64,000 nt of DNA from a virus (IMGVR_UViG_3300028581_000026:1-64000); one strand, 5' to 3'. Shown: positions 1-64,000, counted from the first letter of the stretch. Notes: generated by a model from the letters alone, not told the origin. Numbers and translations: made by a program.

Positions 1-380
1 TTGGATTTATATAATACCCAAATTAAAAGTTTGGGTAATTTGGAATCAGTTGGTGGGGATTTGTATTTAAGAAGTACCCCAATTAAAAGTTTGGGTAATT
101 TGGAATCAGTTGGGGGTGATTTGGATTTATATAGTTCCAAAATTAAAACTTTGGGTAATTTGGAATCAGTTGGGGGTAATTTGAATTTAGCTTATTCCCC
201 AATTGAAAGTTTGGGTAATTTGGAATCAGTTGGGGGTAATTTGAATTTAGATAGTTCCAAAATTAAAACTTTGGGTAATTTGGAATCAGTTGGGGGTAAT
301 TTGAATTTATATAATACCCAAATTGAAAGTTTGGGTAATTTGGAATCAGTTGGGGGCGATTTGTATTTAAGAGATACTCC
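1..380 (+). repeat. 60-bp tandem coding repeat (LRR units)
   Basis: ttgggtaatttggaatcagttgg recurs exactly every 60 nt at 31, 91, 151, 211, 271, 331. Confidence 0.95.
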
Positions 381-450
381 ACTTTCTGATGCAACCACTG
401 AAGAAGAATTAAGAAGTAAAATAAATGTTGAAGGGGAGATATTACTATGA
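1..450 (+). CDS. Leucine-rich repeat protein, C-terminal part (5' end outside window)
   Basis: Six to seven tandem 20-aa repeats L-x-L-x-x-x-x-I-x-(S/T)-L-G-N-L-E-S-V-G-G-(D/N) followed by a cap ending INVEGEILL. Confidence 0.85.
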   Translation: MDLYNTQIKSLGNLESVGGDLYLRSTPIKSLGNLESVGGDLDLYSSKIKTLGNLESVGGNLNLAYSPIESLGNLESVGGNLNLDSSKIKTLGNLESVGGNLNLYNTQIESLGNLESVGGDLYLRDTPLSDATTEEELRSKINVEGEILL

Positions 451-530
451 AAATAATAATAACTGAATCACAACTTAGGTTGATTGTTGAGAATGAGGAA
501 AAGAATCTTTTGGATTTTACTGGACATTAA
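447..530 (+). pseudogene. 27-aa truncated ORF consisting only of the shared N-terminal leader (MKIIITESQLRLIVENEEKNLLDFTGH)
   Basis: ATG overlaps the LRR stop (ATGA); matches the leader of 745..1392; TAA at 528-530; absent from the ORF track. Confidence 0.6.
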
Positions 531-540
531 AATAATAAGG

Positions 541-748
541 TTATTTAATATGTTTGAATACTTTTCTGATATTCTTTGGTAATGAATTTATTGGGATTAA
601 TTTGGCTTTAATTGTTTTAAGTTTTTGTTTAACAGCTTTTTGGGCTCTGTGATGACCATCAATTATGGTTAAGAACTTATTATCATCATTAACAAATATT
701 AGTATAGGATATTTCTTGGATTCTATATATTTGTTCATTTAAGTTCAT
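541..748 (-). pseudogene. ParB/Srx-like nuclease-domain remnant with out-of-frame leader
   Basis: IIDGHHRAQKA motif in 541..738; ATG at 748 encodes MNLNEQIYRIQE (cf. MNLQEQIQRIQE at 2611) in another frame, implying an internal deletion. Confidence 0.6.
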
Positions 749-1392
749 TTCCATTTTGCTTGAGGTAATAATTTTTTTCCGAATTCGATTAGTTTATCTT
801 TAACTTTGTTCATTTCTTTTTTTGATTTAAATCTGTCTTTTCTTTCGTCAGCCCATTCATCAATAACATCATCCATATACATTTTTCTTGTTTTGGCTTG
901 GGTATAAAAACCTTGGATATATGCTGGTAGTTCTCTTGGTGTTAATACTTCTTGTGCAAATGAGTTATACGCCTTATTTCTAACATCTTTTTCCGGATTT
1001 TCGGTTTGGGATATGTGTTCGATTTCGTGTCTGATTGTATCTTTTAATTCCGCCAATAATTTATTTATTTGATTACCTTTAAATAGTTTTGGGTTAATAT
1101 CAATTGTAAAATCAATAATATTAAGGTAATTTTCATCATCAAATTCATAACCACCACTGATATCAAATGCTATTTCTGAATCAGTTTTAGTTAGATGTAA
1201 TTCAACGGTAAATACTTCTTCATCAAATGATTCGTGAATATACTCATTTTCCCAGTCAATTTCTTCATCATCACTTTTGAGGAAGGATTTAATTTCTTTC
1301 ATTAAGTCCATACTGATTTCTCTTGTGACTTGACTATATCTTCCCTCAGTGATGAGTTGTTTAAGTTGTTGTTCTGATATTATTATTTTCAT
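745..1392 (-). CDS. Hypothetical protein with HExxH (zincin-like) motif and shared leader
   Basis: TIRHEIEH motif with downstream ELPAY; N-terminus MKIIISEQQLKQLITE. Confidence 0.65.
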   Translation of the reverse strand: MKIIISEQQLKQLITEGRYSQVTREISMDLMKEIKSFLKSDDEEIDWENEYIHESFDEEVFTVELHLTKTDSEIAFDISGGYEFDDENYLNIIDFTIDINPKLFKGNQINKLLAELKDTIRHEIEHISQTENPEKDVRNKAYNSFAQEVLTPRELPAYIQGFYTQAKTRKMYMDDVIDEWADERKDRFKSKKEMNKVKDKLIEFGKKLLPQAKWK

Positions 1393-2354
1393 TTTAAGTT
1401 TGATTCTAAGTAGTTAATATCTTCTTCATTTGGATTTTGTATTTCAAATGGGAATTCTTCTAATCCTAGATTAAATGCTGCCAATAGTCGGTGTCTTCCA
1501 TCTGAAATTCCAATTTTTGGTTCTTTGTTTTTAACTTTTTGTCCACTATCATCATATCCCCAATTTTCAACATATAATGCGGTTGGTTGATATGCTTCAA
1601 CATCTGTATTTTTAAGATATTCCATTGCTTTCTCCAGTCTATTTCCAATTCTTACACCTTGATTTCTGATATCAAAACTTGAACCCATATCTTTACCGAC
1701 TCTTTCTAATACTTTTTGTGGTGAAAGATAAATAACTTCTGAGTTGTTACTTCTTTTTACAATTGTTTTTGAACCCCAGTCAATATTGAATTTCTTTGAT
1801 GTTTTGGTTGTTTTATTTGAGGTGATGTCGTTGTAAGTATTTTCTAGTAATTGGTTAATGTATTTAATTAATTCAAACATTGAATTATTATCTTTGTATA
1901 TTAATTGATAATAATTGTTAATATTTGATTTAAGAGTTTCTTTATCTGAGGTTGATGTATTTTTAATTTCATTTATAGATTTTTCAATTTGGTAATATAA
2001 CTTAACCATATAATTGAAATAATCATAGAACTTATTGATTCCTGTTCTATCTATATCCTCTTCCTTTACTATAATTCGTTTAAGCCTAGATTCATTGAGT
2101 AACCCAAGTGTTGATTCACAATACTTTGCATTAATGAATATTTGTCTAAATAATACATCTAAACCTTTTAAAAATTCTTCAATAAAACTTAATATATTTT
2201 GTTTATTATTTTTGGGACTTTCATTGAATATGGTTTTTAATTTGTTCATTGCATCATCTATATGTTTATGATTTGCAATTAGATAGTGTAACTCTTTATC
2301 CAATTTGGTTGTTTCTTCCCTCAATATTCTTCTTATTGTTTGTTTTAGGCTCAT
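1389..2354 (-). CDS. Protein with C-terminal ParB/Srx-like domain and shared leader
   Basis: GISDGRHRLLAA motif; N-terminus MSLKQTIRRILREE. Confidence 0.65.
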   Translation of the reverse strand: MSLKQTIRRILREETTKLDKELHYLIANHKHIDDAMNKLKTIFNESPKNNKQNILSFIEEFLKGLDVLFRQIFINAKYCESTLGLLNESRLKRIIVKEEDIDRTGINKFYDYFNYMVKLYYQIEKSINEIKNTSTSDKETLKSNINNYYQLIYKDNNSMFELIKYINQLLENTYNDITSNKTTKTSKKFNIDWGSKTIVKRSNNSEVIYLSPQKVLERVGKDMGSSFDIRNQGVRIGNRLEKAMEYLKNTDVEAYQPTALYVENWGYDDSGQKVKNKEPKIGISDGRHRLLAAFNLGLEEFPFEIQNPNEEDINYLESNLK

Positions 2355-2611
2355 TATTTTGTTTTTTTAACACAATTAGGGTATCTTTTTCCGAACATTG
2401 TTTTCATTCCTTTTTGGGTATAACCTTTCCAACATTTTTCGGTTAATTCTGTTTTTGAATTATCGTGACCACACTTATGACATAAATATGGGTCATCCCC
2501 ACCATCAGATAATTTCCAAGAATGATTACATTGACCACAGATTACTTTTTCATCTTCTGTGACTAAGTTCATCATTTCTTGAATTCTTTGTATTTGTTCT
2601 TGTAGGTTCAT
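2354..2611 (-). CDS. Small Cys-rich protein (zinc ribbon plus CWKGY...PNCVK motif)
   Basis: CGQC...CHKC pair and EKCWKGYTQKGMKTMFGKRYPNCVK motif familiar from T4-like phage proteins. Confidence 0.7.
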   Translation of the reverse strand: MNLQEQIQRIQEMMNLVTEDEKVICGQCNHSWKLSDGGDDPYLCHKCGHDNSKTELTEKCWKGYTQKGMKTMFGKRYPNCVKKTK

Positions 2612-2615
2612 AATT

Positions 2616-3686
2616 TTAAAAATCCATTACATCAAAGTGAATTAATTCACCATCTTTTATTCCCATATTACCGCCGTGTAAATCTGCGGTTGGGACAACA
2701 TTATCTTCCAATTTTAATAAAAGTTCTTCATATTTTTCAATATAATCAACAATTTCACTATAATCTAAGTCATATGGTTCTAGTTCATCTTTTGGTCTAG
2801 GATTTGACAATCTTTCAGATACTATATCTATTATTTCATCTCTTTCATCATCATCACCATTGAATAAGTCCCAAAAAGTACTATCTGAATATCTAGCTTC
2901 TTCATAAAATAATACGGTATATACGGTTTCATCTTTTTCTGATAATAATTCAACTTCATCCATTAAGATTGCATACACTTTTGATTTTGGGTAATATTTT
3001 ACATCATAGTAATGGATAACACCAGGAACAGTTCCTCCCAATTTTTTTTGTATATTTATTACTTTTTTGATTCCTCTAATTTCATCATCATTATTTGTTA
3101 GTTTGAGGATTTTGTCATCATCAACCATAAATGCCATTCCGAAATGACCTTCACCGGCATATTTAATTTTATTTATATTGAAATCATTTTTGAGGATTTT
3201 TATTGTTTCACCTAGGTTATCACCAATACTTTGATGTATCTTTCCAACACCTCTTGGTTCATTTGATTTTACATATTTGTCAAAATCTTTTTGTAGTTTT
3301 TCAGGATTGGATAAGTCACCATAATCGGTAAAATCTTCAGATAGATTTTTGGCTTGATAAACCCATTTGATATATTTGGGGTCATTTTTTATTCTATCTC
3401 CATATATCATTTTTAATAATTCTGGTGTGTTTGGTATTATCCAAGTATCGGTGTCAAAATTTATTAATCTATCGTGAAAAGAATCAATCTCTGTGAAGTA
3501 TTTCTTAAATGGATTATATTTTTGGTATAATTCTTCTTTGGTTATTTCCAATGTGTCAAGCATGTTATCCAACCCCATTGAATGTATTAAGGACATTAGT
3601 CCCATTGTTTCAATAAGTTTTTCCATTTTGGACTTTGGGGTTTTTTCAGATTCTTCCCTCAGTATTCTTCTAATTAAGTTTCTCAT
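2616..3686 (-). CDS. Protein kinase-like (PKL fold) protein with shared leader
   Basis: Gly loop AGEGHFGMAF, ILKLT, catalytic loop ADLHGGNMG, HFD; N-terminus MRNLIRRILREE. Confidence 0.75.
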   Translation of the reverse strand: MRNLIRRILREESEKTPKSKMEKLIETMGLMSLIHSMGLDNMLDTLEITKEELYQKYNPFKKYFTEIDSFHDRLINFDTDTWIIPNTPELLKMIYGDRIKNDPKYIKWVYQAKNLSEDFTDYGDLSNPEKLQKDFDKYVKSNEPRGVGKIHQSIGDNLGETIKILKNDFNINKIKYAGEGHFGMAFMVDDDKILKLTNNDDEIRGIKKVINIQKKLGGTVPGVIHYYDVKYYPKSKVYAILMDEVELLSEKDETVYTVLFYEEARYSDSTFWDLFNGDDDERDEIIDIVSERLSNPRPKDELEPYDLDYSEIVDYIEKYEELLLKLEDNVVPTADLHGGNMGIKDGELIHFDVMDF

Positions 3687-3700
3687 TTTATTATATTTAA

Positions 3701-4345
3701 CTAAAACAAATCTTCTATTTTGTCCATATGTTTTTTGACTATTGGTAAATCCACTATATCTGAATATTCCATACCCTTTCTTTTCATCTGTTGTATTTGT
3801 TTATGTAATGTTTTCATCATATTTCTTATTGAGTGCCCCATAGACGGATAATTCAAAATAATGTCACTTAATTGGTAATGTTGTTTTGGAAGATTCAACT
3901 CGTTCCCTAATTTTTTAACCCATTCCATTCCATAATTATGAGCATCTATTTCCATTTCCCAATAAAGTTTATATAGTTCTTCAAAATCTTCAATTTCACC
4001 TGACATTGGGTTTTTTTGTTTTAATTTACCCATTTGTATTTCGTGTTGTATTTCGTGGAATAATATATAAATAAATTCGGATATTGTATTAAAACTTGTT
4101 GGTGAACAAATTATTATAAAGTTTTTTGTTCTCACTCCCTTAAATCCTGTCTCACAATTGTTTAATACTTTGATATTAAAACCTTCTTCATTTATATAGT
4201 TTTTTATCTTTTCAAAAACATCTTCAATTTTATCTTCATAACTTTTTGGTGTTATTGATTTAAAATGTTTTAGTATAGTATCAAAATTACTAGTCTTAGA
4301 TAAATCTTCCCTCAGTATTCTTCTAATTGTTTCTTTTAGTTTCAT
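3701..4345 (-). CDS. Hypothetical protein with HExxH motif and shared leader
   Basis: LFHEIQHEIQ ... EIDAHNY; N-terminus MKLKETIRRILRED. Confidence 0.65.
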   Translation of the reverse strand: MKLKETIRRILREDLSKTSNFDTILKHFKSITPKSYEDKIEDVFEKIKNYINEEGFNIKVLNNCETGFKGVRTKNFIIICSPTSFNTISEFIYILFHEIQHEIQMGKLKQKNPMSGEIEDFEELYKLYWEMEIDAHNYGMEWVKKLGNELNLPKQHYQLSDIILNYPSMGHSIRNMMKTLHKQIQQMKRKGMEYSDIVDLPIVKKHMDKIEDLF

Positions 4346-4812
4346 TCTAAATTATGAGTTATTTGGAATTCAACACCTTTTGGTATCATTGGTTTAAGGT
4401 AGGAAAAAACAATTATACTACTAATTTCATTTTGGACTTCCCACCACCAGTATTGTTGCCATAAATCAGAGTCCCATAAATCAAATTCTCCATCATCTAA
4501 AATTACAGAACCATCTAATATTTTAACATATATATCCCAAATATCATCAGTATAAACAATGTCTTTAATAACAAAATTAAAATCATATGGCCCTACTTCA
4601 CTTTTATTTAATTTTTTTGTTGAAACTTCTTTGTCAAGGATGAAGTCTTTAAATAAATCAATTGCTGTGGTATCTAATATATCCAAAATATTATCCAAAC
4701 CAACTGATTTAACTGTGGATATAATCCCAAGTTTTTCAATAAGTTTTTCCATCTTAGATTTTGGGACATTCTCGTTTTCTTCCCTCAGTATTTTTCTAAT
4801 TAAGTTTCGCAT
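4342..4812 (-). CDS. Hypothetical protein; N-terminal ~45 aa paralogous to the kinase at 2616..3686
   Basis: Start moved to ATG 4812 (MRNLIRKILREENENVPKSKMEKLIE). Confidence 0.7.
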   Translation of the reverse strand: MRNLIRKILREENENVPKSKMEKLIEKLGIISTVKSVGLDNILDILDTTAIDLFKDFILDKEVSTKKLNKSEVGPYDFNFVIKDIVYTDDIWDIYVKILDGSVILDDGEFDLWDSDLWQQYWWWEVQNEISSIIVFSYLKPMIPKGVEFQITHNLE

Positions 4813-4830
4813 AAATATAAATATCATAAA

Positions 4831-4869
4831 TAATTAAAGGTGATAAGTTAAACCTATCACCTTTAATTA
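4831..4869. terminator. Inverted repeat / probable terminator
   Basis: taattaaaggtgata-N9-tatcacctttaatta. Confidence 0.55.
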
Positions 4870-4882
4870 TTAATCCCCACTA

Positions 4883-5083
4883 TTATTCTTCTAAATAAAC
4901 TCTAATCTTAGTGAACTTATTACATTCATCAAATACCCATTCAATGTCTTTGATTTTGAAATCCATTATACCTGATTTTACAAATGGGAATACAAATGTT
5001 TCACCTTTTCTTGGTGCCTATGGTAAATATACCTTGATATCATTGATATCGTGTATTAAAAAAATTACTTGTGTTAATATCAT
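4883..5083 (-). pseudogene. 66-codon ORF interrupted by an in-frame TAG (5018-5020)
   Basis: MILTQVIFLIHDINDIKVYLP*APRKGETFVFPFVKSGIMDFKIKDIEWVFDECNKFTKIRVYLEE fills the intergenic gap exactly. Confidence 0.6.
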
Positions 5084-5084
5084 A

Positions 5085-5507
5085 TTATAATTTTATCCAG
5101 TCTGTTGTGTATTCATTTCTTATGTTATATAATCCTGGTTCAAATGTTTGTGTCACTAGTACTATCTGAAGGACTATTTCGAGTTCTCTGTGAATCTTTT
5201 CAGCTCTTTGACTATCTTCCTTGTCCCACCCCAATATTTCCGCTATATCGGATTCTACTGAGGTATTACCATAAGGTCGTTTGGGATCAATCATTGGCGC
5301 TCCATATTCTGACGCTCTCCACATAATGTGAGAATGTTTAAGTAACTTTAGATGTTCTTCTGTAACTTCAAATATTTTTCCTTTGATATCATTTAGATTC
5401 TCGGCTTGTTTTAATAGTTCATCCAAGTCTTTCCATTCTATTTCACATTGGTGGGGGTTTCCGTAATTGTTTTCCAATTGTGATTTCAACCATTTTAATG
5501 AATTCAT
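5085..5507 (-). CDS. Hypothetical phage protein
   Basis: EVTEEHLKLL...GAPMIDPKRPYGN...DIAEILG motif seen in phage proteins. Confidence 0.75.
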   Translation of the reverse strand: MNSLKWLKSQLENNYGNPHQCEIEWKDLDELLKQAENLNDIKGKIFEVTEEHLKLLKHSHIMWRASEYGAPMIDPKRPYGNTSVESDIAEILGWDKEDSQRAEKIHRELEIVLQIVLVTQTFEPGLYNIRNEYTTDWIKL

Positions 5508-5517
5508 ATTTTTTATA

Positions 5518-5724
5518 TTATTTTAATCCTTTATTTAAAATATTTTGTAATGTATCAGCACATTTTGTAAATCCCCTTTCAAACTCATTTTGATTTTGTT
5601 CCTTTTCCAGTTCGAGGGCTTCATTATATTTGGTTTGTAATAGAGAATCATCAGGATATTCAATGAAACCTAAATCGCAAAGGTCTTTAAAGAATTGTTC
5701 TACCGCTGTCTGTTTATTTAACAT
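5518..5724 (-). CDS. Hypothetical protein (KQTAVE-type small protein)
   Basis: KQTAVEQF...ALELEKEQ; packed in operon. Confidence 0.7.
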   Translation of the reverse strand: MLNKQTAVEQFFKDLCDLGFIEYPDDSLLQTKYNEALELEKEQNQNEFERGFTKCADTLQNILNKGLK

Positions 5725-6121
5725 TTTCTTTTAACATTTTTATAAGTTCATTTAAACAATTTAATTCAGCTTCTTCTGGTGTTTCAAAATAATCATCAGT
5801 GATGATATCTTTGAATCCCTCCCAAATCACATATGTGAATATATTTTTACCATTATCATAACCACCCTCAACTAGTCCAATAAGATTATATTTCTCACGG
5901 ATAAATTTGAATGCTTGTGAGAATGTTGGTAATCCAATGTTCTCAACTGGTTTACCATCAATTTTGGCATCCCATTCTTCTTGAATGTTTGTAATTGGGC
6001 TTCTGCCCTCTGAGTAACAATACCTAACATCTTCGTCAGGTATATTATACCAAGCCCAACAAGGTTCGTTGAATCCAAGTTGTTTAAGTTCTAGGGCTTG
6101 AGTGTAGGGTATGAATTCCAT
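5714..6121 (-). CDS. Hypothetical protein, paralog of 6124..6567
   Basis: EFIPYTQALELKQLGFNEPC...PTFSQAF...EEAELNCL. Confidence 0.8.
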   Translation of the reverse strand: MEFIPYTQALELKQLGFNEPCWAWYNIPDEDVRYCYSEGRSPITNIQEEWDAKIDGKPVENIGLPTFSQAFKFIREKYNLIGLVEGGYDNGKNIFTYVIWEGFKDIITDDYFETPEEAELNCLNELIKMLKENVK

Positions 6122-6123
6122 TG

Positions 6124-6567
6124 TTATTTATTTTTTGTTAATTCAATTAATTTATCAAGGCAAGCAAGTTCTGCTTCTTCGTAGGTTTTGAATTTTCTAG
6201 TTTCATCATCTATTGAATAATCAACAAGAGGCTTGTAATTACCTTTTTCATCTAAATCAGTTCCAATGATGGCAATTGCATAATCCCAGTCAATTCCTGT
6301 TTTATCATCAATAAAATCAGTAATAGAATTTCTTAACTCATACTTCTCCCTAAACCATCTAAATGCTTGTGAGAATGTTGGTGCTAGTATTGTCACCTCT
6401 GTCTGTTTAGCATATTGACCAAATTCAAAAACAAGTTCCGTTTCTTCTGACTGAGGATTTAACATAGGATATGATTCCTTGTAATAATATCTACCAAGAC
6501 AAGGTTCATCAAAACCTAGTTCTTTCAACTGGAGTGCGATTCCATAAGGGACAAATTCTTTTTTCAT
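6124..6567 (-). CDS. Hypothetical protein, paralog of 5714..6121
   Basis: EFVPYGIALQLKELGFDEPC...APTFSQAFRWFREKY...YEEAELACL. Confidence 0.8.
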   Translation of the reverse strand: MKKEFVPYGIALQLKELGFDEPCLGRYYYKESYPMLNPQSEETELVFEFGQYAKQTEVTILAPTFSQAFRWFREKYELRNSITDFIDDKTGIDWDYAIAIIGTDLDEKGNYKPLVDYSIDDETRKFKTYEEAELACLDKLIELTKNK

Positions 6568-6573
6568 TGTTAT

Positions 6574-6948
6574 TTATTTTTTGATTTTAAAATATTCTTC
6601 GTCTGACAATGTTCTAAACCAAGGAATGTCGGTTCTTAGTTCCCCAACCTTACCAGTAATTTCACAAATTGTAAAACTTTCTTTTTCGGCTTTATGAATT
6701 CGGTTGAATACTTCATTTGATCCATCATTGATATAGATTCTGATTCCTCCGAATTTTTCTTTAACTTGACATACTTCTTTATTCCAACCTAGATTAATAA
6801 GGTCGGTGATAAGGTCTTTGATAAGAGGAAACCAACCTGAATCAACTTCAAAGAAATATGAATCTGTAATTGGTGGTTGGTCATTATACATACCATTTTT
6901 AAGTCCCCCAATTGACTGGAGGAATTCATCCATTTCTTCTTTGTTCAT
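6574..6948 (-). CDS. Conserved phage protein (QVKEKFGG family)
   Basis: GWFPLI...QVKEKFGGIRIY...SFTICEITG. Confidence 0.8.
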   Translation of the reverse strand: MNKEEMDEFLQSIGGLKNGMYNDQPPITDSYFFEVDSGWFPLIKDLITDLINLGWNKEVCQVKEKFGGIRIYINDGSNEVFNRIHKAEKESFTICEITGKVGELRTDIPWFRTLSDEEYFKIKK

Positions 6949-7318
6949 ATGAGGAAAAATATTTATCGGTATAGTGTTTTATAAAATTATCTTGATTGTT
7001 TGTTTGGGTGGTTAATTTAGAACCAAAGAATATGCTATTATCATCAATTATTAATAGATGATTATCTCTGATGGATTCAAAATCCAAATCTAATAATTGA
7101 AATTGATTAACACGATTTTCAAATGATTCTATCCAAATGTTGATTCTATTCAAATCAACATTTGGAAATAGGTATTTTAATCTTGTTAATGTTTTTGGAT
7201 AAATGAATTTTAGTTCTTTATTCAATAGAATAAGAAGTCCAATATTCACTCGTTCATCCAATATGGCTGAAGGTCTGAATTTCAATACACTATATTCAAT
7301 GTGGTTGTTCATAATCAA
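6926..7318 (-). CDS. DUF3037-like protein
   Basis: YSVLKFRPSAILDERVNIGLLI N-terminal signature. Confidence 0.65.
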   Translation of the reverse strand: MIMNNHIEYSVLKFRPSAILDERVNIGLLILLNKELKFIYPKTLTRLKYLFPNVDLNRINIWIESFENRVNQFQLLDLDFESIRDNHLLIIDDNSIFFGSKLTTQTNNQDNFIKHYTDKYFSSYEQRRNG

Positions 7319-7574
7319 TAATATCTTTTATAAGGTTTAACATTGTTTCATTCTCCATATAACCATCAAATGGTTCTCCGTGATTATCTATGGATAGAAT
7401 ATTTTCACCACTAACAGCGTCAAATACTTTGGTTGTTGGTTCTTTACTGACATAGACATTGAAATTACCCCATCTGTATCTAATATAGAACATTCTTCCA
7501 TCCTCAAAAGTTCCCTGCCATTGAGATGGACATACATCACAGGTTTTAATTAATTCTTTTATTTTTGGTTTCAT
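7296..7574 (-). CDS. Hypothetical phage protein
   Basis: TCDVCPSQWQG...YIRYRWG motif. Confidence 0.75.
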   Translation of the reverse strand: MKPKIKELIKTCDVCPSQWQGTFEDGRMFYIRYRWGNFNVYVSKEPTTKVFDAVSGENILSIDNHGEPFDGYMENETMLNLIKDIIDYEQPH

Positions 7575-7810
7575 ACTATGTTAAAATTATATCCCTCAGT
7601 TCCATTATATGTTATAAACTCAACTTCCATACCAATAAATGGTTTAATAGATTGTCTTTTAACAATTCCACTACCACCAATAGATGTCACATCAATTAAA
7701 ACTTTTGGAAATCCACTTTCATCAGTTCCTCTTATTGGTAAGATAAAATTTTTACCATCAGGAGTTTCAACAGATCCATCACTTTTTATAATTCCCTTTA
7801 GTGTCACCAA
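7571..7810 (-). CDS. Hypothetical protein
   Basis: Overlapping start/stop coupling within the minus-strand operon. Confidence 0.65.
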   Translation of the reverse strand: MVTLKGIIKSDGSVETPDGKNFILPIRGTDESGFPKVLIDVTSIGGSGIVKRQSIKPFIGMEVEFITYNGTEGYNFNIV

Positions 7811-8178
7811 CCTTTATCTTTCAATTTGTTTAAGAATAATTTGAAATCTTTGATACCTTCATCATCCATTGAACGATGAATTGAACGAATAGCATCTTTA
7901 ATTGATTCTGGGTTATCTTCTAATACACCTTTAAACCAATTCATATTATCCCAATGTTCTTCTTTCCAAGGAAGAGTTGTTTTGTCAGTAAATTCAATAT
8001 CAAAACCCTCATAGAATGTTTCACCATCATCTTTATAGAGTCTGGATGCTTTCCATACATAATCATCAGTTTCACAGATTGATCCAATGAAATCAATTAC
8101 TTCAATTTCTTTTGTTTCGGTTTTAGGTTCTGTTTCTCTAACATACCAAACACCATTGATTAATATTCTATCTTCCAT
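7804..8178 (-). CDS. Hypothetical protein
   Basis: MEDRILINGVWYVRE start after A-rich leader; operon packing. Confidence 0.75.
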   Translation of the reverse strand: MEDRILINGVWYVRETEPKTETKEIEVIDFIGSICETDDYVWKASRLYKDDGETFYEGFDIEFTDKTTLPWKEEHWDNMNWFKGVLEDNPESIKDAIRSIHRSMDDEGIKDFKLFLNKLKDKGW

Positions 8179-8220
8179 AATTTTTATTTTATATTTTTTT
8201 TGTGAACCAATAATAACAAA

Positions 8221-8511
8221 TTACCATCCTTCTTCCTTTAATCTTTTTGTATTTTCATCAAGAGTTTCAATTATCTTTTCAAGAGTTTTACCAGATGGAT
8301 CTGTTGTTTCAAGCCTTAGTATTTGAGAAATGACAGATTCAACTAAAAGATTCAATCCCCAACCTGAACTACATTTATCAGCTTCACGCCCAAACATTTC
8401 AATAAATTTATCCTAAACGGATTCTCTTAAAGGAAAATCTCCTCCAAAAGGAACTCCATTTCTATCTATTGCTCCTATAATACAATACCAAAATTCTAAT
8501 TTTTCTTCCAT
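8221..8511 (-). pseudogene. 96-codon ORF interrupted by an in-frame TAG (8413-8415)
   Basis: MEEKLEFWYCIIGAIDRNGVPFGGDFPLRESV*DKFIEMFGREADKCSSGWGL...KEEGW; same upstream leader (aaaaaatataaaataaaaattATGGAAG) as 8178. Confidence 0.65.
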
Positions 8512-8547
8512 AATTTTTATTTTATATTTTTTTGTAGTCCATAAATC

Positions 8548-8576
8548 AAATACCTTTCATAAACCCATTTAGTTCC
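8548..8576 (-). promoter_or_regulatory. Possible fourth GGAACT-N17-GT promoter
   Basis: Minus strand ggaact-aaatgggtttatgaaag-gtattt, same spacing as the 35 kb repeats. Confidence 0.35.
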
Positions 8577-8590
8577 AAGAACTAAAACTT

Positions 8591-8869
8591 TTATTCAGAT
8601 TTTATTTTCTCCAAGATATATTTTGAATTATTTGTGTCAAACTTTAACACATTACCATCATATTCAAATGAGGTTATCTCTGTGGTTAACCAGGTGTATG
8701 TGAATAAATGGGGTTCAAGAATAACTGATCTTCCTATTGCTGGTTCATCGTGAACTTTGGAGAATCTTCCATCTTCATCCCACTCAACGAATTTAACAAC
8801 TCTACCACCAAGAATTCTATTATCTTTTTCCCTGGTTAATTTGTATGTATCACTAGTTAGTTTATTCAT
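8591..8869 (-). CDS. Hypothetical phage protein
   Basis: VEWDEDGRF...PAIGRSVIL...YTWLTTEIT...FDTNNSKY. Confidence 0.75.
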   Translation of the reverse strand: MNKLTSDTYKLTREKDNRILGGRVVKFVEWDEDGRFSKVHDEPAIGRSVILEPHLFTYTWLTTEITSFEYDGNVLKFDTNNSKYILEKIKSE

Positions 8870-9047
8870 AATCTTCTTCTATTTTTTCAATGTTTGTTAT
8901 TATGGTAAAGTTAATCGGAAAACAAGCAACGGTTTCATCTTTATACCAAAATCTATAGAGACCATTAATTGCTTCAAAATTACCAGCAAAAACTTTGAAG
9001 CTCTTAGTATTGTCTCCTACTATAACGGATATCTCAAATTTGTTCAT
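8862..9047 (-). CDS. Hypothetical protein
   Basis: Operon packing; VACFPINFTII. Confidence 0.65.
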   Translation of the reverse strand: MNKFEISVIVGDNTKSFKVFAGNFEAINGLYRFWYKDETVACFPINFTIITNIEKIEEDYE

Positions 9048-9059
9048 AGTTGTATTTTT

Positions 9060-9620
9060 TTAATATATATAATTTCCAACCCATTCAAATTTAGTTTCCA
9101 TTTTAAATTCAAAACCAATTGGATATTTTGTTAAGGTTTTTAACTCCTGTTCATAAAACCATTCTTGTCTTTCCTCGTAGTCCATATCTTTCCAATTTGA
9201 TGGATAATTTTCTTCATATCCATTTCTATCAGAACCATTATATCTTTCTCTAAGTTCCCAACCCCTTGAAAATATTTTCCGTAAATCTTCTTCTGTGTAT
9301 TTGTATTTCTCCTTGGCTTTCTTATAACCAATCATAAGAATATTGGAAATTGATTTGTTACAACTTTCGGAAATTGATTTCTCATATTCATCTTCTTGAA
9401 GTGGTGGAAGTAGTGGAATGTTTTTCAAATTATTGGCACTTAATGGTAAATGTGCCAATATTTTTTTATGGACTAGGGGATGTATATCGTTTAATGTGTC
9501 AATCTGTTCCAATCCATTTGTACCATCCACATAAGTTTCCAATACTATATCCCCTTCTTTAATTTCTGAATCATCCACAACAAGTAGATAGTTTTCTGTT
9601 TTAATTATATCGTATTTCAT
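9060..9620 (-). CDS. Hypothetical protein
   Basis: IIKTENYLLVVDDSEIKEGD...KKILAHLPL...KYTEEDLR. Confidence 0.75.
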   Translation of the reverse strand: MKYDIIKTENYLLVVDDSEIKEGDIVLETYVDGTNGLEQIDTLNDIHPLVHKKILAHLPLSANNLKNIPLLPPLQEDEYEKSISESCNKSISNILMIGYKKAKEKYKYTEEDLRKIFSRGWELRERYNGSDRNGYEENYPSNWKDMDYEERQEWFYEQELKTLTKYPIGFEFKMETKFEWVGNYIY

Positions 9621-9621
9621 A

Positions 9622-9774
9622 TTATTGTTTTTTTAAATCAATTAATAATAATTTACCAATAACAAAACCAAGACCCATAATAAGAGTCTCCTGATAACCA
9701 CATAATTTAACACATAATATTACTATTGATACACCTAATATCATAGCTAAAACATAAATTAATAATTCTTTCAT
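9622..9774 (-). CDS. Small membrane protein (50 aa)
   Basis: MKELLIYVLAMILGVSIVILCVKLCGYQETLIMGLGFVIGKLLLIDLKKQ; two hydrophobic segments; downstream of TAnnTTTG. Confidence 0.55.
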   Translation of the reverse strand: MKELLIYVLAMILGVSIVILCVKLCGYQETLIMGLGFVIGKLLLIDLKKQ

Positions 9775-9796
9775 AATTTTTGATTTTAATTTTAAA

Positions 9797-9804
9797 CAAA
9801 GATA
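9797..9804 (-). promoter_or_regulatory. Bacteroidota-type -7 promoter element TAnnTTTG
   Basis: Minus strand TATCTTTG heading the 4.9-9.8 kb operon. Confidence 0.55.
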
Positions 9805-9837
9805 GGTAATTGGTTTTATAATTTAAAATGTTTGGGG

Positions 9838-9845
9838 ATATTTAT
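9838..9845 (+). promoter_or_regulatory. ATATTTAT motif (candidate phage late promoter)
   Basis: 11 nt before the ATG of leader-bearing gene 9857. Confidence 0.45.
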
Positions 9846-9856
9846 TTTAAAAAAGA

Positions 9857-10222
9857 ATGAAAAGAATTGTTAGATTAACTGAACAAGATTTGGTTAGATT
9901 GGTGAAGAGGGTAATCAATGAAGATGACGATGAGAGTAAATTAATTGATTTATTAAGAAGTAAGAATATTAATAATGTTAAACTTGGATTAATGCTTTAT
10001 GATTCTCAGGATATTGGTGTTAAAAAGGATGTGGTTGATAAAGCTAAAGCAAATGTGTTAAGTATGTATCTAATTAATTTATCAGATTTAGAGGTAAATA
10101 ATTTTGCTGATGAACTTGGTTTTGGTGATTGGTTTAAAGGTAAAGATATTGACAGTTTAACCAAAAAAATTGTGAGATTTGGACATTGGGATAAAATAAA
10201 GATAAAAATATTATATTCGTGA
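9857..10222 (+). CDS. Hypothetical protein with shared leader
   Basis: MKRIVRLTEQDLVRLVKRVINED. Confidence 0.75.
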   Translation: MKRIVRLTEQDLVRLVKRVINEDDDESKLIDLLRSKNINNVKLGLMLYDSQDIGVKKDVVDKAKANVLSMYLINLSDLEVNNFADELGFGDWFKGKDIDSLTKKIVRFGHWDKIKIKILYS

Positions 10223-10590
10223 TTTTTATCAAAGATAACGAGCGTGATAAAATAATTAGAGAAATAAGAAGACGAGTTAAGGAACACGATAATAGAAAAT
10301 CAAAATACGATAAATACTTTGCTGAAAAGAATACAAATATTAGTAAGGGTAAAGAATTTGTAAGTAAAAAAACTGATAGTGGGATTAGTTTACATTGGGA
10401 TCGATATGATAATCAATATCTTATATATTTCCCAGAAAATGAAGTAGATACTCAAATATTACCTTTTGGTGATAGTGATACTGATTTAAGATTGGGTGAA
10501 GAAATTTTTGAACTTATTAAAACTTTGGAAGAAAATGGAATGTCATCTGAAAAACTATATAGATATGCAGAAATAGTAAAAAACAAATAA
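10219..10590 (+). CDS. Hypothetical protein
   Basis: GTGA overlap with the upstream stop; followed by a terminator. Confidence 0.6.
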   Translation: MIFIKDNERDKIIREIRRRVKEHDNRKSKYDKYFAEKNTNISKGKEFVSKKTDSGISLHWDRYDNQYLIYFPENEVDTQILPFGDSDTDLRLGEEIFELIKTLEENGMSSEKLYRYAEIVKNK

Positions 10591-10597
10591 CAACAAG

Positions 10598-10630
10598 AAA
10601 CACCCACCCTTTTGAGTGGGGTTTTTTATT
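10598..10630. terminator. Bidirectional intrinsic terminator
   Basis: cccac-N7-gtggg stem with T tract between convergent genes. Confidence 0.6.
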
Positions 10631-10698
10631 ATTAAAACTTATGACTCACCCCCAATGAAAATCCAATACCAGGATTAGTTTCAACTTTATATGGTTGG

Positions 10699-13600
10699 TT
10701 AAATTTCATTTAATCTATCTGTCAGTCTATCATTGTACAACTCTTCATCTATATCCGCATACCAATAATCATAAAAGCTTGGTATTGGTTTATCAATAGA
10801 ACCCTCATCAAGTAAAGCACCAAAAAGACATTTGGGGTCATCATTACAGTCTTCATAAGTTTCAAAATAATCATTAATATCATTATCACTAAAGAGGTCT
10901 TTTAAATCAATTTGCATTTTGATTTTCTCACTACTAAATTCAAATACATTACCCAATTTATTTAAAGCGGTTTCTAATGCGTCTCTCAAATATTGAGCAT
11001 ATTCATCACTTTCAATATCACTCATAGCGTCATTAATTGCATTTTTAATTTCGTCAGTGTCATCATATTGTTCAATCATTTCTTTCAAACTAATATTCTC
11101 ATCAGTTTCATTAATCATTTCTCTGATTTTACTTTCGTTATCGGAATCAACATAATATAAATTATCTTTCCAACTACCACCATCACCTCGATACATATCC
11201 CAAACATCATCACTCATTATTTTTTCATAGTAATATACTTTTCTTTTCGCATCATTTCCTGCTGGAGTTTTAAAAATATATGAACTATAATGATAATCAC
11301 CTCCCAAATAATAACCAATATCACTTGAGTCAAATTCTATTGTAAATGTTGTAACAAATAGTTTCGCTTCAATAATACCCATTTGGGCTAACTTACTTTG
11401 CAAACTTCTTCTGTTGAATAGTTTAGGTCTTTCATTGTAAAGTTTTCTTATTGTTTCGTTAGGTAAATCTGAAATTTTGAAATCTTGGTTTGATGCGTAT
11501 TCCGATCCAAAACCTTGGATTAAATAATCACCAGCTTCTCTAACATCAAATAATGGTAAAATATATTTGTGATATTCTTCTTTTGGTTTTGAATTTTTAG
11601 GACCTTTTAACTAATATAATATACCATCTGTTCCTATAGATGCTGTTAAATGACTTCTGTTTATTTTAAATTTCCCACCTGGTAACTTTTTATCACTTCT
11701 TAATGAATATAGATATCCATATGAACTTCTTCCGCAATGTCCCATTCTTTGACATTCTTCATCTGAATTGTTTGTTTCTAGGTCAACCCAATAATATCCT
11801 TCACCATCTTTTCTAAAATCAATAATGATTGGGTGGGTTTCTTCATAATTGATTGCACCATCACCAATATTTAAACTATCGTGCCATATCTTTGCGTCTG
11901 TAATTATATCAGTTATACTAGTTTCTTTGTCGTAGTGACTTGTAATTTTATTATCTAAACCTCCAACACTTTTTGGCGCTCGATTATAATCCATTATTGA
12001 TACTAAAACCGGTATTATTCTTTGGGGATGTAATTCATTTATTTTCTTCTTAGCTGCATTTAAAACATCCGCTTTAGTCATACCATAATTAATTAAATCG
12101 ATATTGTTATCATAGTACATTTTAAGATATTTGTTAGCAATCCAAACAGAAGTTTTTCCACACACTCGGTCGAATGTTTCTGCTAATCCTGGTTTCATCC
12201 CAATTTTTTCAGTTAAGATTTTTAATCTCTCCTCTTGTTTATCTTCAGTTAATAATCCAAAATTTTCATTATATTCTTTCAAAATGTTTATAACATCTCT
12301 ATCACTATAATTTTCATTAATTGAGTTGCTTTTGAGCTTTCTGTCTAAAATCTTTCTAAGATAAAAATTGAATTGATTTCTATCTAAATCTATTGTTGGA
12401 TAAGACCAAGTTGGTAAATCAATTAGTTTATTATCTAATAATCCATAAAATACATCTGCAACAAGATAACCATCTTGATCAGAGTTCATTTCAAATTCTT
12501 GAAACACTTGTAATACAGTATCACTATTAACATTAACTAGGTTTGTTAGGTCACCTTCTATTATTATAGCTTCATCCCTTTGTTCATCATTAACATACCC
12601 ATAATGTTCTAAAGTTACAATCAATGAATCTTTATATTCTTCTCTTGCCGATTCTAACATAGTTTGTGTGGTAGCCTGTTCTATAGCATATGATATGTCC
12701 TCACGTATATCATATGATTCAATCATATCATTTATACTACCTTCAACAAATTCTTTGTTTTCTTTTTTAGCTAATATTTTTAAGAGTTCAATTATTTTAT
12801 TTTTATTTTCATCTCTAATATATTCTGTTGCTTCAAACCAATGTATAAAATCCAAATTATCAATTACAAAATCATTAAATTGTTCAAAATAATTCTCATT
12901 GTGAAAGGTTTTTAATATAACTTCAGATAAGTAAACATCTCTTTTAGTGTTATAATAATTATTTGAAATCTGTTGATACAATTTTGTGTCATTTTTAATT
13001 AAAGTATGAACTATACTATAATCAAAATTAATATAATATTCTGTATTAAAATTAAATCTACTTGTAACTCCAAGTTCTTGTAATTTTTTATAATCATTAA
13101 CTCCAGTATATAAATCAGGTCTTTCTTTGTATAATTCTAAAAATTCATTATCTGTTAAGTCAGTTAATTTGAAGTCATTCCCAGTCACATATTCTTTACC
13201 AAAATAATTAATGAAATATCCCCCATCATCTAATTTAAGTTGTAAAAGTGGTATGATATATTTGTGATATTCTGATTTTGGTTTGGAGTTATTCTTTCCT
13301 TTTAATTGATATACTATACCATCACCATTAATTGCTGCGGTTAAATGACTATCATTTAGTGTATATTTTTTTCCTGGTGCGTATTTGTAACTTCTTAAAG
13401 AATATAATGTACCTTTATCACTTCTACCACAATGTGACATTCTATTGCATTCATCTTCTGAATAATCTCCTTTTAGGTCAATCCAATAATATCCTATCCC
13501 ATTTTCACGAAAATCTAATCCTGGTATAATATTTTCTTCTTTTTCTTTGTAATTATGTTTACCACTATTTTTTTCCCATTCTGTTGCTAAGATTCTAATA

Positions 13601-13971
13601 TCCTCCAAATTTAATTTTTCTAATGATTTTGTTTTTCCACTTAATTCGTATGTAATATAATCTTTTATCATCATGTATTGTCTGTTTATTTCTTCATTTT
13701 GTAAATCAATGTCAGATAACGCGCTTTTAACTGTTGGATATGTATTTGGCATCAATATTTTAGAATAATATTCACCAATTTTATTAGCCATAAAAATTGT
13801 GTTGGATTTGAATATACTTTCAAATAGTTTGGCCTTGTCTTCTGACATTCCAAATACTTTAACCAAAGTATCAACATTTTTGGCTTCAGTTATTAAAGTT
13901 CCAAACTTGTCATTATATTCTTTAAGAAGTCTGACAATGCTATTTTCGTAATATTGTTCTTTTAGTTTCAT
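10699..13971 (-). CDS. Tandem two-unit PcfJ-like domain protein (1090 aa if the in-frame TAG at 11611-11613 is read through)
   Basis: ORFs 11611..13971 and 10699..11403 are in one frame; GILY*LKGPKNSKPKEEYHKYILP aligns with paralog GILFQLKGPKNSKPKEEYHPYILP. Confidence 0.75.
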
Positions 13972-13974
13972 ATT

Positions 13975-15801
13975 TTATCTATCTTCAAGTTCATTTAATA
14001 TTTCATTTAACATTTCATTGAATCTATCGTTATCCAATTCAATGGTGTTTAAATCTGGTTTATTCCAATATGGTTTTGGGATAATGTATTCTTGTACTAA
14101 TTTATCAAATACCATATCAACATAAATTTCATCAAAGTCATATTCAACATCATCATATGCTTTTAAAACCTCTGGATTGCCCACATCAACCAATTCGGCT
14201 AAATCACCAACTATAGTAATATCATTTTTACCAAATATAATATGTCCATTATAGTAGTCTTCAACATATTTGTTAAGTGTATTTTTTAATGATTCTTTAA
14301 ATAAACCAAGACCTTTATCCACTAACAATTGTCTTTGGATGTCATATAAATAATACAATATACTCTCACCCATTTCAGTATCAATTAATAATTCTGAGAG
14401 TGGTTTGTTTTCATATTTTATTTTATCTTCCTCACTAGCACCTTGAACATTTACAATATCGTCAATAATCATTCTTTTCATCTGACTTTTAAGACCATCA
14501 TAAACATAATTATTTAATATATTTTCAATTCTGTATAATTCCGATTGTCTATTTGATATAGTCCCTGGTGAATAATCGTGATGAATGTCAATGTAAGATG
14601 CCATATCTTCATAATCATTTAACACTACTATTTCAGATAACATAATTTGTCTCCTACTACCATATCCTGTTCTATCGTAAGCAACTTCATCCCCATAAAT
14701 GTAGTAAGTAAGTATTTCAGCCCCTATTTCAATTTGAAATGCTGTTGGTAAATCTTCCGTTTCAATTTCAATACCTAATTCCTTCATTTTTTCTTTTAAC
14801 CTACGATTACCTTTGAATATATCCGGTCTTTTTGAATAAATCGCTTTCAAGGTTTCTAGTGGTAAATCTTCCAATCTAAAATCTTGTTGTGAAGCATATT
14901 CTTTACCAAATCCAGTTATGAAATATTCATCACCGTCATCTATCATATCAAACAATGGTAAAATATATGGGTGATATTCTTCTTTTGGTTTGGAATTCTT
15001 TGGTCCTTTTAATTGAAATAATATACCATCGTCCCCAATTGCTGCGGTTAAATGACTTTTGTTTAATTTTATGTCAGTTCCTGGATATAATCTGTAACTT
15101 CTTAATGAGAGTAATCTACCTTTGGAACTTCTCCCACAATGCCCCATTCTTTCACATTCTTCTGGGGAGTTATATGTTTCCAAATCTGCCCAATAATATC
15201 CTATACCATTTTGATTACGGAAATCAAGAATAATTGGATGTTTTTCTTCATAATCCATTTTATCGTCACCGATATTTAAGTTTTTGTGCCAATCTTGTGA
15301 TAGTCTGTATATTTCACTAAAATTTTCATTCTTAACACTTTCTATATTATTCTCTAGACCACCAATACTTCTTGGTGCTCTAACATAATCCATTATTGAT
15401 GTTAGGTTTTCTCTAGCCCAATTTGGAAAGACTTTAGACATTTCTCTTTTTGCTACTACTAATATTTCACTATCAGTAACTTCTTTTTCCGAAACACTTC
15501 TAAGATATTTAAAACTAGATTTCAGTAATGTGTTAGCTAATTGTATTGCTAATTTTTTCCCCACCTCATTGAATACCTTAGCGGTTTCGGGATTTAATCC
15601 AAGTTTTTTAACTAGAGTATTTATTCTTTCCTCTTCCTTTTTATCCTTGTTCTCATTTAATAAGTCATACTTTGAGTTATATTCCCTCAATAAATTTATT
15701 ACTTGGATATCTCTGTTTTCCTTAATCAATTTTGGTCCAAACTTATTATTATATTCTCTTAAAAGTTCAATTATCTTCTTATCTTGTGTTATTTTCCTCA
15801 T
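13975..15801 (-). CDS. PcfJ-like domain protein, paralog of both units of 10699..13971
   Basis: GYYWADL...EECERMGHCGRS...LSLRS...SHLTAAI...QLKGPKNSKPK. Confidence 0.8.
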   Translation of the reverse strand: MRKITQDKKIIELLREYNNKFGPKLIKENRDIQVINLLREYNSKYDLLNENKDKKEEERINTLVKKLGLNPETAKVFNEVGKKLAIQLANTLLKSSFKYLRSVSEKEVTDSEILVVAKREMSKVFPNWARENLTSIMDYVRAPRSIGGLENNIESVKNENFSEIYRLSQDWHKNLNIGDDKMDYEEKHPIILDFRNQNGIGYYWADLETYNSPEECERMGHCGRSSKGRLLSLRSYRLYPGTDIKLNKSHLTAAIGDDGILFQLKGPKNSKPKEEYHPYILPLFDMIDDGDEYFITGFGKEYASQQDFRLEDLPLETLKAIYSKRPDIFKGNRRLKEKMKELGIEIETEDLPTAFQIEIGAEILTYYIYGDEVAYDRTGYGSRRQIMLSEIVVLNDYEDMASYIDIHHDYSPGTISNRQSELYRIENILNNYVYDGLKSQMKRMIIDDIVNVQGASEEDKIKYENKPLSELLIDTEMGESILYYLYDIQRQLLVDKGLGLFKESLKNTLNKYVEDYYNGHIIFGKNDITIVGDLAELVDVGNPEVLKAYDDVEYDFDEIYVDMVFDKLVQEYIIPKPYWNKPDLNTIELDNDRFNEMLNEILNELEDR

Positions 15802-15819
15802 AATTGGTTATATATTAAT

Positions 15820-15850
15820 ATAAATATTTAACTTATCATCTTATATTTAT
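15820..15850. promoter_or_regulatory. Divergent pair of ATATTTAT motifs
   Basis: Minus copy 15820-15827 before 15801; plus copy 15843-15850 before 15866. Confidence 0.45.
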
Positions 15851-15865
15851 AATATAAAAAAAATA

Positions 15866-16537
15866 ATGAAACGAAAAGCAGATTCACTACTTGATTTTTA
15901 CTTTTATAAGTACTTAAAGGGTGGTGAAAAACAAATAGACTTGAATGGTTTTATTCTAACCCCAACATTTGATGAAGAAGAACAAAGAATAATTTGGATT
16001 CCTAGTAACCCAAATAAATTATCTTTTGCCAAATATACATTGTCATCCCATGTTGAAGAACCACTATTCAAGTTTTCTAAAATGGCTTATGACCCTGATT
16101 TTTTTGCCGATGTAGTGGCAAGACAACAAATTGATGTTGTACAGAAACTTTTTATATCACCAAAAGATTATGACATTTTTATGGATGAATTAAAAAAATT
16201 GGAGTTGTTTAGTTTTGAAAATTTTGAATTCAAGACCAAAGTATTAGATTTAGAGATTAAAAATGATGGTGGGGATGAAATGGACTTCTATGTTGATTTT
16301 GAAATATCAAACCCCATTGATTCCGAAACTGGTGAGAAAATAACTTTTACTGAATTAAGTGAAAGAATGTATGGTTTGAATGAAGATGACTCTTTTGTTG
16401 ATAAGATTGATATTTGGTTTCTTCAGTTTTTTGATTTTCTTTTAAAGGAACGTCCAAGTCTTGTGTGTCGTGATACAACTCCAAATTATTATCCAAATTT
16501 TTTAATGAAAAATGGTAGACCAATTAAATATTGGTAA
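15866..16537 (+). CDS. Hypothetical protein
   Basis: 223-aa ORF abutting the convergent gene. Confidence 0.75.
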   Translation: MKRKADSLLDFYFYKYLKGGEKQIDLNGFILTPTFDEEEQRIIWIPSNPNKLSFAKYTLSSHVEEPLFKFSKMAYDPDFFADVVARQQIDVVQKLFISPKDYDIFMDELKKLELFSFENFEFKTKVLDLEIKNDGGDEMDFYVDFEISNPIDSETGEKITFTELSERMYGLNEDDSFVDKIDIWFLQFFDFLLKERPSLVCRDTTPNYYPNFLMKNGRPIKYW

Positions 16538-17578
16538 TTATAGGTATTCTTTTAAATAGGAATTAAGGTTTTGTTTAAGTGAAGCATAGTCTGGGTAATC
16601 TGGTATTCTAAAACTTAGACGCTCCCAAATACTACAACTAAATAAACCTTTAATCAAGTAATCATAACTTCCATAGTTAAAAACACTATCACAATGATCT
16701 GCTTCGGTTACAAATTGTTTTATTGTTTTTGGTAGTGATTTAGTTACCTTAAATTTGGTATATTTTTTTTTGTTATAATAAAATTCCTCACCATATTCGT
16801 TACCAGGGTCAATAACACCAAATTCTAATTCTTCCCATACATTGTTACTTACTTCATCATAATAAGTCTCATTATATGCACTATCATACATTGAGTGTAG
16901 TTTTTCGGCTACATCATCCAAATAATTATCAAAAAGAAAAGTCATAGTATCATTGTCACTGAATAAATCCATAACATTCTCGTTTGTAATATAAAATTCA
17001 TAATCACCATTTTCATCCTCAGTCCCAATTCTTTCAATTACATCAGTTACATTTTTAATTGGCACGCCTATTAAATCTTTTCCGTAATTTTCAACTATTC
17101 TATTGCGTAAATATTGTTTGTTTTCATTGGTTAATTCATCATAAACATTATCCATTAAATCAATATATTTCCAATCAGTAGTGAATATTTCATCATAATC
17201 TTCCTTGAATACTCTTTTTGCCACATCATATGAACTTACATCTCTACCACTATCACTAAAATAATCAGCCATATCTTCTTTGTCTCTAACTTCATAATAA
17301 TAATCCTTACCATCAAAACTAATATCACTAAAACTATTACCTATAGTTTCTATTGCATTTTTATAAGTGCTTTCATCATTCAAAAGATATGTCCAGATTT
17401 TGTTTTCAACCTCAGTATCATCCATTAGTTGGTATTGGTCAAAATCAATATATTGTATTACATCAGAATTGAACAATACATCTAATAATTCTTCAATATC
17501 AATACCCATCATTTTAGCAATGGCCTCAATACCTTTGTCATTAACTAAATCAACTATCTTTTGTAATTTGGGTGTCAT
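16538..17578 (-). CDS. Acidic hypothetical protein
   Basis: 346-aa ORF whose ATG directly follows the in-frame TAG of 17579..18025. Confidence 0.75.
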   Translation of the reverse strand: MTPKLQKIVDLVNDKGIEAIAKMMGIDIEELLDVLFNSDVIQYIDFDQYQLMDDTEVENKIWTYLLNDESTYKNAIETIGNSFSDISFDGKDYYYEVRDKEDMADYFSDSGRDVSSYDVAKRVFKEDYDEIFTTDWKYIDLMDNVYDELTNENKQYLRNRIVENYGKDLIGVPIKNVTDVIERIGTEDENGDYEFYITNENVMDLFSDNDTMTFLFDNYLDDVAEKLHSMYDSAYNETYYDEVSNNVWEELEFGVIDPGNEYGEEFYYNKKKYTKFKVTKSLPKTIKQFVTEADHCDSVFNYGSYDYLIKGLFSCSIWERLSFRIPDYPDYASLKQNLNSYLKEYL

Positions 17579-18025
17579 CTATTTTAAGAATTTTAACTTA
17601 TATAAAGTTTGGTTAAGTAAAGTACACACATTATCAACTTCGTTCTGAAACCAAGTATCATCACAACAATCCCTTAATTCTGTTACTTTGTCACAAGTCT
17701 TTTTAAGGAAATTTATTGATGTTTCAACTCCTTTATATTCAACCAAAGGATAACTCTTATAACCTTTAACAATTCCATATTTGCCTTGATATGATTCAAC
17801 AATCGTATCAACTAATGGAACAATACCATCATAATATCCTTGTAAGGCGATGTGTTCTGCGTATGATTCTGTCTGTAAATGAAATGTGTGAGTTTGTGTA
17901 CGAGAATGAAATAACAATGAAATCATCTCAGTAATATCAGAATTTGATTCTTTCTCATCTTGTTCCAAGAATAACCCTCTTTTCTTGGCCTCTTCCATAA
18001 CCGTTTTTTTAATTCTGTCTTCCAT
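17579..18025 (-). CDS. Ferritin/Dps-like four-helix phage protein (DUF5856-like)
   Basis: HSRTQTHTFHLQT-SYAEHIALQGYYD...ESYQGKYG...QN...TLYKLKFLK. Confidence 0.75.
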   Translation of the reverse strand: MEDRIKKTVMEEAKKRGLFLEQDEKESNSDITEMISLLFHSRTQTHTFHLQTESYAEHIALQGYYDGIVPLVDTIVESYQGKYGIVKGYKSYPLVEYKGVETSINFLKKTCDKVTELRDCCDDTWFQNEVDNVCTLLNQTLYKLKFLK

Positions 18026-18057
18026 AATTTTTTATTTATAAATATAACTAAATAACG

Positions 18058-18085
18058 AAAAAAGCAGACAATAATGTCTCCCTTT
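18058..18085 (-). terminator. Intrinsic terminator
   Basis: Minus strand agac-attatt-gtct stem followed by tttttt. Confidence 0.45.
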
Positions 18086-18136
18086 TATTAGGACCGAATG
18101 AATCGGACTCCACCACCTTGTTTGTGAACAAGGAAA

Positions 18137-18265
18137 CTACTTGTGGCAAGAACTATCTTGTTCAACCTTGTGACAGGTTTTTTCAGCTTTCTTACAACAA
18201 CTCTTCTTTGCTGGACAGCAAGATGCCATAAGTACCACAAACACACCAAATAAAAACAATCTCAT
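18137..18265 (-). CDS. Small Cys/His-rich predicted lipoprotein (42 aa)
   Basis: MRLFLFGVFVVLMAS|CCPAKKSCCKKAEKTCHKVEQDSSCHK; lipobox-like LMASC; not in ORF track. Confidence 0.6.
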   Translation of the reverse strand: MRLFLFGVFVVLMASCCPAKKSCCKKAEKTCHKVEQDSSCHK

Positions 18266-18283
18266 ATTATAACAATTTAAGGT

Positions 18284-18559
18284 TTATTTTGTGACCAGAG
18301 CTTCAATCTTTGATTTGACAATCTCCGTCATATCATAAGTATTTACACCAGTCGTAATTATTGAATCAACTAACTTATCATAGGGAATATGAATTAAAAA
18401 GTCAACTCCATTGAAGAATGTTAAGGAATTTTTAAGTTCCAATGATCCGTGAATCATCTTGAGAAATAGTTTGAACTGAACATCATTGATGAAGTTCTCA
18501 TTAAGGATTGTTCCGAATTTTTCGTTAACAATTTTGATGTTATAAGCAGTTGTGTTCAT
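18284..18559 (-). CDS. Hypothetical protein
   Basis: 91-aa ORF in operon. Confidence 0.75.
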   Translation of the reverse strand: MNTTAYNIKIVNEKFGTILNENFINDVQFKLFLKMIHGSLELKNSLTFFNGVDFLIHIPYDKLVDSIITTGVNTYDMTEIVKSKIEALVTK

Positions 18560-18570
18560 TTGTTTGGATT

Positions 18571-18831
18571 TTATTCAGTAATAATGTTTGATATATTCTT
18601 TTCATTGAAGTTTGATGCAAACTCCATTACTTCTTCTAAAGTTTTCCAAGTTGTTACAGTCCATAGAGAGTTCCAAGTTGCATTATCTTTCTTTCTTGTT
18701 GCCAAGATATACCAACTCAAATTAAGTCTCTCAATAGAGATATAAAAACCATTCTTTCTACAATTCCAAGATAATGTTCTGTTGTCCATTTTCTGAGTGA
18801 ATGTTGTCTTGTTGAATACTTTCTTTTCCAT
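18571..18831 (-). CDS. Hypothetical protein
   Basis: TAATG coupling with the smpB stop. Confidence 0.65.
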   Translation of the reverse strand: MEKKVFNKTTFTQKMDNRTLSWNCRKNGFYISIERLNLSWYILATRKKDNATWNSLWTVTTWKTLEEVMEFASNFNEKNISNIITE

Positions 18832-19241
18832 TAGTTGTTTCTTTGAATGTCTCTTTGAATATCTCGTTCTTTAATCGTATTTCTTTTATCGTGGATTTTC
18901 TTCCCTTGTGCTAAAACAATCTCAACCTTAATTAAGTTCCGTTCATTGAAATAAATTTTTGTTGGAACAATTGTCAGACCATTGATTAATTTTGATTTCA
19001 ATCTTCTGAGTTGTGATTTCTTTAATAACAACTTTCTTTCTCGTTTTGGTTCCCCATTTGCCAAAGAAATTGAAATATTTTTAACAAAGAGTTCATCATC
19101 CTTGAAATAACAATATGTGTCGGTCAGGTTAACATTACCTAGTCGGATGGATTTAACTTCCATTCCGGTCAATACAATACCAGCCTCATATGTTTCCAAA
19201 AAGGTATATTCAAATCTAGTTTTTTTGTTTTCAATCTTCAT
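18831..19241 (-). CDS. smpB: SsrA-binding protein SmpB
   Basis: NKKTRFEY...YEAGIVLTGMEVKSIR...RERKLLLKK...LTIVP...KVEIVLAQGKKIHDKR; start set at ATG 19241. Confidence 0.92.
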   Translation of the reverse strand: MKIENKKTRFEYTFLETYEAGIVLTGMEVKSIRLGNVNLTDTYCYFKDDELFVKNISISLANGEPKRERKLLLKKSQLRRLKSKLINGLTIVPTKIYFNERNLIKVEIVLAQGKKIHDKRNTIKERDIQRDIQRNN

Positions 19242-19461
19242 CATCTTCATCATCTTCAACTCCCCAATTGGCTTCATAGAATTTGTCATTAACATACTTT
19301 TCCAATTGTTCCGCAACTTCCAAATATTTTTTTCTTAATTGGTGGAATTGTTCATCCTCTATTTCTTCAAAACTTGAGTAATGTTTGAAACAATAGTGGA
19401 ATCCTTCATCTCTCATTTTGGCGTCGAGATATGTCCAGTTTTCTGCTTCTTGTGCTTTCAT
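19231..19461 (-). CDS. Hypothetical protein
   Basis: EGFHYCFKHYSSFEEIEDEQFHQLRKKY motif. Confidence 0.7.
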   Translation of the reverse strand: MKAQEAENWTYLDAKMRDEGFHYCFKHYSSFEEIEDEQFHQLRKKYLEVAEQLEKYVNDKFYEANWGVEDDEDDED

Positions 19462-19465
19462 AATT

Positions 19466-19877
19466 TTATTTTAATAAATTTGTATAAACTTCAATAGTTT
19501 TTTTAAAAAAATCATTTCTAACTATCATTTCATGATATTTTGTATAATCGTTCAACATTTTTCTTGAGTATATTGAAAATAATTCAGTGTCAAACATTTG
19601 TTTAAATAAATTTGTATTGTGTTCATTTATTAGTTTAGTATATTCTTTATATCTTTCTTCAAAATTTTCGTTTTTAATCACTATTTCTGCAAAACAACCG
19701 AGAAATATAATTGTATTATTAGTTTTTTTTGATGAAAAAACATATAAAGTGTTTTCAATTGGATATCCTGAATTCCAAACTAATTCTTTTCCGCTTTTAC
19801 ATTCAATCCAAATAATAAAACCGTCAACACAAACAATAAAATCAGGTGATTTTTGACTATTGAAGGGTTGTTTTCAT
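19466..19877 (-). pseudogene. PD-(D/E)xK restriction-endonuclease-like ORF with out-of-frame start
   Basis: Frame 19873..19466 reads KQPFNSQKSPDFIVCVDGFIIWIECKSGKELVWNSGYP...; the ATG at 19877 is one base out of frame. Confidence 0.6.
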
Positions 19878-19917
19878 TATTTTTGATATTTAGTAGTGAA
19901 TAATATTAATACAACCT

Positions 19918-19925
19918 CAAAGGTA
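19918..19925 (-). promoter_or_regulatory. TAnnTTTG -7 element
   Basis: Minus strand TACCTTTG with an upstream TTG. Confidence 0.55.
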
Positions 19926-19946
19926 GGAAATAAGTTTCAATAAAAC

Positions 19947-19986
19947 AAAAAACCCCAATAAATTTCTGCATTTATTGAGGTTTTTA
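19947..19986. terminator. Inverted repeat / terminator
   Basis: aaaaaccccaataaat-N5-atttattgaggttttt. Confidence 0.55.
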
Positions 19987-20060
19987 ATATATATTAACCA
20001 ACATAAAGAAAGGGAGTTGGGGGTTGTGAAATATAAATATATCAATATTTTCAAAAAATC

Positions 20061-20444
20061 TTATTTATAATAAAAAAAAGTTGTTTTTCCACCTTTTCTG
20101 GCAAGTTTTTTTTTATTAAACCATTTACACTCATCGTGTTCATACCCATCTCTAGCACCATCCAAATCAATATCAACCTTTGTTGAAATCTCATACATAA
20201 ACAAATAATATTTCATTCTTGATGCACCATTCAATGTTGCAACATAATCCAAGTTATCAATAATCTGAAGTCCAGTTTCTTCCCTAAATTCCCTTATTGC
20301 CCCTTCCTCAATCTTTTCACCCTTTTCTAAATGTCCACCAGGAACTGACCATATACCTGGTAAACTTCCCTTCTGACTACGTTTACACAATAAACATTGA
20401 TTCTTATATTTTAATAATATACCAGCACAATTTCCCATATTCAA
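20061..20444 (-). CDS. Nudix hydrolase
   Basis: Nudix box GGHLEKGEKIEEGAIREFREETG; C-terminus probably frameshifted at an A9 run. Confidence 0.9.
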   Translation of the reverse strand: MNMGNCAGILLKYKNQCLLCKRSQKGSLPGIWSVPGGHLEKGEKIEEGAIREFREETGLQIIDNLDYVATLNGASRMKYYLFMYEISTKVDIDLDGARDGYEHDECKWFNKKKLARKGGKTTFFYYK

Positions 20445-20464
20445 TTATTCTTATATTTATATAT

Positions 20465-20812
20465 ATGAAGTTAAGTATAAATGATAATAAATTCAAGGTA
20501 AAAGTTCAAACATCCCCAAAAGAAACTCAAGAAGGGATGATGAACAAAACCTTTGATAAAACATTCAACGGAATGTTATTTGTTATGAAAAACCAAGAAC
20601 ATTGTTTTTGGATGAAAAATTGTATTATATCCTTGGATATGATATTCATTGACGGTGATAAGATAACAAAAATTTATCATAATTGTCCCCCCTGTGAAGA
20701 TGAACCTTGTAAAAGATATTGTGGAGATGGTGGTTATATCTTGGAAGTCAAAGGTGGAACTTGCAAGAAATTGGGAATAAAAAAAGGGGATGTTGTTACA
20801 TTCCCCTCTTAA
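20465..20812 (+). CDS. DUF192 family protein
   Basis: GMM...GMLFV...FWMKNCIISLDMIFI...YILEVKGG; start ATG 20465. Confidence 0.85.
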   Translation: MKLSINDNKFKVKVQTSPKETQEGMMNKTFDKTFNGMLFVMKNQEHCFWMKNCIISLDMIFIDGDKITKIYHNCPPCEDEPCKRYCGDGGYILEVKGGTCKKLGIKKGDVVTFPS

Positions 20813-20814
20813 TA

Positions 20815-22485
20815 TTATCTTAATACTCTTTTTATTATATTCCTAAAATAACTCTCATTTACATTGGTTTCACTTTGCATCATCTGAACCAATTTACCCT
20901 TAAATGATTGAGCAATTTTTTTTACAAATCCAACATATGGTGTCTCGTCTTCTTTAACCGAAAATGGATTATATTTTCCTATCTTAACAACCCTACCATT
21001 TTCAATTTTCATTATTTCTGAAGTATCTTGAATGTAATATTGCCCATCAGATAATGGTTTTTTATTTCCTTTTTTATCCAATTTAGATACAGTTGAATCC
21101 ACCTCAATATTCTCAACAATTAAATCAGTACTATAAACATTATTAACTCTAACGGTTTCTCTTGCTGGTCGTTTTTCCTCTTTATTGGGGGGTCTGTTGG
21201 ATCTCTTCAAATAGTTAAGTCCTGATATATTGGTAATACATTTATGGCCACCACTATTTTTAAGAACAATGTCCCAACCACTAATTACAATGTTATCCAA
21301 TACTTCTTTGTCTTCCTCATTTAAATTAATGAATTGGGTGTCCATAATTCTTTCCAAATCTTCTTCTGAGACACTTTCATCCATCATCTCATATACATTC
21401 CCATATAACGCTTTTAAGTCCTTGTAAGTAAAACCAACTGACTCTTCATTAAATCCTGGGTCACTCTCGGATATCCATTTCAAACTTGATAATCTAACCT
21501 TAATTTTTTTAAGTTCCCCCTCAAATTCTTTTAAAACATCATCCTTGACTTCACCAAGATTAATACCTTTTAACTTTCTATCTTCTTTAAATGGATTACA
21601 TGATACTTGAACCATCCCCATTGGATATGCCGTTATTAAAAAGTCCCCATCTGGATTATTGATAAATGGGGTATATCTATCATACGAACCCTTTGGTCTA
21701 ATATAACCCAACCCATATTGGAATATTACACTATCTTCAATGTTAATGTCCTTATCGGTTGTTCTACGTTCAGTATAATCTGTTTGATTCTGTAATAAGT
21801 CTTCAACTAATTCATTGAAATCTCCACCAAGTAATTGTCTTATCTTTAGATAAATGCTAATAATTGATGGTGTACAATCTAAAACTAATGTTTCCAAGAA
21901 ATTGTCCTGACTTTTGAATGTTAATAACAATTTATTAACAACAAAGGTGAGCATAAATCTATTCTTCTTACTAGAGTTTTTGAAATCAAAGTTTAGAATA
22001 TCTTGTGGAGTAATACCATATCTAATAAAGTCAGCACTATCCACCGTTGAGATTGCTTGAATGTCCGTGTTTGTGAATATATCACTTGATGATATTATTT
22101 CAGATACCGTCTTAACATTTTACCTTGAATGTGAGAATTGTTTTGATTTTGTAAATTCAGCCCCAGCTTGTGTATCGTGGTGGTCAGTATGAATAACAAA
22201 CATTGGTTTTCCGTGAGCAAAATCTACTAATACTGGCATAACCTCACCACTCGCATTTGGTTTCTTTATGGCGAATTCTGAGGGTCCGTATTGAATGGTT
22301 TCGGCATCAACAACTTTGATTCCATAATCCTCCAAATATTTTTTCATGGCCAAGGCCGTTGTAACTCCGTCAAGTCAAAGGTCCTGATGAAAGTAGATTT
22401 TCGCTTTTTTATATCTGTCAGCTAATTTATTTATGTTTTGTATACCACTTTCTAGTAGTAAACTTTTTTTCTTATAAATTTTCAT
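20815..22485 (-). pseudogene. DHH-family phosphoesterase-like gene with two in-frame stops (TGA 22375-22377, TAA 22120-22122)
   Basis: One frame from ATG 22485: IYFHQDL*LDGVTTALAM...LVDFAH...HTDHH...SHSR*NVKTVS...DSADF...SGGH. Confidence 0.75.
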
Positions 22486-22493
22486 TTTAATCG

Positions 22494-23411
22494 TTATATT
22501 AATTTCATTAATAGTTCAATAGGATCTACTCTTGAACTATGTGGTGGTGAGGGTGGTGATGTGACTTGTGGTGGTGTTATTGGTTCTGTATCACTACTTT
22601 GAGCCAATATATTTTTTGACTCTGGAGTTGATGCGTATTGGGCTACTTTGGTATCTAAATCAGGTACAATTTTTCTTAATTCATCTTCAGTTCCTTTAAA
22701 GTCAGTTAATCCGTACCAATCTAACCAACCCATATACCATTTAGTATTCCCCATCAATTTTCTAACTGCTGGTCTACCTAAAGACTCAAATGTCTTTAAT
22801 TCCTTTCCTGCTAATCCAAAAATTTCTAACCAAGATTTTGCAGTATTAACGAACCCTCCACCTAAAAATGGAATATATTTAGCGGTTTGTTCTAACATTT
22901 TTATTACTTTTTCACCCCAAAATGGTGCTTTCTCAAGAATTTTTACAACAGGACCACCAACATTTTTTGCAGTTTCAGCTATTTTTGCGGCGTCTTTTGC
23001 TAATATTGCGGCTTTTAAAAGATTAACCCCTTTACCACCAACCTTTATTAAATTAAATGTCGGTTTTAATACACCCCCAAGAATGTCGCCAATTAATGGT
23101 ACTGCACTAATCCAAGACAAAATAGCAAATAGGATGTCGCCTTGTCTCCAATAACTATATCCATTATATAAGTCAATTGGTGTTCCAACAACAGGAAGCA
23201 TACCTAAAACATCCATAACTGTATTATACCAACGAGCTTCATTAATATTTATTTTTTTATTTGGGTACAATACATTATATATTTCCAAAACAATTTTTTT
23301 CTCGTTTTTAGATAATTTATTCCATTTTTGTTTTGTTATTATTTTTTCTTTTTCTTCATGGTACAATTGATTGACTTTTTGTTTGAATTGCACATCAGTT
23401 AAAATTTCCAT
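22494..23411 (-). CDS. Protein with pre-toxin TG-like helical hairpin
   Basis: DVLGMLPVVGTPIDLYNGYSYWRQGD...AILSWISAVPLIGD. Confidence 0.65.
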   Translation of the reverse strand: MEILTDVQFKQKVNQLYHEEKEKIITKQKWNKLSKNEKKIVLEIYNVLYPNKKININEARWYNTVMDVLGMLPVVGTPIDLYNGYSYWRQGDILFAILSWISAVPLIGDILGGVLKPTFNLIKVGGKGVNLLKAAILAKDAAKIAETAKNVGGPVVKILEKAPFWGEKVIKMLEQTAKYIPFLGGGFVNTAKSWLEIFGLAGKELKTFESLGRPAVRKLMGNTKWYMGWLDWYGLTDFKGTEDELRKIVPDLDTKVAQYASTPESKNILAQSSDTEPITPPQVTSPPSPPHSSRVDPIELLMKLI

Positions 23412-23453
23412 AAATATGTTTTCTATAAATACTCAACAAACTAAAAAAGGAAC

Positions 23454-24287
23454 TCAATGAGTCCCTTCCATATTCTTAAATATATGTGCTATCACATCCA
23501 CCGTCCATCCATTCCCCAACATTTTATACCTCTGAGTATTTGATAACCCACTCGTATAATTTAGTGGTAATGTTTGCATTAACTCACAATCTTGTGGTGA
23601 GTATTTATAAATCTGTCCCAATTCATTTTTACAAAATGAATTAACTTGTCCCTTATACATTGTCGCGGTTAAACAAGATGCTTTCTCTTTGTAGTGTTGG
23701 ACAACATCCTTTCTAATCTTTGGTCCCCCATAAAATAATAAGTCCAAGTAGTTCGGATATTTGTCTTTAAATTCTGGACTGATAACATCACATATTCTTA
23801 AACCCAAATCTTTTGGTTGTGTTATGTTTGGAATATTTGTCCAATATAATCTTGGTCTATTCTGACAAGAGACCAATTTACTATTTATCTGAATTGGTTT
23901 AACACCCATTTGTTCAGATATAATATCTTGCCACTCCTGTTTCATTACAACATTTTCAAGTAGAAAATATTTTGGATTACATTCATTTTTTATTCTAACA
24001 AACTCAAAGAATAATTTACTCCTTGGGTCATCAAAGTTCAATCCCTTTCCAACATTTGAAAATCCTTGGCAAGGTGACCCACCAATTATAAGGTGGATTG
24101 GTGGTAAGTCAGAACCTTTAATTTGTGTAACATCCCCAAGTTGAATTGTGTTGGGGAAATTCTTTTGTGTTATTTTGATTGCATAGGGATCAACTTCACT
24201 TGAGAAATAATTTTCATATTTTATTCCTATTTTATTAAGTGCGACTTGTCCACAGCTAACCCCATCGAAAAGACTTAGTACATTCAT
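23454..24287 (-). CDS. DNA (cytosine-5) methyltransferase
   Basis: VLSLFDG, GGSPCQGFS, LLENV, QNRPR, LGNGW motifs. Confidence 0.92.
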   Translation of the reverse strand: MNVLSLFDGVSCGQVALNKIGIKYENYFSSEVDPYAIKITQKNFPNTIQLGDVTQIKGSDLPPIHLIIGGSPCQGFSNVGKGLNFDDPRSKLFFEFVRIKNECNPKYFLLENVVMKQEWQDIISEQMGVKPIQINSKLVSCQNRPRLYWTNIPNITQPKDLGLRICDVISPEFKDKYPNYLDLLFYGGPKIRKDVVQHYKEKASCLTATMYKGQVNSFCKNELGQIYKYSPQDCELMQTLPLNYTSGLSNTQRYKMLGNGWTVDVIAHIFKNMEGTH

Positions 24288-24307
24288 TATTTAATATTTT
24301 TATAAAA

Positions 24308-24928
24308 TTAGTTGATTTTATTTGAAATGTCAATTTGTCTGATAACACAATCCAAGATATATTTCCCAACATTGGGATCAACACAATTTCTTATTATTTG
24401 GTCTTTTCTATGTTTTAGTTTAAACACCCTTAAATCAAAATATCCTTTGTCAGACATACCTCTTTCGTTATGGGTTAAACCATCTTTAATTTCAATTTTG
24501 GGAATATCAATGTTTGTCCAAAACAAATGTCTTCCCAATTTTATAGTTGGCTGAACAAGTGTCTCATAGTATGGTTTAACATTTTCAACAACGAATTTTA
24601 TATTGGTGTTTTTTGTATAATTTTGTAAGAAAATAATCTCAGCCCATAATTTCATATCTGGCATAACTGAATCGTAACTTCCACTTTTACTTGCCATCAT
24701 TCTAACTTTGCTATGACTTTGACAAGGTGGACTAGACCAAATAAAATCAAAGTTTCTCCAATTCTTGGCAAGGTATTCGTGAGCATCACCAACAATTACA
24801 TTATCATTCGGAAAAAAATGTTTATATACATTTGCAATTTCTTCATTATACTCAATGGCTGTTACTTCAACATTTTCCCAATATTTTCTATTTCCCCCAA
24901 TTCCAGCATATAGATTTAATACATTCAT
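24308..24928 (-). CDS. Short DNA (cytosine-5) methyltransferase
   Basis: LNLYAGIGG, SSPPCQSHS, VVENV, IRNCV. Confidence 0.85.
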   Translation of the reverse strand: MNVLNLYAGIGGNRKYWENVEVTAIEYNEEIANVYKHFFPNDNVIVGDAHEYLAKNWRNFDFIWSSPPCQSHSKVRMMASKSGSYDSVMPDMKLWAEIIFLQNYTKNTNIKFVVENVKPYYETLVQPTIKLGRHLFWTNIDIPKIEIKDGLTHNERGMSDKGYFDLRVFKLKHRKDQIIRNCVDPNVGKYILDCVIRQIDISNKIN

Positions 24929-25986
24929 TGTTCAATATTTTTTAATATGTGTGCAATAACGTCCACCGTCCATCCATTTCCCAACATTTTTCTCGCTTGA
25001 GTTGATGTGACAACATTAGTATAGTTATCAGGAATTGTTTGTAGTCGTTCCATTTCAATTAAATGTAGTTTTCTATATCTCCAAGTATTATCAACAATAT
25101 AATCCAATGGTGACTCTACTGTAACCAAACAATTACCTTTACCATTTTTCTGCTGTGCATACATCTTATGTTCTTTACTCCTAGGTGTTGAGTCCTTACC
25201 AGTTTCCTGTCTTATCTTTCTCCTCATATCTTTACCCTCTTGAGTTCTTGTTTCATAAAATGAAATTGGTGTGTTATCTGACAAATTAACAACAATTTTT
25301 TTACTATTAATTGCCTTGAAAGTTATTGCTAATTCATTCTGTTCAAAATCTATACTAGACCTTAAATTTGAAATTTTTTCATCAATTGATAACCCCATCG
25401 GTTGTTCTTCAACTATATCTTTCAACATAATTTTCTTATCAATAGGTTGGGTTACATTGGGAATGTTTGTCCAATACAATCTTCTTCTGTTTTGTGCTGA
25501 AACAAGTGCTGAATTGATTTCAATAGGTTTGACTCCCAAGACATCAGAAATCATATTTTCCCACTTCTTTAACATCTTAACGTTTTCTAGTAGAAAATAT
25601 TTTGGTTTAACTTCTTTCAGTATTCTAACATATTCCCAAAATAGATAAGATTGTCCTTGGAACTCAAATCCATCATTTTTCAATCTTAGATATTCATCCA
25701 AAGTAGTAATCTCATAATTGTCTTTTGTTGCCATACCTTTCATATTACCAGCAAAAGACAAGTTTTGACAAGGTGAACCACCAAATAAAATGTCTATTGC
25801 AGGTAGATTACTACTAGTTATTTCTTTTATGTCCCCCAATTGAATTGTATTGGGGTAATTGTGTTGTGTTACTTTAATAGCATACTTATCCACTTCTGAG
25901 GCAAAGTAATTATCATACTTTATCCCAGCACGATTCAATGCAACTTGGCCACAACTAATTCCATCAAACAGACTTAATACATTCAT
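24925..25986 (-). CDS. DNA (cytosine-5) methyltransferase
   Basis: VLSLFDG, GGSPCQ, LLENV, AQNRRR, LGNGWTVDVI. Confidence 0.92.
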   Translation of the reverse strand: MNVLSLFDGISCGQVALNRAGIKYDNYFASEVDKYAIKVTQHNYPNTIQLGDIKEITSSNLPAIDILFGGSPCQNLSFAGNMKGMATKDNYEITTLDEYLRLKNDGFEFQGQSYLFWEYVRILKEVKPKYFLLENVKMLKKWENMISDVLGVKPIEINSALVSAQNRRRLYWTNIPNVTQPIDKKIMLKDIVEEQPMGLSIDEKISNLRSSIDFEQNELAITFKAINSKKIVVNLSDNTPISFYETRTQEGKDMRRKIRQETGKDSTPRSKEHKMYAQQKNGKGNCLVTVESPLDYIVDNTWRYRKLHLIEMERLQTIPDNYTNVVTSTQARKMLGNGWTVDVIAHILKNIEQ

Positions 25987-26228
25987 TTATTTTCCAATTG
26001 ATTAATATGATGTTGAAGATACCACAAGGCTTTTTTAAGGTCTTCAATTTCTTTTGATTTATCTTTCTTTCCAGCTCTACTAATATACTTTACGGTGTTA
26101 CCCAAAGCAAATCCTAATTCCCAAGCATCAATAACTTTGATGGCTTCATATACATTTGATTCTCCCCCATAATGACTGGGGTGATTGATATTTTCTTTCT
26201 TCTCCCAAGTTTTAGTTACGGTCTCCAT
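25983..26228 (-). CDS. DUF3310 family protein
   Basis: INHPSHY...EAIKVI...LGNTVKYISRAGKK...EDLKKALWYL. Confidence 0.85.
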   Translation of the reverse strand: METVTKTWEKKENINHPSHYGGESNVYEAIKVIDAWELGFALGNTVKYISRAGKKDKSKEIEDLKKALWYLQHHINQLENK

Positions 26229-26422
26229 TTGATTTCTTCATTTTTAGTTTTATTCATATTTTTTCCTGTTTTTTCATAATCTTGGAGAAGTTGTTCAACT
26301 ATATTATCCAAAGGATTATTTCCGTTTTCTTTTTGGGATTGATAAACGGATAAGGATACATCTTTTGTTTCCTTCCAACCTTTTGTGTTGGTCAATGTGA
26401 TTCTGATTTTTAATGATTCCAT
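26216..26422 (-). CDS. Hypothetical protein
   Basis: Operon packing. Confidence 0.55.
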   Translation of the reverse strand: MESLKIRITLTNTKGWKETKDVSLSVYQSQKENGNNPLDNIVEQLLQDYEKTGKNMNKTKNEEIKWRP

Positions 26423-26461
26423 ATGTTTTTTAAAAATGATAAAATATTTCAGTTAAATTGT

Positions 26462-27157
26462 CTATCTAATTGTTAAGTTTTTTGATTGGAATATATAAGA
26501 CAATACCTTTCTCTTTATTAATGGAAATAACGTTTCTTCGAATGGAACGTCTTTGGAACAAAAGATATTGAACACTGGTAACTCATTCTCTTTTGATATG
26601 ATAATTTTTAATATGTTGGGATCAGTAACTTCAGTAAATGTTGTCTTGTTTGAATTCTTATACTTTCTAATATTATACTCCCAAATCTTGGTAAAATTAT
26701 TAGATTTGGTATTACAATAACCCTTCTTTGAAGTTAAGTTATCTTCGTTTAAAATGGAGGTTACTTCAATGGAATCGTAAACTACTGTCCATATTGATTT
26801 AATGATATTGAAATAATCCTGAAGTTTTGTATCACTATATTTCAATATTTCTTTTAATTCGGTTCTTTTTGGTTCTGTAAGATTGGGGATTTCTTTTGTC
26901 TTTAAATCGGTAAAACTTAATTCTTCATCAATTGATTTAAGTTTTTTATCAACATATATAATTTTTCCGTGTTTGGATATGTTTTTGATATTTGCTAAAT
27001 GGAGGGTTATTTCCGTAAACATTGGATAAACTTTCATTTCTTCCAATTGGGTATTTAATTTTTGGAAATAACCCAACAAAACATATTGTTTTTGTTCTGC
27101 ATCAATTACACCATGGAACAACCAATCTGTATCCATCAAAAACTTTAATTTCTTCAT
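26462..27157 (-). CDS. Hypothetical protein (Bacteroidota-like)
   Basis: DWLFHGVIDAEQKQYVLLGY...PFEETLFPLIKRK. Confidence 0.75.
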   Translation of the reverse strand: MKKLKFLMDTDWLFHGVIDAEQKQYVLLGYFQKLNTQLEEMKVYPMFTEITLHLANIKNISKHGKIIYVDKKLKSIDEELSFTDLKTKEIPNLTEPKRTELKEILKYSDTKLQDYFNIIKSIWTVVYDSIEVTSILNEDNLTSKKGYCNTKSNNFTKIWEYNIRKYKNSNKTTFTEVTDPNILKIIISKENELPVFNIFCSKDVPFEETLFPLIKRKVLSYIFQSKNLTIR

Positions 27158-27162
27158 AATAC

Positions 27163-27170
27163 CAAATATA
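27163..27170 (-). promoter_or_regulatory. TAnnTTTG -7 element
   Basis: Minus strand TATATTTG just before ATG 27157. Confidence 0.4.
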
Positions 27171-27193
27171 ATTAAAGTTTTGATTAAAATAAA

Positions 27194-28540
27194 TTAATTA
27201 ATTCTCATTACAACAAATCTATGTCTTTGACCATCCGAGGTTGTAACCATTTGTTCATCATAACTCGACAAAATTCTAATTCCATCAATATCTACCATCT
27301 CTTTAGCTATTTCATCAATATCCACATAATATTTCAAATCAGCACCCATATTTGTTAGATAATCAATTGGGCTTTCACTATCAACCAATGAATCAACTTT
27401 ATCTTCAATCATTTCATCTGTTGGTTCGGTGTCAGGTTCAATACCATCAAGTTCCTCTTGAGCATTATCAATCAGTTCTTGAATTTCATCATATTTTTCA
27501 GAATATTCATCTGGGTCTTCAATTTCATCTTCCAAATTACTTTGTTGTTCTTCCAATTGACTAATATAATTTTCCAATTGTTCTTTTCTTTCTTCTTGTT
27601 CTTCTGTTAACTCAAAGTCATCAGAGTCAAACCAAGATTCTGGACTATCACGGATACTATCTTCATAATGTTCTCTCATTTCATCTCTTACTTGGTCTTC
27701 ATCAATGTATTGTGCTAAATCAACACCTTCAAGTCCAAGTTCTATCGTATATTGTAAAGCAGATTTTTCAGCGTCAGCCATAGTTCCAACAGCATATTCT
27801 TTCCCTCTATGTCCAACAACTTCAAACATACTCATCTCATAGTGTCTATATTTCATTGGTATGATAGAATATACATCGGCAACATCGTTAGTCAAATCAT
27901 CAATTTCTTCTTGTAGATTATCAATTTCATTATATAATTCTTCCCTTTCTTCGGAGTCTGGGTCTAATTCAGCACCTTGTTGTACTAATTCTTCAATTCT
28001 TTCCTTTAAAGATTCAATTTCTTCTTTCGTATCTTCATCCATTTCATCTAGTTCTCCTTCACTAACCAAATATTGGTATAAGGCATTGACTATTAGTCCT
28101 TCGTCATCTATATCAGGATTATCCAAATCCCATTCACCACTTTCTTTTCTTTCTAGGGCTAATTCCTTTTTTTCTTGTTCCTCTCGTGCAATCCTTCGTT
28201 TTTCTATGGGTGTACCCCAATCAGTAACATAACCTTTTACAATGGTTTTACCAATGTCAGATATCTTGGTATGTGATACATCTAAATTACCATAAATGTA
28301 AGCAACATTACCCAACTCAGTCATTTCTGGCATATCACTCAATTTTAAATTACCTGTTATGTAAAGTGGTTTTCCTTTGAATTTTTTAATATAAGTTGCA
28401 TCGGCTTGATAATACGCCATCTTCATTAATGTTCTATATTCATCTGGTGCCATTATATAATACTCATAATCCTCATTTTGTTCTTTCAACAATTTGATTA
28501 ACCTTTTGAATTGTTCTTCGTTTAATATTATTTTTCTCAT
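27194..28540 (-). CDS. Very acidic coiled-coil protein with shared leader and short LRR-like segment
   Basis: MRKIILNEEQFKRLIKLLKEQ; GNLKLSD...LGNVAYIYGNLDVSHTKISDIG; D/E-rich helices. Confidence 0.8.
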   Translation of the reverse strand: MRKIILNEEQFKRLIKLLKEQNEDYEYYIMAPDEYRTLMKMAYYQADATYIKKFKGKPLYITGNLKLSDMPEMTELGNVAYIYGNLDVSHTKISDIGKTIVKGYVTDWGTPIEKRRIAREEQEKKELALERKESGEWDLDNPDIDDEGLIVNALYQYLVSEGELDEMDEDTKEEIESLKERIEELVQQGAELDPDSEEREELYNEIDNLQEEIDDLTNDVADVYSIIPMKYRHYEMSMFEVVGHRGKEYAVGTMADAEKSALQYTIELGLEGVDLAQYIDEDQVRDEMREHYEDSIRDSPESWFDSDDFELTEEQEERKEQLENYISQLEEQQSNLEDEIEDPDEYSEKYDEIQELIDNAQEELDGIEPDTEPTDEMIEDKVDSLVDSESPIDYLTNMGADLKYYVDIDEIAKEMVDIDGIRILSSYDEQMVTTSDGQRHRFVVMRIN

Positions 28541-29313
28541 AATAGTTTTCTTAATGTTCTTCTTATTTGTTCTGACATCTCTCTACCAGGATTTATATTA
28601 TCTGATTTATCATCCTTAGTTGGTTGTCCACCACCAGTTCCAATTGGTTCATATGTTACATTAGGTTCTTTATATTTGAATGGACCATCATTGAATTTGA
28701 ATGGGGGGTCATCATCGTCACAATCATAATATCCTTTTTTGCAACAATCCAACCATGTTCCCGCCATACTAAACATTTCTTGTGCTTGTTTATGATGAGG
28801 GTCTTTTCTCATTCTACCTTCATCGTGTTTAGGTTTTAATAATTTACTATATTTCTTTTTAATAAAATTAAGTCTCATTTTTCTTATTTCTTCTACTGAT
28901 ACCCCAATTTATTTTGATAGTAATTCAGCAAACTCATAAAACTTGGGATCAGGTAAATGGTCATATTTTTTAATGAAATCATTTATCTTTTCTTCATTAC
29001 TATTTGATGAAAAATTTCTTTGAGCAGGTAAATCTACCCCACTTTTATATTTCTTTTTCAATTCATCTACCTTATAGTGTGCGGTATTGTATATCCTGTG
29101 TAACATATTCAAATGTTTTTTATCACAAACATTATCACTTGGTGCTAACTCATTCAAATGTTCATCTAGTTCCATCATAAAAGAATATGCTTCGTCAAAA
29201 GATGTGTAAGTATTATTTTCACCAATCGTAGGTTCGTTTAGTTTGGATTCATTTAACACCCTTTTAACCAACTTGGTTAAATCTCGTTCTGTACGTCTGA
29301 TTATTTTTCTCAT
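28537..29313 (-). pseudogene. Leader-bearing protein interrupted by an in-frame TAA (28909-28911)
   Basis: MRKIIRRTERDLTKLVKRVLNES...AELLSK*IGVSVEEIRKMRLNF... is continuous with ORF 28537..28878. Confidence 0.6.
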
Positions 29314-29370
29314 TAAAAAAGTATTTTTGTTTAATTTACATATAATAAATATATCAGTAATTAGATATTT

Positions 29371-29973
29371 ATGGTTATGAATATTGGGATATATAAAATA
29401 CAAAATAAAATAAACAATAAAGTTTATATTGGTAGTTCTATTGTTTTGAATAAAAGAAAGTATAAACATTTTTGGATGCTGAACAAAGGTGTTCACCCAA
29501 ACATTTATTTACAGAAATCTTATAATAAAAATGGTACTGAGGTTTTTGAATTTGAAATATTGGAATTATGTGAAGAAAATGATTTAATTTCAAGAGAAAA
29601 TTATTATATTAATTATTATAAGTCTAATGAGATGGAGTTTGGTTACAATTTAGCATTGGTTGGGGATTCAAGAAGAAATATTGTAAGCGATGAAGTTAAA
29701 ATGAAATTATCAAAACATAATCAAATTAAAAATGGTAATTTTTCAAAATATAGTTTAATCAATTTGAAAAATAATATATTTAACATTTTTGATAACTTAA
29801 AGGATGGTGCTAGATATTTATTAGATAATGGGTTCGCTAATGGTAATGAAAAAAATGTTAGACAAACATTATCAGTTTGTTTGAGGGGTAAACCAATAGA
29901 CAATGGTAATAAAAAATGTAATACAATCAGACAAACTTGTTATAGTCATAGATTTGAAATCATAAACAACTAA
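29371..29973 (+). CDS. GIY-YIG homing endonuclease
   Basis: IGIYKIQNKINNKVYIGSS...R...H...LQKSYNK...RENYYI...GYN; NUMOD-like C-terminus. Confidence 0.9.
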   Translation: MVMNIGIYKIQNKINNKVYIGSSIVLNKRKYKHFWMLNKGVHPNIYLQKSYNKNGTEVFEFEILELCEENDLISRENYYINYYKSNEMEFGYNLALVGDSRRNIVSDEVKMKLSKHNQIKNGNFSKYSLINLKNNIFNIFDNLKDGARYLLDNGFANGNEKNVRQTLSVCLRGKPIDNGNKKCNTIRQTCYSHRFEIINN

Positions 29974-29987
29974 AAAACAAAACAATT

Positions 29988-30137
29988 ATGGCCGGATGTG
30001 GATGTAAAAACAAACCAGTTCAACCTACCCATTCAACTCCAGCGAATCAATCTCAGCCAAACACTCAGAATTCGCAAAGTAACACAATTCAGGAGTCAAT
30101 CAAGAAAGTCGTTGAGAAATATTATAAGAAAAAATAA
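29988..30137 (+). CDS. Small protein MAGCGCKNK... (49 aa)
   Basis: A-rich leader, ATG 29988, TAA 30135-30137, terminator downstream; C-terminus IQESIKKVVEKYY. Confidence 0.65.
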   Translation: MAGCGCKNKPVQPTHSTPANQSQPNTQNSQSNTIQESIKKVVEKYYKKK

Positions 30138-30161
30138 TATTTTTTGATGGGGAGGTAAAAT

Positions 30162-30190
30162 GAAGGGGACATTATTTGTCCCTTTTTTTA
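30162..30190 (+). terminator. Intrinsic terminator
   Basis: aaggggaca-ttatt-tgtccctt followed by T tract. Confidence 0.7.
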
Positions 30191-30233
30191 TTTATATTGT
30201 CATAATTTTTTTGTATACATTAATTAAAAAATT

Positions 30234-31055
30234 ATGAAATACATAAACACATTTTCAAAGGAGGGGTTTGTTAATCTATTTGCGGATTATATAATAAAAA
30301 ATATTGACCCCATCCACAAATCACGTTTTCAAGTTATTGATTTTAAATCATTTTTGGTTGTATATGGTTCAACATCCTCTGATACTGTTTTGGACTTAAA
30401 TAAACTTAGAGACACCTTTGTTGAACAACATAAATCTTTAATTGATTTTCTAAATCTAAAACATATTAACATCATTGACTTAATTGATTATAGAGAACCA
30501 CTAAATTCAAATGAATTTCATTTCACATATTACAATAGTGATAGACCAATATTCAATCAAAAGGTAATTGATGAAGTTAATAGAGAAACAGAATATAACA
30601 AAGAGTTTTTGAATAACATAAATTATACAGACAAGTTGGAGTTAGAATTCTATTCCCCATTTATGTCTCACAACTTAACTATTGTCAATTCTACGAACTT
30701 TATGTCCGTGTCCTCATCTTTCCCTTATGGTTATAGTCTAAATCTTGGTAGGAGAGAGTTTTATTATGGGGAGTATGTCTGTAATCATCTGTTTGATATT
30801 TTGGTCACAGATAAGATTCTATTCAAATATACCTCTGATATAATTGATGATGATTTGAATGTAGATATTGTTTGTGATTCAATATATGATTTTAAAGATA
30901 TCAAATCATTGGTGCTAGATGTATTTGATTTTAACTTTAATAAGTTCGTCAATGACTATCTAAATGACTTTGATATTGAAACCGATATTACTAATCAGTT
31001 GGGCGATAAACCTTGGTTGGTTAAAGATAGAATGAAAGATTTGATTATATTTTAA
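30234..31055 (+). CDS. Hypothetical protein, possible remote MetK (SAM synthetase)-like fold
   Basis: N-terminal EG...ADYI...SRFQV...VVYGSTSS pattern and FPYGYS loosely resemble MetK; catalytic motifs absent. Confidence 0.5.
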   Translation: MKYINTFSKEGFVNLFADYIIKNIDPIHKSRFQVIDFKSFLVVYGSTSSDTVLDLNKLRDTFVEQHKSLIDFLNLKHINIIDLIDYREPLNSNEFHFTYYNSDRPIFNQKVIDEVNRETEYNKEFLNNINYTDKLELEFYSPFMSHNLTIVNSTNFMSVSSSFPYGYSLNLGRREFYYGEYVCNHLFDILVTDKILFKYTSDIIDDDLNVDIVCDSIYDFKDIKSLVLDVFDFNFNKFVNDYLNDFDIETDITNQLGDKPWLVKDRMKDLIIF

Positions 31056-31057
31056 AT

Positions 31058-31091
31058 TAAAAATCCCCACCTTAGAGATGGGGATTTTTTG
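31058..31091. terminator. Bidirectional terminator
   Basis: aaaaatcccca-N8-tggggattttt between convergent genes. Confidence 0.75.
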
Positions 31092-31093
31092 TT

Positions 31094-31546
31094 TTAGTTA
31101 ATTGTGTATAACTCAAAATATACATACAATTCACCCTGAAAGTTATCAGCTCCTTCGGTTGCGGGATTTGCGTTATATAACTTAAATTCCAATCCTATAG
31201 GACCTCCAGTTGAAATCAAATAAGGTATTGCGTTATCATCACCTGTCTGACTATAATACACCGAGAACTGTACATACACATTATCTATATTACCTACAGT
31301 TAAATCCAATGCTGGATTATTGATGTAAAATGTTACATTACTAGTAAACGCGGATGTTGGTGCTGTTGCCGCTGTAATATTAGTAATGTCAATAATCCCA
31401 AATGTTGTATCTACTGTAACGGTATTAGTTACATCCAAATCCAATTCATAATGTTTAGTGTCTTTTCCAGTTACATTGATTCCGTTTACTGATAACGAAG
31501 TTGTGTCAACTGTGTCTGTGATTAATCTGTCTACTTTTAATGGCAT
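31094..31546 (-). CDS. Thr-rich beta-type hypothetical protein (possible virion protein)
   Basis: Preceded by ATATTTAT (31581-31588); composition typical of structural proteins. Confidence 0.7.
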   Translation of the reverse strand: MPLKVDRLITDTVDTTSLSVNGINVTGKDTKHYELDLDVTNTVTVDTTFGIIDITNITAATAPTSAFTSNVTFYINNPALDLTVGNIDNVYVQFSVYYSQTGDDNAIPYLISTGGPIGLEFKLYNANPATEGADNFQGELYVYFELYTIN

Positions 31547-31624
31547 AATTTGTTTTTTTTTAGTTTATGTTTATTTCAATATAAATATTTACAATATCAA
31601 TAAAGTCATTATAATGTGAAATCA

Positions 31625-31656
31625 AAAATCCCCACCGATTATGATGGGGATTGTTT
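31625..31656 (-). terminator. Terminator, near-copy of 31058..31091
   Basis: aaaaatccccacc-gattatg-atggggatt. Confidence 0.7.
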
Positions 31657-31943
31657 TACATTAAGAACTTTTTAATTATTTCAAGACCTTCCTCCAATTC
31701 ATTGAAATCAACCTCTGGAGCAAATAACATTGGTATTGGTTCATCTGATTCACTTTCATCAACCAACATAAATGATGGAACGTAATCCTTACCAGTTAAT
31801 TCAACAAAGATGTCAAACTCATCACTATACTCATCAATGTCCCTATCGTAAAAATGAATTCCATTATCTTTTAACATTTGTTTGAAGACTACACAATGGG
31901 GGCATCCCTTCATTGTATATAGGATTACCAACTTATTATCCAT
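31656..31943 (-). CDS. Glutaredoxin-like protein
   Basis: LYTMKGCPHC...YVP. Confidence 0.85.
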   Translation of the reverse strand: MDNKLVILYTMKGCPHCVVFKQMLKDNGIHFYDRDIDEYSDEFDIFVELTGKDYVPSFMLVDESESDEPIPMLFAPEVDFNELEEGLEIIKKFLM

Positions 31944-32244
31944 TGATTAAGTTTTTAACGATTGTATTTAATTCTCCTTCAGTCATTATTCCCGACTTAG
32001 TAAATACTTCCCCACCATTATTAAATGCCTTTGTTGTTGGTACAGCTCTGACACCTAATTCTATGGCATAGTCCCCATTGTGTTCAACGTTCATTGTGTA
32101 CATAGGTATTTGAGAGTTTTCGGAAACTTTCTCAAATGTTGGTTTATACATTTTACATGGGCCGCAAAAGGACACCCAAAAGTCAACTATGACTTGTTCC
32201 CCATTATTAATCTTTGACTTTAATTCTTCACTTGTAATTTCCAT
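31936..32244 (-). CDS. Thioredoxin
   Basis: IVDFWVSFCGPCK...VRAVPT. Confidence 0.9.
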   Translation of the reverse strand: MEITSEELKSKINNGEQVIVDFWVSFCGPCKMYKPTFEKVSENSQIPMYTMNVEHNGDYAIELGVRAVPTTKAFNNGGEVFTKSGIMTEGELNTIVKNLING

Positions 32245-32561
32245 TATTTGTTTAATTTTATAAGATTATGTAATGTAAATTCGGCAACATTCAATCTGTC
32301 TACCGTAGTAAAAATAAATATATTAATACCCCCTTTTATGTAAATAAGAATTCCACTTGAGTCATATTCGACTAGTCTGTCCACCTCAACAATCTTATAG
32401 TCAATGACTTCCTTATTCACATATATAAGATATGATTTGTTAAGGAATTTCTCAATTTTTTCCTTATCAATTTTTTCATTTTCAAGATATAAAATTGATG
32501 GTTCAACCTTATATCTTTCCTTGAAAATTCTGGTTATTCGTTCATCAAAAGAGTAGTTCAT
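32244..32561 (-). CDS. Hypothetical protein
   Basis: Coupled overlaps on both sides. Confidence 0.65.
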   Translation of the reverse strand: MNYSFDERITRIFKERYKVEPSILYLENEKIDKEKIEKFLNKSYLIYVNKEVIDYKIVEVDRLVEYDSSGILIYIKGGINIFIFTTVDRLNVAEFTLHNLIKLNK

Positions 32562-34260
32562 CTATAAAGTTTGTATCTGGTGTTCTAATTAAGTTAAAGG
32601 ATGGTTTATATATTTCAATTGAGCTATTATCAAATCTCAATGTTCTATTTATTTTTTTCCCTCTTTGTCCTGGTGTCATATATATTTCCTTAAGGTCATT
32701 AAAGATAATTTTCCCTTCAAGTTTCACCCCTTTATATTCAACAGAATAATTTGGTAGTTCAAATATATTATTATCCATTATATATTTAATCCGTTTATCC
32801 ATTTCTTCCAAATATGAATCCCAAGTTATGTCCAATTGTTTATTAAACCTACCCAAACTTTGAACTCTAACCAATTCAATATTATCTTCATCTCCATATA
32901 TTTTGTACTCCACAGAAGCTCTTTCCTCCCCTTCTATGTCACCAACCCTAATGGATATAATTATTGATTCTGGACGATTGTTGTAAGTTCTAACACAATT
33001 TGATTGGACAATACTTTCCATTGAATATTCTTGAAATGTTGTTAATAAGACTGGATAATAGTTATCCATTGGTTCTTCAACAATTTCCTTAAATCTTGGG
33101 TTATACATTCTTTGATATCTTGGATCTTTGAATTTGGCAACCTTCTCACTCCAAATGAAATGTTCTGAATTAAATTCGGCATATGTTTTTGATTTCCAAG
33201 TTACAGGTTCAAATTGACTAAGTTTATCTCTGAATTCCAAATGGTCAATGAATGTATTATGATTGATTGAACCATTTATCATAAGTTTGAATATATCAAA
33301 ACAATTTAATAACTCATTTTTGGAAAATGAATACATATAATACGGATAATAGAGATGTTCTATACCAGGCATTGGGGGTGATTCAACAATATATTTAATC
33401 ACACTATCCTCCTTGGATAATATAAAATTATTACCAAATAATTCTAAAGCAAATCTCAAATTATATATTCCCCTAACTGTTGTAACTGTATGTAGAACCC
33501 TTTTAATCTTATCACCATTCAATCTATTAACACTCATATAAGCATCAATGAATTTGAACTTATGTTTCTTATATATTTTCTTGGTTATTTGGGGGTATGA
33601 TGGTTTAAATATATGCCAATTGTTTGGTAATTTAACCCCAATTCCATCCAAATAATGTTTATATATTCTGATGTCAGGACTAACAATTGAATTGTCTAGA
33701 TTGGGGATATGTTCCAAAAATAAGTCAAAGCACTTATTGATTTCTTTTGTATTTAAATCAACTTCTTCAAAAGTTTGTGGTTTAATATTATTTGGTTTAA
33801 AATATTGGAATATAACCTTGGAGAGAGTTGAAAGTGGGGTTAAATACCAAGTATTTTTATGGATAGTATTAAATTTCTTTTTTCTTCGTATTGTATTATT
33901 ACCTGTGTATATTTCATTTTTCTTGTAATTGTAAGTTACAAATTTAATGAACATATGTTTATTAAAATACTTTTGTCCCACCATTCTATGATTACTATAA
34001 AAATAGAACTTGAGTGAGACCTTATCTTCTGAGGTTTCTACTTTAATCCTATATCTATCGTGTCTACATTCAGCAAATTGATTTCCGTAATTACTAACAA
34101 AAGATTTGTCATCAAATAATGTTTCCAATAAACTGTCAAAAATATATTCCGGCTGAAAAAAGAATGGGTTGTCTTGTTTCGGTTTGTCTATTATGTCACA
34201 ATAATTCTTATATGTTTTTGTTAGATATTTTTCAATCTTATATTCGTATATTACCCCCAT
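32545..34260 (-). CDS. PcfJ-like domain protein
   Basis: C-terminal PVLLTT..EY..ES..QSNCVRTY...IISIR...RASVEY...VQSLGRFNK. Confidence 0.7.
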   Translation of the reverse strand: MGVIYEYKIEKYLTKTYKNYCDIIDKPKQDNPFFFQPEYIFDSLLETLFDDKSFVSNYGNQFAECRHDRYRIKVETSEDKVSLKFYFYSNHRMVGQKYFNKHMFIKFVTYNYKKNEIYTGNNTIRRKKKFNTIHKNTWYLTPLSTLSKVIFQYFKPNNIKPQTFEEVDLNTKEINKCFDLFLEHIPNLDNSIVSPDIRIYKHYLDGIGVKLPNNWHIFKPSYPQITKKIYKKHKFKFIDAYMSVNRLNGDKIKRVLHTVTTVRGIYNLRFALELFGNNFILSKEDSVIKYIVESPPMPGIEHLYYPYYMYSFSKNELLNCFDIFKLMINGSINHNTFIDHLEFRDKLSQFEPVTWKSKTYAEFNSEHFIWSEKVAKFKDPRYQRMYNPRFKEIVEEPMDNYYPVLLTTFQEYSMESIVQSNCVRTYNNRPESIIISIRVGDIEGEERASVEYKIYGDEDNIELVRVQSLGRFNKQLDITWDSYLEEMDKRIKYIMDNNIFELPNYSVEYKGVKLEGKIIFNDLKEIYMTPGQRGKKINRTLRFDNSSIEIYKPSFNLIRTPDTNFIDELLF

Positions 34261-34285
34261 ATAATTTCTTTTAGAAATTAATAAT

Positions 34286-34325
34286 AAAAAATGGGGAGAA
34301 TATCAAGTATCTCCCCATTTTATTT
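34286..34325 (-). terminator. Intrinsic terminator
   Basis: aaaatggggaga-N11-tctccccatttt. Confidence 0.75.
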
Positions 34326-35075
34326 TTAATAGACAAGAGTGTCGGCAAGTTCCCAGAGTTTGGTGTTCATGGTGTTGGTCGCCATAATGTTCTTGAGACC
34401 TTTGAGAGAGGTTTTCTTGCCAGCCTGACTTCTGTACTCAAGTCCGCCTTTTACGAACTTCTCTTGTACAATGTTGAAGGTAGTCCAAAGGTTGTCATCA
34501 TTGTCGCCAGTTCTTTGTGGAGTAATCAACTCCTCATAATCCACGAATGGAACTGAACCCATTCCCCACTTGATGATTGATGCGTCCTTTGCAAACTGAA
34601 TCTTCTCACCTTCCGTCATCATTCTGTCCATCATCTTATCAACTGAGCTTTGGATGAGTGGAAGTTTCTTGGAGAAACTCTCAGTAAGTTTCTTAACTTC
34701 CTCACTATCAAATCCCATGTGACGGATATTGAATTGTTCGGCTGTTGCAGTTGGGACTGTAAGACCGTTGGAACAAACCAATCTGAAGAGCCCAGCACCT
34801 ACATTCAGAGTTGTCATACCATTGTGGCTGTTACGGATTATTGCCTCAACTAATGTGTCACCAACTTTTGGTAGTTCTCCGTTTCTGAACCTCAACTCGT
34901 GAGTACCATACAAATCCTTACCATTTTGTTTGACTGAGGAGAGTTCCCATCCTTGGTTGGTAAAGTTTTCCACTATATCCATAGTTGGTACAAACATGTA
35001 TTTGTTGGACATTTTAGGATCTGCTGAAGTTGCGAATACTGCTGGAGCGATAGATTTGATTTCTTGGATTGTCAT
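34326..35075 (-). CDS. DUF932 family protein
   Basis: APAVF...SNKYMFVPT...NSHNG...AGLFRLVCSNGL...RHMG...LWTTFNIVQEKFVKGG...NTKLW. Confidence 0.85.
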   Translation of the reverse strand: MTIQEIKSIAPAVFATSADPKMSNKYMFVPTMDIVENFTNQGWELSSVKQNGKDLYGTHELRFRNGELPKVGDTLVEAIIRNSHNGMTTLNVGAGLFRLVCSNGLTVPTATAEQFNIRHMGFDSEEVKKLTESFSKKLPLIQSSVDKMMDRMMTEGEKIQFAKDASIIKWGMGSVPFVDYEELITPQRTGDNDDNLWTTFNIVQEKFVKGGLEYRSQAGKKTSLKGLKNIMATNTMNTKLWELADTLVY

Positions 35076-35099
35076 ATGATTTATGTTTTTAATTGGTTG

Positions 35100-35147
35100 A
35101 TAATTAACTTACAATACTATAAACCTAAGATTGGGGTGGAAAGTTCC
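35100..35147 (-). promoter_or_regulatory. Repeated promoter, copy 1 (GGAACT-N17-GTTTAT...ATTGTAAGTT)
   Basis: Upstream of 35075; near-identical to 35410..35457. Confidence 0.7.
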
Positions 35148-35160
35148 TATAGTTTAAAAT

Positions 35161-35385
35161 TTATTTTACTAATTCAATATAAGTACTCCCCATAAATGAA
35201 CCTTTAAGGTTGAAAGTTAAGGTAGAAAATAAACCTGAATGATTACTTACTTTGAAGTATCTACCTGATGGAGTAATTTCTGTTACAACACCTTCTTCAC
35301 CATCAACATTTAAAAATTTTTTATGGAGAACTGAATCTTGTCCTACTGAAATAGTAATTCCCATTTTGTTAGTGAATGTCTTCAT
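35161..35385 (-). CDS. Hypothetical protein
   Basis: Own promoter copy upstream. Confidence 0.7.
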   Translation of the reverse strand: MKTFTNKMGITISVGQDSVLHKKFLNVDGEEGVVTEITPSGRYFKVSNHSGLFSTLTFNLKGSFMGSTYIELVK

Positions 35386-35409
35386 ATCAGATATATTTTT
35401 TATTGGTGG

Positions 35410-35457
35410 ATAATAAACTTACAATATTATAAACCTAAGATTGGGGTGGAAAGTTCC
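35410..35457 (-). promoter_or_regulatory. Repeated promoter, copy 2
   Basis: ggaactttccaccccaatcttaggtttataatattgtaagtt on the minus strand. Confidence 0.7.
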
Positions 35458-35475
35458 CTAAAGATTTATATTTTT

Positions 35476-35667
35476 TTAAAATTTGGTTTTGAACCGTAAA
35501 TTCAATTCATCGAATAAAGAATTAATCTTATCAATTTCCTTTTGGTAAAATTCCTTTACCTCTGTATATTCAGTTTTATCCATTTCTCTAACGAAATGAT
35601 TTCTGAGAGTAAGTGTGTGTGCTGTCAAGAGAACAAATTGTTCCCCAGATAATTTGAAGTTTTTCAT
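35476..35667 (-). CDS. Hypothetical protein
   Basis: Own promoter copy upstream. Confidence 0.7.
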   Translation of the reverse strand: MKNFKLSGEQFVLLTAHTLTLRNHFVREMDKTEYTEVKEFYQKEIDKINSLFDELNLRFKTKF

Positions 35668-35688
35668 AATGATGGATTTTAATATTAA

Positions 35689-35736
35689 ATAATCAACTTA
35701 CAATACAATAAACCAAGGTCACCCCCAGTTAGTTCC
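35689..35736 (-). promoter_or_regulatory. Repeated promoter, copy 3 (different spacer, same length)
   Basis: ggaactaactgggggtgaccttggtttattgtattgtaagtt on the minus strand. Confidence 0.65.
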
Positions 35737-35754
35737 AAGAAGTTCAAAATATTT

Positions 35755-36033
35755 TTAATTTAATGAAAATAAACCATATTTGGTTTCAATGAATACACCA
35801 TCCAAAGTTAATATTCCTTTTGGATTTTTCTTAATACTCACAACAACATCAATCAGTTGTGTTCTGGTTGGGATGAGATCCAATCCAGCGTCAAGGTTTT
35901 TATAACAAAGTTCTTTTACCTTCTCATAAAAAACTTCTTTGAGGTCTCCCCCAATTAATTCCATTAACTCGTTGGGGTTTTTCTCAAAGAAGTTTATAAA
36001 ATTCTTAATGTATATTTCAACATCTATGTTCAT
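35755..36033 (-). CDS. Hypothetical protein
   Basis: 92-aa ORF. Confidence 0.7.
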   Translation of the reverse strand: MNIDVEIYIKNFINFFEKNPNELMELIGGDLKEVFYEKVKELCYKNLDAGLDLIPTRTQLIDVVVSIKKNPKGILTLDGVFIETKYGLFSLN

Positions 36034-36046
36034 AATAATTTATTTT

Positions 36047-37609
36047 TTATTGTACATAAAACATTCCATCTTTTCTTTCAATCAATTTCTCTTTCAAAAC
36101 TGGTGGTATCATAGGATTACTACCTCTAAGTACTATAAAATTCAATTCTTCCAATTCACTGATACTTTCTGGTAGTTGTTTCACTAGGGGACAATTAAGA
36201 ATAGAAAGAAATGTCAAGTTTTTCAAGTTTGAAACTGTATTTGGGATATTTTTAGCTGAAGCGTCAAATACCAATGAAGTTAGTTCGGTAAATCTACCAA
36301 TAGAATCTGGTATTTCAAAAGCTCTGTTTTGGTCTTTTGTACTGTTAATAAGTTGTAAAATTTTAATATTAGCAGGTAATTTATCTAACAAAGCTTCAAA
36401 ACCAAATATTTCAAAAATTCCTTTACTAGTTGGGTAGGTAATGATTGCTTCCTCATTACTACTCATAACATATTTTTTAAATAACATCTCAAATCCCTCT
36501 CTGAATATTGGTAATCCATCAAATATTTCTCTCATTATACCATTCTGACCAAAATATTTACCCAAATCAATTTGGCGGTCTAATAAATCCATAAATTGTT
36601 CTTTAATGAAATTAAATTGGAATCTATTTTTTGGTAATCCCGACTTTGGTGATACATTACCACCGTCATTTGTTGGTAAAATAACATACAATGGGGAATC
36701 TATAGCACATTTTGTTTTAACATTTTCATAAGGTGTTGTGTAATAATCAAAGTTACTTACATATCCTTTTTCACCTTTTAATAGAGCGTTACCTGGTGCC
36801 GAAGTACACCAATTAGACTCACCATCATTTTTCAATTGACTTCCACCATAAAATACTGCCGCGTGTCTAGCCAATGGATTTTTAGGATTAATTTCAACAA
36901 CAACCCAATCTTTACCTTGATAAACTATCGGACAATCAAATTTACTATAAGGATTATCACCTTGAACTTTTTCAGCTTCTTTCCTAACCTGTTTATTTAT
37001 ATTTTTTTCCGGTATTTGATAATTCATACAGACATCACCCAAATCTTTTGGTGTTAATTTATTGATGTCTTTTTTATCTAAAGGTAATAAATCTTTAAAT
37101 TTCTTTAATTGATGGAATTTAATTAAATCAGTTTTAAGACTAGGTAAATCCTCAATAAAAAGTCTACGATATTCTGTAACTGCTCTTTTGTATTCTGGTG
37201 ATTTGGGGTCTAGTTCTTTTATATTACTTGGTAATTTTGCGGCATAATAAGATAATATCCAATTTGCATATTCACCAACTTTCACTTTTTCCATATCATC
37301 TATACTAGCACCATCAATATCAAAATTAGATGGCTCAGTTCCAGCTATACAAGGTGATGTTGCACAAGGTATTGTTGTTGGGTCGGAAAATATGATTTGT
37401 TTTAATACTTGAAATGGTGTTATTTGTACTTGTTCCAATTCATTTGTTTGGTCATTAAGTTTAGTCATTGTACTACCAGCCAATTTACCTTTTGCATTTG
37501 GATTTTTTCTGAGGTCTTCTTCTGATGGTATTACCAATTTATCATACAACATCTTGAATCTAGATGTATTTTCAAGTATTAATCGTTTTAGTATTGATTT
37601 GAATCTCAT
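36047..37609 (-). CDS. Leader-bearing protein with WCT-type domain and C-terminal LRRs
   Basis: MRFKSILKRLILEN; NWCTSA...PLYVIL...RFQF...QFMD; IPDSIGRFTELTSL/LPESISELEELNFI repeats. Confidence 0.75.
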   Translation of the reverse strand: MRFKSILKRLILENTSRFKMLYDKLVIPSEEDLRKNPNAKGKLAGSTMTKLNDQTNELEQVQITPFQVLKQIIFSDPTTIPCATSPCIAGTEPSNFDIDGASIDDMEKVKVGEYANWILSYYAAKLPSNIKELDPKSPEYKRAVTEYRRLFIEDLPSLKTDLIKFHQLKKFKDLLPLDKKDINKLTPKDLGDVCMNYQIPEKNINKQVRKEAEKVQGDNPYSKFDCPIVYQGKDWVVVEINPKNPLARHAAVFYGGSQLKNDGESNWCTSAPGNALLKGEKGYVSNFDYYTTPYENVKTKCAIDSPLYVILPTNDGGNVSPKSGLPKNRFQFNFIKEQFMDLLDRQIDLGKYFGQNGIMREIFDGLPIFREGFEMLFKKYVMSSNEEAIITYPTSKGIFEIFGFEALLDKLPANIKILQLINSTKDQNRAFEIPDSIGRFTELTSLVFDASAKNIPNTVSNLKNLTFLSILNCPLVKQLPESISELEELNFIVLRGSNPMIPPVLKEKLIERKDGMFYVQ

Positions 37610-37697
37610 TGTAAAATTTTTATTTATAAATATCTTAAAAAATCAAAATCTTTATTAGTTATAAAAGTATGGTATTTTTATAATAAAAAATATAGAT

Positions 37698-37844
37698 ATG
37701 AAACAAGAAAAAAGTTGCAAAAGTTGCAAAAAAGGTTTAAGTGGGCAACAAATTGGGTTATTCGGATTATCATTATTTATCCTTGGAACTTCCATTTATG
37801 GGACAATATTATTATTCAAAAATATTATTTCCCTTTTCTATTAA
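37698..37844 (+). CDS. Small CxxC plus transmembrane protein (48 aa)
   Basis: [48 protein letters not shown]; not in ORF track. Confidence 0.5.
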
Positions 37845-38742
37845 ATTTAACATTTAGATAGATAATCAAATCCCCAATATACTCACCCCTATATCCTTTT
37901 CCTTTTACCCTCAATGGTTTGGTTGAATCAAAATCATCTGGTAATTTGACGAGGATATTTCCATTGGGGTGGGGTATTTCAAGATTTTCTTTGGATAAAT
38001 CATTTAAGCTTAGATATGATTGATATATTAAATGATTTTCTCTCTTCTCAAAATTATCTTTTGGTTTAATGAACACACGAATAATTAAATTACCATATCC
38101 CCCACTAAAATAATCACCCTTACCTTGTAATCTTAGAAACTGTCCTTCATCAATACCTTGGGGTATTTTGACCTTAATTGAATCTTTTTTGGGGTTTGTA
38201 CCAGAACCACCACATCCATTACAAACTTTTTTAAATAACTCACCAACGCCTCTACAAGTGTTACAAGGTTGTCTTATTACTTGTTGAAAAAACCCTGACC
38301 CCATTGTTATTGTTGTATGTCCAACACCATTACATTGATGACATCTTATTCTTTCACCTCCAGCACCATTACAAGGTTCACATTTAATCTTTCGTTCATA
38401 TTCAAATGTCTTTTCAACACCAATATATGATTCAAGACAACCAATTTCAACATTAACAACTTTCTCAGGAGCACTGGTTTTACGTTGTGTAAATCCCCCG
38501 CCATTGAAGAAGTCATTAAACATACTGCCTAAGTCACCATATGGATTTTTTCTTTGGTTATCGTATTGTTGTCGTTTGGTATCATCCCCCAATATATCAT
38601 AGGCTTGAGATATTTTTTTAAACTTCTCTTCATCCCCACTTTTGTCTGGATGATGTTCCATTGCCAACTTTCTATATGTCTTTTTGATTTCATCTGGGGT
38701 GGCGGTTTCAGTTACACCCAATATGTCATAGTAATTTTCCAT
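37825..38742 (-). CDS. dnaJ: Chaperone DnaJ
   Basis: J domain with HPD, four CxxCxGxG repeats, C-terminal LRLQGKG/GDLII. Confidence 0.92.
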
Positions 38743-38778
38743 TATTTATATTATTTAAAGTCTAATTATTTTTATATT

Positions 38779-39417
38779 ATGAACTACCAAATAGTCCTAT
38801 TCAAAAATAAAGAAAAGAAAAAAATAATCAATAAGTTTATCACCTTTGATAAGGCAAAGAAAGGTTATGAAAATCTGTTAAAGAAAAGTGAAAATGTTAT
38901 TTTCAATGTTCAGACTCAGAATGGAAAACCTTGTAATTATGAAATCGCCTTAATCGGAAAAGATAAACGAAAGGATCCAATATACCTTAAAGATAGTTTG
39001 GGTAGGAATATTAAGGTTGAATTGGACACTGATGAGTTCAGTATTATAAAGATTCATCAATACAACAAGGAAGAATCATTTTTGGATTACAAGACAAAAA
39101 ATAAAATAACCACCAACCAATTTATAAACAAATATTTAAAGGGTGGTGGTTTAAAAATGATATCAAAACTAAACAACAAGATTGTTCTTCAAAATGAAGA
39201 AAAGATAAATCTATTTACATTCAAAAGTGAAGAAGATGCTCTTAGGTTCACCGATGTTTTATCAAATTTATTTGTTAAAACAAATCGTAAAGATTGTATG
39301 ATTGTTAATGATTATTCCACAATACAGAGGAAATCATTATATGATATGTTGGTGGATAATGGGTTTTCTAGAGAGTATCTCCAGACATATTCAACTGCGT
39401 TTCTTTTAAAAAAATAA
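38779..39417 (+). CDS. Hypothetical protein
   Basis: Start moved to ATG 38779 (MNYQIVLFKNK) to avoid the dnaJ overlap. Confidence 0.75.
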   Translation: MNYQIVLFKNKEKKKIINKFITFDKAKKGYENLLKKSENVIFNVQTQNGKPCNYEIALIGKDKRKDPIYLKDSLGRNIKVELDTDEFSIIKIHQYNKEESFLDYKTKNKITTNQFINKYLKGGGLKMISKLNNKIVLQNEEKINLFTFKSEEDALRFTDVLSNLFVKTNRKDCMIVNDYSTIQRKSLYDMLVDNGFSREYLQTYSTAFLLKK

Positions 39418-39616
39418 ACTCAGTTCCAGAAATATCTATTTTAAATTGGGTGGTATTTGAAAAGTCATTCACTTGAGTTTTAATCATATTGAAATCATTA
39501 TCATTAAGGGAATATACAACTACCACTTTTGAGTTTGGTATTATGTCTAATAATCCATCTGACACCATTGCCATTTTTTGAATTAACCCATTAACACCTT
39601 CTTGATTCTTTGCCAT
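39368..39616 (-). CDS. Hypothetical protein
   Basis: Operon packing. Confidence 0.65.
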   Translation of the reverse strand: MAKNQEGVNGLIQKMAMVSDGLLDIIPNSKVVVVYSLNDNDFNMIKTQVNDFSNTTQFKIDISGTEFIFLKETQLNMSGDTL

Positions 39617-39768
39617 ATTGTTAGTTTCTTTGGTTTTTGTGGTAAAATATCTTCTTTTTTATATTTTTTGATTTCCTTGATTGTTTCAAGTTTTTGGAGG
39701 TTGGTTTGATTTTCACCTTTTTTAATCTCACTAAACAGCCACTCTATCTGTGTTGATTTGTTCTTCAT
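39583..39768 (-). CDS. Hypothetical protein
   Basis: C-terminal KLTIWQRIKKVLMG amphipathic helix. Confidence 0.6.
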   Translation of the reverse strand: MKNKSTQIEWLFSEIKKGENQTNLQKLETIKEIKKYKKEDILPQKPKKLTIWQRIKKVLMG

Positions 39769-40171
39769 CGTCTTCCAATTTTAATTTTTGTTTGGGATCA
39801 ATTATTTCATTAATTTGAAAATTCAAACCCTTTAATTTATCTAAATTTTGTTTCTCAAATATCCGTTTAAGTTCATTAACTTTGTCTTCAAACAATTTGT
39901 CCTTTTCTTCCCTTTCCTTATTGTACTTGATGATACTACAAATGTTTTGATATACCCGTTCTATTTCAGTTTCATTAAATTCACTTACATATGAAAATAA
40001 TCTTTCATTTGGTACTGTACTTTGTTGTTCCATGATTTTGGTTTCATCAACATATTTCTTGGGTATTTTCCAAGTATTAGGAAAACTGATATCAAAAGAC
40101 AAATACGTTTCAATCTTTCTTACAGATTGTATATATGGAAATAGTGTTGAAAATTCTTTATATAAACTCAT
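39731..40171 (-). CDS. Hypothetical protein
   Basis: 146-aa ORF ending TAG TGA. Confidence 0.75.
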   Translation of the reverse strand: MSLYKEFSTLFPYIQSVRKIETYLSFDISFPNTWKIPKKYVDETKIMEQQSTVPNERLFSYVSEFNETEIERVYQNICSIIKYNKEREEKDKLFEDKVNELKRIFEKQNLDKLKGLNFQINEIIDPKQKLKLEDDEEQINTDRVAV

Positions 40172-40356
40172 ATTCTAATTAAGTATGTTATTATGTATGA
40201 TATTGTCATCCCTAACAATATTAGCTCTCTACTATTAAAAATTAACCTTCGAGGGGGATTTGAAAAGAGAGAGCTAACAAATGTAATGCAAGTCCTTGTT
40301 AGGACAAGAATTGAAAAAATAAACACGAATAAAAATAAACTATCTAAACTAAGCAT
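40168..40356 (-). CDS. Small two-TM membrane protein
   Basis: Two hydrophobic segments; coupled overlaps. Confidence 0.65.
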   Translation of the reverse strand: MLSLDSLFLFVFIFSILVLTRTCITFVSSLFSNPPRRLIFNSRELILLGMTISYIITYLIRI

Positions 40357-40528
40357 CGGTTTTTTTTCTTTCTTCTAAAATTTCAGTTCTAAGTGTTTGT
40401 AGTTGAATTTTAATATCTTGTGCTAATTTTCTCGCTCTAGTTCCAGCACTGTTATTACCCTTAAAGAATTTTGTTGTATCTGTTGTCAATTCTTCAACTA
40501 ATGTTTTGATTTTTTCTAATGTTTCCAT
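40349..40528 (-). CDS. Histone H1-like (Hc1-type) nucleoid protein
   Basis: METLEKIKTLVEELTTDTTKFFKGNNSAGTRARKLAQDIK...LRTEILE; GNxxAGTRARK signature; not in ORF track. Confidence 0.8.
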   Translation of the reverse strand: METLEKIKTLVEELTTDTTKFFKGNNSAGTRARKLAQDIKIQLQTLRTEILEERKKTDA

Positions 40529-40582
40529 TGTTTTTTTTTATTTAATTTTAGATTTATTTTATTTAATTGTAAATAGAAAAAG

Positions 40583-41050
40583 TTAAATAGACATATTCTT
40601 ATCAAGGTTTTTATATATAACTGAAATCAAATCTAAATCAGATTTTGAAAATGATGTCTTAGTATTAAACAATTGCATTAAGAAAGTTTTAACACTACTT
40701 TTAACCTTTTCCTCCTTTTGGTTATAGTACACATCCATAAAAAAACTTTTGAAATAATCAAAATGTTCCCCCTTCTTTTTAAAAACAAGTCCTTCTTTCT
40801 TAAAGTTTTCAATTGTCTTGTTAAAACACCATTCAAAATGGTTTAAATTATCTTCATTGGTTAATTTTATCTTAGTTTCATTACTATCTGTTGTATTACC
40901 CAAATAGGTCTCACATATAATCATATGTAATGAAAGACTAAAGTCAGAATATAATTCCAATTTCTCTGGGATTATATTATTGACTCTAAACCAAACATCA
41001 ACATCATCGGAGGGTAAGGGTTTTGATAAATAATTAAAAAAATTCTCCAT
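40583..41050 (-). CDS. Hypothetical protein
   Basis: 155-aa ORF. Confidence 0.75.
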   Translation of the reverse strand: MENFFNYLSKPLPSDDVDVWFRVNNIIPEKLELYSDFSLSLHMIICETYLGNTTDSNETKIKLTNEDNLNHFEWCFNKTIENFKKEGLVFKKKGEHFDYFKSFFMDVYYNQKEEKVKSSVKTFLMQLFNTKTSFSKSDLDLISVIYKNLDKNMSI

Positions 41051-41098
41051 AAGGATTAGCTTATGGAGAAATTATAATGTATATTTAACAAATGTATA

Positions 41099-42472
41099 TT
41101 ATTGAGTTTTTCTATTATATGAAAATAAATTTTTTATTCGGTCAAATTCTTCATTTAAGATATTGATTCTTTTCTCATCAATAGTTTCCATTTTTAAATT
41201 CAACTTTCCAACTTCCTCAAATTTTTCATCAAATACTGGTTGTGATACGCGTTTGTAAGATTGGTCTTTTAGTTTCTTTAGAGTATTCTTTTTTCTCATC
41301 TTATTGAATCTTTCATTGGCATCAGATTCTAAGGCGTTTCCACCAGGTGCATTTCCAGTTGTTGAGTCTCCTTTAAAGTATTTATCCATACGTTTTTCAT
41401 TAAACTCAATTCCGTCAGAAACTGGGAAATTTTGTCCTCCAATTTCATAATTAAAGTCTTCCAACTCATCTGTCATCTCATAAGCTTTTTTACTCATTTC
41501 TCCCAATTCGCCATTCCCAACTGGAAACTTTTTAGGGTTCATTTCATATTTTCCTTTTGATCCGTCTTTAAGATAATCTTTCATCTTTTTACCCAAAGAT
41601 GTCATATAGTCTTTGTTTTCTTTTCCAGATTCTCTATGAGCTTTTTCATATGTTACCATACCTCTAGGTTTTTCCAATGATTTCATTTTTGTCTTTTGTT
41701 CATTAACAATATTTTCAATTAAATCAACCATATCATCCTCACTTAATCTGATGATATCTCCACGACTATCTTTAATACGATATTCAATAGATTCTTTTAG
41801 TTTAACACCACGTCCTTTTAAAATGTCCTTTCTTGTTACTTTACCATCACCAGTTAAATCGGGGAATTTCTTACCTTCTTTGGTCTCTTCACGATGTTTG
41901 CCTTTACGAAGAAGTTTGAAATCCTCTGAGTCAAGTTTTCCATTTTTGTTCTTGTCCAAATTTCTTTGATTACCTTTAAGTTGTCTACTTTCAACATAAT
42001 CAAATTTGTTTTTACGATTTAAGTCATGTGATCTCTCGTTTAATTTACTATAACCACACTCATTACATTCACCTTCATTCATTTTACCAACACCACATTG
42101 TTCGCATAATCTTCCTTCAGTAACTAAATCATCGTTACCACCTTCAGGGTCTAAGAAATACTCGCCATTGTCGTCATCATCTTCAATTTTGCCCAATAAA
42201 TCTTTTAACATATTTTCAAATTCACGTTTTCGTGTTATACCTCCAATGTCGCCATCTTTAAGGTCATCAAATTTTTTACCTGATTTAAATTTACGCAATC
42301 TAGTTCCTTTTGGTAAAAAAGGAGTGTTGTCCCCCATGCCTTTCTCGTCTCCAAAAGCTTCTTCAATTTCCATTTCTTTTATTTTACCATACAACATATC
42401 AGCCTTGTCTTTCAAGGTTTCATTAAGGTTATGTCTAATAGCTTTTTTTAAGTATTTGTCTGAGTATTTCAT
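41099..42472 (-). CDS. Probable head core/internal protein
   Basis: EF-hand-like LDKNKNGKLDSEDF and FPDLTGDGKVTRKDIL motifs, CEQCG/CNECG, internal leader IRLSEDDMVDLIENIVNEQ; ATATTTAT upstream. Confidence 0.6.
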   Translation of the reverse strand: MKYSDKYLKKAIRHNLNETLKDKADMLYGKIKEMEIEEAFGDEKGMGDNTPFLPKGTRLRKFKSGKKFDDLKDGDIGGITRKREFENMLKDLLGKIEDDDDNGEYFLDPEGGNDDLVTEGRLCEQCGVGKMNEGECNECGYSKLNERSHDLNRKNKFDYVESRQLKGNQRNLDKNKNGKLDSEDFKLLRKGKHREETKEGKKFPDLTGDGKVTRKDILKGRGVKLKESIEYRIKDSRGDIIRLSEDDMVDLIENIVNEQKTKMKSLEKPRGMVTYEKAHRESGKENKDYMTSLGKKMKDYLKDGSKGKYEMNPKKFPVGNGELGEMSKKAYEMTDELEDFNYEIGGQNFPVSDGIEFNEKRMDKYFKGDSTTGNAPGGNALESDANERFNKMRKKNTLKKLKDQSYKRVSQPVFDEKFEEVGKLNLKMETIDEKRINILNEEFDRIKNLFSYNRKTQ

Positions 42473-42496
42473 TGTTTGTTTTTATTATAAATATGT

Positions 42497-43213
42497 TCAT
42501 TTTATGTTTGAGTAATGATTGATTATCATTTTCTTAATCATTTGTTCACTAAGATTATATTTTTTACTTAATTCAGAAATCGTTCTTTTTATCATTTCTT
42601 CATTAGTAAACTTTAATGCTTTGATATCCCCTTGGTTACAATATGGAAATTTTTTACATTTCTTTTTTACGGTTACGAATTTACCACCAGGTATTTGAGT
42701 TTTACTCTTGCCTCTCCAATCTTTTTTACTTGTTGACTTAGCCCAAGCCGCTGGAGTCACATAAGAACCTGAAGACGCAACTCCAGTTGCTTCCTTGAAT
42801 TCACCTTTATCTGATTTTCCTTGACAATGTGCTTTTTGACTGAAACCTTTTGGATTGTCACAGTCAATAGAATCTTTATATTTTTGACTCCATTTTTCTG
42901 TCATATCTTTTTTATTAGTTGTAAATAGCGGGACGGAATATCCACCGGCACTACCTGACCCAGTAACTTCTTTAGTCTCTGATTTTCCCATTGAATATAA
43001 TTTACCAATAGGTTTGTCCATTTTTGGTGTTTTTTGGGACAGATTATTAACTATATCCCCTTTTTTAATCTTTTTCTTGATTATTGTGTTTTCTGTTTGT
43101 TCTAGTTTACTCATAATATCACTAGTTGATTTAAATAATTCTCCTTGGTCTTCCCCTCCACTTGATGTGGCAAGATTTCCAATTTTATTCGCCAAGTTTT
43201 TAGTTAAACTCAT
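42497..43213 (-). CDS. Probable head internal protein
   Basis: EKWSQKYKDSIDCDNPKGFSQKAHC and CKKFPYCNQG motifs; E(A/V)TG-S(A/S)G repeats. Confidence 0.6.
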   Translation of the reverse strand: MSLTKNLANKIGNLATSSGGEDQGELFKSTSDIMSKLEQTENTIIKKKIKKGDIVNNLSQKTPKMDKPIGKLYSMGKSETKEVTGSGSAGGYSVPLFTTNKKDMTEKWSQKYKDSIDCDNPKGFSQKAHCQGKSDKGEFKEATGVASSGSYVTPAAWAKSTSKKDWRGKSKTQIPGGKFVTVKKKCKKFPYCNQGDIKALKFTNEEMIKRTISELSKKYNLSEQMIKKMIINHYSNIK

Positions 43214-43215
43214 AT

Positions 43216-43884
43216 TTATGGCATTTTAGTTAATTTTCTATTACCTAATACTTTGGACCATTTTGATTTGAACTTTTCATAATAAGTTTTTAGTTTTTGT
43301 ATCATTTCCATAAAATCATCATCGGTATTAATCATTTCCCCTCTGATATATATTCCATTTTCTTCACCTAATGAAAATATAAAATCAATTTCAAACTCAA
43401 TTAATTTACCAGACCATTCAACTAAATTTGGATAAACATTTAATTGATTAAACTCAGCTAAATCAGATACTTCAGTTACAAATTCATTCATTGTTTCTTG
43501 AAAAGCCACTTTTTCATCTGTAGTTATTTCAAGTTCTGATTGTTTTTTCCCATGAAAGACTAAAATACCCCCAGATATTCTATATGCCTGTCTTTTATCT
43601 CTTGGTGATGATTTAGTTTCTTCATCATAAGACATATCCCTATCAGGTTGTCTCCTATCTCCCCCTCTATCAGATTGTCTTTGTCTACCAAAATCCATAT
43701 CATCTTCAATTGCTGAAGCTACATTAATTTTTTTGGTTATATCACCAGAAGTTGGGACAACACCTTGTTCTAATATTAGGCTATATTTTTGTCTGATTTC
43801 ATTCATTTCATAAATTGTATTACTACTAGACAACATATTTTGTGATGCTTTTAGTAATCTCTTTATTTCATCATGTTTGTTCAT
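43216..43884 (-). CDS. Hypothetical (late) protein
   Basis: 222-aa ORF; HDEIKRLLK N-terminus. Confidence 0.75.
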   Translation of the reverse strand: MNKHDEIKRLLKASQNMLSSSNTIYEMNEIRQKYSLILEQGVVPTSGDITKKINVASAIEDDMDFGRQRQSDRGGDRRQPDRDMSYDEETKSSPRDKRQAYRISGGILVFHGKKQSELEITTDEKVAFQETMNEFVTEVSDLAEFNQLNVYPNLVEWSGKLIEFEIDFIFSLGEENGIYIRGEMINTDDDFMEMIQKLKTYYEKFKSKWSKVLGNRKLTKMP

Positions 43885-44471
43885 ATATCTATTATGTTTC
43901 TTAATTTATCAAAATCAAAAGAAGGGTTTACATCAGTATAATTCACATCAAAATTACTCCTAGATACAATTCCCTTAAATATTTCAATTCCGTTTATTTT
44001 TGTATTGTGTCCTGTTATTTCTTTGGTTATTTTCATCTCATCCATTATTGTTTTGAGTAGATAACCCAAACTTTCAATTTGATTTGATGTATATTTATCC
44101 CAAAAAAAATAATCCCTCCACTTTCTCTCATAAGGAATACCCTTATAAATATCACCAATCCAATTAACATAATAATTTTCCAATGGTTGTTTTTCTAACC
44201 ACCCCAAATTTTCTAAACTTATTATGATTCCGTTTCTGTTTATATTGGGTTCATTGAAATAATTGGTGTGTTCAATATTGTCCAGTAATTGCAATATATC
44301 CCCATTTTTCTTTATTACATAATTTGGAATTCTATCAAATTTTCCATTACATCTATATAACAAAGAAGCCAAATAATTCTCAACATTCCTTCCGGTGTGT
44401 GTGAGAATTATTTGGTTTTTCTTCTTTTGTTTACCTAATGGTTTAAAGTTTCCGTATTTAATTACCTCCAC
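43881..44471 (-). CDS. N-acetylmuramoyl-L-alanine amidase-like protein
   Basis: IILTHT...PNYVI...GDILQL...ISLENLG...QIESL...TGHN...TDVNPSFD. Confidence 0.75.
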   Translation of the reverse strand: MEVIKYGNFKPLGKQKKKNQIILTHTGRNVENYLASLLYRCNGKFDRIPNYVIKKNGDILQLLDNIEHTNYFNEPNINRNGIIISLENLGWLEKQPLENYYVNWIGDIYKGIPYERKWRDYFFWDKYTSNQIESLGYLLKTIMDEMKITKEITGHNTKINGIEIFKGIVSRSNFDVNYTDVNPSFDFDKLRNIIDI

Positions 44472-44472
44472 T

Positions 44473-45222
44473 TTATTGTATTTTAGTATATGTTAATTTT
44501 CTTGGTTTTGGTTTCTCAATATATTGTGGTTTTGGTATGAATTGTATTGTTGGTAGTGTTGTTGTCTCAGTTATACTTTCAACTTCTTCAGCAATTATTT
44601 CCTCAACTTCTTGAGTCTCTTCAACTTTTGGTTCTTCTTGAATTGGTTCTTTTTTCTTTCTTCCCCTCTTTGTCTTTGGTTTTTCTTCTTGTTCCAATGT
44701 TGATTTCAAATCAAACAAAGATACTATTTCCAAATCCCTATCGTTCTCAATTATTGGTTTGGGTTTTTCATATCTCACAAAGAAATGTAATGATGTTAAT
44801 GATATGATTGGGAGTAATCCCCCACCTAGTATTGCCAACCATCTTTTATGTGAAATCACATCCGTTGGTTCTGTCCCAAATATCTCAAATATTGGGGACA
44901 TAAGTTCAACCCAGGCTTTGAATAACTCACCATTTGCATCAATCTCCTTATATGAATAGAATATATTTCCAATCATTTGAACGAATGTGACCAATCCGAA
45001 CATAAACCATACCCCACCTTTAATCTTCTGTGTAGCGGCAATTAGAGCGGTAATCGCACCTATTTCTATTGCCACCGATAGATAGATTGCCCAACTGAAT
45101 GGATTGGTAATATCATACCAAGCAACAACGTGAGATATGGATATACCCGCCACCAAAAAGATGGGGACTAAGAACATTGATCGGATGGGATTATCTTTAA
45201 TCCATTTTAATAAGTTATTCAT
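44473..45222 (-). CDS. Four-TM membrane protein with charged tail
   Basis: Four hydrophobic helices followed by a K/E-rich tail. Confidence 0.75.
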   Translation of the reverse strand: MNNLLKWIKDNPIRSMFLVPIFLVAGISISHVVAWYDITNPFSWAIYLSVAIEIGAITALIAATQKIKGGVWFMFGLVTFVQMIGNIFYSYKEIDANGELFKAWVELMSPIFEIFGTEPTDVISHKRWLAILGGGLLPIISLTSLHFFVRYEKPKPIIENDRDLEIVSLFDLKSTLEQEEKPKTKRGRKKKEPIQEEPKVEETQEVEEIIAEEVESITETTTLPTIQFIPKPQYIEKPKPRKLTYTKIQ

Positions 45223-45512
45223 TTATCTAAGGTCTTGAGTTCTTTATCTATTTCAGCTTGTCTATTCAAATCCATTATTTTTCTGTCAGTTGATTGTATC
45301 ATTCTTTTCTCAACTTTCAATCCTTCAACTTTGATTTCTTTTTGTAGAGTTTTGGTCAAGATATCCAAACTTTTTTGGACTCCCTCAACTTGTTTTAACA
45401 TTTTCTTTTCACTCATTTTTCTACTCATAGAAGTAGTACAAGTGGACACCATTAATAGAACGAATACTACGATTAGTCCGTGTTTCCCAATAAATTCAGT
45501 TATTGTTTTCAT
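45219..45512 (-). CDS. N-terminal TM/lipoprotein coiled-coil protein
   Basis: GLIVVFVLLMVSTC then coiled coil; ATATTTAT at 45526-45533. Confidence 0.7.
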   Translation of the reverse strand: MKTITEFIGKHGLIVVFVLLMVSTCTTSMSRKMSEKKMLKQVEGVQKSLDILTKTLQKEIKVEGLKVEKRMIQSTDRKIMDLNRQAEIDKELKTLDK

Positions 45513-45546
45513 ACTTTATTTTTTTATAAATATTAGTTAATTGTTA

Positions 45547-46347
45547 TTACATCCACTCAAATAAATCATTGGATAAGTTTCTCAACTTTCTCAAACTTTT
45601 TTCCTTTATCTGGCGCACCCTCTCTTTCGTCAAATTAAAGTCACCACCGATGTCTTCCAATGTTCTTGGTGCTCCTGTCAACCCAAAATAATCTTCCACT
45701 ATAACTCGTTCTCGTTCATCCAAACAGGTCAATAGTCCCAGCAATTTGGTTCTAAGAATGTCTTTGGTGTTAAATGACTCATCCGGCATATCCGCCTCAT
45801 CATTTTTGATAACATCAAATAAACTATCACCCTCTTCATTGATATCCATATCAAGGTTAATCATTGATGGTAATGACGCAAACTTACCTTCCAATTCACC
45901 ACCCTTGTCTTCAATCTCCTTCTTGGCTCTATGTAAGTCTTGGACAACATTAACTGGGAGACGAATGGTTCTTGCATTGTCATTCAAACTTTGAATAATT
46001 GATTGTTTAACCCACCACACAGCATAGGATATAAACCTCAAATCTTTATTCCAGTCAAAGTTCTTGATTGCTTTCATTAAACCATAATTACCTTCAGCAA
46101 TTAGTTCATCCAAATCAAGTCCTTGATTTTGATATTGTTTGGCAACCGTAATTACAAATCGTAAATTACCTTCCAATAGTTCTTTGTTAACATCCTCAAT
46201 CTGTCTTGGTGTCAATTCACCAGACTTCATTAGGACGGATAGTTCTTTCTCCCTCTCAGGAGTCATAACTTTCTTCTTACGAATGTCCTTGAGGTAGGAT
46301 TGGATCTCTTCTTGATTAATTGGAATACCTGAATTTTTCTCTTTCAT
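45547..46347 (-). CDS. rpoD: RNA polymerase sigma-70 factor, Bacteroidota RpoD-like
   Basis: YLKDIRK...NLRFVITVAKQYQNQGL...EGNYGL...RFISYAVWWVKQSI...RTIRLP; region 4 TLEDIG...LTKERVRQIKEK. Confidence 0.9.
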   Translation of the reverse strand: MKEKNSGIPINQEEIQSYLKDIRKKKVMTPEREKELSVLMKSGELTPRQIEDVNKELLEGNLRFVITVAKQYQNQGLDLDELIAEGNYGLMKAIKNFDWNKDLRFISYAVWWVKQSIIQSLNDNARTIRLPVNVVQDLHRAKKEIEDKGGELEGKFASLPSMINLDMDINEEGDSLFDVIKNDEADMPDESFNTKDILRTKLLGLLTCLDERERVIVEDYFGLTGAPRTLEDIGGDFNLTKERVRQIKEKSLRKLRNLSNDLFEWM

Positions 46348-46910
46348 TTTGAATATTTTTTTAACAATTCTTTTTCTTCGTCAGTCAATGACTTCATACC
46401 ACTAACATTAATCTTGTCCAAAAGTTCATCCAAGGTGGGAATATGTTTAACAACTTCCTTTTTGTCATCACCGAATAAACGATTAAATCTATCACTAAAG
46501 TGTCTGCTACTAGGAGGTGGTCCCCATTCTCCTTTTGGTTTTTTTGGTACATCATTGAATCCAAGGAATAAATCATCCCTAAGTTCATCTTGTTCATCTT
46601 CTGAATAATCATCATTTGTTGCACACAAATCCGTACCAAATAGATGTTGTTCATTCTCTTTATTAAACCAATATGACATTTTGTCAGTTTGTGCTAATAC
46701 AAAGGGGATTGATAAGTCACCCAAGATTGCATTAAAGAAATCTGTGGCCTGTTTGAAAGATGACCTGGTTTCAAATGTCATTAGGATGGTTTGTTCCCCA
46801 TAAAAATATTTAACTTCTTTTGAGGTGAGGGTTTGGACTTCTTTTGCCAAAGAGATGACAAAATCTTCCTGTTTTTTGTGTGACACAAAAACTGTTAATA
46901 GATACTTCAT
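46344..46910 (-). CDS. Hypothetical protein with DUF6576-like C-terminus
   Basis: LDELLDKINVSGMKSLTDEEKELLKKYSK. Confidence 0.7.
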   Translation of the reverse strand: MKYLLTVFVSHKKQEDFVISLAKEVQTLTSKEVKYFYGEQTILMTFETRSSFKQATDFFNAILGDLSIPFVLAQTDKMSYWFNKENEQHLFGTDLCATNDDYSEDEQDELRDDLFLGFNDVPKKPKGEWGPPPSSRHFSDRFNRLFGDDKKEVVKHIPTLDELLDKINVSGMKSLTDEEKELLKKYSK

Positions 46911-46952
46911 ATTGATGTGTTTTAAATTGTGGAATATAAAGGTAAGAAACTT

Positions 46953-49172
46953 TTATTGACTTACACTACTGATATTATTTTCCTTTGTAATTTTAACAAT
47001 GTTATCCGCCCAATTACTAACAAGTGGGTTATGAGTTATAACAAACAACTTCTCAAAATAGTTCTTTATTTTACCAAAAAATTCACCAACCATATCAAGA
47101 TTTTCATTTGATATTTTTCCAAACACTTCATCCATTACCACAATATTCGGTTTTGGTAAAGAACTTATTTTAGTTAGTACCGCTCTCAACGCCAATGATG
47201 CCACAGTTCTTTCATAACCTGATCCTGATGACATAAGTTTCTCAATCTGGGTATTATTATCAATCATTATAAATTCAACCTCATTCTTGTCATTTATGTT
47301 AATCTCCAATCTAAAATGACAGCTATCTTCCAATAACCTTTGTAACTCAGAATTCAACATCGGAATCATTGTTTTCATTATGGTTTTGGATATTCCATTC
47401 TTCCCAAAGATTTCCAAATATAACTTATAGATTTTCTCCTTGTTAGCTTCTTCTTTAATCTTAACAATTGTTTGTTCATTCTGCTCAATCTTATCTTTCA
47501 ATGACTGAACCTGATAATTGTTTGAATCAATAATTCTTTGAACGGAAGTCTTCTCCCTATCTAATTCCTCAATTCTTAGGTTAGCTTTGATAAGTTGGGT
47601 TTCAATCTTGCTGTTGGTGGATATGTTATCCTGTAACAAATTGAATTTTTCCAACTTATCTTCCAATCCTTTAATTTTCATCACATACCCTTCAATTGTC
47701 AATTCATATTTTTCTTTGATAAGTTTGTTTTTCTCATACTCATCAAATTCTTTTTTGAGTTGGACATACTTGGCTTCTTTGTCAATTATAATATTCATTT
47801 CCCCCTCAAATTGGTTCTTTTGTATGTTATAATTGTCAAGTTCAGATATTTTTGATTGGGTTATGGATGCCATCATCAATTCAATCCCACAATGTTCGCA
47901 CTTAATCCCACCATCAACGGAGGATTTAAGTTCATTGATTGATTTGATTTTCTGTTCAATCTGAACAATTTCTTTGTATAGAACTTTATGGGTTTCCTTT
48001 AACTTATCGTGTTCTTGTTCTGAATAAAACTCTGTTGGCTCAATAACCTTGAGTTCTTTTAATTGTCTATCAACACCTTGTTTTAGGGTTTTAATTCCCA
48101 TAATTTCGCTTTGAACATTTTCCGGTACAATCTTGGCGATTTCAATATCAATATCCATATGTTTGGATTTCAATAGATTATCCCTATATTCTTGTCCCTT
48201 GATTATTCTGTTCTGAACATCAATCAAATTGTTTTGTTGGGTGATATTGTCTGATGTTAATTCATTTATCCTGGTGGAATATCCATCATTATCTGACTTC
48301 AGTTTCTCACTGGAATAAACATTTGATAACATTGATTTTGAAAACTCCGAATAGATTTCCTTTCCAATTTCTTCTTTCTTTTTAAGGAAGTCCAATCCCA
48401 TAAACTTGGATAATACTTGTCCTCTTGCTGTGGGTTTGGAATCAATTAACTCTTCAAGGTTTGTTGCCGTGGTTAGAATTGTCATTAAGAAATCATCCTT
48501 TGTTCCAATGGATGTTTTAATAAAGTTTTCCGTTTCTCTTCTTTGTTCCCCAGTAAAGTTCTGTAATGAACCATCTGATAATTTCTTATAGAAGTCCAAT
48601 TCAGTTTTTACATTCCAGGTGTCATCCTTTTTCTTTTTTCTTTCAATATTTCTGATGATGATATATTCATCCCCATCAATTATTATTTCACCTTTGACAT
48701 GGACTTTATCGTAGTTTGAGAATCTATTGAATATTTCTTCAGCTTTGGTTGTCTTGGTTGTTTCATTGAAGAATAAGAATAACAATAGATCAACGGTTAG
48801 AACGGTGTTATGAGACACAATACCATTTGTATAATATTGATGAACTTCAGCAACTTGGATATCATATAGGTCATCTTTAATGTCCAATAATTCAATGTTG
48901 GAGACATTACTACTACCACTAATAGTTTGTATGCTTTCACCAATTTTAATCTCTTTAAGAACAACGAATTGGTTATCGGTATTTTTTAACTTATGATAAT
49001 CGGCACCTTCAACAGACATCCCATTATCAAGTTCGCATCTATAAACTTCAGCATTTTTTTCAGTTATACCACACCATTCAATGTTTTTATACCCATATGG
49101 TGTGTTTACTTTAAACCCTAAATCACCATATTTTTGGTATAAATTATATAAATCCCCTATTTTAATTTTCAT
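46953..49172 (-). CDS. sbcC: SbcC/gp46 ATPase C-terminal part preceded by C-intein (aa 1-122)
   Basis: ...YDIQV...YYTNGIVSHN|TVLTVD; zinc hook CEHC; signature SGSGYE; Walker B VVMDEVFG; ITH. Confidence 0.9.
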   Translation of the reverse strand: MKIKIGDLYNLYQKYGDLGFKVNTPYGYKNIEWCGITEKNAEVYRCELDNGMSVEGADYHKLKNTDNQFVVLKEIKIGESIQTISGSSNVSNIELLDIKDDLYDIQVAEVHQYYTNGIVSHNTVLTVDLLLFLFFNETTKTTKAEEIFNRFSNYDKVHVKGEIIIDGDEYIIIRNIERKKKKDDTWNVKTELDFYKKLSDGSLQNFTGEQRRETENFIKTSIGTKDDFLMTILTTATNLEELIDSKPTARGQVLSKFMGLDFLKKKEEIGKEIYSEFSKSMLSNVYSSEKLKSDNDGYSTRINELTSDNITQQNNLIDVQNRIIKGQEYRDNLLKSKHMDIDIEIAKIVPENVQSEIMGIKTLKQGVDRQLKELKVIEPTEFYSEQEHDKLKETHKVLYKEIVQIEQKIKSINELKSSVDGGIKCEHCGIELMMASITQSKISELDNYNIQKNQFEGEMNIIIDKEAKYVQLKKEFDEYEKNKLIKEKYELTIEGYVMKIKGLEDKLEKFNLLQDNISTNSKIETQLIKANLRIEELDREKTSVQRIIDSNNYQVQSLKDKIEQNEQTIVKIKEEANKEKIYKLYLEIFGKNGISKTIMKTMIPMLNSELQRLLEDSCHFRLEININDKNEVEFIMIDNNTQIEKLMSSGSGYERTVASLALRAVLTKISSLPKPNIVVMDEVFGKISNENLDMVGEFFGKIKNYFEKLFVITHNPLVSNWADNIVKITKENNISSVSQ
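48807..49172 (-). mobile_element. Split intein C-terminal half (IntC, 122 aa)
   Basis: Block B-like VEGADYH, block F LYDIQV, block G HQYYTNGIVSHN followed by Thr +1. Confidence 0.88.
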
Positions 49173-50172
49173 TTTTTAAAAATTTTACACACTTTTTAAT
49201 AACCTCATCTTTTTCTTTTCTATACTCAGAATCCCATATCACTAACACATCAAAATTATGTCTATTGGCTAATTTAATCTTAACCTCATCTTTTTTCCAA
49301 ATATCTTCAGATGTTATACTTTTACGGAAAGGATTTGGGGTATCTGTAGTTATAAAAATATTAGGATTTGCATGATAACTATCTCCATTGTATTCAATAA
49401 TTTTTTTATTAAAAGTATCGGTAAAGTCATATCTATAAAACCCTTCATCACCAGTTAATACAAATTCACCACCTTTTTTAGCAAACATAACATAATTCAA
49501 TTCTTCAATATTTTCGTAATATTTTAATAATTCAAAAAACAAATCTTGTGACACTTTTGAATATCCTGATTTTAAATTACCGTTTTTATATAGTGATTGT
49601 TGCCATTTTTTTTGTCTTTCAAAAAATATCTTTTTACCCTCATCTTCCCCATATTTCTCAATACATTTAACTAAACTAAATTTATTTTGGAATTCTGAAA
49701 CTTTATTTTTTGACTCTTCAACTGAAAATCCTTTTTTTATCCAATATTCAACACTTCTTGGTGAGTGTAATTTACCTTCTTTAAGTTTTTTTTCTTGAAA
49801 AAGTTTAACTCCATCTTTTTCACCATATTTTATTATGAATGACCTTTCAGTGTTCATCAAGTGTAATTCTGTTTGAAGTTTAGCATCTTCTAATGAAAAT
49901 CCTCTACTTATCCAATATTCAATTAAATTTGGTTTCATTTCTTTAACTTTCTTTTTCGATTCTTCTTCAGTTAAACCCCTTTGAATCCAATATTTAACAC
50001 TAAATGCAGAACCTTTAGCAATAGTAATTCCCGCATCTTTTAATCTTTTAACAATTGTTGATGTATCAACATTGTATTTTTTGGATATAAAAGTTGTGGA
50101 TTTCATTTCATTGATATATAAATTTATTATATCTTGAATTTGATTTTCCGTAAAATTACACATTTTTCCCAT
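49162..50172 (-). CDS. Free-standing Vsr/PD-(D/E)xK-like homing endonuclease
   Basis: N-terminal HTH, YW(I)xxG(F/L) repeats, KYG repeats, C-terminal YDF...IIEYNGDSYH...KD...VLVIWDSE. Confidence 0.75.
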   Translation of the reverse strand: MGKMCNFTENQIQDIINLYINEMKSTTFISKKYNVDTSTIVKRLKDAGITIAKGSAFSVKYWIQRGLTEEESKKKVKEMKPNLIEYWISRGFSLEDAKLQTELHLMNTERSFIIKYGEKDGVKLFQEKKLKEGKLHSPRSVEYWIKKGFSVEESKNKVSEFQNKFSLVKCIEKYGEDEGKKIFFERQKKWQQSLYKNGNLKSGYSKVSQDLFFELLKYYENIEELNYVMFAKKGGEFVLTGDEGFYRYDFTDTFNKKIIEYNGDSYHANPNIFITTDTPNPFRKSITSEDIWKKDEVKIKLANRHNFDVLVIWDSEYRKEKDEVIKKCVKFLKNEN

Positions 50173-50227
50173 ACCTTTTTAGAAATAAATATACCCATAT
50201 AACTAAAAAGGTAAGGAGTGAATGTAA

Positions 50228-50833
50228 TTATTTTAATTCATTGGGTAAAAACCCTAACTTATTAATTATATAGTCAATATCAAATTCTATTTCAATCTCC
50301 GTATCACCCCTAACGCATTTCCCGCCAAAATTACTAGGCGTTGATTCCACCACCGAGATACCATTACATTTGTCAAAATCTATTTTTTGATTTTGTCCAT
50401 AAGATAAGAAATTGGAGAATTCAATATTTTTGATATACCATTTTTTGAATGGGGTTACATCTTCATCTGATAATAGTCTATTATCAACTATTCTGTCAAG
50501 ATTGAATATTTCATCTGACAATTGATTTTGATTTTTGGTGTCAAGGTATGATTTAACCAATTCATATTGATAATTTTTATCAAGGATATTGAAGGAGACA
50601 TCAACCGATTGATTTGTTGTTTCAACTGATTTTGTCTTGGTTATAACATTGATATTGGTTGAGTTATATTTTTTTTGGAAGTAATGTTTTACACTTTTTA
50701 TTTTTTCTTGTGTGAAGTTTTCGGCATAATCTTCCCAAATAACCTGGATGTATGGATTATCAAATTTGTTGAAATCTATATCTTTTATCATAAAATTGTA
50801 ATTGTATTCTGGTGGTGGATTAAATAAATCCAT
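50228..50833 (-). CDS. sbcC: SbcC/gp46 N-terminal part ending in N-intein
   Basis: WYIKNIEFSNFLSYG...SNFGGK|CVRGDTEIEI; Walker A broken at GGK/T. Confidence 0.9.
   Translation of the reverse strand: MDLFNPPPEYNYNFMIKDIDFNKFDNPYIQVIWEDYAENFTQEKIKSVKHYFQKKYNSTNINVITKTKSVETTNQSVDVSFNILDKNYQYELVKSYLDTKNQNQLSDEIFNLDRIVDNRLLSDEDVTPFKKWYIKNIEFSNFLSYGQNQKIDFDKCNGISVVESTPSNFGGKCVRGDTEIEIEFDIDYIINKLGFLPNELK
50231..50317 (-). mobile_element. Split intein N-terminal half (IntN, 29 aa)
   Basis: Block A CVRGDTEIEI directly after GGK, then stop. Confidence 0.85.
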
Positions 50834-51171
50834 ATTTGTTATTGGATGTTTTGGATTTTATCAAACTTTCGTAAACATTTGTGTTATAAGTAATTGCTAC
50901 CATTCCGTTTCAAATGGAGTTTCGTGATGAAAAACAAAAAGAATTTCCCAACCTTTTCAGGTCATTCCTACCGCAGGTCACTTACAGGAAACGCCCCACA
51001 ACAAGAATTTTATAGGTTTTCAATTTCTGTTTTGACTAATAAAATATCACAAGAGGTTGAACCGTCCCTACCATAGGGATATAATTCATCATATTCATCT
51101 CTTAAACTTAACCACTTAATTTTTAATTCTTTTAATTTTTCCATAAGTTTAATTGTTTTTAAAGTTCGTTA

Positions 51172-51435
51172 TTACCCAGGAAAATCGGTATCAACATCAC
51201 TTTCTCTATTTTCCAATTCACTTGGATCAACGATTGAGAAGCCAAGTTCTTGTCCCCCAATTGAAACCTTCAAATCATTTTCAAGTTGTTCATTTTGGGT
51301 TAATTTTTCTTGGTATTCTTTTAATTTTTGTTCCAACAATTGTGTGTATTGTTTTTGAAACTTTTTCTTCTCAGTAGCAATCTTTTCGTTTCTTTTGGCT
51401 ACTTTCTTTCTGTGTTCTTTAGCTTTTTTTCCCAT
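51172..51435 (-). CDS. Hypothetical basic protein
   Basis: MGKKAKEHRKKVAKRN start. Confidence 0.7.
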   Translation of the reverse strand: MGKKAKEHRKKVAKRNEKIATEKKKFQKQYTQLLEQKLKEYQEKLTQNEQLENDLKVSIGGQELGFSIVDPSELENRESDVDTDFPG

Positions 51436-51444
51436 TTTTTTTAT

Positions 51445-51651
51445 TTATTTAAATTTTTGTATTGAAAACATTTTTTCTCCGTAACATCTTAATGTGTGAA
51501 GAACATCCTTAATTGAGTGATTAACTTTGTAGAACTCATTTGGATTTACGGTTGTAATCATTGTAACATTATCCCCATCTTTATAAACGGAAACTATTTT
51601 ATCCAAATTAATATAAACAGAACTTTCTTCTTGTTTGAATTCGATGAACAT
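51445..51651 (-). CDS. Hypothetical protein (FlbD-like fold possible)
   Basis: VYINLDKIVSV...VNHSIKDV. Confidence 0.6.
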   Translation of the reverse strand: MFIEFKQEESSVYINLDKIVSVYKDGDNVTMITTVNPNEFYKVNHSIKDVLHTLRCYGEKMFSIQKFK

Positions 51652-51652
51652 A

Positions 51653-51886
51653 TTATAATTGTTTTAAAAGTTTAACCCATCCCAATCCATTACAATAAGA
51701 ATATCCAGCTTCTTTAGCCTTCAATCTACATTCATCATTGTCATTTTGGTATTCTTCAGGAGCAAAATTGGATTCCCATTTGATTATGGTATCTTGTCCA
51801 TCCATTTCAGCAACATCTTGATCTGGTGTTAGATAATGAATATCTTTACCACCATTACCTTTCATTGTAAATTCATATACTATCAT
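51653..51886 (-). CDS. Hypothetical protein
   Basis: Start set at ATG 51886 (MIVYEF). Confidence 0.6.
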   Translation of the reverse strand: MIVYEFTMKGNGGKDIHYLTPDQDVAEMDGQDTIIKWESNFAPEEYQNDNDECRLKAKEAGYSYCNGLGWVKLLKQL

Positions 51887-51958
51887 CGTCTTAAATTTTA
51901 ATTGTGATAGATGAATAATAGAAAATTTGGGTGAGATTGTCAAACAAAAATTCCACCT

Positions 51959-52198
51959 TTATTGGGGTGGAATCTCTTTAATTATAACCTCAGATTCGGT
52001 GATAATAACAACCCTGGCACCACACGAAAGGAGGGGTTTATCATTTCCACCATATATAACTTTACTCGGACCTAATATCTCAACTTCATTACAATAGGTA
52101 TTCTTCTTACCTTGTTTTACGGTTATAACAGGTAAGTTTGTTCCTTTTGTTTTATTGGAACGGATGTGATGTTGATTGACATGGATATAGGTTTTCAT
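51959..52198 (-). CDS. Conserved phage protein
   Basis: IHVNQHHIRSN...PVITVK...LSCGARV. Confidence 0.8.
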   Translation of the reverse strand: MKTYIHVNQHHIRSNKTKGTNLPVITVKQGKKNTYCNEVEILGPSKVIYGGNDKPLLSCGARVVIITESEVIIKEIPPQ

Positions 52199-52569
52199 TA
52201 CCAATTACGATCTGTTTTGTTGCGAATAAGTTCAATTTCTTTGATGCGTAATCTTATAGATGTTATTTGTTTGAAGTAGAATTCAATTTCAGAATAAATT
52301 GGCTCAAAATTATAGTGAGACATAAGTCCTTCAGAATAAGTATTTACTGTAGCAACTAAACCTCTTTCATTTTCACCCAAATCAATTACATCTATTTTTA
52401 CAATAGAATCAATCCAATCAGTAATATCTTCATTATATTCATTTGGATTATCATTTTCTTCAATATCCGTTTTAATGGTATTGAGTATTTCATTAATTGT
52501 TTTTTCAACCTTTCTTCTTTGTTTCTCGCTGGTTTGTTCTTCTAATATTTTTCTGATAATATCTCTCAT
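52198..52569 (-). CDS. Hypothetical protein with shared leader
   Basis: MRDIIRKILEEQ; ATATTTAT at 52582-52589. Confidence 0.75.
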   Translation of the reverse strand: MRDIIRKILEEQTSEKQRRKVEKTINEILNTIKTDIEENDNPNEYNEDITDWIDSIVKIDVIDLGENERGLVATVNTYSEGLMSHYNFEPIYSEIEFYFKQITSIRLRIKEIELIRNKTDRNW

Positions 52570-52713
52570 TGTGTTTTAATAATAAATATTGATTAAATCT
52601 TGTTTTTCATCTTTAATACCTTATAGATATGTTCGGTAATATATTGGGTATCACCATTTGGTGCCATAATCAAATATCCATCCTTTAATTCTTTTAATAC
52701 TACAAATTTCATA

Positions 52714-53547
52714 TTATATTTTTATTCGGTTAACAACATCTTTCATTCTCGCAAAGATTTCCATAGCAATAGGAAATGACATCAGAGAGATTAAAAACTG
52801 ATTAATGTAAGCATACATCGCAACAGCTTCACCCTGGGTCATATTAAAATTATAACTAGTAAATATCACCAAGGCTAACACCAAAAAGATACTTTTAACA
52901 ATATTCAACGACGCCCAATTCTTACCCTGTATTGTTGACATACCGACAATAACTTTAGCTCTCCTCTTATAAAATGTTTCAATGGTTGTATCATCATTTG
53001 TTTCCATTGTCTTCGTCTTTTGTTCGTAGTGGGTATGTGAGACTCGTGTGGCTTGAGCAATCTTGTTATAGAATAAATAAACAATCAATGATATTGGTAG
53101 AATACAACTAATGACAACAAATCCTGTTAATGTATGTTGATAAAATATAAAAACCAAACTTCCAACAATATTAATTAATGCCATTACAAAATAATGAATG
53201 TCACTCTCCAAGAAGTTAATCACATAATTGGTTAAATCAGTTCTTGCTATCTTAACGGATGTTTCCGCATCTTTATTGTGTTTAAGGAATCTAAATATAA
53301 TATCATTATACATCTTTGTATAAACCTTGGTATCATATACCATTCTCTTATACATAAAAATATTTTGTAATATATTAATAACCAAAAAAACACCCAACCA
53401 CATATAATTTTTAACCAATAAACCATCAATCGTCTTTCCCAAGATAAAAGGTTCAACCAAAAATAATAGTTGGGCTATTATGATGTATAGATATATAAAC
53501 ATCAAAGAAAATTTATATTCTTTGATGATATTATAGATGTATTTCAT
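52714..53547 (-). CDS. ABC transporter six-TM domain protein (no ATPase)
   Basis: Six hydrophobic segments; LVEPFILGKTIDGL, YDTKVYTKMY. Confidence 0.7.
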   Translation of the reverse strand: MKYIYNIIKEYKFSLMFIYLYIIIAQLLFLVEPFILGKTIDGLLVKNYMWLGVFLVINILQNIFMYKRMVYDTKVYTKMYNDIIFRFLKHNKDAETSVKIARTDLTNYVINFLESDIHYFVMALINIVGSLVFIFYQHTLTGFVVISCILPISLIVYLFYNKIAQATRVSHTHYEQKTKTMETNDDTTIETFYKRRAKVIVGMSTIQGKNWASLNIVKSIFLVLALVIFTSYNFNMTQGEAVAMYAYINQFLISLMSFPIAMEIFARMKDVVNRIKI

Positions 53548-53592
53548 TTTTTAATTAGATAATGGTATTCTTGGAGTAGTGCTTGATAATCT

Positions 53593-53802
53593 TTATCTAG
53601 TTTGTTCATGTATATAACCTCTATTTTCTGTGTATTTGAATAATATTTGATTTTCTTTTAATTCAGGAAATCCGAATGTATAATTTTGTACCATTATGGT
53701 TTTCCAATTTTCACCAGAGTCTTCAGCATTATAAGTGAATTCTCTTGGATTGTCCAAGTTTATTAGAAAAACTGGACGAGTTATTTCAATTATATTTTCC
53801 AT
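53593..53802 (-). CDS. Hypothetical protein
   Basis: ATG directly after the in-frame TAG of the upstream gene. Confidence 0.6.
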   Translation of the reverse strand: MENIIEITRPVFLINLDNPREFTYNAEDSGENWKTIMVQNYTFGFPELKENQILFKYTENRGYIHEQTR

Positions 53803-54021
53803 CTATTTTATTAATTCAATTTGTTTTTTTAACTCATCACATATTTCATATTCTTCGTGTTTAATGAAATATGGTAGTAAATAATTTTCTAATATCTCCA
53901 ATCTTTTATGAGTTTCAAGTCCATCCATTTTGAAATCTGATTTCTTAACATCGTTATATGTCTCCCACATTACTTTGTTTAATAAATCGTAATTACTCAT
54001 ACCACCTTTGTTTAAACTCAT
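53803..54021 (-). CDS. Hypothetical protein with UVR-like EEYExC motif
   Basis: FIKHEEYEICDELKKQI. Confidence 0.6.
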   Translation of the reverse strand: MSLNKGGMSNYDLLNKVMWETYNDVKKSDFKMDGLETHKRLEILENYLLPYFIKHEEYEICDELKKQIELIK

Positions 54022-54856
54022 TTTTTTTGTTATTAAACTCCTCTTCAGTCAATATGATTAATTCATTAGGATCATTGAACATTTCTTCAATGTGGGGTTG
54101 AGTACCAAGCAAATCCCCACTTTCATAAGCTTCCTTTATTTCGGTTACTTCCTCAAGGTATTTTTTATAAGTTTCCATCAATTTATTATTTGGGTTTGGT
54201 GGATTAACGATATAATTGTTTAATAAGTTCCAATCATCCAATAATGTATTTAACACTTCAAAACATAATTCTTGTGTAATTTTACTTCGTTCATAAGATC
54301 CCTTTCTACCTTGAGTTCCAGTTTTGCTTCCCCTTGGTGCTGGTTGGTGGTGACATTCCGTATTCCCATTCTTGCAAACAGGTCTTGGTATCCAAGTATT
54401 ACTATTTGTCCATATATCTGTGGGTTTGGCTCGTTCATCACCATATACGCAATACCAAATGGTATGTCTTGTGAATTCTTGCATCCAGGGCATCTTTCTC
54501 AACATCCCCCTTGGATTTTCAATAAAGAATACCATATTGGGATTTATCTTTAACCATTCCTTTATTAAAGATATAAAATGTTGATTAACGATATCACATT
54601 TCTTGGCATATTCACTTTTGGGTTCAGTTCCGTTTCTATGGTGGGATATTGCCGCAATTGTGTATGTTGTGCAATCTGGGGATGCCCATATAAAGTCCGG
54701 AACGAAGGGAACATCATTTAAGGTTAATTCACCAATATCTTTTGATAAATTAATTCCCTCATATTGTTCCCAATCAACCGAGAATACCTCCATTCCCAAT
54801 GATTCCGCAACCTTTCCTATTGACCTGCTCCCAGCAAATAATTCCAATACTTTCAT
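53993..54856 (-). CDS. DNA (cytosine-5) methyltransferase-like protein
   Basis: VLELFAGS, WASPDC, FIENP, YCVYG...KPTDIW. Confidence 0.85.
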   Translation of the reverse strand: MKVLELFAGSRSIGKVAESLGMEVFSVDWEQYEGINLSKDIGELTLNDVPFVPDFIWASPDCTTYTIAAISHHRNGTEPKSEYAKKCDIVNQHFISLIKEWLKINPNMVFFIENPRGMLRKMPWMQEFTRHTIWYCVYGDERAKPTDIWTNSNTWIPRPVCKNGNTECHHQPAPRGSKTGTQGRKGSYERSKITQELCFEVLNTLLDDWNLLNNYIVNPPNPNNKLMETYKKYLEEVTEIKEAYESGDLLGTQPHIEEMFNDPNELIILTEEEFNNKKNEFKQRWYE

Positions 54857-55203
54857 TGTTTTGGTCTGTTTTCTTCAAAATATTCAACAACCGCATTGAT
54901 TGCCCATACAGCTCCAGATGATAAGATTCCATCAAAGAACCAAGAACCCCATATTGGAATTCCATATAATGTATGAATTGGTGAGAATATTACCAATGAT
55001 AAAAACCATCCTCCGTGAAAACTGAAACACATCGGACAAGATAAAATACCATCAATAAATCTTGGGAAGAATGATAATTTTGAATTTGAATCTCCAGCTT
55101 TCTTAAAGAAATCTCTTAGTCCTTGGAATATACTTCCGTAAACCATAATGTTCATTAATCCATAGGATAAGATGAACCAAGTGATAATTTGAATTGTAAT
55201 CAT
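54853..55203 (-). CDS. DUF1360-like membrane protein
   Basis: IFQGLR...ILSCPMCFSFHGG with TM helices. Confidence 0.7.
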   Translation of the reverse strand: MITIQIITWFILSYGLMNIMVYGSIFQGLRDFFKKAGDSNSKLSFFPRFIDGILSCPMCFSFHGGWFLSLVIFSPIHTLYGIPIWGSWFFDGILSSGAVWAINAVVEYFEENRPKQ

Positions 55204-55212
55204 ATTTGTATA

Positions 55213-55620
55213 TTATTTTTGTATGTTTATTGAAATTTTATATTTTAAACCATTATCACTCATTATATCCCAAGTAATACTTAAATCGTCAGGATTGAAT
55301 AATCTTGGGGATATTACATTATCGTTTCCAAGTTTATTAAGAGAACATTGAATACATTCAACTATTGATTTTGGAATTTCATTTGTTTTTACAAAATTGT
55401 TTATTTCCGCTTCAGTTAGATAAAGTCCGACATTACCATCTTCATCACCAAATGTTTGTCTGAATTTTTCAACTAACCCCATTGGGAGTTCATAATTTTT
55501 TAATGTTGGGTTTGGTTCAGATTTGTCAATGTAGTAGTATATTCCTCCTTGACTTGAAATTGGGGACTTCGTAATACTATCACCTTTAGATACAATATCC
55601 ATAAATCTTTTGGAGTCCAT
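55213..55620 (-). CDS. Hypothetical protein
   Basis: 135-aa ORF. Confidence 0.65.
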   Translation of the reverse strand: MDSKRFMDIVSKGDSITKSPISSQGGIYYYIDKSEPNPTLKNYELPMGLVEKFRQTFGDEDGNVGLYLTEAEINNFVKTNEIPKSIVECIQCSLNKLGNDNVISPRLFNPDDLSITWDIMSDNGLKYKISINIQK

Positions 55621-55649
55621 TAATTTTTATGTTAAATCGTTTTCCATCG

Positions 55650-55946
55650 TTAAATTATATTTGTTTTGTCATTTATTATACAAATTGACTCATCCAACTT
55701 TTCACATATTTGTTTCAATTCTTCGGTCTTGAAGTCATCCAAACAAAACCATTCTCGTTCAATATTATAATGTTTAAATCTGAAATGGAGAGCTTTTTCA
55801 AGTTGGGTGGGGTACTTTGTTTCGTATTCAAGTATAAGGATTAAATTTGGGGAATTCAACTCCTTAAGCCTATTTTTAACCTTTCTTTTTGTATAACCAA
55901 TCTTAACCTGATCTGAGTTATCTTTGATAAAGTAAACAAATCCCAC
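55650..55946 (-). CDS. GIY-YIG/T5orf172-type nuclease
   Basis: FVYFI...VKIGYT...RLKEL...EKALH...REWF. Confidence 0.8.
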   Translation of the reverse strand: MGFVYFIKDNSDQVKIGYTKRKVKNRLKELNSPNLILILEYETKYPTQLEKALHFRFKHYNIEREWFCLDDFKTEELKQICEKLDESICIINDKTNII

Positions 55947-55995
55947 TACTTTTTTATATTAAAATAGTGGGATTATATAAAAGGTAAATATTATG

Positions 55996-56403
55996 TTATT
56001 TATTTTCCAATATGGTGTCAGCGACAATTGAATAGTAGAAGTCAGACAATTCATCATCTTCCATTTCTTTTATATCATCAAACCCTAAAGCATGTAATAA
56101 ATTTGATATATCGTAATAATAGTATGGGATATCAATTGAACTGGGAAGTCCTTGTAACCATTCAATTAATGCTTTCTTTTGCCCATATCTTTTGATTGCC
56201 CAACCATACTCATCCAAAAATACCTCAAAAAGTTGGGTGAATTTGTTATCAACTTTCCTTTTGAAGTCATATCCTTCAAAACTAATTCTATCTTTCAAGA
56301 ATTTTTTTAATTGGTCGTAGGGGTCATCTTCTCTAATCTCATTGATTGTTCTTTTGATTAGTTTGGTTAAATCAGATTCGGTTAATCTTCTAATTCTTTT
56401 CAT
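55996..56403 (-). CDS. Hypothetical protein with shared leader
   Basis: MKRIRRLTESDLTKLIKRTINEI from ATG 56403; ATATTTAT at 56417-56424. Confidence 0.75.
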   Translation of the reverse strand: MKRIRRLTESDLTKLIKRTINEIREDDPYDQLKKFLKDRISFEGYDFKRKVDNKFTQLFEVFLDEYGWAIKRYGQKKALIEWLQGLPSSIDIPYYYYDISNLLHALGFDDIKEMEDDELSDFYYSIVADTILENK

Positions 56404-56423
56404 AATTGTTTTAATTATAAATA

Positions 56424-56999
56424 TCACAAGTTTTGACTTATGTTTGAACCTTTCATATAAACAGCACCAGTATTTGATACCAATTGTTCAATCTTATTAT
56501 TGAGTTCAGTTATTATCTTATCCTTATCACCCATTTCCCTTCTCAATTTCATCAAGGTTTCTTGTAACATAACCATCTTTTCATTTGGTTTTTCAACCTC
56601 CTTGATTACCTCAACCTGGACAATTTTTTCCACTATCTTCTCCACTTCCACCGGTACTTGGACAATTTTTTCTACTATAACCTCATTTGTGGAAAATATT
56701 TTCTGCTCAATTGGGACTTCTTTGATTATTTCAACAATCTTCTCAACCTCTTTAATGACCTCGATTGGGATCTCTTTAATCGTCTCTTTTTCCACATATT
56801 TAATAACCTCAATCGGAATTTCTTTCTCAACATATTCAATAATTTTTTCTGTGTTATTACCAATTAAACCATATCTCTCAATATCATATCCCTTCTTAAA
56901 ACATTTCTGAAAGAACTTATCAACATCTTCAATGTTATTTAACTTACAATAATCAGTTAAATCCTTTTGGTTTTGTTTATTGAGGGTTAGTTTGTTCAT
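56424..56999 (-). CDS. Protein with V/I-E-K-P low-complexity repeats
   Basis: EKIVEIIKEVPIE / VEKIVQVPVEVEK repeats. Confidence 0.75.
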   Translation of the reverse strand: MNKLTLNKQNQKDLTDYCKLNNIEDVDKFFQKCFKKGYDIERYGLIGNNTEKIIEYVEKEIPIEVIKYVEKETIKEIPIEVIKEVEKIVEIIKEVPIEQKIFSTNEVIVEKIVQVPVEVEKIVEKIVQVEVIKEVEKPNEKMVMLQETLMKLRREMGDKDKIITELNNKIEQLVSNTGAVYMKGSNISQNL

Positions 57000-57810
57000 T
57001 ATAGTTATATATTATTATCTCCTGACTATTCTTGGAGTTCTTATTTCTTGCCACCTTCTCATAATCACCTTCCAATATCTTATGATTAAATCCATCATCC
57101 AATAACTTATAAATAATCTCAGACTTCTCGTTGTTCTTATGTTCCCCCAATACACCACTCAACATAAATGAATGACCCATATTGTTTAATTCAACAATAT
57201 AATCATACAACTGACTTTCTTTTGTCTTTGACCAATAAGCATTATATCCCGCCTCAGTATTTGTATATGGGGGATCAATATAAATCATACTGGGATTTTT
57301 GGGTTTAATCTCACTAAAATCCTTGGATATAAAATAAATCTTATCTTTGTGGTTGGAGATATGTCCAACAAATTCATTCACCTTCTTCTCGGTTGAAGCA
57401 TTCCAGGTTCTCTTTCCAAATGTCTGATTAAATTCAAAACTCTTATTGAACCTCATCATATTGTTTGTACAAGATAACATTAATGCCCATAACTTCTCTG
57501 GGGACTTATTGGTATTGAAACTTTTTCTCAATTCCATAAACCCCTCAGAGTCATCCTTATTGACCAATACGGACTTTGTTTTGGTTATGATAGATGTTGA
57601 ATCATTAACCAAATCTTTGTGGATTCCAACCAATTCTTTTATAATGTCATTGACCAATATCTTTTCATATCGGTCAACAACATTGGTATAGACCGAACCT
57701 CCACCACAAAATAAATCAACGAAATATTTCTTGGTGTAATCGAAGTTTGGAATTAGTTGGTCTAATAACTTAAACTTTGAACCGGTGTAATTGAAGGGGG
57801 TATTAACCAT
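56977..57810 (-). CDS. D12-class (Dam-like) N6-adenine DNA methyltransferase
   Basis: PFNYTGSK, VDLFCGGGSV, YIDPPY, EIIIYNY; start ATG 57810. Confidence 0.9.
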   Translation of the reverse strand: MVNTPFNYTGSKFKLLDQLIPNFDYTKKYFVDLFCGGGSVYTNVVDRYEKILVNDIIKELVGIHKDLVNDSTSIITKTKSVLVNKDDSEGFMELRKSFNTNKSPEKLWALMLSCTNNMMRFNKSFEFNQTFGKRTWNASTEKKVNEFVGHISNHKDKIYFISKDFSEIKPKNPSMIYIDPPYTNTEAGYNAYWSKTKESQLYDYIVELNNMGHSFMLSGVLGEHKNNEKSEIIYKLLDDGFNHKILEGDYEKVARNKNSKNSQEIIIYNYNEQTNPQ

Positions 57811-58582
57811 TTGCGAGTGTTTCATTTTCGTTAAGAATGTCTTCATATGAATTAATAACAAATTTAAGGAAAGGTCTTGGATTATCCAAATCCACAAAGG
57901 AATATTTGTTATTTATTACATCATAAATTCCAAATCCGTGTTTCTTTATATTCTCCCCATAGTTTTGTTGTACAACTGAACCTATCATATATGCTTTCTT
58001 ACCATTTGGAATATCAAAAATTTGACGTTTGTGTATGTCTCCACATAGAATTAGGTCACACCCATCAAACTTATCCACTTCATATCCTGTCTCAAACTTA
58101 TATCCAATGTCGGTATATAAACCAACAATGGGTCCGTGAAATAATCCAATCTTTAATCTGTCTGACTTCTCTATAATTGGTGGGATGTTGTGTTCAAATA
58201 ATGAATAAACAACCCAATCTATATTCTCGTCTTGATATACACCTCTATCCTTGTAATAAACAATATTGTCATTGTCCATTGATTGAATGATGGGGGTTAA
58301 TGTGTCTAGTCTTGATAAGTTGTTTTCAAGCATGTCATGGTTGCCTACAATTATAATTGTTTTGGCTATCTTTGAACATTCATCCAATACCCACCTTACC
58401 ATTTCAATAAGTTCAGGACTGACTTGGTTTTTACTATGGACTAAATCACCTGTGAATACCACTCTATCAGGTTTTATTTCCTTGAATTGATTGAACATAT
58501 CCGTAAGGATTGTTTTATATAGGTCGTGGTCTTTAATTAATCTCAAATGTAAATCTGAGAAATGAACCAATTTTTTAATCAT
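57803..58582 (-). CDS. sbcD: SbcD/Mre11/gp47 metallophosphoesterase nuclease
   Basis: SDLH, TGDL, GNHD, FHG, GDIHKRQ, GS..QQNYGE. Confidence 0.9.
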   Translation of the reverse strand: MIKKLVHFSDLHLRLIKDHDLYKTILTDMFNQFKEIKPDRVVFTGDLVHSKNQVSPELIEMVRWVLDECSKIAKTIIIVGNHDMLENNLSRLDTLTPIIQSMDNDNIVYYKDRGVYQDENIDWVVYSLFEHNIPPIIEKSDRLKIGLFHGPIVGLYTDIGYKFETGYEVDKFDGCDLILCGDIHKRQIFDIPNGKKAYMIGSVVQQNYGENIKKHGFGIYDVINNKYSFVDLDNPRPFLKFVINSYEDILNENETLANG

Positions 58583-58673
58583 ATTAATTACAATTTTATT
58601 TTTGAATCTTGAAGGTTGTGTTGTTTAATACCTTGATTTTGTTGGGGTTGGGGGGTACTGGATATATTTCTTA

Positions 58674-58797
58674 GTTATGTGTAAGTGTGGTTCTGTCCTC
58701 CGAATTAACTTCCGTGTTAGAAAATTTTAGAAAAAACCCACCGCACATTTTTAATAATTTTTTAAGAACACAAAGATAAGGAAATTTTTTATTTTAA
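58674..58797. repeat. Left copy of mosaic inverted repeat
   Basis: Blocks 58674-58689, 58719-58736, 58747-58762, 58782-58797 are reverse complements of 63684-63699, 63630-63647, 63602-63617, 63571-63586. Confidence 0.8.
58771..58778 (-). promoter_or_regulatory. TAnnTTTG -7 element upstream of sbcD
   Basis: Minus strand TATCTTTG. Confidence 0.5.
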
Positions 58798-59196
58798 TTC
58801 AAAATCCAGGAAAGACATATTATATAAATTTAACTTATATTTTCCTGATGGATTAAACAATCTTTCAATTATCTCACAGGATTCCTTCTGTAATTCCACC
58901 ATAAAGATTTGATTTTCAATTATATGTTTCCATCTTTTTCCTGGATTAGGTTCCCAGTCTTTAAGACCTTCCATTAATTTTTCAATTAGAATGATTGAAT
59001 ATTGTCCAAAACCCGCACAAGGATCAAGAAATGTAGATGTTGGATCCTTAAATAATTCAGGATCAATGTTAGATACATGTTCCTCAACTAAATAAAATTC
59101 AGTAAAAACTTCACCAAAAGTATCAGCATGTTCTTTCCTATACTTGGTCAGTTTATTAATTTCATCTTTTATTTTCTTAATACCTTTTATTGCCAT
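58789..59196 (-). CDS. Short N6-adenine MTase-like protein (SAM-binding half only)
   Basis: FGEVFT...FLDPCAGFGQY...IFMVEL; no NPPY/DPPY. Confidence 0.75.
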   Translation of the reverse strand: MAIKGIKKIKDEINKLTKYRKEHADTFGEVFTEFYLVEEHVSNIDPELFKDPTSTFLDPCAGFGQYSIILIEKLMEGLKDWEPNPGKRWKHIIENQIFMVELQKESCEIIERLFNPSGKYKLNLYNMSFLDFELK

Positions 59197-59198
59197 TT

Positions 59199-59474
59199 TT
59201 ATTTACATTCTTTTAAGTCTAAAAGATCATTCTCTTTTGATTGATCACCATCCGTTCTTAAATATTTATCTTTTACAATATGAACTTTTGTTCCCTCTGA
59301 TGTTTTAATTTCTACTTCATTTTCATTCTTTTCTAAATCTCTAACTTCTTTGATGAAATCTTCTTTTTTCTTTCTACTATATTTAGTTTTGTCTGTATCA
59401 CTTACAACACCAACTTTTTCAATAACACCATCTTTGTCTTTATTTACACAATAAATTTCTTTTACAATTTTCAT
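59199..59474 (-). CDS. DUF3892-like protein
   Basis: KYLRTDGDQSKENDLLDLKEC. Confidence 0.7.
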   Translation of the reverse strand: MKIVKEIYCVNKDKDGVIEKVGVVSDTDKTKYSRKKKEDFIKEVRDLEKNENEVEIKTSEGTKVHIVKDKYLRTDGDQSKENDLLDLKECK

Positions 59475-59484
59475 AATTTTATTA

Positions 59485-60849
59485 TTATTTTTTAATTAAT
59501 TTTAATCTTTCACATCTTTCTTCAATAGTTTGTATGTCTTCCTCTGTTAGATTTAGATATTTGTAAATGTTTTCATCATCTACTTTCTCTAATTTTGAAA
59601 AATCAATATGTGGAACTAGAGATAGTGTAGATATTGTAATTGTCTGTTTATTTTTTATAAGAGAAACACAAAATCTGAAAACCTTTGTATTAATATAATT
59701 AAAGAAATTAATCATATCATTCTTATTATTGAAATTCCAATTAACTAAACTTTGATTACAAATTTCCCCAACATTTCCAATGAGAACTCTACCCATGGAA
59801 TATGGATTGGCACCATATTTTGATGTTGTGAATATTTTATAAAGATTGAAATCATTCTTGATCCTATCAGTTAAATATTCATTTGGTAAATATTTAACAG
59901 AACCTTTTTGTTCAGAAACATGACATTTCACACAATGTCCATTATCAATATCAATAAGTCTATTATCATTTGATGATAAATTATAATATGATTGAGGTCT
60001 AAAATTCAACATATCTAATTTATCAAATTTTAAAAATTTATCCAAAACCTTTAATTCATTTGTATTTAATTCATATGGTAAAAAGTTCAAAGCAACTTTT
60101 CTATTATAAGCAACACCATTTAATTCAAATGTATCTTTTGTGTTTTCATTATCAATAACAAAATATGAAACACCTCCTGATATTTCAGTTCCCTTAAACG
60201 GATTTCTGGAATAATGAACAATTTTATCAACATTATAACCATTAATCATCTTTTCCCTGAATTTTTTATGTGATGGAAGGTTCATCCAATTAGATTTAGT
60301 AATCATAATTACATATCTATCCGCTAACTCAAAAGCCTTATCTACGAATTCTGGATATATACTAGAGGATCTGTTTCCACCTTCGCCACGAACTCCGTTA
60401 TATGGTGGATTTGTTATAACACAAGTAAATTTCTTTTTCAATTCATCTAAATTATTTTTTTCATCAAGGATGTTATAATTATATCTATTAAAATCCAATA
60501 AGTTTTTAATTTTTAGTATCTTTTGAACCTTTATCATAGTTGATTTAGCAATATCTACCTGTGCTTTTGAAATATCATTTCCAGCAATTTTACTATGTAT
60601 AAATTTATTTCTTTCTTCATTATCTGGAATTATATTTTCTAAAAAATTCCAAAATTCTAAATATAAACACAACAAAAATGTTCCTTTCCCACAACAAATA
60701 TCTAAATATGAAAAATTAACATTAAATTTTTGAGAAATCAAATCTCTACAAACAGAAATAGGAGTCATCGTTGATGAATCCGAACTTTCTAATTTATCTA
60801 TTTGCTTGAATAGGATATCTATTCGCAATTGTTGTTCTTTTGAAATCAT
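59485..60849 (-). CDS. Eco57I-like N6-adenine DNA methyltransferase
   Basis: TMTP, LDICCGKGTF, ITNPPY, YPEFV, ISGGVSYF, C-terminal YKYLNLTEEDI. Confidence 0.85.
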   Translation of the reverse strand: MISKEQQLRIDILFKQIDKLESSDSSTMTPISVCRDLISQKFNVNFSYLDICCGKGTFLLCLYLEFWNFLENIIPDNEERNKFIHSKIAGNDISKAQVDIAKSTMIKVQKILKIKNLLDFNRYNYNILDEKNNLDELKKKFTCVITNPPYNGVRGEGGNRSSSIYPEFVDKAFELADRYVIMITKSNWMNLPSHKKFREKMINGYNVDKIVHYSRNPFKGTEISGGVSYFVIDNENTKDTFELNGVAYNRKVALNFLPYELNTNELKVLDKFLKFDKLDMLNFRPQSYYNLSSNDNRLIDIDNGHCVKCHVSEQKGSVKYLPNEYLTDRIKNDFNLYKIFTTSKYGANPYSMGRVLIGNVGEICNQSLVNWNFNNKNDMINFFNYINTKVFRFCVSLIKNKQTITISTLSLVPHIDFSKLEKVDDENIYKYLNLTEEDIQTIEERCERLKLIKK

Positions 60850-60851
60850 TT

Positions 60852-61364
60852 TTAGAAATTTAGTATTTTACACACATACAACTTATCAATATACTTTTGA
60901 TCTTTCATTATATTATAAACCATAATGTAATTAAAAGCACTCCACTCGATAGATTTACCGATCATTTTTGTATTAACTTCACCTGTGTTAATATCAATTG
61001 TTGTGTCAATTTGTATATTAGATGCTTTTGATGTTAGCAATCGTTTAGTATTATTAATAAAAGATGAAATTTCTTTTTTCTTAAAAATCAATTTAGAAGT
61101 ATCAAATCTTTCCAGTTTAGCCAAAAATTCATCCAAATCAACTCTTTTAGTTTCCACAAAATCGGTAAATTCTTTTGAAATCTTAATATTTGTAAAATCT
61201 TCAATTTTTGTTTCAGTTCCATCATTAATTCTATTTTCAGATATTAATGGAAAAGATTTTAATATTCTATGAAATTCAACATTGCGATTGAAAAATAAAT
61301 ATCTAATACCAAAATATAATGATGGTATTCCAAAAAGTCCTAAAATTGTTAAAATTATCTCCAT
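60852..61364 (-). CDS. Membrane-anchored hypothetical protein
   Basis: N-terminal TM helix; lies inside the R-M-like island. Confidence 0.7.
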   Translation of the reverse strand: MEIILTILGLFGIPSLYFGIRYLFFNRNVEFHRILKSFPLISENRINDGTETKIEDFTNIKISKEFTDFVETKRVDLDEFLAKLERFDTSKLIFKKKEISSFINNTKRLLTSKASNIQIDTTIDINTGEVNTKMIGKSIEWSAFNYIMVYNIMKDQKYIDKLYVCKILNF

Positions 61365-61366
61365 AA

Positions 61367-63517
61367 TTAGTTATATAAATATTCGTTGTTAATATTGAAT
61401 AAATCAATGCTATCATTAATCTTTTCTTCTAAAATAAATCCTTTATCTAAAAGAACTTTGAAAGTTTCAACGCCAATTCCTGTTTGTGTCTTAAATTCTT
61501 CTTTATAGTTGAATATATCATTTATGTTTGAAATTTTATCCACCACAAAAAGAAAGTTCTTAAATCTGTTTGTAATCAATCTTGCTTTGATTATATAATC
61601 TTCTATTTTTTCAACTTCACCACTTTTACCTTCACTAACTTTTGTTCTTTTAGAATTTTTGCCCCTACCTTTTGATGATTTATTTAATTCTGTTTGTTCT
61701 TCTTTTGTTAAATTACCATGAATATTTTCTAATATTTCCTTAATATCATCATCAAATTTTCCTATATTTAACATAGATAAAGAACCAAAATAATCAGTTA
61801 AAATTCTATTAAAATGTTCCAATAAATCATCACTTTTCATCTTAACAATAGAAGCACCATCAACACTAAATATCGGCATACATTTTAACATTTCAGAACT
61901 AAATTTAGATGGTTCATATCCAGTATATTTAGATATAATGGTTGAATATTCAATATAACATTTCAACATTCTATCTGAGTTAAAATCAACTATATGAACT
62001 TTCTCTTTCAAAAATTCACCATAATTGCTAATCCAAGGACTGCCGATTCTCATTCCTGTTTGAAACCAATTTTCAGCAGAATATCCATCATCTAACATCC
62101 AAACAGATTTCCATTGTTTTACGGTTGAACCAGTATTCCATCTACCACAAGATAATGTAATTGTCTTACCAACTTTATTGTAAATTCTATTTTTAGTATC
62201 TTCTAAATCCTTTACTTTATCACCAGAAGCATTAACTACTTTATAATCTTTCCAATAAGGATGTTCAGACAAAACTTTTTCAATAGTATCACAATTTATA
62301 ATTTGTGGTAAATACCAAAACATATGATTAGTTATTAAACCATTCATACTTGGATCTAATTTAATCCATTCCAAAAAATCATATACTAATTTTTCATTAG
62401 AAAATAATTTGTAATTTGTAATTTTTTCTTCCTCTGAATAAAATTTCAAGAATTTATTTACTAAACTATTATTATACTTACACAAGAAAACTTCAAATTC
62501 AGGTAATGAACGATAAATGTCTGTTTCCCAACCACTTTCTTTCTCCAATCTTCTTTTTAATTGTTCTTGTAGATATGTCCAAGTAAAAACTTCTTCTTTA
62601 TCATATTTTCCATCTAAAATAGCCTTAAATGGAGTTCCTGATAAGGCAAGTTCATAATCATAATTTAATTTTGATAAGAAGTTTTTAGATCTTTCAGTTT
62701 CATAACCATAGTGCATTTCATCCGAAATAACTAAATCAATTCTTTGTTCAAAAACTGGATTCCATTTGTCTTTATGTTGTTTTATAATATTTCCTTCATC
62801 ATCTTTAACTTCTCCCAGAGCATCCTGAAATGAAGCAAATATAATTTGAACTTTATCAGTTTCTTCAAATTTAACTTCATCTAATCCAATTGATTTTTTG
62901 AAAACAAAATCTTTGAATTCAATATGATCTATATCATCTTGCCAACTTTCAGCAACACCATTTGGTTTATATGTTAAAACAAGAACTCTTTTGAATTCCA
63001 TATTTTTAACAATTCTATAAGAAATATGACATTTACCAGAACGCATTTTAGCATTAACCAATGCTCTTACAATCTTTCTTTTTTCGGTTCTACTAATATT
63101 CAATTTGAATAATTTACAAACACCATCAACAATATCTTTTTGTTCTTCTCTTGGTGGATAAGTTTTCAATTTTTTTGTTCCATATAGAATATCATTAACT
63201 TCTCTTGTTGCTTGCTCTATTGTATCAAATTCAAAAAATTCTCTATCTCTATCCTCTCTATATTTAGGAAAACCTCTTTTTTCAAGTTCAGGATGGACTT
63301 CTTTATCTGATAAAGGTGAATTTTTCCAAACTTTTAGTATAGTTGGCTTTTCAAAAACAAAAGTCCCATCAAGTGTTTCAACTCGGACATCAGCATCAAT
63401 TGCTTCTCCAACTTTAATAATACAACCTCTTCTTAATGGTTCTAATCCGTGTTCTGTTCTATCCAAATCAGCAGGATATTGTAAAGTTTTAGTTGATATA
63501 AGGTATAAATCTTTCAT
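61367..63517 (-). CDS. Restriction-type SF2 helicase with N-terminal GIY-YIG/T5orf172-like nuclease
   Basis: IKVGEA...RV...DKEVH...REFF; AKMRSGK, SDEMHYG, LSGTP, TGSTV, QTGMR. Confidence 0.82.
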   Translation of the reverse strand: MKDLYLISTKTLQYPADLDRTEHGLEPLRRGCIIKVGEAIDADVRVETLDGTFVFEKPTILKVWKNSPLSDKEVHPELEKRGFPKYREDRDREFFEFDTIEQATREVNDILYGTKKLKTYPPREEQKDIVDGVCKLFKLNISRTEKRKIVRALVNAKMRSGKCHISYRIVKNMEFKRVLVLTYKPNGVAESWQDDIDHIEFKDFVFKKSIGLDEVKFEETDKVQIIFASFQDALGEVKDDEGNIIKQHKDKWNPVFEQRIDLVISDEMHYGYETERSKNFLSKLNYDYELALSGTPFKAILDGKYDKEEVFTWTYLQEQLKRRLEKESGWETDIYRSLPEFEVFLCKYNNSLVNKFLKFYSEEEKITNYKLFSNEKLVYDFLEWIKLDPSMNGLITNHMFWYLPQIINCDTIEKVLSEHPYWKDYKVVNASGDKVKDLEDTKNRIYNKVGKTITLSCGRWNTGSTVKQWKSVWMLDDGYSAENWFQTGMRIGSPWISNYGEFLKEKVHIVDFNSDRMLKCYIEYSTIISKYTGYEPSKFSSEMLKCMPIFSVDGASIVKMKSDDLLEHFNRILTDYFGSLSMLNIGKFDDDIKEILENIHGNLTKEEQTELNKSSKGRGKNSKRTKVSEGKSGEVEKIEDYIIKARLITNRFKNFLFVVDKISNINDIFNYKEEFKTQTGIGVETFKVLLDKGFILEEKINDSIDLFNINNEYLYN

Positions 63518-63570
63518 TCTTTATTTATAAAATAAGTTAATATCCAAAGTGTAAAAATACAAAAAATTCC

Positions 63571-63699
63571 TTAAAATAAAAAATTTAAGGACACAAAGAT
63601 TAAAAATTATTAAAAATTTCCCTCCCTTCTTTTTTCTAAAATTTTCTTTCAGTTCTACGATTAAACATTCTGCCTCAATAATTCACACCTACACATAAC
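63571..63699. repeat. Right copy of mosaic inverted repeat
   Basis: See 58674..58797; also contains direct repeat tttaag(g/a)acacaaagat (63584-63600 vs 58761-58777). Confidence 0.8.
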
Positions 63700-64000
63700 A
63701 AGGTGTATATGTAATGTGAGGTTCAGTAGTTAATTTAACATTTGTTCTTCTAATTAGGTTCATCGGTTAAGTCAAGTTTAGTGTTTCAAATCTCACACTA
63801 CATATACACCCAACCGTTATAAAACATTATAAACGACCACCCCATTCAAATTTTATATCATCAACATTATAGTGATAAGTTGAAAACTTCATTAAATAGT
63901 TTATTTAAATTCTCTACTTTCTCATTATCAACAACTCCATTATCAATATATAAGTTCCTATTTACTTCAATCATTATACTATAAACATTTTTATTGTTGT

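Follow-up and report, generated by a model that had tools for sequence, protein, structure and literature searches.

Why are the two ends of a five-gene island in a phage genome built as mosaic inverted repeats, and what kind of element do they delimit? The window, i.e. the whole stretch of 64,000 nt that was analysed, is part of a jumbo phage genome from a lake metagenome. According to CheckV, the 86.5-kb record to which it belongs comprises 29% of that genome. The contig has a G+C content of 30%, and the phage encodes SbcC-like recombination functions. A sequence-only reading had described positions 58674-63699 as an R-M-like island bracketed by inverted repeats, and had offered as explanations the recombination sites of a mobile or invertible cassette, or an origin-like hairpin split by the island.

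Mirrored repeats at the ends of the island

The four blocks of 16–18 nt that this reading had picked out as reverse complements in mirrored order are all in place. Block b1 (58674-58689 and 63684-63699) pairs with one mismatch, while b2 (58719-58736 and 63630-63647, 18 nt), b3 (58747-58762 and 63602-63617, 16 nt) and b4 (58782-58797 and 63571-63586, 16 nt) are exact reverse complements. Exact inverted 15-mers are frequent in this contig, with 49 merged pairs per 86.5 kb, but unlike such single pairs, three collinear exact inverted matches within 125 nt are not common. The chained local alignment of the left end with the reverse complement of the right end scored 91.9, compared to 32.8 ± 6.2 (maximum 56.3) for 1000 first-order Markov shuffles and a maximum of 51.2 for 6818 other windows of the contig. 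Hence, the match exceeds every shuffle of this AT-rich DNA and lies far beyond chance. Blocks and spacers together make up two arms:

63571..63699, minus strand: 5′ arm ("G2" element) with b1, b2, b3, b4 and spacers S1-S3; 60 bits with the nhmmer G profile
58674..58797, minus strand: 3′ arm ("A2" element) with b4, S3, b3, S2, b2, S1, b1; 84.5 bits with the nhmmer A profile

The 5′ arm ends 53 nt upstream of the ATG of the first gene (63517), and on the gene strand the 3′ arm terminates in ...ACATAAC at 58674. Near-identical copies of the 3′ arm occur in L072/L107/L199 and L076/L123/L206, and the subtype of the 5′ arm recurs in L123/L206, L237, L229 and L135/L213. The arms are mosaic among copies; for instance, the window's 5′ arm combines a G1-type S1 with G2-type b2-b4. 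At position 11 of b1, all 5′ arms of the cassettes compared have G and all 3′ arms have A, which gives a G.U pair in sense RNA and C.A in antisense.

Extent of the mobile unit

The repeat coordinates held, but the right end of the island had been placed too short: the conserved unit runs to 63820 and includes a hairpin in front of the 5′ arm. The unit and its outer parts are as follows:

58674..63820, minus strand: whole mobile unit; order on the gene strand ATAAC, hairpin, 5′ arm, five genes, 3′ arm with terminal ATAAC
63816..63820, minus strand: ATAAC core at the 5′ boundary, reading GTTAT on the plus strand, immediately before the hairpin; breakpoint of run X17 at 63820
63702..63810, minus strand: recombination-type (attC-like) hairpin with 22-nt arms (63702-63723 and 63789-63810) and a 65-nt loop; inverted repeat I15

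Contigs of runs X17 and X18, which come from other studies, match the window only from 58674/58672 to 63820/63828 and then continue in different sequence; alignments of the element part ways at the same points. In these runs, the island is present at about 90–97% identity, with almost no cover of the backbone at 55000-58611. The same island was found in three genomic contexts with breakpoints at the ends of the unit, in a comparison that covered the assembled contigs of four runs.

On the gene strand, the unit has ATAAC at both its start and its end. No duplication was found of the flanks outside 58674 and 63820; only the ATAAC within the two ends of the unit repeats. A transposon with terminal inverted repeats was rejected, since none of the five cargo proteins matched a transposase family and there was no target-site duplication.

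Compared to its relatives, the window carries a 7-kb insert (58583-65617), of which the cassette is only a part. The relatives' genes abut at this locus, without a comparable hairpin, and searches of L005-L067 with blastn and nhmmer gave no match to the element there. No empty site was found for the window's insertion, and viral_contigs contains no relative of the gene next to it on the upstream side.

Cargo genes

The unit encloses five genes:

61367..63517, minus strand: cargo gene 1, ResIII-type helicase, 716 aa (Pfam ResIII 2e-10; middle region of PADLOC type IIG REase_MTase 1e-15)
60852..61364, minus strand: cargo gene 2, 170 aa, no family (sub-threshold Pfam match only)
59485..60849, minus strand: cargo gene 3, N6-adenine DNA methyltransferase of the Eco57I/PglX type, 454 aa (Pfam Eco57I 2e-15; PADLOC PglX 8e-15)
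59199..59474, minus strand: cargo gene 4, DUF3892 protein, 91 aa (Pfam DUF3892 5e-9)
58789..59196, minus strand: cargo gene 5, 135 aa (weak partial matches to methyltransferase-type models, phrog_4376 1.5e-12 and PADLOC mad2 2.5e-4)

The description as R-M-like was apt with regard to the helicase and the methyltransferase, but searches of Pfam, NCBIfam and PADLOC identified no nuclease domain in any of the five proteins. Gene 1 had no PHROG or NCBIfam match, and gene 2 had none in PHROGs, NCBIfam or PADLOC. Gene 3 additionally gave a partial match to NCBIfam BREX PglX (7.5e-12), far under the cutoff. The stop codon of gene 5 sits within block b4, and the homologue of this gene in L068 adjoins, or is fused to, a methyltransferase.

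A family of cassettes with the same ends

We found the same ends around different cargo in dozens of contigs. With nhmmer profiles, related phage contigs yielded 28 more cassettes in which a 5′ arm is followed by a convergent 3′ arm at a distance of 376–2051 nt. The arm-to-arm span of the window's cassette is 5026 nt, and its cargo is the largest among the 29 cassettes compared. Altogether, 30 arm pairs were listed, and L132_6950, whose nearest 3′ arm is that of the next cassette, was left out. Block b2 occurs in two subtypes that co-vary between both arms of a cassette, and the orientation of the cargo relative to the arms is identical in all 29 cassettes. We found no published description of this cassette family in the literature.

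The related cassettes mostly carry one small gene each. Across the family the cargo is unrelated, except for N-terminal leaders of ~20 residues on the small proteins; the window's first cargo gene retains only the first four residues of this leader. A similar arrangement is known from the internal-protein genes of T4, which in the text cited share the capsid targeting sequence only (PMC3012670). This likeness concerns the typical cargo of the family and not that of the window, nor does it concern the repeats.

Folding of the ends

The hairpin of the window is 109 nt long and its arms are 91% complementary; behind it, the gene strand reads TT and then GTTAT, with which the 5′ arm begins. Directly before the hairpin, most of the 30 cassettes listed have AAC (mostly ATAAC or CTAAC). 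Likewise, most of the 5′ arms are preceded by AAC, the hairpin and then GTTAT, as counted in those cassettes whose 130 nt of upstream DNA extends far enough, and every 3′ arm terminates in ATAAC. There are 46 distinct hairpins of this kind, and the sense strand gives the better fold in 42 of them. An alignment of 25 shorter hairpins contains 26 pairs, 13 of which show compensatory changes, and conserved G.U pairs.

The arms pair with a calculated energy of −40.3 kcal/mol, compared to −19.1 ± 3.6 for shuffles. When joined, the ends fold into one 375-nt hairpin in which 83 of 127 arm bases are paired across (−93.5 versus −67.3 ± 5.7). Thus, the stem with two-fold symmetric internal loops that the sequence-only reading had drawn holds in silico. 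The sense strands of the arms pair better than the antisense strands in 27 of 29 cassettes (−40.3 versus −33.9). Arms of one cassette pair no better with each other than with arms of the same type from other cassettes, i.e. there is no fine covariation.

Recombinase and insertion point

No recombinase had been seen in the window, and we found none in the entire 86.5-kb record (29% of the genome) either. In relatives, cassettes lie upstream of a gene for a 266-aa Xer/IntI-like tyrosine recombinase with the domains Phage_integrase and Phage_int_SAM_4. Its best models are XerA and IntI; the top score was 177 for XerA_Arch against a cutoff of 220, and NCBIfam integrase_gron gave 151 bits against an integron-integrase cutoff of 265. 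In the alignment with IntI4 (2a3v), residues 13-175 and 209-261 match residues 12-178 and 260-312 of the chain. Between these two stretches lie 34 residues, compared to 82 in IntI4, and hence this recombinase is without the IntI-specific insertion.

The recombinase gene is located downstream and on the same strand for 12 of the 30 cassettes (9 of 22 among those with at least 5 kb of sequence), although these 12 are not 12 independent events, because the linkage is partly shared synteny of related genomes. Roughly 45–60 nt before the start of the recombinase gene, all 11 distinct full-length loci have (A/C)TAAC, and in 3 of these loci the 3′ arm of a cassette ends exactly at that AAC site. Such an attI-like primary insertion site beside the recombinase gene is present in relatives only; the window's cassette lies elsewhere.

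Cultured phages and a bacterium provide further cases. Of two Polaribacter phage isolates, Freya_10 contains a 4.9-kb block of small genes that Freya_1 does not have. The block sits exactly behind an AAC, at a point that precedes the gene of a 38%-identical recombinase by ~47 nt. A single cassette was found in a 3.2-Mb Crocinitomicaceae MAG, which encodes five homologues of the recombinase; about 45–50 nt separate it from the stop codon of one of these homologues. Most of the closer orthologues (50–70% identical) of this MAG recombinase have a hairpin and then GTT downstream. The large phages studied here probably have their hosts among the Bacteroidota.

A probable integron-like cassette at a secondary site

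The earlier suggestion that the repeats are recombination sites of a mobile cassette is supported by the same pair of ends around other cargo, by the island in other contexts and by the recombinase beside the cassettes of relatives. More specifically, we consider it fairly probable that the island is an integron-like gene cassette at a secondary site, whose own extended recombination hairpin is split into two halves, the arms. On the gene strand, such a unit would consist of a hairpin (40–130 nt, flanked by ..AAC and GTT..), the 5′ arm, the cargo and a 3′ arm ending in ..ACATAAC, with the arms as inverted copies. Excision as a circle, or arrangement in tandem, would place the 3′ arm directly before the hairpin and the 5′ arm, and this stretch would zip to one long imperfect hairpin, the recombination site of the cassette, in which the base of the inner hairpin carries the AAC/GTT cores. 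Cutting and joining beside AAC would fall to a small tyrosine recombinase similar to Xer/IntI. For the window's phage, this enzyme might be encoded elsewhere in the genome or be provided in trans; the relatives encode it just downstream of their cassette rows. Insertion would take place at the AAC beside the recombinase gene or, as in the window, at a secondary AAC between two backbone genes. We infer that the recombinase of the relatives moves the cassettes, that the recombination substrate is folded and that a cassette circle exists. The sharp AAC boundaries could also represent the edge of a conserved functional element, and not the crossover point.

Integrons are a bacterial device that captures genes one cassette at a time. 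The family resembles them in its small, mostly single-gene cassettes in rows, in putative imperfect-palindrome folding sites between cassettes with AAC and GTT triplets at their base, and in an insertion point that adjoins the recombinase gene. Furthermore, in both systems one strand gives the better fold, single cassettes also occur away from the recombinase, and methyltransferases are among the cargo. In contrast to integrons, the 266-aa recombinase of the relatives is without the IntI-specific insertion, scores under the integron-integrase cutoff, and is encoded co-directionally with the cassettes and downstream of them. Moreover, the hairpin of the family stands in front of its gene, each cassette has inverted arms of 80–125 nt outside the cores, and the cores ACATAAC / GTTATGT fit the integron consensus RYYYAAC / GTTRRRY only partly.

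The family's cores also resemble the inner arms of dif, with the letters CATAA and TTATG. Discrete gene modules flanked by inversely oriented sites of Xer-type tyrosine recombinases, in different contexts, are likewise described in the passages cited for the pdif modules of Acinetobacter plasmids, where the sites are contiguous, 28 bp long (11-6-11) and used by host XerC/XerD (PMC6449649). The arms of the family differ in being 80–125 nt long and split by a hairpin of 40–130 nt or flanking the cargo, and its enzyme is phage-encoded. Identity with pdif was rejected, because the ends of the unit have no 11-6-11 site and the core-adjoining arms are split by that hairpin.

Parts of integrons are also described from phages (Qi et al., 2023, PMC9892861). 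The phage cases described there are classical attC sites recognised via IntegronFinder, unlike the system of the window. A system working in parallel to integrons would illustrate how the accessory genes of huge phages are renewed; it would rely on a short Xer-type recombinase, on hairpin sites before genes and on long split arms for each cassette. To this, the window adds a cassette with several genes, among them those for a helicase and a DNA methyltransferase. It also adds a cassette that sits alone at a secondary site, with no recombinase gene anywhere near, and one cassette seen in three genomic contexts. A member of the family also turns up in a bacterial chromosome, and the Polaribacter phages are relatives in culture, which makes the mechanism accessible to bench work.

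Alternative explanations

An alternative explanation, possible but rather doubtful in our view, is that these are regulatory cassettes similar to the promoter-early stem-loops (PeSLs) of T4-type phages (Arbiol et al., 2010, PMC2839356; Comeau et al., 2014, PMC4122927). The hairpin would then be a terminator and the 5′ arm a promoter plus leader, general homologous recombination would shuffle the cassettes as in T4-type phages, and the recombinase would serve only lysogeny or dimer resolution. In the passages cited, PeSLs are repeated stem-loops with a conserved leader before orphan genes in hyperplastic regions of large phages, proposed as vehicles of modular shuffling and of mini-circles, and their layout of a hairpin, about 110 conserved nt, ATG, orphan genes and a variable region is much like that of the family (PMC2839356; PMC4122927). 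The sense-strand bias and the conserved G.U pairs would suit an RNA hairpin, the mosaic arms point in the same direction, and SbcC-like functions are at hand in this phage.

However, the text cited describes PeSLs as direct repeats with sigma-70 promoters, variable crossover points and no dedicated recombinase (PMC2839356), whereas each cassette here also has an inverted 3′ arm, and the promoter in the 5′ arm is putative only. At the window's locus, blastn and nhmmer found no element in the relatives (L005-L067) that could serve as a partner for recombination, the breakpoints lie at AAC in three contexts and in the Freya pair, and the lone cassette of the bacterial genome adjoins a homologous recombinase. 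These AAC junctions, the tyrosine recombinase beside the rows in relatives and the missing element at the relatives' locus (L005-L067) speak against PeSL-type shuffling that lacks a dedicated recombinase.

That the arms act mainly in RNA seems unlikely. The two untranslated ends of the cassette transcript, 5′ and 3′, would then pair as a panhandle, which would stabilise the transcript or allow its processing by a double-strand-specific RNase, with the spacers as RNA motifs and mobility as a side effect. Better folding of the sense strand (42 of 46 hairpins, 27 of 29 arm pairs) and the conserved G.U pairs would also be expected from a role at the RNA level, and the G.U of b1 position 11 and the sense orientation held by the spacers agree with it. 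Yet, G.T is likewise the best-tolerated mismatch in folded single-stranded DNA, and a 5-kb transcript with five genes would have to pair end to end. Moreover, this role leaves the AAC junctions, the recombinase linkage and the presence of one unit in several contexts unexplained; none of the 20 runs listed is recorded as RNA.

It is highly improbable that the island is an invertible segment, flipped by a recombinase at its inverted repeats to switch expression of the methyltransferase and the helicase. Inverted repeats do flank the island, and tyrosine-type invertase models match the relatives' recombinase weakly (45 bits against cutoffs of 221–222). However, the cargo has the same orientation relative to the arms in 29 of 29 cassettes, the spacers follow the gene strand, the recombinase was not found in the record, and the invertible cassette of the sequence-only reading finds no counterpart among the assembled contigs of the four runs, none of which shows the island flipped at the repeats.

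That the island split an origin-like or backbone hairpin, or that its ends are alike by chance in AT-rich intergenic DNA, is hardly credible: the two ends do fold together and exact inverted 15-mers are frequent, but this is already contradicted by a chained score far over the shuffles and all other contig windows, by the same ends around different cargo elsewhere and by the abutting, hairpin-free genes of relatives, while the cumulative GC skew drops steadily across the region without a turn.

Same-strand spacers

The integron-like model leaves unexplained the same-strand spacers, which occur throughout the family and favour folding of the sense strand. The spacers form bubbles in the zipped stem and have the same sense-strand sequence at both ends. 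This same-strand likeness, noted earlier for all three, stands up against shuffles for S3 and S1 (direct score reached in 1 and 15 of 2000 shuffles, respectively), whereas S2 alone is not significant (364 of 2000) and shares C-richness only. The 10-nt core of S3 has only two occurrences in the contig, both on the plus strand. Across the 29 related cassettes, the flipped orientation of S1 outscores the repeat-consistent one in 22, with 2 ties and 5 lower scores; for S2 it scores higher in 17, with 6 ties and 6 lower.

We tentatively read the spacers as strand-specific signals, whether for protein binding or in RNA. More speculatively, they might be a designed asymmetry of the recombination site for picking strand and orientation, although we hold this with little confidence. 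Each bubble of the zipped hairpin shows one sequence on both arms, e.g. GGGTGGG twice, so that the folded sense strand shows the motif twice and the folded antisense strand only its complement. Since the motif is displayed on the sense fold only, a recombinase or helper protein could pick strand and orientation. In the attC sites of integrons, this choice is made by extrahelical bases, in contrast to the two-fold symmetric bubbles proposed here. If this speculation is true, Bacteroidota phages would possess a gene-capture system alongside integrons, with its own enzyme and its own site grammar, and its cassettes would bring modules of defence or counter-defence from phage to phage and into the chromosomes of bacteria. 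The TATCTTTG element that had been noticed in one spacer is indeed present at the left end, on the gene strand, in S3 of the 3′ arm.

Ends of the island

Our results support the view that the R-M-like island at 58674–63699 is a mobile cassette, as proposed by the sequence-only reading: the same ends occur around other cargo, and the unit is found in at least three contexts. Neither an invertible cassette nor an origin-like element, the two other possibilities raised there, is supported.

The four blocks (b1–b4) described as reverse complements in mirrored order are indeed present at the two ends (58674–58797 and 63571–63699), as one 16-mer pair with one mismatch and one 18-mer pair and two 16-mer pairs that are exact. 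Exact inverted repeats are frequent in this contig (49 merged repeats of at least 15 nt in 86.5 kb, at 30% G+C), so that a lone inverted block means little and it is the chain of four that is meaningful. When the left end was aligned locally, with gaps allowed, to the reverse complement of the right end, the score was 91.9, compared with 32.8 ± 6.2 (maximum 56.3) for 1000 Markov shuffles and a maximum of 51.2 for 6818 other windows of the contig.

The spacers between the blocks (S1–S3) resemble each other on the same strand. The match is clear for S3 (1/2000 shuffles), whose core has no further copy in the 86.5 kb and lies on the plus strand at both ends, and moderate for S1 (15/2000 shuffles); S2 taken alone is not significant (364/2000 shuffles).

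A family of cassettes

Scans with the S3 motif and with b1 revealed near-identical left-type and right-type ends in other IMG/VR contigs. The b1 scan gave 75 stretches in 63 distinct contexts, including roughly a dozen chance matches in unrelated coding DNA; a scan of viral contigs with the AT-rich b2 gave 110 stretches, almost all by chance, and a blastn screen left just the few real ones. We built profiles from 32 copies of the right type (G) and 11 of the left type (A), and these placed a convergent A element downstream of nearly every G element. Thirty G...A pairs were listed, and L132_6950 was dropped because its nearest A element belongs to the next cassette. The remaining 29 cassettes measure 376–5026 nt, that of the window being the largest, and carry mostly one gene of 74–283 aa. 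No A element was detectable for the G copies of L207 and L223, for the first of the G copies in L212 and in L123, or for weak or partial G matches in L230, L243 and L262. There are two b2 subtypes, and the subtype matches between the arms within a cassette; the window subtype comprises five cassettes (window, L123, L237, L229 and L135).

The genome collection added eleven G...A pairs in nine MAG contigs; its b1 scan gave 74 stretches, of which nhmmer retained 12 loci from 9 or 10 contigs, one of them merely a weak 20-bit G match. The hairpin plus 5' arm had no DNA match in 50,697 phage records.

The cargo proteins are unrelated save for a leader of ~20 residues. One cluster of 14 proteins (L195–L261 and others) has a leader starting MKDLKQFIKTTIREFLNE, and a second cluster of 4 has one starting MSKEMREQINKVKNW..FLNE; in both, the remainder of the proteins is unrelated. 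The helicase of the window retains the first four leader residues only. From its sequence, the leader looks like a tag for capsid targeting or export that carries an LxE-type cleavage motif. It resembles the common capsid targeting sequence of T4 internal proteins (PMC3012670).

Hairpin and unit boundaries

Most of the 30 listed G elements have a hairpin of 40–130 nt on their upstream side, with (AT)AAC in front of it and (T)T behind it; next comes GTTAT, with which b1 begins. All A elements end ..ATAAC. In the window, the unit thus delimited is as follows.

Features of the cassette unit 58674–63820, read along the gene strand (minus)
63820–63816, gene strand (minus): leading ATAAC
63702–63810, minus: hairpin
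63571–63699: 5' arm, right-type (G) element
Island gene, minus: ResIII helicase, 716 aa, family-model match
Island gene, minus: orphan protein, 170 aa
Island gene, minus: adenine methyltransferase of the Eco57I/PglX type, 454 aa
Island gene, minus: DUF3892 protein
Island gene, minus: 135-aa protein with weak methyltransferase-type matches
58674–58797: 3' arm, left-type (A) element

A pattern search found 46 distinct hairpins of the same kind, in which the AAC/GTT flanks are no independent count because they were part of the search pattern. An alignment of 25 hairpins has 26 consensus pairs, 13 of them with compensatory changes, and conserved G.U pairs. The gene-sense strand folds better in 42 of the 46 hairpins with RNA parameters and in 39 with DNA parameters.

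The boundaries are further supported by contigs of four public metagenome runs aligned to 55000–64000, a comparison of contigs alone, so that rare forms are not visible and uncovered parts carry no weight. In X17 and X18, two runs from other studies, the island was covered at about 90–97% identity, with almost no cover over the backbone at 55000–58611. Their contigs part from the window at 58674 and 58672 (left end) and at 63820 and 63828 (right end), beyond which their sequence differs; past the left end, the X17 sequence starts like another hairpin of the cassette family. The unit 58674–63820 is therefore present in at least three contexts. Joints with short sides or low depth were disregarded (56416 to 59691 in X11; 63716 to 63796 in X17/X18; a strand change at 63307/63415 in X17). 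Summed contig depth at 63729–64000, over the hairpin region, was 58 in X17 and 124 in X18, compared with mostly about 5–15, and up to about 30, over the island, which indicates that the hairpin is multi-copy in these metagenomes.

Recombinase in relatives

No recombinase had been seen in the window, and this is true of the whole 86.5-kb record, which also contains no homologue of the enzyme described here. The L237 cassette, which is of the window subtype, adjoins the gene of a tyrosine recombinase of 266 aa in which Phage_integrase and Phage_int_SAM_4 domains were identified. Homologues with 60–73% identity lie downstream on the same strand for 12 of the 30 cassettes, and such a recombinase is found for 9 of the 22 cassettes with at least 5 kb of downstream DNA; this linkage in phages is partly shared synteny. 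The place that recombinase and cassette occupy in relatives lies between homologues of the genes at 18.8 and 18.3 kb in our record, which has neither of them there. All 11 distinct full-length loci have (A/C)TAAC roughly 45–60 nt upstream of the recombinase start, and in 3 of them it is the end of an A element.

The best NCBIfam models for the recombinase were XerA_Arch (177 bits; cutoff 220) and integron integrase (151 bits; cutoff 265), and its closest solved structures were an XerC-like protein, XerA and IntI4. It is without the insertion that defines integron integrases (34 residues vs. 82 in IntI4). Judging from these matches, the enzyme is of the Xer/IntI kind.

Two independent cases support the link between enzyme and site. 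The first is a 74-kb Crocinitomicaceae MAG contig with ordinary bacterial genes (L272; locus at 5900–7860). Its cassette, of phage type and the sole one found in the 3.2-Mb genome, carries leader-tagged cargo and is convergent with a gene for a 385-aa recombinase, whose stop codon is about 45–50 nt away. This recombinase, one of five homologues in the genome, is 42% identical to the phage enzyme and matches NF040815 with 229 bits (cutoff 220). Most of its closer orthologues (50–70% identical) have a hairpin and then GTT(A/G) just downstream of the gene, and several orthologue genes lie within 60–250 nt of a contig end, as if repeats follow.

The second case comes from cultured phages, among which the closest recombinases are those of Polaribacter and Cellulophaga phages (38% identity). 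Ten listed isolates of one Polaribacter phage species have genomes of 43,978–48,920 bp, and the recombinase gene is displaced accordingly. Around this gene, Freya_1 and Freya_10 (L362–L365) are 99.9–100% identical, except that Freya_10 has an additional 4.9-kb block of small genes that share one direction. It is inserted exactly after an AAC that precedes the recombinase start by about 47 nt. The block starts GGATATGG.., like the hairpin starts of the family, and ends ..CTAAC.

Folding of the joined ends

If the unit were excised as a circle, or stood in a tandem row, the 3' arm, hairpin and 5' arm would become contiguous. The 375-nt junction of the window folds into one long hairpin (−93.5 kcal/mol vs. 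−67.3 ± 5.7 for shuffles), in which the 3' arm contributes 83 of its 127 bases to pairs with the 5' arm. Across the 29 cassettes, the arm pairing energy was −40.3 compared with −19.1 ± 3.6 for shuffles, and the sense arms paired better in 27. There was no cognate covariation between a cassette's own arms: within a type, their pairing was no stronger than that of non-cognate arms (G1, −39.4 vs. −39.2; G2, −44.5 vs. −45.2). In view of the junction fold and the arm pairing, the mirrored repeats are best read as the two separated halves of an extended recombination hairpin that belongs to the cassette itself, with the AAC/GTT cores at the base of the inner hairpin. We infer, with moderate confidence, that a Xer-type recombinase acts at this AAC-bounded hairpin.

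The spacers are flipped relative to the blocks family-wide: among the 29 cassettes, the flipped orientation outscored the other in 22 for S1 (2 ties) and in 17 for S2 (6 ties). Therefore, the same motifs, for example GGGTGGG and a GAAC-rich stretch, occur on the sense strand at both ends, and in the zipped stem they form two-fold symmetric bubbles. Position 11 of b1 is G in all 5' arms and A in all 3' arms, so that it pairs as G.U (G.T) when the sense strand folds and faces as C.A in the antisense strand. The spacer flip, this position and the pairing bias of the sense arms point to a strand-specific role. This could be a recombinase choosing one folded DNA strand. Alternatively, it could be a function in RNA, for example that of a terminator, a processing site or a read-out promoter. 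At the left end, TATCTTTG is directed toward the downstream gene. Bacteroidota-type promoters consist of TTTG, 19–21 nt and TAnnTTTG; a candidate at the left end fits fully, but was rejected, as its TTTG falls within the cargo gene and L123 does not conserve it. At the right end the motif reads TAnnnTTTG, and across the contig TAnnTTTG showed no enrichment on the gene strand (75 vs. 103 matches). An Rfam scan of 58400–64000 (E up to 1) gave no match, and ARAGORN found no tRNA in the whole window.

Two other explanations of the direct spacers were rejected. The first makes them loops of local hairpins between adjacent blocks; local folds gave just AT-rich, inconsistent pairing, and the recurrent stem from S2 to b1' in the 3' arm leaves S1 and S3 unexplained. 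Nested integration, in three events at simple sites with arms and an asymmetric core, would require implausibly small circles, and the whole arm is kept as one unit in many contigs.

Relation to known systems

Our literature search found no description of this hairpin-bounded phage cassette system. It shares with integrons the cassette principle, putative folding sites with AAC/GTT, the insertion site beside the enzyme and the strand bias. However, its recombinase is without the defining integrase domain, and it has a hairpin in front of the gene, long split arms and a co-directional enzyme. The integron parts published in phages are classical attC sites (PMC9892861). The promoter-early stem-loops of T4-type phages have in common with our cassettes the layout of stem-loop and leader and the idea of a mini-circle, but differ in having direct repeats without a recombinase (PMC2839356 and PMC4122927). 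The dif modules have inversely oriented Xer-type sites around modules, but these are contiguous 28-bp sites (PMC6449649). By the printed literature, the present system is integron-like, with another enzyme and another site grammar.

Cargo and insertion locus

The window forms the first 64 kb of the 86.5-kb record, for which CheckV estimated 29% completeness; the record is thus a fragment of a very large phage. Its genes lie almost all on the minus strand, and the few PHROGs matches among its proteins include an SbcC-like nuclease subunit and several DNA methyltransferases. The description of the island as R-M-like was half borne out: a methyltransferase and a helicase are present, but a nuclease domain was not found in the five cargo proteins. 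The G+C content at 59001–63000 is 0.235–0.273, compared with mostly 0.26–0.35 over the window, consistent with foreign origin.

None of the island genes was found in 63 related loci, which were located via the neighbouring phosphoesterase gene. In relatives, a small gene (65.6–66.0 kb in our record) abuts the start of the phosphoesterase gene, and our record therefore has ~7 kb extra (58583–65617), of which the repeat-bounded island is the larger share. A shared ATGATT marks the upstream junction of this segment. The phosphoesterase start of relatives overlaps the stop of the gene before it, whereas in our record another gene, of 92 aa, starts with ATGATT. No empty site for the window cassette was found, because its 257-aa upstream neighbour gene has no relative in viral contigs.

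A Dam-type (D12) methyltransferase gene (56977–57846) lies between the phosphoesterase gene and a 191-aa gene. It is missing in most relatives, where its two neighbours abut or overlap, which makes it a second insertion in this hot spot. In the related locus L045 (8564–9640), the phosphoesterase gene is interrupted by a ~1.07-kb insert, which may be a homing endonuclease or intron and encodes a cysteine-rich, zinc-finger-like ORF. At the start of our record, positions 1–360 contain a tandem array of about six 60-nt repeats with a G-run motif at its end, which may represent iterons or an end structure.
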